DNA of 16,650 nt from Frankiales bacterium. GTDB taxonomy: Bacteria; Actinomycetota; Actinomycetes; Mycobacteriales; SCTD01. The notes under the pieces are model-generated. The model did no database searches, was not told where the DNA came from, and was given only the letters and a program-made list of their open reading frames with translations. The position numbers and the translations under genes were made by a program. Each line of letters begins with the position of its first letter. Position 1 is the stretch's first letter. Location: positions 1 through 16,650 of the forward strand of contig JAOPVZ010000272.1 in NCBI GenBank assembly GCA_025965935.1, in the 5' to 3' direction. Shown here in pieces: positions 1 through 16,650 of the stretch.

Positions 1-673
1 CCTCCTTGAACGGCGTCTTCAGGGTGGCGAGCTTCTCGAGCGTGCCGCCGGGACGGATCCCCTCGTCCTTGGTGACGAGACCGTTCTCGGTCTGCACGCC
101 GACGATCTGCGCGTCGAAGGCGCCGGCCTCCTGCGCGGCCTGCGCACGCTCCTGCGACTGCAGGCCGTACTCGTCGAGCTGGGTGCGGCTGAAGCCCCAC
201 TCGTCGGCGATCTGCTCGGCACCGAGGCCCTGGTTGGGGAAGTCCTGGCCGTAGCGGTCGAAGTACATCTGGCCGAGCGGGCTGGCGGTGAAGCTGCTGC
301 CCATCGGCGTCCGGCTCATCATCTCGACGCCACCGGCGACCGCGACGTCGTACTGCCCGGCGATGACGCCCGCCGCCGCGAAGTGCACGGCCTGCTGGCT
401 CGAGCCGCACTGCCGGTCGACCGTCGTGCCCGGCACGTGCTCCGGCCAGCCGGCGGACAGCACCGCGGTGCGCGCGATGTCGAAGGTCTGCTCGCCGATC
501 TGCATCACGCAGCCCCACACCACGTCGTCGACGACGCCGGGGTCGATGCCCGAGCGCTCGGCCAGCGCCTGCAGGACCAGCGCTGAGATGTCAGCGGAGT
601 GGATGCCGGACAAGCCGCCGTTGCGCTTGCCGACGGGGGTGCGTACTGCCTCGACGATGACGGCGTCGCGCAT
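1..673 (-). CDS. Thiolase-family acetyl-CoA C-acyltransferase (FadA-like). The N-terminal 224 codons are present; the 3' end lies outside the window.
   Basis: Reverse-complement translation from the ATG (complement of 671-673) gives MRDAVIVEAVRTPVGKRNGGLSGIHSADISALVLQALAERSGIDPGVVDDVVWGCVMQ...VDRQCGSSQQAVHFAAAGV, the classic thiolase N-terminus with the catalytic Cys in the DRQCGSS motif. An RBS GGAGA lies 6-10 nt upstream on the minus strand. The gene is absent from the ORF track only because it runs off the window edge. Confidence 0.9.
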   Translation of the reverse strand, partial: MRDAVIVEAVRTPVGKRNGGLSGIHSADISALVLQALAERSGIDPGVVDDVVWGCVMQIGEQTFDIARTAVLSAGWPEHVPGTTVDRQCGSSQQAVHFAAAGVIAGQYDVAVAGGVEMMSRTPMGSSFTASPLGQMYFDRYGQDFPNQGLGAEQIADEWGFSRTQLDEYGLQSQERAQAAQEAGAFDAQIVGVQTENGLVTKDEGIRPGGTLEKLATLKTPFKE

Positions 674-876
674 GGGCGGTCTCCTCGTGTGTCGGTGGTG
701 TTCCCACGGTAAACCGTCGTTCACGCCCGCAGAAGAGCAGTCCGGTGTGACCTACGACGTTCCTCTTGCCAGGACCTGGGTCGCCCGCTTCGGGACCGCC
801 TCGTGAGGGCCCCGCCCTGGCCGCGGTGCGGCGATTCCGTCAACGCGATCCTGTACTCGCTAGGGTCGATGGCGAC

Positions 877-960
877 GCCCCTGTCGACTAGCGGTCGATG
901 TCTTCGGACTTTTAATCCGACGCGGAAACGCCATCGTAGGTTCGAATCCTACCGGGGGCA
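877..960 (+). tRNA. tRNA-Lys(UUU)-like gene, 84 nt, with an atypically long 15-nt variable region. It could be functional, a pseudo-tRNA or an att-site remnant.
   Basis: Hand-folded cloverleaf. The acceptor stem GCCCCTG(877-883)/CGGGGGC(953-959) has 7 bp with one G-U, and the discriminator is A960. There is no encoded CCA. U8 is present. The D-stem GAC(T)/(T)GTC carries an AGCGGTCGA loop containing GG. The anticodon stem TCGGA(904-908)/TCCGA(916-920) carries the loop CUUUUAA with U33, anticodon UUU (911-913) and A37. The T-arm GTAGG-TTCGAAT-CCTAC is at 936-952. The variable region 921-935 (CGCGGAAACGCCATC) can form a 3-bp stem capped by a GAAA tetraloop. Confidence 0.55.
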
Positions 961-1011
961 CTTGCCTGAACGTGTCCGGAAACTGTCGGATCTGTGTTCT
1001 AACGTCGTGCG

Positions 1012-1512
1012 GTGAAGAAATGCGGGACGTGCCACGAGATCAAGCCGCTCGACGATTTCAACCGCCTGCGGGGCGCGCCGGACGGTCGCCAGCCGCGGTG
1101 CCGCGACTGCTGCAAGGCTTGGTACGCCGCAAACAGCGCACAGCACAAGGCCAACGTGGCGCGCCGCACCCGCCAGGTGCTCGCGCTCTACTACTCCCGG
1201 GTCAGGGAGTACTTCGCTACGCACCCTTGCGTCGACTGCGGGGAGACCGACATCCGGGTGCTCGAGTTCGATCACCGGCCGGATGAGGTGAAGCTGGCGG
1301 ACGTGGCGCAGCTGATCAGTCGCCGGCAGCCGTGGTCGATCGTGCAGGCGGAGATCCTCAAGTGCGACGTGCGCTGCAGCAACTGCCACCGGAGGTTGAC
1401 CGGCGCGCGCGCGAACTCCTGGAGGCAGCGCGCCTACGAGGAGGACATCAAGCGGACGAGGGAGCTCGTGAGGAACCGGTTGCAGACGTTGTTCCCGAAA
1501 GCCTCCATGTGA
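1012..1512 (+). CDS. HNH endonuclease (166 aa) with an N-terminal Cys4 zinc ribbon.
   Basis: ORF MKKCGTCHEIKPLDDF...CRDCCKAWY (CxxC...CxxC ribbon) followed by CVDCGETDIRVLEFDHRPDEVK...CSNCHRR, which is the HNH ββα-metal pattern (C-x2-C ... DH ... N ... C-x2-C-H). GTG start at 1012 (only the ORF-track convention renders it M), with no obvious SD. The gene sits 52 bp downstream of the tRNA-like gene. The local GC content is visibly lower than the surrounding genes. Confidence 0.8.
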   Translation: MKKCGTCHEIKPLDDFNRLRGAPDGRQPRCRDCCKAWYAANSAQHKANVARRTRQVLALYYSRVREYFATHPCVDCGETDIRVLEFDHRPDEVKLADVAQLISRRQPWSIVQAEILKCDVRCSNCHRRLTGARANSWRQRAYEEDIKRTRELVRNRLQTLFPKASM

Positions 1513-1533
1513 GGGCTCGTCCGGGGGGACGTC

Positions 1534-1848
1534 TCAGAGACGGCTGACGAGATCCCGCACCCGGCCGTCGATGTCGTCGACGGTCGCGCGCACCACCTCG
1601 AGTGGCTGCTCCTTTGGGTCGTCGACCGTCCAGCCCTCGTAGCGCTTGCCAGGGAGACCGGGCAGGTCTTGCCGCAGCCCATCGTCACGACGACATCAGC
1701 CTCCTGGACGCCCTCGACGGTGGGCGTGGTCCTCGACGGGCAGCCCACGCTCCGCGAGCACCTGCGCGACCGCAGGGTAGCTACGTGCGACCTCGGACTG
1801 CGACTGGCCGGCCAGAACAGCCGTGATGACAAGGCGACGCTTCGACAT
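1534..1848 (-). pseudogene. Decayed paralog of the LMW-PTP-type arsenate reductase ArsC. It is frameshifted and lacks the Cys-X5-Arg P-loop.
   Basis: About 85% nucleotide identity to the intact arsC at 4762-5136 over about 250 nt. The segments encoding AVAQVLAERGLPVEDH, TVEGVQEADVVVTMGCGKTCPV and GKRYEGWTVDDPKEQPLEVVRATVDDIDGRVRDLVSRL* are conserved but lie in two different frames. Relative to the intact copy there is an 11-nt deletion near 1722 and a 1-nt deletion near 1650. Reading from the ATG at 1846-1848 gives MSKRRLVITAVLAGQSQSEVARSYPAVAQVLAERGLPVEDHAHRRGRPGG and then a TGA stop after 50 codons. The N-terminus has no catalytic Cys. Confidence 0.75.
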
Positions 1849-1886
1849 CCCGCAGCCTGCGAGTCACCGCTATGCCGAAGACCTGC

Positions 1887-1930
1887 GACACGCCATTCCG
1901 ATGTCCCGAGACACCCCCATTCCGATGTCC
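1887..1930. repeat. Tandem direct repeat, 2 x about 21 bp, GACAC(N1-3)CCATTCCGATGTCC.
   Basis: Unit 1 spans 1887-1906 (gacacgccattccgatgtcc) and unit 2 spans 1910-1930 (gacacccccattccgatgtcc). The 15-nt cores CATTCCGATGTCC... are identical, with a period of about 23 bp. They lie in the 300-bp non-coding gap upstream of the DyP-encapsulin operon. Confidence 0.7.
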
Positions 1931-1942
1931 TGAACCAGCGCA

Positions 1943-1987
1943 CTACCGGGGGCACTCTCGTGATCGCTCAGAGTGGCCCCCTACCGG
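1943..1987. promoter_or_regulatory. Near-perfect 11-bp inverted repeat with an 11-bp spacer, flanked by direct CTACCGG copies. It is a candidate operator or stem-loop.
   Basis: The left arm GGGGGCACTCT (1948-1958) pairs with the right arm AGAGTGGCCCC (1970-1980) at 10 of 11 positions. The spacer is cgtgatcgctc. CTACCGG occurs at 1943-1949 and again at 1981-1987 in the same orientation. No U-tract follows on either strand, so a protein-binding site is more likely than an intrinsic terminator. Confidence 0.5.
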
Positions 1988-2155
1988 ACGAGCGCCGCCG
2001 GAGGGAGGATCTAGGCAGTTCACCTGCGCACGGTGGATCACCGGGTAACGCGAAGTACGTGATGCCGTCGTGCATGGCTCATGTTGAGTGCGCGGCTCAC
2101 AGTCGCGTCCGGTCACGTCGCCGGTGGCGGGCCCGACCCCAAGGGGGGTGGATCG

Positions 2156-3214
2156 GTGGCCGAGGAGACCAGGTCGCAGCCTGTCCTGACGCCGCTCACC
2201 GAGGCGGCGATCTTCCTGGTGCTGACGGTCTCCACGGGCGGCGAGGACGTCGTGCGAGGGCTCCTTGCCGACTCCGCCGGGATCGTGCGTTCCGTCGGGT
2301 TCCGCGATCCTGACGGGGAGCTGTCCTGCGTCTTCGGGATCGGGTCGAACGCCTGGGACCAGCTCTTCGGCGGACCCCGCCCGGCCGAGCTGCACCCGTT
2401 CCGCGAGGTCGTCGGTGCGCGGCACACGGCAGTGTCGACGCCTGGGGACCTGCTGTTCCACATCCGCTCCCGCCGCATGGATCTCTGCTTCGAGCTGGCC
2501 GGGCACCTCGTCGGCCGGCTCCCCGGCGCGGCCGGTGTCGTGGACGAGGTCCACGGGTTCAAGTACTTCGACGAGCGCGACCTGATGGGCTTCGTCGACG
2601 GCACCGAGAACCCGACCGGCCCGTCCGCCCTGCCCGCAGCGACCATCGGTGACGGCGACCCGGGCTTCACCGGTGGCAGCTATGTGATCGTGCAGAAGTA
2701 CCTGCACGACCTCCCCGCGTGGAACGCGATCTCGGTCGAGGAGCAAGAGCGCGTCATCGGCCGGACCAAGCTCACCGACATGGAGCTGCCGGATGACGTG
2801 AAGCCGGCCAACTCGCACGTCGCGCTCAACACGATCGTCGACGAGAACGGCGAGCAGCTGCAGATCGTCCGCGACAACATGCCGTTCGGGCACGTCGGAG
2901 AAGGGGAGTTCGGCACCTACTTCATCGGCTATGCCGCGAGCCCCGCGGTGACCGAGCAGATGCTGGCCAACATGTTCATCGGCAGGCCAGCCGGCAACAC
3001 CGACCGCATCCTCGACTTCTCGGTCGCCGTGACCGGCTCCCTGTTCTTCGTCCCCACAGCGGACTTCCTCGAGAACCTGCCGCCTCGACCAGGCTCCGAC
3101 GCGACGGTCGACGCCGGCAGCAGCGCGCCTGCGCCGGTCGCGGCCACCCCCGACGACCCCCGACCCGATCACTCGCTGCGGATCGGCAGCCTGAGAAGGA
3201 GCTCCTCACCATGA
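2156..3214 (+). CDS. Dye-decolorizing (DyP-type) peroxidase, an encapsulin cargo protein with a C-terminal targeting peptide.
   Basis: Contains the GFVDGTENP DyP signature. It is conserved along its length with DyP family proteins (...SQPVLTPLTEAAIFLVLTV..., ...ELHPFREVVGARHTA..., ...DEVHGFKYFDERDLMGFVDGTENP). The C-terminal ...DHSLRIGSLRRSSSP matches the encapsulin cargo-loading consensus (SLxIGSLK/R). I chose the GTG at 2156 as the start because it is preceded by the RBS AAGGGGGG (2141-2148). The ORF-track start at 2081 is probably an over-extension. The stop codon overlaps the encapsulin ATG (ATGA). Confidence 0.9.
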   Translation: MAEETRSQPVLTPLTEAAIFLVLTVSTGGEDVVRGLLADSAGIVRSVGFRDPDGELSCVFGIGSNAWDQLFGGPRPAELHPFREVVGARHTAVSTPGDLLFHIRSRRMDLCFELAGHLVGRLPGAAGVVDEVHGFKYFDERDLMGFVDGTENPTGPSALPAATIGDGDPGFTGGSYVIVQKYLHDLPAWNAISVEEQERVIGRTKLTDMELPDDVKPANSHVALNTIVDENGEQLQIVRDNMPFGHVGEGEFGTYFIGYAASPAVTEQMLANMFIGRPAGNTDRILDFSVAVTGSLFFVPTADFLENLPPRPGSDATVDAGSSAPAPVAATPDDPRPDHSLRIGSLRRSSSP

Positions 3215-4011
3215 ACAACCTGCATCGCGAGCTCGCACCCATCTCGGACGCGGCCTGGACCGACATCGAGGACGAGGCGCGCCGCACCTTCACGCTGCAC
3301 GTCGCCGGCCGTCGTACCGTCGACGTGCTGGGCCCGTCCGGCGAGCAGCTGTCTGCCGTCGGCACCGGGCACCAGAGCGAGCTCGAGCCGCCCTATCCCG
3401 GCGTGCGTGCCAGGCGTCGCGAGATCGCCCCGATCGTGGAGTTCCGGGTCCCGTTCCGTGTCTCCCGCGACGCCGTGGACGATGTCGAGCGCGGCGCGAA
3501 TGACTCCGACTGGCAACCGGTCAAGGACGCCGCGAAGGAGCTCGCGTTCGCCGAGGACCGCGCCGTGATCGACGGGTTCCGGGCGGGCGGCATCACCGGG
3601 CTGCGTCCGGCCTCGTCCAACCCTCAGCTGAGCCTGCCAGCCGATCCGCGCGAGTACCCGACCGCCCTGGCGCAGGCGATGAGCGCGCTGCGCTTCGCGG
3701 GTGTGGGCGGTCCCTACAGCCTGCTGCTGTCCGCGAACCTCTACACGGAGGTCGTCGAGACGACGGACCACGGCTACCCGATCCACGAACACCTCATGCG
3801 CGTCATCGGCGACGACGGCGAGATCGTCTGGGCCCCTGCCATCGACGGCGCAGTCCTGCTGTCCACCCGCGGCGGCGACTTCCAGCTGCACCTGGGGCAG
3901 GACACCTCGATCGGCTACCTCTCCCACGACGCCCGCTCGATCGAGCTGTACGTCGAGGAGTCGCTGGCCTTCGTCGTCAACACCACTGAGGCGGCCGTCA
4001 ACCTGGTCTGA
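3211..4011 (+). CDS. Family 1 encapsulin shell protein (Linocin M18 / Cfp29-like).
   Basis: The N-terminus MNNLHRELAPISDAAWTDIEDEARRTF and internal motifs (VPFRVSRDAVDDVERGANDSDWQPVKDAAKELAFAEDRAVIDGF, SLLLSANLYTEVVETTDHGYPIHEHL, IVWAPAIDGAVLLSTRGGDFQLHLGQD) are characteristic of encapsulins. An RBS GAAGGAG sits at 3195-3201. The gene is translationally coupled to the upstream DyP gene. Confidence 0.95.
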   Translation: MNNLHRELAPISDAAWTDIEDEARRTFTLHVAGRRTVDVLGPSGEQLSAVGTGHQSELEPPYPGVRARRREIAPIVEFRVPFRVSRDAVDDVERGANDSDWQPVKDAAKELAFAEDRAVIDGFRAGGITGLRPASSNPQLSLPADPREYPTALAQAMSALRFAGVGGPYSLLLSANLYTEVVETTDHGYPIHEHLMRVIGDDGEIVWAPAIDGAVLLSTRGGDFQLHLGQDTSIGYLSHDARSIELYVEESLAFVVNTTEAAVNLV

Positions 4012-4202
4012 GCCGGGCGCACAGAGCGTCGCACGCTGTGACGTCCGACCTGACCCGGGTGGTCGCCAGGGCTCTGGTCGAGCCCCGTGCGGCGCTCAAA
4101 GATGCGGAGCGCGTCCGCTGATTCCTACGAACGAGGTATCGCCGCCCTCGCTCCAAGACTCCCCCAACAAGGGACCTCGACAGAGGAGAAGGGTCGATCA
4201 TC

Positions 4203-4628
4203 ATGGCACTGTCCGACAAGCTCAGCGATCTGGCTGCCCGGTCGAAGAAGACCGAGGACCTGGCAACTGCAGCCCGGCAGAAGGACCGCGCGAAGCTCGA
4301 GAGCCAGCGCGACAAGTTGAACACGTCGATCGCTGCCAACAACGCCAAGGCGAAGGAGCGCGCCGCGTCCGCCAAAGGCGAGACGCAGCAGTGGTGGAAC
4401 GACGCACGCTCGTCGATGGACAAGCGGTTCGCCACGGTGCGTGCCGCGGCAGACGAGCGGCGCAGCGAGCGGGACATGAAGAAGGCCGAGCGCCAGGCTG
4501 AACAGGCTGAACAGGACGCCGCGGACGCCATCGACTGGGCCGTCTACGTCCTCGACCAGGCCGAGTACGCCGTCATCGACGCGGTCGTTGCCCGCGCCGA
4601 CGCAGACGACCTGGCGCGCAGCGGCTGA
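4203..4628 (+). CDS. Hypothetical coiled-coil protein (141 aa), Ala/Arg/Glu/Lys-rich, with no recognisable catalytic motif.
   Basis: ATG at 4203 preceded by a strong RBS GAGGAGAAGGG (4183-4193). The sequence MALSDKLSDLAARSKKTEDLATAARQKDRAKLESQRDKLNTSIAANNAKAKERAASAKGETQQWWNDARSSMDKRFATVRAAADERRSERDMKKAERQAEQAEQDAADAIDWAVYVLDQAEYAVIDAVVARADADDLARSG is predicted helical or coiled-coil with an acidic C-terminal segment. It has no encapsulin targeting peptide. It sits 190 bp downstream of the encapsulin gene. Confidence 0.6.
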   Translation: MALSDKLSDLAARSKKTEDLATAARQKDRAKLESQRDKLNTSIAANNAKAKERAASAKGETQQWWNDARSSMDKRFATVRAAADERRSERDMKKAERQAEQAEQDAADAIDWAVYVLDQAEYAVIDAVVARADADDLARSG

Positions 4629-4663
4629 TCAGGGGCCAGGCAGCAGCGCTGGTAGGCATCGGC

Positions 4664-4682
4664 GGCGCGCGTGACCCGCGCC
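4664..4682. terminator. GC-rich hairpin between convergent genes. It is a possible bidirectional terminator, although no U-tract follows.
   Basis: The stem GGCGCG (4664-4669) pairs with CGCGCC (4677-4682) around a 7-nt loop cgtgacc. It lies in the 133-bp gap between the hypothetical gene, which ends at 4628, and the converging arsC, which ends at 4762. Confidence 0.35.
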
Positions 4683-4761
4683 ACTATCGGTGCGTTTGTC
4701 GCCCTCCTCACGGTCTGTGCGCTTGTCGTTGGGCGCGCCGAGACGGTGTCCGGGCTCGCTC

Positions 4762-5136
4762 TCAGAGCCGGGTGACGAGCTCTCGCACGCGAGCGTCGAT
4801 GTCGTCGACGATCGCGCGCACCACATCGAGTGGCAGGTCCTTTGGGTCGTCGACCGTCCAGGCCTCGTAGCGCTTGCCGGGGAAGACCGGGCAGGTCTCG
4901 CCGCAGCCCATCGTCACCACGACATCAGCCTCCTGGACGCCGTCGACGGTGAGCAGCGTCGGGACGTGGTCCTCGACGGGAAGCCCGCGCTCGGCGAGCA
5001 CCTGCGCGACCGCAGGGTTCACGCCGCTGCCGGGCTCGGAGCCGGCGGACCGGGCGTCGAGTCCGTAGTGGCGGGCGAGTACCTGGGCAGCTACGGAGCG
5101 GCCGCTGTTGTGGATGCAGGCGAAGAGCACGATCAC
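4762..5136 (-). CDS. arsC: Arsenate reductase ArsC of the low-molecular-weight phosphatase family. A thioredoxin- or mycothiol-coupled type is likely.
   Basis: The N-terminus (M)IVLFACIHNSGRSVAAQ carries the Cys-X5-Arg-Ser P-loop of LMW-PTP-type ArsC, and a downstream GCGETCP motif carries the additional cysteines. GTG start at 5134-5136, preceded by the RBS GAGGGG. The start overlaps the stop of the upstream MIP gene (GTGA). It is the last gene of an arsR-aqp-arsC operon. Confidence 0.85.
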   Translation of the reverse strand: MIVLFACIHNSGRSVAAQVLARHYGLDARSAGSEPGSGVNPAVAQVLAERGLPVEDHVPTLLTVDGVQEADVVVTMGCGETCPVFPGKRYEAWTVDDPKDLPLDVVRAIVDDIDARVRELVTRL

Positions 5137-5807
5137 GACGCGATCCCCTCGGCGATCTGGCGGGCGTCCGGGTACAGCACCCGGACGACGAGGAAGCCGA
5201 GCGCCCCACCGACGAGCTGCGCGCCGACGAACGCGGCGATGCTCGACGGGTCGATGCCGGCGAAGGTGTTGGTCAGCGACCGCGCCACGGTGATGGCGGG
5301 GTTGGCGAAGCTCGTGCTGGAGGTGAACCAGTAGGCAGCGGCGATGTAGCCGCCGACGGCGAACGGCACGGCGGTACGGCGGGAGCGCGCGACCCCGAAG
5401 ACGACCAGCACGAGCCCGAGGGTCGCGACGACCTCACCGAGCAGCTGGCCGTGCCCTCCACGGGAGTGCGTGCTCCAGGTGACGGCGGGTTCGTCGTACA
5501 TGAGGTTGGCGACCACGACGCCCAGGGAGGTGCCGAGGAGCTGCACCACGACGAAGACCGCCGCGTGCGTGGTGGAGACCGCACCGAGGCCGCGCTCGAC
5601 GAGCGTGACGACCGGGTTGAACGCCGCCGACACCGGACCGAGGGCGAGGATGAGCGCGATGAGCGCGGCGCCGGTGGCGATGCTGTTCTCCAGCAGCTGC
5701 AGGCCCCTGTCCTGCGTCAGCTCGCTGGCGGCGATGCCGGAGCCGACGACGGCAGCGGCCAGGAAGGCGCTGCCGAGCAGCTCGGCGAGCGCCCGCCTCA
5801 GCAGCAC
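5133..5807 (-). CDS. MIP-family channel (aquaglyceroporin), AqpS-like arsenite channel.
   Basis: About 225 aa with six predicted hydrophobic helices. The first half-helix motif is SAAFNPVVT, an NPV variant of NPA. The second is FANPAITVAR. I chose the GTG at 5805-5807 as the start; it overlaps the arsR stop codon. Everything upstream of it in the 282-aa ORF-track entry is an Arg/Pro-rich out-of-context extension that overlaps arsR. The stop overlaps the arsC start. Confidence 0.8.
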   Translation of the reverse strand: MLLRRALAELLGSAFLAAAVVGSGIAASELTQDRGLQLLENSIATGAALIALILALGPVSAAFNPVVTLVERGLGAVSTTHAAVFVVVQLLGTSLGVVVANLMYDEPAVTWSTHSRGGHGQLLGEVVATLGLVLVVFGVARSRRTAVPFAVGGYIAAAYWFTSSTSFANPAITVARSLTNTFAGIDPSSIAAFVGAQLVGGALGFLVVRVLYPDARQIAEGIAS

Positions 5808-6169
5808 GACGGGTCGATGGTGCGGCAGAGCGCGGTGAGGTTGTCGCGCAGCGGCCGGTAGAAGACGTTCATGCCGTCCCGCGTTCCCTCGACCAGGCCT
5901 GCTTCCCGGAGCTGCTTGAGGTGGTGGCTGACGGTGGCCTCGGTGACGCCCACCGCGGGCGCGAGGTCGCAGGTGCAGCACCCGTCCTCGCCGGCCGCGA
6001 GCACGAGCGACATGAGCCGGACCCGGACCGGGTCAGCGAGCGCCTTGAGTCGGAGCGCCACCTGGAGAGCGTCCTGCTCGCTCATGGCGCCGGCCGCGAG
6101 CGGTGAGCAGCAGACCGTCGCGGAGACGTCGAGGACGGGGAGCGTCTTGGGCACGAGTTCAACATACAT
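5798..6169 (-). CDS. arsR: ArsR/SmtB-family metalloregulatory transcriptional repressor.
   Basis: The winged HTH DLAPAVGVTEATVSHHLKQLREAGLV is preceded by the metal-site motif GCCTCDL in helix alpha-3, and an N-terminal vicinal Cys pair (SATVCCSPL) is also present. The ATG at 6167-6169 (MYVELVPK...) retains the N-terminal CC. Alternative starts are the GTG at 6193 and a later ATG at MSEQ. The gene is transcribed divergently from arsI. Confidence 0.8.
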   Translation of the reverse strand: MYVELVPKTLPVLDVSATVCCSPLAAGAMSEQDALQVALRLKALADPVRVRLMSLVLAAGEDGCCTCDLAPAVGVTEATVSHHLKQLREAGLVEGTRDGMNVFYRPLRDNLTALCRTIDPSCC

Positions 6170-6234
6170 CGAACTTGACGAATATCGAATCACCGAGCAA
6201 CCTCTGTGACATCAATCGAAGAAGGGACCATCCC
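6160..6234. promoter_or_regulatory. Divergent arsR / arsI promoter-operator region with three ATCGAA repeats and a TTGACG hexamer.
   Basis: This is an AT-rich 65-bp gap in a GC-rich context. ATCGAA occurs at 6168-6173, 6184-6189 and 6215-6220. A -35-like TTGACG lies at 6175-6180 on the plus strand. The sequence reads ACATACATCGAACTTGACGAATATCGAATCAC. Confidence 0.45.
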
Positions 6235-6675
6235 ATGAGCCGCGTCCAGCTGGCCCTCAACGTCGACGACCTCGAGGCCTCGATCGCCTTCTACAGCAAG
6301 CTGTTCAACGCCCAGCCGCACAAGGTGAAGCCGGGCTACGCGAACTTCGCGATCGTCGAGCCGCCGCTCAAGCTGGTGCTCATCGAGAACCCGGGCCAGG
6401 GCGGCTCGGTGAACCACCTCGGCGTCGAGGTCGAGTCCTCCGATCAGGTGCACGCGGAGATCGCGCGGCTCTCGGGGGCCGGCCTGTTCACGGCCGAGGA
6501 GATCGGCCAGACCTGCTGCTTCGCGACCCAGGACAAGGTCTGGGTCAGCGGTCCAGCCGGCGAGCGGTGGGAGGTCTACACCGTCCTCGCCGACAGCCCG
6601 ACCTTCGGCGCCGAGCCGACCGGCGACACGTGCTGCGGCCAGCAGGTCACCGAGGGGTCGGTGTGCTGCTCGTGA
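6235..6675 (+). CDS. arsI: ArsI / CadI-like protein of the glyoxalase-bleomycin-resistance-dioxygenase (VOC) family, a putative C-As lyase for organoarsenical demethylation.
   Basis: MSRVQLALNVDDLEASIAFYSKLFNAQPHKVKPGYANFAIVEPPLKLVLIENPGQGGSVNHLGVEV is a VOC-fold N-terminus. It has a vicinal Cys pair in GQTCCFATQDKVWVSGPAGERWEVY and a Cys-rich C-terminal tail (TCCGQQ...SVCCS), as in characterised ArsI enzymes and in the mycobacterial cadmium-induced CadI. An RBS GAAGGGA lies at 6221-6227. The gene is divergent from arsR. Confidence 0.8.
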   Translation: MSRVQLALNVDDLEASIAFYSKLFNAQPHKVKPGYANFAIVEPPLKLVLIENPGQGGSVNHLGVEVESSDQVHAEIARLSGAGLFTAEEIGQTCCFATQDKVWVSGPAGERWEVYTVLADSPTFGAEPTGDTCCGQQVTEGSVCCS

Positions 6676-6730
6676 CGTCCATGTCGCAAAACCGCCAGAC
6701 GAGGTAGTCGCCGGCCGCCAGGATGGTGGC

Positions 6731-8182
6731 ATGCACAGCCAGATGAGCCGGGACTTCGAGCAGTGCCTGCGGGCAGTGCAGGCGAAGGACGCCCGCTTCG
6801 ACGGATGGTTCTTCACCGCCGTCCGCACGACCGGCATCTACTGCCGGCCGAGCTGTCCCGCCGTACCGCCGAAGGCGACGAACATCGAGTTCCACCCGAC
6901 GGCGGCGAGCGCGCAGGCGGCCGGGTTCCGGGCCTGCAAGCGGTGCCGGCCCGACGCCAGCCCGGGCAGCCCGGAGTGGGACACCCGTGGCGATCTGGTG
7001 GCCCGAGCGATGCGGCTCATCGCCGACGGCGTCGTGGACCGCGAGGGTGTCCCGGGTCTGGCAGATCGCCTGGGGTACAGCCGAAGACAGCTCGAGCGTA
7101 GCCTGCTCGCCGAGCTCGGTGCCGGTCCGTTGGGGCTGGCCAGGGCGCAGCGGGCGCAGACCGCCCGGCTGCTCATCGAGACCACCGGCCTGGGGCTGGC
7201 AGACGTCGCGTTCGCGTCCGGCTTCGGCAGCGTGCGGCAGTTCAACGACACCGTGCGAGAGGTGTTCGCGACGACCCCCGGGGAGCTCCGCGCCAAGGCC
7301 CGACCGGGCGAACCGGCGAAGGGCACGGTCACGGTGAGGCTGCCCTTCCGGCAGCCGCTGTGGCCCGACAACCTGTTCGGTCACCTGGTCGCGACCGCTG
7401 TGCCGGGTGTCGAGGAGTGGTGCGACGGCGCCTACCGGCGCACCCTGCGGCTCCCGCACGGGCACGGCGTGGTCGCCCTCGCCCCGACACCCGAGCACGT
7501 GCGGTGCACCCTGCACCTGCAGGACATGCGCGACCTGTCCGCCGCGATCGCGCGGTGCCGGCGGCTGCTCGACCTCGACGCCGACCCAGTCGCTGTCGAC
7601 GCGCAGCTGAGCCAGGACCCGCTGCTGGCGCCCCTGGTGCGCAAGGCGCCCGGCCGTCGGGTGCCACGCACCGTCGACGGCGACGAGCTCGCCATCCGCG
7701 CCGTGCTCGGGCAGCAGGTCAGCACTGCAGCCGGACGCACCCTGGCCGGCCGGCTGGTCACCGCCTTCGGCGACGCGGTGGAGGACGACACCCTGACGCA
7801 CCTCTTCCCGACGGCGGAGCAGCTCGTCGACGCCGGCGAGCACCTCGCCATGCCGCAGTCCCGACGCGACACCGTCCTGCGGCTGGCCCGTGCCCTGGCC
7901 GACGGTGACCTCGACCTCGACCCAGGCGTCGACCGCGAGGATGCGAGGCACCGGCTCGCCGCGCTCAAGGGCATCGGACCGTGGACCGTCGAGACCGTCG
8001 CGATGCGCGCCCTCGGCGATCCCGACGCGTTCCTGCCGACCGACCTCGGCGTGGCCCAGGGCCTCAAGGCCCTCGGCGCGACGCACACCGACACCTGGCG
8101 CCCTTGGCGCGCCTACGCCGTGCAGCACCTCTGGGCGCTCGGCGACCACCCCATCAACCGGATGCCTGGAGGCAGCTCATGA
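6731..8182 (+). CDS. alkA: Ada regulatory domain fused to AlkA: a methylphosphotriester-sensing Zn domain, an AraC HTH and a 3-methyladenine DNA glycosylase II.
   Basis: The N-terminus FTAVRTTGIYCRPSCPA...AGFRACKRCRP is the Ada Zn(Cys4) methyl-acceptor domain. An AraC-type HTH follows (LADRLGYSRRQLERSL...FASGFGSVRQFNDTVREVF). The C-terminal half is the AlkA N-terminal plus HhH-GPD fold (LKGIGPWTVETVAMRALGDPDAFLPTDLGV) with the catalytic Asp. An RBS AGGATGG precedes the ATG at 6731. The same fusion architecture is known in mycobacteria. Confidence 0.9.
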   Translation: MHSQMSRDFEQCLRAVQAKDARFDGWFFTAVRTTGIYCRPSCPAVPPKATNIEFHPTAASAQAAGFRACKRCRPDASPGSPEWDTRGDLVARAMRLIADGVVDREGVPGLADRLGYSRRQLERSLLAELGAGPLGLARAQRAQTARLLIETTGLGLADVAFASGFGSVRQFNDTVREVFATTPGELRAKARPGEPAKGTVTVRLPFRQPLWPDNLFGHLVATAVPGVEEWCDGAYRRTLRLPHGHGVVALAPTPEHVRCTLHLQDMRDLSAAIARCRRLLDLDADPVAVDAQLSQDPLLAPLVRKAPGRRVPRTVDGDELAIRAVLGQQVSTAAGRTLAGRLVTAFGDAVEDDTLTHLFPTAEQLVDAGEHLAMPQSRRDTVLRLARALADGDLDLDPGVDREDARHRLAALKGIGPWTVETVAMRALGDPDAFLPTDLGVAQGLKALGATHTDTWRPWRAYAVQHLWALGDHPINRMPGGSS

Positions 8183-8655
8183 CCTACGCCGTCGTCGACT
8201 CACCGATCGGCCCCCTGACCCTCGTCGCCAAGGACGGAGCCGTGGCCGGTCTCTACATGACCGACCACCGTCACATGCCCGTCATCCAGGGCCAGCGTGA
8301 CGACAGCGCGCTGCCCGACCTGCAGGAGCAGCTGGTGGCGTACTTCGCCCGCGATCTCAAGGAGTTCGACGTGCGGACCGCCGTCACCGGCAGCCCGTTC
8401 CAGGTCCGGGTGTGGACCGCGCTCGCCCAGATCCCGTACGGCGAGACCTGGAGCTATGCCCAGCTGGCGAGGGAGATCGGGTCACCGGCCGCGGTCCGCG
8501 CAGTCGGCCTCGCCAATGGCAAGAACCCGATCAGCATCGTGGTGCCGTGCCACCGGGTGGTGGGCAGCAACGGCAGCCTCACCGGGTACGGCGGTGGGCT
8601 CGCCCGCAAGCAGCAGCTGCTGGAGCTCGAGCGGGGCCTAGCCTCCACCACGTGA
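8179..8655 (+). CDS. ogt: O6-methylguanine-DNA-protein-cysteine methyltransferase (Ogt/MGMT).
   Basis: MTYAVVDSPIGPLTLVA... with the active site IVVPCHRVVGSNGSLTGYGGGL (PCHR). The ATG at 8179 overlaps the alkA stop (ATGA). Confidence 0.9.
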   Translation: MTYAVVDSPIGPLTLVAKDGAVAGLYMTDHRHMPVIQGQRDDSALPDLQEQLVAYFARDLKEFDVRTAVTGSPFQVRVWTALAQIPYGETWSYAQLAREIGSPAAVRAVGLANGKNPISIVVPCHRVVGSNGSLTGYGGGLARKQQLLELERGLASTT

Positions 8656-11102
8656 CCGACGTCGAGCGACTGCTGGCCGAGCTCACCCTCGACGAGAAGG
8701 CGTCGCTCACCTGCGGCGCCGACATGTGGACCGTGCCGGGCGTCTCACGACTCGGCATCCCGGCCGTAACCGTCACGGACGGACCCAACGGCGCCCGCGG
8801 CTCCGCGCTGCTCGGCGCCGGCCGGGTGAGCGCCGCCTGCGTCCCCTGCGGCTCGGCACTCGGCGCGTCCTGGGACCCGGCACTCGTCGAGCAGGTCGGT
8901 GCCGTGCTCGGCGAGGAGGCCCGTACGAAGTCCGCCCGGGTGCTGCTCGCGCCGACGGTCAACATCGTCCGGTCGCCCCTCGCCGGCCGCAACTTCGAGT
9001 GCTACTCCGAGGACCCACTGCTCTCCGGGAGCATCACCGCTGGCTTCGTCCGCGGCGTGCAGAGCCGCGGTGTCGCCGCGACGGTGAAGCACTTCGTCGG
9101 CAACGAGGCGGAGCACGAGCGCACCACGATCAGCAGCGACATCGACGAGCGGGCGCTACGCGAGGTCTACCTCGTGCCGTTCGAGCATGCCGCCGCTGCA
9201 GGTGTGCAGGCCGTCATGACCTCCTACAACCGCCTCAACGGGCGCTGGTGCTCGGAGGATCCCGAGCTGCTCCACCTGCTGCGCGGCGACCTCGGCTTCG
9301 ACGGCGTCGTCATGACGGACTGGTTCGCCGTCGGCTCGACGCTCGGCTCGGCTGCCGCAGGTCTCGACCTGCAGATGCCCGGGCCGGCGCGCTTCTACGG
9401 TGCTCCGTTCGCTGATGCGGTCCGCACTGGCGCGCTGCCCGAGGTGTCTCTCGACGCCATCGTGCGTCGCTGGCTGACGCTGGTGGACCGGCTCGACGCG
9501 TGGCGCGACGTCCCTGCGCCCGAGCGGGCAGTCGACCTGCCCGCGCACCGGTCCGTCGCACGCCGCGCCTGTGCCGACTCGACCGTGCTGCTGCGCAACG
9601 ACGGGCTGCTTCCCTTGTCAGACACGGGTTCCGTCGCACTGATCGGCCCCAACGCGACCCGTGCGCACATCATGGGTGGCGGCTCGGCGCAGTTGCGTGC
9701 CCACTACGCCCGCTCCCTCGCCGACGTGCTTGCCGAGCGGGTCGGCAAGGTTGTCGTGGAGCCGGGTTGTCTGATCGACAAGACCGTGCGGCCGATCGCG
9801 ATCGCCTTCGAGGTGACCTTCTCCGACCGTGACGGTGAGGTGGTCGGCACGAGTACCGAGCGCGACGGCCGACTGCTGTGGTTCGACGCGCCCCTCGAGG
9901 GGCTCGACGCCGACCGGTTCTCCTTCACCGCCCGCGGCACCCTCGTGGTCAGCCACACCGGCCTGCACCGCTTCGCGCTGGTGCAGGCCGGCCGGGCCCG
10001 CGTGACGGTGGACGGCATGGTGGTCCTGGACGGCTTCGTGGACGTGCCCCCGCCCGGGACCGAGCTGTTCGGTCTGGGGTCGGTCGAGGTCGAGGCGCTC
10101 GTCGAGCTGACAGCCGGCACGTCGGTCGCGGTGGTCATCGACTACAGCACCGAGGGCGCCGTGATCCTGCACGGCTGCAAGATCGGCCACCGGCCGCCCG
10201 CGGATGTCGACCTGATGTCGCTGGCCGTGCAGGCGGCGTCCGACGCGGACGTCGCGGTCGTGGTCGTCGGCACCAGCAACGAGTGGGAGAGCGAGGGTGA
10301 GGACCGGGACTCGCTGCACCTGCCGGGTGAGCAGGACGAGCTGGTACGGCGGGTCTGCGCGGCCAACCCGAGGACGGTCGTCGTCGTCAACGCGGGCGCG
10401 CCGGTGCAGATGGACTGGGCGGACGAGGCGGCGGCCATCGTCGTCCCGTGGCTCGGCGGACAGGAGATGGCGGAGGCGCTCGCCGACGTGCTGCTCGGCG
10501 TCTCCGAACCCGGCGGTCGCCTCCCGGTCACGGTGCCGCTGCGGATCGAGCACACCCCGTCGTACGGGGCCTTCCCGGGGAGCAACCATCACGTCGGCTA
10601 CGCGGAGGGGCTGCTGGTGGGCTATCGCTGGTTCGACTCGCGTCGGCTGCCGGTGCGCTACCCGTTCGGTCACGGGCTGTCGTACACGACCTTCTCGTGG
10701 ACCGACCCGCGGGTGACCGCCGAGGGCGTCGAGGTGACGGTCACCAACACCGGCGATCGCCGCGGCGCCGAGGTGGTGCAGGCCTATGTCGAACCGCCGC
10801 CCGGACCGCTGTTCCGGCCGCGCCGCGAGCTGCGCGCGTTCCAGAAGGTCTGGCTGGACCCGGGCGGGACCGAGACGGTGCGGCTGCAGCTGGCGGACAG
10901 GGCGTTCGCGTACTGGGACCCGGCGACCTCCGAGACGGCGCATCTCCAGGAGCGGCTCGGGGATGGCGCCGTGGTCCCGGCCGGGTCGAGCACGGGCTGG
11001 CGCGAGAAGGCCGGCTGGTACGAGGACCCGGGCGAGTACCGGGTGCACCTGGCGCGGTCGGCCGCCGATGTCGTCGCGAGCCTGGTGGTCGTCCGGCCTT
11101 AG
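8652..11102 (+). CDS. Glycoside hydrolase family 3 beta-glucosidase with an inserted PA14 domain (about 816 aa).
   Basis: From the GTG at 8652: (V)[49 protein letters not shown] is the GH3 N-terminal domain. [13 protein letters not shown], the catalytic-Asp region [13 protein letters not shown] and the C-terminal [10 protein letters not shown] motif are all present. There is a central PA14-like insert. The GTG overlaps the ogt stop (GTGA). The 896-aa ORF-track entry starting at 8412 is an upstream extension through ogt in another frame context. The TAG stop is at 11100-11102. Confidence 0.9.
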
Positions 11103-11269
11103 ACGCGGGCGGGGCCGAGCACGATGTCGATGGTGGTCGTCTTGCCGGCGCCGTTCGGGCCGAGGAAGGCGACCACCTCGCCGCGCGCGATCGTGAGGTC
11201 GATCCCGTCGACCGCACGCACCTCGCCGAAGTGCTTGCGGACCGCGGTCAGCTCGAGCGCGTTCGTCAC
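11099..11269 (-). pseudogene. Truncated ABC-transporter ATP-binding gene. Only the N-terminal 56 codons, through Walker A, remain.
   Basis: Reverse-complement translation from the GTG (complement of 11267-11269) gives [56 protein letters not shown]. This is a canonical DrrA-like ABC N-terminus with the Walker A motif GPNGAGKT. An RBS GAGGAAG lies 8 nt upstream, and the start overlaps the SDR stop (GTGA). The reading frame ends at a TAA (complement of 11099-11101) that shares bases with the GH3 TAG. Nothing ABC-like follows in any antisense frame. Confidence 0.65.
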
Positions 11270-12009
11270 GTGAGCCGCTTCCTCGCGATCGCCGACGCCC
11301 TGCGGCGCAGACCGGTGGGCAGCAGCTTCGTCGCGGTGACGATCGCCTTGTACTGCGGGCCAGCAATGCTCACCGTCCGGCCCCGGTCGAGGTCACGGAG
11401 CGCCTCCCGCACCACCTGGTCAGTCGACAGCCAGAGGAGCTCGGGAACCGCGGTCATGTCCATGCTCGCGCGGCCGTGGAACTCGGTGTGCGTGAAGCCG
11501 GGGCAGACCGCGACGGCCCGAACCCCGCGATGGCGGTACTGGAGGTCGAGCGACTCGGTGAAGTTGGTGACCCAGGCCTTCGAGGCGGAGTACGTCGCAC
11601 CGCGCACTCCTGCGGAGAAGCCGGCAACGCTGCTGACGTTGAGGATCGCCCCCGAGCCGCGCGCCAGCATCGCCGGCAGTGCGGCGTGGGTGAGTCGCAG
11701 CACCGCGCGGACGTTGAGGTCGAGCATCGCCAGCTGGTCCTCGAGGGAGCTCTCGTCGAACGCCGCCCCGAGGCCGCGGCCGGCGTTGTTGACCAGCAGG
11801 TCGACACCGTCGGCGAGCCGCGCCTCGACGAGCGCGCAGCCCTCGCCGGTGGACAGGTCGGCGGCGAGCACCTCGGCGTCCGGCACCTGGCGACGCAGCC
11901 GGTCGCCGTCCCGGGCGACGACCACCAGGTCGTACCCGCGGGCCCGGAGGGGCCCGACGAACGCGGCACCGATCCCGGCCGTGGCCCCTGTGATGAGAGC
12001 AGTTGGCAT
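11266..12009 (-). CDS. Short-chain dehydrogenase/reductase (SDR family oxidoreductase).
   Basis: [17 protein letters not shown] (the TGxxxGIG Rossmann motif), NNAG, and the catalytic YSASK. I chose the ATG at 12007-12009 as the start. A GTG three codons upstream is an alternative start. Confidence 0.9.
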
Positions 12010-12032
12010 GGGTTGCACCCTAGGCTCGGCCC

Positions 12033-12524
12033 GTGTTCACCCCTGACGCGGTCGACGCACGGATCCTGCAGGCGCTCGTCGCCGACCCGCGGATCACGGT
12101 CAGCGAGCTGGCCGAGCGAGCCGGCGTGGTCCGCAACACCGCGCAGGCCCGGCTCGAGCGGCTGCAACGCGAGGGGGTCCTCGGCCCCAACGACCGCGGG
12201 GTGGAGATCCAGCAGCTCGGCTTCAACGTGGCCGCAGTGGTGGCGATCAACCTGCGGCACGCCGAGATCGAGGAGGCGGTCGCGGGTCTGGCAGCCAATC
12301 CCGCCGTACTGCTGGTGGAGGAGGTCGCCGGCTCGACGGGCGACCTGCTCGTGCGGGTGGCCGCCCGGTCGACGGACGACCTGCAGCGGGTCGTGCATTC
12401 CATCCTGTCGACCGCTGGGGTCGTCTCCACCACGACCCAGGTCGTGCTCAAGACCCGGGTGCCGTTCCGGGTCGGGCCGTTGCTCGAGGACTTGGGCGGC
12501 TCGCCCACGGCAGACAACGTCTGA
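12033..12524 (+). CDS. Lrp/AsnC-family transcriptional regulator.
   Basis: The N-terminal HTH (DAVDARILQALVADPRITVSELAERAGVVRNTAQARLERLQREGVL) is followed by a C-terminal RAM/AsnC-type ligand domain. GTG at 12033 is the first possible start after an in-frame TAG at 12021. The start lies only 23 bp from the divergent SDR start, so leaderless transcription is likely. Confidence 0.85.
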   Translation: MFTPDAVDARILQALVADPRITVSELAERAGVVRNTAQARLERLQREGVLGPNDRGVEIQQLGFNVAAVVAINLRHAEIEEAVAGLAANPAVLLVEEVAGSTGDLLVRVAARSTDDLQRVVHSILSTAGVVSTTTQVVLKTRVPFRVGPLLEDLGGSPTADNV

Positions 12525-12533
12525 GGCAGCAGT

Positions 12534-12550
12534 CTGAGCAGATTGCTCAG
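12534..12550. promoter_or_regulatory. Perfect palindrome CTGAGCA-gat-TGCTCAG, 10 bp downstream of the Lrp stop and upstream of the oxidoreductase gene.
   Basis: The 7-bp arms are exact reverse complements separated by a 3-nt spacer, in an AT-richer stretch (agtctgagcagattgctcagtattgcc). It could be an Lrp operator or a terminator-like hairpin. Confidence 0.45.
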
Positions 12551-12608
12551 TATTGCCCTGGTCGATTGACTCTGGTGGCAGTCGAGAACCACGCTGGCTG
12601 CTCCGCCC

Positions 12609-15600
12609 ATGACCTGGAGCCCCTCCGTGACCGCAGTGGACGACCGTCCCGCACGCAAGCTCTACACGCCCGCCGACCGGTACGTCCCGGGCGCCCGTCC
12701 GGTGCTGCTGACCGGTGTGCAGGCGATCGCGCGCTTCCTCGTCGAGCAGAACGTCCGCGACCGGGCCGCGGGCCGCAACGTGGCGTCACTGCTGTCCGGC
12801 TACCCCGGCTCGCCGCTGGGCGGTCTCGACAAGCTGCTGCACGGGCTCCCGCAGCTCAAGAGCGCCCACCAGATCCACCTCGTCCCCGGCCTCAACGAGG
12901 AACTCGGGGCCACCGCGGTCTGGGGCAGCCAGCAGGTCCCCGGCACCATGAACGTCGACGGCGTCCTCGGGGTCTGGTACGGCAAGGGCCCCGGCGTCGA
13001 CCGATCCGGCGACGCCCTCCGGCACGGCAACACTTACGGCGCCAATGCCGGCGGCGGCGTGCTCGTCATGGCGGGTGACGACCCGGGTGCCAAGTCCTCC
13101 ACGGTCCCGTGCACCTCCGAGCGGACCCTGGCCTCCTTCGGCATGCCGGTCCTCACGCCGCGCAACGGCGAGGAGCTCATCGCCTTCGGGATGTACGGCG
13201 TGGCACTGAGCAGGTTGTCCGGCTGCTTCGTCGGCATCAAGGTCCTGGCCGATGTCGCCGACGGGCTGTGGACCGTCGACAAGGACTTCCAGGCAGTCGA
13301 CATCACCGTCCCGCAGGTCGAGTGGAACGGTCGGCCCTGGACCTACCAGCAGTACCTGTTGAAGGACCCGCGCGACTCGGTCGTCGCCGAGGCCGCCCTC
13401 GTGGGGCCGCGGTGGGAGGCAGTGCAGGCGTTCGGCGCAGCCAACCCGCTGGACGAGATCACTGCCGACGCACCGGGGGCGCGCTTCGGCATCGTCAGCA
13501 CCGGCACGGCCTACGACGCGACGCTGCAGGAGCTGCGCGACCTGGGCATCACCGACCCTGCGGCGGTCGGCATAAGGGTGCTCCGGGTCGGCATGCCGTA
13601 CCCGCTCGGCGCCGGCCTGGTCCGCCAGTTCGCGCAGGGCCTCGAGCAGCTCCTCGTCGTGGAGGAGAAGACCTCGTTCCTCGAGGCGCAGATCAAGGAC
13701 GTCCTGTACGGCTTGACGGGGGCCCCTGCCGTGCACGGCAAGAGGGGCCCGGATGGCCGGCTGCTCGTGCCTGCTGACGGGCAGGTCTCGGCCGACCGCT
13801 TGGACGGCGTCCTCCGCTCGCTGCTGGAGGGCTGGGTTCCCTTGGCCCCCAGGCGTTCTGGCCCGCGGCTGCAGCTGTCGATCAGTCCGGTCAAGCGCGT
13901 CCCGTACTTCTGCTCCGGCTGCCCGCACAACACCTCGACACCGGTGCCTTCAGGCTCCCTCGCCTCAGGCGGCATCGGCTGCCACACGATGGTCACCCTC
14001 GCCGAGCGCCCCGACCAGAGCGTCCTCGGCCTGACCCAGATGGGCGGGGAGGGAAGCCAGTGGGTCGGCCAGCACCTGTTCACCGACGTCGAGCACATCT
14101 TCCAGAACGTCGGGGACGGGACCTTCGCGCACTCGGCTCAGCTGGCGGTGCAGTTCTGCGTCGCCGCAGGCGTGAACATCACCTACAAGATCCTCTACAA
14201 CTCGGTCGTCGCGATGACCGGTGCGCAGCACGCCGAGGGCGGTCTGTCGGTCGAGAAGCTGACGCACAAACTGCACGCCGAGGGCGTCGCGCGCATCGTG
14301 GTCGTGACCGACGAGCCTCGCAAGCACCGGAAGTCGTCGTTCGCCCCGGGCGTCACCGTCCGGCACCGCGACCAGATGGACGCCGTGCAGAAAGAGCTCC
14401 GCGAGGTCCCTGGAACCACGATCCTCATCTACGACCAGCAGTGCGCCAACGAGGCGCGGCGGCTGCGCAAGCGCGGCAAGCAGGAGGTCCGCTCGACCCG
14501 CGTCATCATCGACGAGGCGACCTGCGAGGGCTGCGGCGACTGCGGCCAGAAGAGCAACTGCCTGTCGGTGCAGCCGGTCGAGACCGAGCTCGGTCGCAAG
14601 ACCCGGATCGACCAGACCTCCTGCAACACCGACTACTCCTGCCTCAAGGGCGACTGCCCGTCCTTCCTCACCGTCCAGGCCGTCTCGAAGAAGCCCACCC
14701 GCAAGGCGACACCGGAAGCCCCGTCGGTCGCGGAGCCGGTCCTCGCGGCCAGCGCCGACGTCTTCCTGGCGGGCATCGGCGGGACCGGCATCGTCACCGT
14801 CAACCAGCTGCTAGCGACCGCAGCGCTGCGGCACGACCTCGACACCACCGGGCTCTCCGGGCTCGACCAGGTCGGTCTGTCGCAGAAGGCCGGTCCCGTG
14901 ACCAGCCACCTGCGCTGCGGCGACAAGGGCCCGGCCAACCGGGTCGGTCACGCCACCGCCGATGTCGTGCTCGCCTTCGACGCGCTCGTCATGGCGGACC
15001 AGAAGAACCTCGCGGTCTGCTCACCGGAGTTCACGATCGCGGTCGTCTCGACGTCGGAGACCCCGACCGGTACGCAGGTCGCCGACGCGCAGGCACCCAA
15101 GACCGACGTCCCGGGCCAGGTCCGCAAGATCCGCGACTCGGTCGTGAAGGTCTTCGAGATCGATGCGCTCGCCGCCAGCGAGCAGCTCTTCGGCTCGACC
15201 GCCCCCGCCAACCTGCTGCTCGTGGGAGCGGCCTACCAGCTCGGCGTGCTCCCCTTCCCCGCCGCCGCGATCGAGGACGCCATCGACCTCAACGGGGTGG
15301 CGGTCAAGGCGAACGTCGCCGCCTTCCGCTGGGGCCGCGTCGCCGTCGCGGACCCGGGTGCCTTCGCGGCCGCCACCACCGCGACGTCGGCTACGCCGAA
15401 GCGGGTGTTTGCACTGGGCGACTCGCCGCTCGAGGACGAGACCCGGCGGTTGGTCGAGGTGCGCGCGCAGCTGCTGCTCGAGCACTCCGGCCTGCGTGCG
15501 GCCCGGGACTACGTCGCGGTCGTCGAGCGCGCCTGGGCGGCCGAGCGGGCGATCATGGTCGCCACCGACTACTCGCAGGCCGTCGCCCGCGGCGTCGCGC

Positions 15601-16043
15601 ACTTCGCGGCGTACAAGGACGAGTACGAGGTCGCCCGTCTCCTCACCCGCCCCGAGCTGCTCGCCGAGGTGCAGGCCCAGGTCCCCGGTGCCACCAAGGT
15701 CCAGTACAACCTGCACCCGCCGGCATTGCGCGCGATGGGGATGGACCGCAAGCTCAAGCTCGGCGCCTGGTCGCGGCCGGTGCTGAAGGCGACCGCCCGC
15801 GGGAGGTTCCTGCGCGGCACCCGGCTCGACCCGTTCGGTCGCGGCGAGGTCCGCCGGGTCGAGCGCGAGCTGCTCGCCTCGCACACCGCCCTCGTCGAGC
15901 AGCTGTCTGCGTCGCTGACCGTCGAGTCCTACGCGACCGCCGTCTCCGTGGCCGGCGCTGCCGAGCTCGTCCGCGGCTTCGAGGACGTCAAGCTCCGCAA
16001 CGTCGCGCGCTACCGCGAGACCCTCGCCGCCCTCGGCGTCTGA
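12609..16043 (+). CDS. Indolepyruvate ferredoxin oxidoreductase family protein, a fused IorA/IorB-like 2-oxoacid:ferredoxin oxidoreductase (1144 aa).
   Basis: The N-terminal TPP-binding/IorA-like region is present (RPVLLTGVQAIARFLVEQ...GYPGSPLGG...). An embedded 4Fe-4S ferredoxin cysteine cluster reads CEGCGDCGQKSNCLSVQPV...CNTDYSCLKGDCPSF. The long C-terminal IorB-like region and the adjacent Lrp regulator gene make a typical actinobacterial arrangement. Confidence 0.9.
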   Translation: MTWSPSVTAVDDRPARKLYTPADRYVPGARPVLLTGVQAIARFLVEQNVRDRAAGRNVASLLSGYPGSPLGGLDKLLHGLPQLKSAHQIHLVPGLNEELGATAVWGSQQVPGTMNVDGVLGVWYGKGPGVDRSGDALRHGNTYGANAGGGVLVMAGDDPGAKSSTVPCTSERTLASFGMPVLTPRNGEELIAFGMYGVALSRLSGCFVGIKVLADVADGLWTVDKDFQAVDITVPQVEWNGRPWTYQQYLLKDPRDSVVAEAALVGPRWEAVQAFGAANPLDEITADAPGARFGIVSTGTAYDATLQELRDLGITDPAAVGIRVLRVGMPYPLGAGLVRQFAQGLEQLLVVEEKTSFLEAQIKDVLYGLTGAPAVHGKRGPDGRLLVPADGQVSADRLDGVLRSLLEGWVPLAPRRSGPRLQLSISPVKRVPYFCSGCPHNTSTPVPSGSLASGGIGCHTMVTLAERPDQSVLGLTQMGGEGSQWVGQHLFTDVEHIFQNVGDGTFAHSAQLAVQFCVAAGVNITYKILYNSVVAMTGAQHAEGGLSVEKLTHKLHAEGVARIVVVTDEPRKHRKSSFAPGVTVRHRDQMDAVQKELREVPGTTILIYDQQCANEARRLRKRGKQEVRSTRVIIDEATCEGCGDCGQKSNCLSVQPVETELGRKTRIDQTSCNTDYSCLKGDCPSFLTVQAVSKKPTRKATPEAPSVAEPVLAASADVFLAGIGGTGIVTVNQLLATAALRHDLDTTGLSGLDQVGLSQKAGPVTSHLRCGDKGPANRVGHATADVVLAFDALVMADQKNLAVCSPEFTIAVVSTSETPTGTQVADAQAPKTDVPGQVRKIRDSVVKVFEIDALAASEQLFGSTAPANLLLVGAAYQLGVLPFPAAAIEDAIDLNGVAVKANVAAFRWGRVAVADPGAFAAATTATSATPKRVFALGDSPLEDETRRLVEVRAQLLLEHSGLRAARDYVAVVERAWAAERAIMVATDYSQAVARGVAHFAAYKDEYEVARLLTRPELLAEVQAQVPGATKVQYNLHPPALRAMGMDRKLKLGAWSRPVLKATARGRFLRGTRLDPFGRGEVRRVERELLASHTALVEQLSASLTVESYATAVSVAGAAELVRGFEDVKLRNVARYRETLAALGV

Positions 16044-16081
16044 GCCGTCGGCGAAGCACGGGCCTGGCAGCATCGCCGATC

Positions 16082-16561
16082 ATGTCGGTGGCGGAGTCGG
16101 GAATTGAGATCGGGGTCGGCGACCCCAGCCGCGAGGACGTCCGCCGGCTGGTGCAGGTGCACCGCGAGTGGTCGCTGCAGCAGACACCACCTGAGTTCAG
16201 CTTCTCGGTCGCGCCGGACGCCGTCGGGGAGGCCGGCATCACGCTGTTCACGGCCCGCTCGCCGGACGGCGAGCTGCTCGGCGTCGGTGGGCTGAAGCAG
16301 CTGGACTCCCGCCACGGCGAGGTCAAGACGATGCACAGCGCAGCCGCGGCCCGAGGCCGTGGTGTCGGCCGGGCGCTGCTGAACGCCCTCCTCGACGAGG
16401 CGCGCCGACGCGGCTACACCCGCGTCAGCCTCGAGACCGGCACGACCAGCGCGTTCCAGCCCGCGCGAGCCCTCTACGAGTCCGCCGGGTTCCTGCCGAG
16501 CGAGCCGTTCGCCGGCTACGCCAACACCGACCACAACCTGTGCATGACGCTGGCCCTCTGA
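16082..16561 (+). CDS. GNAT-family N-acetyltransferase.
   Basis: MSVAESGIEIGVGDPS...GELLGVGGLKQLDSRHGEVKTMHSAAAARGRGVGRALLNALLDEARRRGYTRVSLETG carries the acetyl-CoA-binding motif A (R/Q-x-x-G-x-G/A). The ATG is at 16082 and the stop is at 16559-16561. Confidence 0.85.
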   Translation: MSVAESGIEIGVGDPSREDVRRLVQVHREWSLQQTPPEFSFSVAPDAVGEAGITLFTARSPDGELLGVGGLKQLDSRHGEVKTMHSAAAARGRGVGRALLNALLDEARRRGYTRVSLETGTTSAFQPARALYESAGFLPSEPFAGYANTDHNLCMTLAL

Positions 16562-16650
16562 GCGCCCAGCCGTTGGCGAGCTTGGCAGCAAGGCGATCGG
16601 AAGTGCAGATGCCCGACACGTGCCTCGCCAGACTGATCAGCTGAGAACTG

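Follow-up and report, generated by a model that had tools for sequence, protein, structure and literature searches.

A long-variable-arm tRNA gene with a lysine anticodon in an uncultured Frankiales genome and its phage-borne relatives

Positions 877–960 (+ strand) of the window, which is the entire 16.65-kb contig of a Frankiales MAG, encode a real tRNA. It is 84 nt in length and has a long variable arm, the anticodon UUU and the discriminator base A73. Judging from the sequences compared here, it is probably a functional elongator tRNA that joins a type II body to the identity marks of tRNA-Lys, is charged by lysyl-tRNA synthetase (LysRS), decodes AAA, and is phage-derived and vertically inherited. 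The evidence consists of the cloverleaf, its conservation and covariation, the synteny of the locus, the distribution of a family of similar tRNAs, and complete tRNA arrays whose Lys tRNAs are all of the long-arm kind, all of which are directly observed. The textbook rule limits long variable arms in bacteria to the Leu, Ser, Tyr and Sec tRNAs, and both tRNA annotation and identity rules assume the same. The literature searched contained no account of a tRNA-Lys or tRNA-Asn with a long arm.

Secondary structure of the tRNA gene

ARAGORN calls a tRNA-Lys(ttt) at positions 877–961, in line with the initial annotation, and this is the sole tRNA in the window. The Rfam model RF00005 matches positions 877–960 over its full length (model positions 1–71) with 55.2 bits (E 1e-9), well over the gathering score of 29. 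The model of the long-arm family described below (R1) gives 98.6 bits. In the Rfam alignment the variable region takes up 11+1 inserted bases, and the only non-standard pair is 13:22.

The acceptor stem consists of 7 bp (positions 877–883 with 953–959) and includes a U882-G954 pair. The D arm (886–902, +) is of the long-arm type in the Rfam alignment. It has a 3-bp stem, GAC/GUC, with pairs G10-C25, A11-U24 and C12-G23, a U13-U22 mismatch and an 11-nt loop, AGCGGUCGA. The anticodon arm is at positions 904–920 with the loop CUUUUAA at 909–915, and the anticodon UUU is at 911–913 (+) from the sequence, with position 35 as given by ARAGORN. The T arm (936–952) has the loop UUCGAAU. The discriminator is A960, and the CCA end is not encoded. 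All of the elements that the initial annotation had described, i.e., the cloverleaf with its 7-bp acceptor stem, T-loop and CUUUUAA loop, are present where it had placed them.

The variable arm (921–935, +) is 15 nt, compared with 5 nt in canonical tRNA-Lys. It appears both as an insertion in the Rfam alignment and as a hairpin in the minimum-energy fold, and it reads C, GCG (922–924), GAAA, CGC (929–931) and a linker, CAUC. The description of about 10 extra nt forming a GAAA-capped hairpin is thus borne out, with a stem of 3 bp. Type II tRNAs have a variable region of more than 10 nt that forms a hairpin, a D stem of 3 bp and an enlarged D loop, and this is the architecture of the window tRNA. 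The 5-nt variable loop and 4-bp D stem of canonical short-arm tRNA-Lys are not found in the window tRNA.

Minimum-energy folding gives the acceptor, anticodon, variable and T helices, with a free energy of -34.6 kcal/mol and z = -2.8. The same fold proposes an alternative 6-bp D hairpin. This was rejected, as it is broken in relatives of the L087 type while the canonical D stem is kept through a compensatory change.

A terminator-like hairpin with a T-rich tail lies directly 3' of the tRNA (974–991, +); it is a pattern match in a consensus scan, with one such hairpin found versus 0.1 expected. A sigma-70 promoter scan upstream of the tRNA found none, a result that is uninformative for a high-GC actinobacterium. 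The tRNA would be transcribed and processed, with CCA added post-transcriptionally, as must be the case for neighboring host tRNAs: the host tRNA-Glu, tRNA-Asp and tRNA-Phe genes nearby are also mostly without an encoded CCA.

Orthologues and chromosomal site

The same gene, 84–86 nt in length, is found in at least seven related uncultured actinobacteria (L087, L091, L092, L100, L112, L142 and L143). Among the window tRNA and these seven relatives there are compensatory changes in three stems, at 11:24 (A-U/U-A), 27:43 (U-A/C-G/G-C) and 51:63 (A-U/G-C). Across the orthologues the length of the variable stem is 3 or 4 bp, L092 having a 4-bp GCGC/GCGC stem. The pattern of substitutions indicates that the structure of the long-arm tRNA is under purifying selection in the actinobacteria.

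A partial thiolase gene (positions 2–673, - strand; Pfam Thiolase_N) is the conserved neighbor of the tRNA. Thiolase orthologues with 84–96% identity adjoin the same tRNA in L091, L100, L092, L142 and L143. The DNA 3' of the tRNA differs among the relatives and the thiolase side is constant. The chromosomal site of the long-arm tRNA is fixed beside the thiolase gene, since the conserved neighbor pins its position.

The gene nevertheless seems to be dispensable at the thiolase locus, because L144, L149 and L151 have no tRNA-Lys beside their thiolase genes, L138–140 have an aberrant 72-nt tRNA(UUU)-like gene at the locus, and L148 has a gene of that 72-nt kind 2.6 kb upstream of its thiolase. 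A canonical tRNA-Lys(UUU) was sought at the locus in more distant relatives, and either nothing or the aberrant 72-nt gene was there. The argument that the long-arm tRNA is the positional orthologue of a housekeeping gene is therefore unproven.

This distribution bears on an unlikely alternative, in which the tRNA accepts lysine but stands outside or at the margin of translation, either as donor to a transferase (for lipid lysylation of the MprF/LysX type, or for a peptide or the cell wall) or as a regulator of genes that contain AAA. That sister lineages hold two kinds of non-canonical tRNA(UUU) at the locus, and others none, suggests a dispensable or special role. The AAA codon is also very rare: the window genes have 5 AAA versus 101 AAG codons in 4,940, so that AAA is 0.1% of the total. 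There are precedents as well. The tRNA-Gly of Staphylococcus is a dedicated non-proteinogenic tRNA, and bldA in Streptomyces limits the genes that contain UUA. The tRNA-Other of Bacillus cereus is likewise dedicated to a non-proteinogenic role (cited in PMC5389517). Against this alternative, nothing in the T arm or T loop departs from the canonical form, the EF-Tu-binding 7/5 acceptor branch is intact, no transferase gene is nearby within the window, and phage arrays employ the same design as their Lys tRNAs. As an elongator tRNA, which is the preferred reading, the molecule would read the rare AAA codon, which the window genes do use, as lysine, and AAG too by wobble. Its extra hairpin would jut from the elbow like those of the Leu, Ser and Tyr tRNAs, and EF-Tu and the ribosome would therefore be expected to tolerate the arm.

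The phage-borne family and amino acid identity

The window tRNA is one of a family of long-arm tRNAs with the Lys anticodons UUU or CUU, which comprises about 100 distinct sequences. The family is overwhelmingly phage-borne; its members are frequent in phage tRNA arrays and seldom occur in cellular genomes. This distribution upholds the proposal that the gene is a genuine but unusual tRNA connected to phages. The family was collected by a pattern that fixes CTYTTAATCC and GGTTCRAATCC, and it misses members with other loops; conservation at the fixed positions is therefore uninformative. There were 59 matches from the genome collection; about 15 chance matches outside tRNAs and a few archaeal intron-containing tRNA-Lys genes were excluded. 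A metagenome scan with the exact anticodon-arm and variable-arm sequence found three loci, all of them low-GC phage-like arrays, and no further actinobacterial relatives.

Covariation is present in all five helices of the family (97 distinct sequences). In an alignment that is itself fitted to the model, 98.0% of the cells are paired, versus 68.1% in shuffles. Covariation scores 0.772 versus 0.181 in shuffles, where 0 of 500 reach 0.772, and at most 0.10 with slid partners. The helix of the variable arm is 97.9% paired and the D stem 95%, and in each of these two helices all three pairs change on both sides. Sister long-arm tRNAs exist for Asn, Thr and other isotypes, including the tRNA-Asn genes of phages T5 and phiKZ. 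The initial annotation had allowed that the long arm might be simply a lineage feature, if the gene were the sole tRNA-Lys(UUU) of its genome and had long-arm orthologues in relatives. Such orthologues do exist, in the seven relatives, and the feature is not confined to one lineage.

In its body the window tRNA resembles type II tRNAs, especially tRNA-Tyr, in the 7/5 acceptor branch, the 3-bp D stem, the non-Watson-Crick 13:22 pair, a D loop of the RAG-YGG-YCGAA kind, and A73 with G1-C72. The tRNA-Tyr genes of the arrays also share a short variable hairpin of 3–4 bp followed by 3–4 unpaired bases before the T stem. The long-arm Lys tRNAs differ from tRNA-Tyr in having the anticodon UUU or CUU and not GUA, a variable arm with a conserved CAYC at its end and, in most cases, a GAAA or GCAA cap, and U73 in about a third of the family.

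The tRNA-Asn(GUU) of phage T5 (83 nt) and the tRNA-Asn of phiKZ (87 nt) share the body of the window tRNA and its kind of arm, and score 68.7 and 83.7 bits, respectively, with the family model. The long-arm Lys tRNAs of L005 and L116 have exactly the phiKZ arm, UGGCGAAAGCCCACC. The two phage tRNAs differ in their anticodon GUU and discriminator G73, which imply asparagine identity, and in being phage genes inside tRNA regions, whereas the window tRNA is a chromosomal single gene. The T5 tRNA-Asn works in E. coli cells, where it aids rescue from a nuclease (PMC12409363), and an anticodon swap turns it into an amber suppressor (GenBank record). Annotated "tRNA-Lys" genes of 87–89 nt in Rhodobacter phage RcXuper, Ruegeria phage V10, Xanthomonas phage XacN1 and Serratia phage BF belong to the same family. 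They are up to 81–87% identical to the window tRNA over 52–67 nt and share the arm design, and the distance from the anticodon loop to the T loop is 20 nt in RcXuper, V10 and XacN1, as in the window tRNA. They differ in that CCA is encoded and the genes are in arrays, some have CUU or U73, and their acceptor and D stems are unlike those of the actinobacterial clade. The ancestor of the Frankiales/Mycobacteriales group probably took the gene from a phage, after which it would have been inherited vertically beside the thiolase gene.

Two other groups of irregular tRNAs are similar in part. The nematode nev-tRNAs also have long arms on anticodons of amino acids that normally have short-arm tRNAs; these eukaryotic tRNAs are reported to accept leucine, against their own anticodon (PMC3333845). 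The present tRNAs are different in that their discriminator goes with the anticodon and that long-arm tRNAs serve as the Lys tRNAs of arrays. The allo-tRNAs are irregular bacterial and phage tRNAs from metagenomes with long variable arms and non-Ser/Leu anticodons; their acceptor branch is of the 8/4 or 9/3 type, a tetraloop caps their long D stem, the discriminator is G73 or U73, and their identity is probably serine (PMC5389517). The window tRNA, in contrast, has neither an 8/4 nor a 9/3 branch but a 7/5 one (7-bp acceptor stem, 5-bp T stem); its D arm has a stem of 3 bp and a loop of 11 nt, and its discriminator is A73.

Lysine identity resides in the anticodon triplet and A73, and transplanting UUU gives lysine identity to other tRNA bodies (PMC9976931). 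The window tRNA has the corresponding marks, U34, U35, U36 and A73 (the substrate rule of class II LysRS), and LysRS would charge it through the anticodon UUU and discriminator A73. Two arrays, L127 with 35 tRNAs and L086 with 34, contain all 20 isotypes. The long-arm CUU and UUU tRNAs are the only Lys tRNAs in these arrays, each of which also carries an ordinary tRNA-Tyr. Many other arrays have a long-arm UUU tRNA with a canonical CUU tRNA, or the reverse. In long-arm tRNAs the discriminator tracks the anticodon, with G73 in Asn (12/12) and Trp (4/4), C73 in His (2/2), U73 in Gly (3/3) and A73 in Met (4/4). The long-arm Lys tRNAs have A73 or U73 and never G73. Class II synthetases reach the tRNA from the variable-loop side, so the hairpin in the variable region could hinder a class II LysRS.

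It is very unlikely that the tRNA is instead a recoding or mistranslating one, of which the nematode nev-tRNAs and tRNA-ProX in Streptomyces are examples. It would then be a substrate of TyrRS (or LeuRS or SerRS) by way of its long arm, A73 and G1-C72, and some of the AAA and AAG decoding would then yield Tyr, Leu or Ser. The long-arm body is consistent with this. With the anticodon loop left out, long-arm Ser, Asn, Tyr and Leu tRNAs are nearest to it and about equally close, with Lys no closer. The rarity of AAA would also keep the cost of misreading small. Yet the complete 20-isotype arrays decode Lys by long-arm tRNAs alone, next to a separate tRNA-Tyr, and a discriminator that follows the anticodon across the long-arm isotypes is unexpected under one arm-reading synthetase. 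In E. coli, leucine identity depends on A73, a Leu-type D loop and the tertiary core, and the anticodon is not needed. The window tRNA has A73, but in a sequence-level comparison its D loop is unlike the GGAAYGGYAGAC of the array tRNA-Leu genes. The tRNA-Ser genes of the same arrays have longer variable stems and almost always G73, unlike the window tRNA with its A73 and 3-bp stem and the 3–4 bp stems of its kind. The bacterial tyrosine identity set includes A73, G1-C72 and U35 (PMC9976931), and with its long arm the window tRNA partly fits this set, but its anticodon is not GUA. U73, present in about a third of the family, fits neither Tyr, Leu nor Ser. Derivation of the family from tRNA-Tyr was considered separately and dropped, because the analysis without the anticodon loop shows no single nearest parent isotype.

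A covarying family of long-arm tRNAs with Lys anticodons, if these are Lys tRNAs as proposed, means that body plan and amino acid identity are separable in nature. What the arm does is a matter for speculation. The remodeled body might shield the tRNA from nucleases or toxins that recognize canonical tRNA-Lys. A broader idea, possible but put forward tentatively, is that arms on tRNAs of normally armless types (Lys, Asn, Thr and others) are a widespread phage counter-defense, and that the actinobacterial lineage has domesticated one of them as an AAA decoder. PrrC, RloC, the AriB nuclease of PARIS and Schlafen-type enzymes would then miss the altered body, while the synthetase would still read the anticodon and discriminator. 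The reported targets of the PARIS nuclease include Lys UUU, Asn GUU and Thr UGU, which are several of the long-arm isotypes, and the T5 tRNA-Asn helps E. coli to survive this nuclease (PMC12409363). The overlap offers a testable idea on how phage tRNAs escape tRNA-directed immunity, beyond point mutations in the anticodon loop. In uncultured Frankiales and Mycobacteriales, the vertically inherited gene on the chromosome would be an instance in which a cell has taken over a phage-type tRNA for a rare codon. If such domestication is true, it would place a long-arm tRNA-Lys in cellular translation, against the rule stated above. In practical terms, long-arm Lys genes should be spared pseudogene flags and mis-typing by isotype models, and long-arm tRNAs may be useful as orthogonal-looking scaffolds.

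Neighboring genes and the 14-nt repeat

A phage-type HNH endonuclease gene, separate from the tRNA, is located at positions 1012–1512 (+). The initial annotation had pointed to an adjacent HNH nuclease gene, and the ORF indeed has a CxxC...DH...CxxCH motif and matches PHROG 2255 "HNH endonuclease" with an E value of 4e-29. Pfam and NCBIfam searches with this ORF gave nothing useful. A homologue with 37% identity is found in the phage-like tRNA array L110/L071. No counterpart of the HNH gene is found in L091, L092, L142 or L143.

The decayed arsC copy noted initially is also confirmed. It is at positions 1537–1776 (-), is frameshifted and N-terminally truncated, and corresponds to residues 41–124 of the intact arsC at 4762–5136 (-). 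The two copies form the direct repeats D1–D3 with 90–93% identity; tblastn and blastn also align them, with 88% identity over 259 nt. In the relative L143, arsC and the tRNA 3' end are no more than about 110 bp apart (blastn synteny), and LMWPc genes are called in L142 and L143.

A 14-nt exact repeat of the tRNA 3' end with its two flanking bases (CTACCGGGGGCACT; repeat family D15) is located at positions 1943–1956 (+), 994 bp downstream of the original. The sequence immediately after it (CTCTCGTGATCG) is similar to that flanking the tRNA on its 3' side in L143 and L092. When up to three mismatches over 21 nt were allowed, the tRNA itself was the only match to its 3' end. The HNH gene is within an insert of roughly 1 kb that is bounded by the 14-nt repeat of the tRNA 3' end. 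It is the HNH gene with its surroundings, and not the tRNA, that was recently inserted. A foreign origin had been suggested for the tRNA from its neighborhood. This calls for a qualification, since the tRNA occupies a conserved site beside the thiolase gene in relatives that have no HNH gene. The locally low GC content cited in favor of a foreign origin has the expected direction but is marginal (0.656–0.668 versus about 0.70–0.73 elsewhere).

That the tRNA is a non-functional relic (a pseudogene, an insertion-disrupted tRNA or a leftover att site) would agree with the unencoded CCA, the adjoining mobile-looking HNH gene and pseudogene and the 3'-end repeat 1 kb away, but it is hardly credible for a full-length molecule with all stems paired and a score well over threshold, which is kept in relatives with compensatory changes, has a D arm of the long-arm type and a variable arm that is a conserved covarying helix in about 100 sequences, lacks CCA as nearby host tRNA-Glu, tRNA-Asp and tRNA-Phe genes mostly do, and is distinct from the actual att-like remnant, the separate 14-mer at 1943–1956. 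The initial annotation had listed all three forms of relic among its options, and each is contradicted by these observations: the pseudo-tRNA by the relatives, the insertion-hit variable loop by the D arm and the covariation of the variable arm, and the att remnant by the full length of the tRNA. The window also encodes an encapsulin.

Anatomy of the tRNA at 877–960 and its family

The element at positions 877–960 (+ strand) is a tRNA by every test. ARAGORN detects a single tRNA across the window, tRNA-Lys(ttt) at 877–961. The Rfam tRNA model matches it from end to end at 55.2 bits against a threshold of 29, with 12 extra bases located in the variable region. Read directly from the sequence, it has an acceptor stem of 7 bp with one U-G pair, a D arm with a 3-bp stem and an 11-nt loop, the anticodon loop CUUUUAA, a 15-nt variable region (C, GCG, GAAA, CGC, CAUC) and a T arm with a 5-bp stem and the loop UUCGAAU. 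The discriminator is A, and CCA is not encoded. ARAGORN, Rfam and this reading bear out the initial annotation of a tRNA-Lys(UUU) with a long variable arm. The minimum-energy fold recovers four of the five helices (z = -2.8); the alternative D hairpin in this fold was rejected, as it is without support from relatives. This tRNA is real and unusual, a long-arm form with lysine identity marks, and its gene is very probably functional.

It belongs to a phage-centred family. In a blastn search against phage genomes, matches cross the variable arm without gaps; they are annotated tRNA-Lys genes of 87–88 nt from Rhodobacter phage RcXuper, Ruegeria phage V10 and Xanthomonas phage XacN1. In these three and in the window tRNA, 20 nt separate the anticodon loop from the T loop, compared with 10 nt in a canonical tRNA. 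The family pattern (CTYTTAATCC, a gap of 16–26 nt, then GGTTCRAATCC) matches 74 stretches of IMG/VR viral contigs and just 59 stretches in 185,579 species-representative genomes, about 15 of the latter being chance matches outside tRNAs and a few being archaeal intron-containing genes. From the pattern matches ARAGORN yields 109 well-formed long-arm tRNAs with anticodon UUU or CUU (101 distinct), in which parts of the anticodon and T loops are fixed by the search pattern. Their variable region spans 11–21 nt, with 47 at 15 nt and 25 at 17 nt; it nearly always consists of one base, a 3–5-bp stem capped by a GAAA- or GCAA-type loop, and then CAUC or CACC.

A covariance model made from 12 sequences gives 102 matches of at least 66 bits, and pair statistics were computed on 97 distinct rows. 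Standard pairs occupy 98.0% of pair cells (68.1% in shuffles) and the covariation score is 0.772 (0.181 shuffled, with 0 of 500 shuffles reaching 0.772; slid partners give at most 0.10), both in an alignment that had been fitted to the model. All three pairs of the variable-arm helix vary on both sides, and this helix is 97.9% paired.

The long-arm architecture is common to bacterial Leu, Ser and Tyr tRNAs, and tRNA-Tyr is closest in arm length and 3' linker. With the anticodon loop removed, no one isotype stands nearest to the body of the window tRNA. It does not belong to the allo-tRNAs, whose branch is 8/4 or 9/3 (PMC5389517), and it differs from the nematode nev-tRNAs, which are reported to be charged against their own anticodon (PMC3333845). 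GenBank already lists individual family members under 'tRNA-Lys' or 'tRNA-Asn'. The literature searched, older T5 literature aside, nowhere notes or explains the long arm, which is weak evidence for the novelty of the observation.

Three tRNA arrays from freshwater metagenomes with 40–46% G+C (L152 1319–1408, L153 5502–5591 and L154 80–169) contain a long-arm tRNA-Lys of 90 nt, counting the encoded CCA. It matches the window tRNA exactly in the anticodon arm and variable arm (CGGACTTTTAATCCGACGCGGAAACGCCATC) but not in the acceptor, D and T arms. In an Acidimicrobiaceae tRNA-Lys(CUU)-like sequence (L126 126–224, - strand), AATCCGCAGGTTC is tandemly duplicated across the anticodon stem and variable loop; this is probably a damaged gene, and it is unrelated to the long-arm family.

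Amino acid identity and role of the arm

Several lines point to lysine. Two arrays, L127 (35 tRNAs) and L086 (34 tRNAs), contain all 20 isotypes; their sole Lys tRNAs are one long-arm CUU and one long-arm UUU, and both have a normal tRNA-Tyr. A short-arm tRNA-Lys is also present in 39 of 107 loci, its anticodon often complementary to the long-arm one. The same phage arrays contain long-arm versions of other normally short-arm isotypes, and in most of these the discriminator follows the amino acid of the anticodon: G73 in 12/12 Asn and 4/4 Trp, C73 in 2/2 His, U73 in 3/3 Gly and A73 in 4/4 Met. In long-arm Lys it is A73 or U73. Lysine identity is set by the anticodon together with A73, and moving UUU into other tRNA bodies gives them lysine identity; for class I LysRS the discriminator is of little weight (PMC9976931). 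This indifference might explain the U73 members in alphaproteobacterial phages.

Long-arm isotypes in phage arrays are Asn, Thr, Met, Trp, Gly, His, Gln, Ile, Asp and Cys. Examples of long-arm versions in phage-like arrays are at L021 315–398 and 741–824, L059 4229–4312, L063 3922–4007, L036 3671–3757, L046 421–503 and L031 8411–8495. Conversely, the ARAGORN calls for L023, L072, L127, L086 and L106 include tRNA-Leu genes of only 75–78 nt without a long arm, as well as very long Ala(ggc) (101 nt) and Gln(ttg) (90 nt) genes; the latter two may contain introns or be miscalls.

The tRNA-Asn gene of phage T5 (L145 374–456) is 83 nt with a similar arm (GUC-GAAA-GAC-AAC), and the 87-nt one of phiKZ (L146 373–459) shares its arm exactly with some long-arm Lys tRNAs. 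The T5 GenBank record states that an anticodon swap makes this tRNA-Asn an amber suppressor, and the tRNA contributes to the rescue of E. coli from the PARIS nuclease (PMC12409363). A tRNA of this design thus works in translation. The window tRNA is likely to be charged with lysine and used in translation.

The PARIS effector AriB cleaves E. coli tRNA-Lys(UUU), Thr(UGU) and Asn(GUU), and appears to recognise features distant from the cleavage site (PMC12409363). The phage arrays, in loci that had been chosen for the presence of long-arm Lys, contain long-arm Lys, Asn and Thr(UGU/CGU). This coincidence suggests a remodelled body as an aid to escape, but several further isotypes also have long-arm versions; that remodelling helps phage tRNAs evade tRNA-directed defence is a tentative and rather doubtful idea.

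The thiolase locus in actinobacterial relatives

The window is one complete 16,650-bp contig of an uncultured Frankiales bacterium, with about 70% G+C and ordinary chromosomal gene content. A thiolase fragment (2–673, - strand) lies at its left end, followed by the tRNA, a small HNH ORF (1012–1512, + strand) and a DyP peroxidase and encapsulin pair (2081–4011). The window also encodes an ars cluster (arsC, a MIP-family channel and ArsR), a glyoxalase, an Ada/AlkA fusion, a GH3 glycosidase, an SDR, a Lrp-type regulator and a 2-oxoacid:ferredoxin oxidoreductase.

Among the genome-collection matches, six are closely related to the window tRNA. Five of them (L087, L091, L092, L100 and L112, from Frankiales, Mycobacteriales, Actinomycetales and unclassified Actinomycetota MAGs) are 84–86 nt including the discriminator, do not encode CCA, and have no second tRNA nearby and ordinary surrounding genes. 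The missing CCA is the local norm, since nearby host tRNA-Glu, Asp and Phe genes mostly do not encode it either. The sixth, L110 (identical to L071 of IMG/VR), is a 186-kb contig of 60% G+C; it has a tRNA array, encodes the CCA and probably represents a phage. By tblastn, thiolase adjoins the long-arm tRNA in L091 (96% identity), L100 (90%) and L092 (84%), and two further thiolase orthologues, L142 (96%) and L143 (88%), which came from an exact look-up, have the same long-arm tRNA in the equivalent position, with 55.4 Rfam bits each. Compensatory changes among eight actinobacterial sequences occur in the D stem (11:24, A-U or U-A), the anticodon stem (27:43, U-A, C-G or G-C) and the T stem (51:63, A-U or G-C); the variable stem is 3 or 4 bp. 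Of the lineage-feature scenario initially considered, the part that stands is the existence of orthologous long-arm copies in relatives. In this uncultured actinobacterial clade the long-arm tRNA gene is stable, chromosomal and passed on vertically.

In the host tRNA-Glu (L142 7802–7874, L143 8422–8494) the D arm, UCGUCUAGCGGCCCAGGACUCC, nearly matches its counterpart in the long-arm tRNA-Lys of those genomes, UCGUCUAGCGGCCGAUGACUCC. The two genes may have converged on a single structural solution or exchanged sequence.

Across the wider group the tRNA locus is unstable. Three thiolase orthologues (L144, L149 and L151, 81–82% identity) have no tRNA-Lys adjoining thiolase. In L138–140 (87%) a 72-nt tRNA(UUU)-like gene, called tRNA-Lys by ARAGORN, lies between the Ada and thiolase genes, at the site of the long-arm tRNA elsewhere (L138 3752–3823, - strand; L139 and L140 identical). 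A close copy with the same call in L148 (84%; 332–403, - strand) is 2.6 kb upstream of thiolase, past a sensor kinase gene. All four stems are intact, positions 8–9 are AA, the D loop is UAAGGUG and the T loop is non-canonical (AUCCAUA in L138–140, GUCAGUA in L148). The Rfam tRNA model does not detect the gene at E ≤ 1 (L138) or E ≤ 10 (L148). A compensatory anticodon-stem change between the two copies (AGGAC/GUCCU versus AGGGC/GCCCU) suggests that it is maintained.

That the tRNA is absent (L144, L149, L151) or replaced by an aberrant gene (L138–140, and farther from thiolase in L148) argues that at least some relatives can do without a tRNA at the thiolase site or give it a special role, and keeps a non-translational role alive as a rival to decoding. 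Window genes have 5 AAA and 101 AAG among 4,940 codons counted, two of the five AAA being in the HNH gene; an AAA decoder is thus a low-demand tRNA, which may ease its replacement. The thiolase region of L144 also has a c-di-GMP-I riboswitch (1909–1997, 55.1 bits) upstream of a B12-binding/sigma-70-like regulator gene.

Rearrangement downstream of the tRNA

The DNA 3' of the tRNA varies from relative to relative. There is no gene before Ada in L092, arsC is about 110 bp away in L143, and L091 and L142 have an alcohol-dehydrogenase-like gene. In the window there are about 3.8 kb with the HNH ORF, an arsC fragment, DyP, encapsulin and one further ORF. The segment 2081–4628 (the DyP and encapsulin pair and the ORF at 4203–4628) has no counterpart between tRNA and arsC in L091, L092, L142 and L143, and is a lineage-specific insertion at the same hotspot.

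The HNH endonuclease gene proposed beside the tRNA is confirmed by a match of ORF 1012–1512 to PHROG 2255 'HNH endonuclease' (E 4e-29). Among the fetched loci its only homologue is in the phage-like contig L110/L071 (37% identity), where 7 bp separate its end from a downstream tRNA-Lys(CUU) gene in an array that also has a long-arm tRNA-Lys(UUU). A 14-nt exact repeat, CTACCGGGGGCACT, comprising the last 12 bases of the tRNA and 2 flanking bases, is at 949–962 and 1943–1956; the sequence after the second copy resembles the native tRNA 3' flank of L143 and L092. The approximately 1 kb between the copies contains the HNH gene and the decayed arsC copy that had been suspected, here located at 1537–1776 (- strand), frameshifted, spanning residues 41–124 and 88–93% identical to the intact arsC (4762–5136).

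The earlier suggestion that the tRNA is an att remnant was rejected, since its 3' end recurs separately past the HNH gene and the repeat brackets this gene and the arsC fragment. Instead, an insertion or duplication of about 1 kb has used the tRNA 3' end as its junction and brought in the HNH gene. On this one sequence, site-specific integration, homing, or tandem duplication followed by insertions could each account for the event.

Upstream of the arsC fragment on the same strand (1779–1850, -), MSKRRLVITAVLAGQSQSEVARSY resembles the opening helix-turn-helix of a transposase or recombinase, possibly left over from the element behind the rearrangement. A 24-nt tandem duplication (CCATTCCGATGTCC...) at 1893–1940 immediately precedes the second copy of the 14-nt repeat.

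Follow-up and report, generated by a model that had tools for sequence, protein, structure and literature searches.

The 56-codon open reading frame (ORF) at positions 11099–11269 on the minus strand of the sequence analysed here is very probably a non-functional scar of a DrrAB-like ABC-2 exporter operon, left behind by one recent deletion of 1,454 bp. The sequence, referred to as the window in the following, is the entire 16,650-bp contig of a Frankiales metagenome-assembled genome (MAG). The scar lies between a short-chain dehydrogenase (SDR) gene upstream and a converging GH3 beta-glucosidase-like gene downstream. An intact allele of the exporter genes is found in a strain that is about 98% identical, which points to a recent loss.

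The ORF is a composite of two gene ends. Its larger part (11113–11269, minus strand) comprises codons 1–52 of a DrrA-like ABC ATPase and the first base of codon 53, including the GTG start and the Walker A motif. The remainder (11099–11112, minus strand) consists of the 14 nt CC GCC CGC GTC TAA, corresponding to the last four codons of an ABC-2 permease (-ARV) and its native stop codon. The 52 ATPase-derived residues are exactly those of the ortholog in locus L001 and differ by one residue from the ortholog in locus L113 (both ATPases have 296 aa), and the 14 permease-derived nucleotides are identical to the permease 3' ends of both loci. No degenerative mutations were seen in the ATPase remnant, which offers only 157 nt at about 2% divergence from L113. 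The fragment might appear anomalously conserved, with 98.7% identity to L001 against a supposed flank divergence of "roughly 10%", but we rejected this idea, as the sliding identity is 93–99% across 10400–11575.

The start of the remnant is embedded in an arrangement typical of translational coupling: the TGA of the SDR gene (11266–11268) and the GTG of the remnant (11267–11269) form a GTGA overlap (11266–11269, minus strand), which is also present between SDR and ATPase genes in the intact loci L001 and L113. A GAGGA sequence is located at 11280–11284, 10 nt 5' of the GTG. At the other end, the TAA of the remnant on the minus strand (the reverse complement of 11099–11101) and the TAG of the GH3 gene on the plus strand (11100–11102) overlap tail to tail within 11099–11102 and have 11100–11101 in common. 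The ribosome binding site, the coupling to the SDR gene, the perfect Walker A motif and the stop codon that shares bases with the GH3 TAG had all been pointed out in the initial annotation, and we found each of them at the position given there. Judging from the retained GTGA and GAGGA, the remnant is probably still part of the SDR transcript and translated through stop-start coupling.

The Walker A motif or P-loop (GPNGAGKT, 11138–11161, minus strand, residues 37–44) is the only ATPase motif that remains according to the translation and alignment A1. It agrees with the GxxGxGK[ST] pattern of ABC ATPases (PF00005). The Pfam profile ABC_tran matches the remnant (E = 2.7e-8) in profile positions 2–33 of 137 only. 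Of the ATPase fold, no more than the first beta strands and the P-loop are left. Q-loop, ABC signature, Walker B, D-loop and H-loop are absent from the remnant with its 56 residues. The ortholog motifs CSGGQQQR, LLVLDEPTTGMD and FATHY are located past column 130 of alignment A1, in the deleted part; Walker B reads LLVLDEP, and Q-loop, CSGGQ signature, Walker B and H-loop all fall within the deleted segment. A tblastn search of the whole window with the full-length orthologous ATPase and permease recovered ATPase residues 1–55 and nothing else better than E = 0.1, which bears out the earlier observation that nothing ABC-like follows the fragment. Likewise, there is no ABC2_membrane match in the window, where just 14 nt of the permease gene are left. 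With the P-loop kept and the other motifs and the permease partner gone, the predicted product should not be able to act as a transporter ATPase.

The initial annotation had proposed to find the full-length ortholog by a homology search with the 56-aa fragment. This query returned only proteins of less than 100 aa and no full-length ortholog, apparently because the word index favors short targets. Exact-sequence look-ups with the SDR protein and with the 56-aa product gave no recorded entry. The full-length ortholog was reached with the SDR protein as query, first among species-representative genomes and then in a protein search that yielded much closer strains. The metagenome contigs scanned with the SDR gene contained few close relatives, one of which (L048) stops at the end of the SDR gene; the other metagenome SDR matches were at most 68% identical and had no ABC genes nearby. 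The L122 contig (99% SDR identity) breaks off after 131 nt of the ATPase gene, where the alleles are not distinguishable.

Two relatives show the complete locus at the same syntenic position. L001, from the Frankiales RYN_109 MAG (94% SDR identity), harbors the SDR gene at 10001–10753, the ATPase gene at 10750–11640 (296 aa) and the ABC-2 permease gene at 11637–12374 (245 aa); both the SDR/ATPase and the ATPase/permease boundaries are GTGA overlaps, and the converging GH3 gene ends at 12371. L113 (ENA ERZ926382) displays 97.7–97.9% nucleotide identity with the window on both flanks and has an intact SDR gene, 296-aa ATPase gene and 245-aa permease gene with GH3 converging on them. In blastn, window positions 4801–11112 correspond to L001 18662–12361, and window positions 11106–16045 to L001 10913–5971. 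The flanks on both sides of the junction are also collinear with L113, L114 and L002.

Alignment of the intact locus with the window, as proposed in the initial annotation, defined the breakpoint to the base. The gap was placed by MAFFT and exact string mapping against L001, and 1,454 bp of the ancestral locus (L001 10907–12360) are missing between window positions 11112 and 11113. ATPase-derived sequence ends at 11113 and permease-derived sequence begins at 11112, which puts the junction 11 nt upstream of the stop codon. On the minus strand, the window reads GTGCTCGGCC up to the junction and CCGCCCGCGTCTAA after it (the 30-mer covering the junction is GTGCTCGGCCCCGCCCGCGTCTAAGGCCGG). At the corresponding points of L001 and L113, the ATPase gene continues from GTGCTCGGCC into TGGCCCGTCCG, and the permease gene passes from GGGACA into CCGCCCGCGTCTAA. 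Written in codons, the window has ...ATC GTG CTC GGC C to the left and CC GCC CGC GTC TAA GGCCGG to the right of the junction; in the L001 and L113 ATPases the same left side (...ATC GTG CTC GGC C) is followed by TG GCC CGT CCG..., and at the permease end the right side (CC GCC CGC GTC TAA GGCCGG) is preceded by ...CGG GAC A. One or two bases at the junction could have been different in the true ancestor from those in L001 and L113. With the permease read at +2 to the ATPase frame (11637 − 10750 = 887) and a deleted length of 1,454, which is 2 mod 3, the fusion is in frame; it reads ...IVLG-P-ARV and ends on the permease's own stop codon.

Four orthologs (L113, L001, L004 and L121) share an invariant permease C-terminus, RFRRDTARV, and among them is L121, where a histidine kinase and not GH3 follows the permease. 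Since the sequence is conserved even without GH3 downstream, the ARV tail with its stop codon is permease-derived and the change is a deletion in the window. The opposite polarity, an insertion in the relatives, was rejected because the 5' end of the ATPase gene and the invariant 3' end of the permease gene are both still present in the window. Thus, the flanks are identifiable and collinear, the junction maps to the base and a full-length ortholog occupies the same position in close relatives, all of which identifies the ORF as a deletion remnant. This agrees with the initial annotation in so far as it had described a clean truncation rather than gradual decay. A missed frameshift, which had been named there as a possible objection, does not account for the ORF: the 1,454 bp are absent, and L113 has the same genes intact.

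The initial annotation had also placed the junction exactly at the GH3 stop codon and had taken it as one boundary, at about 11100, of an acquired or rearranged block. Under that explanation, recombination at this point would have brought in GH3 and the sequence beyond it. The region 3' of the SDR gene does vary in distant relatives, where the SDR gene is followed by a Lut operon (L003, L118, L119), a BNR gene (L123) or a two-component system (L121). However, GH3 already converges on the permease gene with overlapping stops in L001 and L113, and the CTAA overlap can be seen, for example, between the L113 permease gene at 1851–2588(+) and GH3 at 2585–4030(-). The stop overlap is therefore ancestral, the TAA is the permease's own, and this is why the truncation looked as if it lay exactly at the GH3 stop. 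Moreover, the window is collinear with L001 and L113 on both sides of the junction, and the 14 nt at the end of the ORF are permease-derived, not foreign. Nor did anything replace the permease gene, as had been presumed; the order SDR-ATPase-permease-GH3 is the ancestral one. We consider an acquired block to be hardly conceivable at this site, and the change is better described as an internal deletion.

Another explanation is an assembly or binning artefact, in which two stretches of an intact locus were wrongly joined in the contig while the full ATPase and permease genes exist in the real genome. The window is a MAG contig, and the existence of different alleles at 97–98% identity makes mixed populations plausible. 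On the other hand, a de Bruijn mis-join requires a k-mer common to both breakpoint regions, and these have at most 7 nt in common. Both flanks belong to one locus and have kept their relative orientation, the reading frame is maintained across the join, and other clean deletions of the same genes are present in independent assemblies, which shows that this locus does undergo deletion. An artefact thus seems very unlikely.

The deletion can be reconstructed as follows. The ancestral order was an SDR gene linked by GTGA to a 296-aa ATPase gene, itself linked by GTGA to a 245-aa ABC-2 permease gene whose TAA overlapped the TAG of the converging GH3 gene. Through the deletion, base 1 of ATPase codon 53 came to lie next to the final two bases of the fifth-from-last permease codon. 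Both ends lie inside the two-gene ABC operon. The longest common word between the breakpoint regions has 7 nt and is located away from the junction; a repeat-mediated deletion could therefore be ruled out, as no longer repeat connects these regions. Nor do the breakpoints have perfect microhomology; a GCCCG is present on both sides, but two bases inside the junction. Given this absence of repeats, the ends may have been joined by an illegitimate, RecA-independent route (end joining or replication slippage), while the sequences make homologous or site-specific recombination unlikely. The net effect is the loss of an accessory exporter with SDR and GH3 untouched.

Both neighboring genes are intact. 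The SDR gene (11266–12018, minus strand) encodes 250 aa from its GTG (gene callers begin at Met-4), matches Pfam adh_short with E = 2.2e-39 and is 94–99% identical to its orthologs; it was the first gene of the former SDR-ATPase-permease operon. The converging GH3 gene (8652–11102, plus strand) is intact to its C-terminus, with the Pfam domains Glyco_hydro_3, Glyco_hydro_3_C, PA14 and Fn3-like. Its 3' end is collinear in L001, L002, L113 and L114 at about 95–97% identity, and GH3 is the ancestral neighbor of the locus. A terminator and promoter scan of 10600–12800 found nothing. The real indel block of the contig relative to its sisters is located at about 965–4800, in the DyP-encapsulin region, and is unrelated to the ABC remnant.

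What was lost can be described from the orthologs. The L001 ATPase matches ABC_tran above the cutoff and has a weak match to DrrA1-3_C; its best NCBIfam model is drrA (TIGR01188), with 207 bits against a cutoff of 312, so it is not a member. The L001 permease matches ABC2_membrane above the cutoff, and its best NCBIfam model is drrB (TIGR01247), with 42 bits against a cutoff of 223, again not a member. The lost pair is DrrAB-like in architecture and by curated threshold lies outside the DrrA and DrrB subfamilies. Compared with the remnant, the ATPases of L113 and L001 are 95–96% identical and those of L004 and L121 66–70% identical, and the L004 and L121 permeases are 71–72% identical to the L113 permease. 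The exporter pair is well conserved wherever it is present.

The window is not the only sequence lacking these two genes. Three further loci carry a near-total in-frame deletion of the same pair. In L114 (97–98% nucleotide identity to the window) the SDR-GH3 spacer is GTGACCGTCACCGCCCGCGTCTAA, reading V T V T A R V and stop; in L115 (87–92%) it is GTGACCGACACCGCCCGCGTCTAG, reading V T D T A R V and stop; and in L002 (87–89%) it is ATGACCGGCGTCTAA, the L115 type minus 9 nt. All three have the left junction TGACCG in common, so they probably go back to one older deletion, bounded by ATPase codon 3 and the sixth-from-last permease codon. Of the permease gene, this older allele retains 18 coding nt and the stop codon, compared with 11 nt and the stop in the window; the window, in turn, keeps 157 nt of the ATPase gene that the older allele lacks. 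Each allele keeps sequence that the other does not have, neither can therefore derive from the other, and the window deletion is independent. In more distant relatives, the region is different again. In L120, GH3 lies 15 nt downstream of the SDR gene and the start of the scar is lost, whereas in L116 and L117 another gene follows the SDR gene with a scar-like spacer, in which the GTG of the GTGA overlap is kept and the scar ORF has no stop codon in the 60 nt examined. The site 3' of the SDR gene is variable in content, with the exporter as an accessory module.

The frame of the scars raises the question whether the remnant has been kept for a function, either as a small P-loop peptide or as a translated "landing pad" that stops SDR-coupled ribosomes before they run antisense into GH3. 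Reading frame and native stop codon survived in each of three events, namely the deletion in the window, that in L114/L115 and the further loss of 9 nt in L002. The two alternative minus-strand frames of the window stay open as far as 10741 and 9618, so that a scar in either of them would produce a long junk ORF, very roughly 170 to 550 aa in length, in antisense to GH3. Given the tail-to-tail overlapping stops, the coupling to the SDR gene and the high GC content, ribosomes on such a scar would run into GH3 in antisense direction for hundreds of codons. However, three in-frame events have a chance of about 1/27, in a handful of alleles and noticed post hoc. The scar start is missing in L120 and a stop codon was not seen in L116 and L117, as described above. 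The 52 residues are a piece of a RecA-like domain that has lost the catalytic motifs and the remainder of the core fold. The possibility that the fragment is a conserved small gene, which the initial annotation had raised as an objection, is not borne out either: relatives that cover the junction have either the 296-aa gene or a scar of 4–7 codons, and the exact 56-aa protein occurs on this single contig, deposited as "transport system ATP-binding protein". Retention of the remnant for a function is therefore highly improbable in our estimation, and we regard it as a non-functional scar.

A broader reading would be that the exporter pair is a long-lived presence/absence polymorphism that is repeatedly lost, with scars that may be selected to stay in frame. 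It is based on at least two independent deletions among strains that are 97–98% identical and on one old scar allele that is found across lineages of 87–98% identity. We mention this as a speculative and rather unlikely scenario. That this gene pair was deleted independently at least twice shows that the exporter is dispensable in these soil Frankiales, and either deletion could be under selection for loss.

For annotation, the consequence is that the deposited "transport system ATP-binding protein" is a pseudogene scar and should not be counted in transporter or resistance inventories of this MAG. There is also a methodological lesson, since a gene that appears to be truncated exactly at the stop codon of its neighbor can have inherited the stop codon of a deleted downstream gene. 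What these observations offer is mainly a corrected annotation and, on a small scale, a view of repeated loss at the population level.

The intact pairs of L001, L113, L004 and L121 resemble the DrrA/DrrB ABC-2 exporters, whose type example is the daunorubicin-resistance transporter of Streptomyces peucetius, in that a single-NBD ATPase is translationally coupled to a small ABC2_membrane permease. In contrast to these exporters, the orthologs score far below the subfamily cutoffs, and what is left in the window, 52 codons from the ATPase N-terminus and 4 from the permease C-terminus, encodes no transporter. A second likeness is to ABC-2 modules that are associated with a HisKA_3 kinase and a NarL/GerE-type response regulator, as the ATPase-permease pair of L121 is directly followed by such a system. 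In the clade of the window, however, L001 and L113 have no adjacent two-component system but GH3 directly next to the pair, which gives no grounds for a regulatory link in the window.

A bias of bacterial genomes towards deletion is an established concept, and the case described here is an ordinary recent loss of accessory genes by deletion. As in other bacterial pseudogenes made by deletion, there is a single deletion, a dispensable accessory function, a scar between intact conserved neighbors and sister strains in which the genes are intact. Unlike these, the scar in the window is an in-frame fusion that keeps its start codon, its coupling signal and a native stop codon, and for this reason it has been annotated as a small "ATP-binding protein" instead of being flagged as a pseudogene.

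The ATPase-permease pair has been lost a second time among the relatives. In the loci L114, L115 and L002 it is almost wholly deleted, in frame, and only scars of 4–7 codons are left (at about 940–965 in L114, about 930–955 in L115 and 1403–1417 in L002). This deletion is a separate event, independent of the one in the window. The left junction, TGACCG, is common to the three scars, with 9 nt more lost in L002. Since this junction is shared across strains that are 87–98% identical to the window, it points to an old scar allele, which was possibly spread by recombination.

We also compared the region downstream of the SDR ortholog in the relatives' loci L003, L116–L121 and L123. With SDR identities of 81–87%, the next gene varies widely: we found an ABC pair with a HisKA_3/GerE two-component system, LutABC, a BNR-repeat gene together with GH3, GH3 immediately, or a 491-aa gene that lacks annotation. 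The SDR gene has a rearrangement hotspot on its 3' side. On the other side, an AsnC/Lrp-type regulator gene (163 aa, 12033–12524, plus strand) is conserved and adjoins the SDR gene in all relatives. It overlaps a 212-aa minus-strand ORF (12020–12658) for which a family search gave no match and which is probably spurious.

The longest ORF of the converging GH3 gene starts at 8412, but homology begins only near 8652 (VTDVERLL...). The 80 codons in between (8412–8651) overlap the end of the gene for the 6-O-methylguanine methyltransferase Ogt (about 8180–8655), which follows an Ada-AlkA fusion (6731–8182).

The contig's real insertion/deletion block is located at 965–4800 of the window. It contains a DyP peroxidase (2081–3214) and encapsulin (3211–4011) pair that is absent from the relatives L001 and L002. 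The pair has a direct repeat of about 250 nt on either side (1532–1778 and 4760–5018); the two copies are 90–93% identical and 3,228 nt apart. L001 and L002 have a single copy. Relative to L001, synteny is lost immediately after tRNA-Lys(ttt) (877–961). The right-hand repeat copy lies inside an LMWPc/ArsC-like gene (4762–5136, minus strand). Together with a MIP/aquaporin gene (5133–5981) and an ArsR-type HTH gene (5798–6193) on the same strand, this gene makes up an ars-like cluster. The MIP and ArsC ORFs, which meet at 5133/5136, may be coupled or form a fusion.

Many top matches to the 56-aa fragment (among proteins P0002–P0022 of the homolog search) are themselves ABC ATPase N-termini shorter than 100 aa, located on long contigs of up to 724 kb. 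They diverge from the conserved sequence soon past Walker A, after LGL, and finish with similar junk tails (...AAWSPR, ...SPP). They appear to be full-length genes called with a frameshift, which would come from either assembly errors or real pseudogenes. The number of such short matches indicates that truncated "Walker-A-only" ABC ORFs are common in databases.
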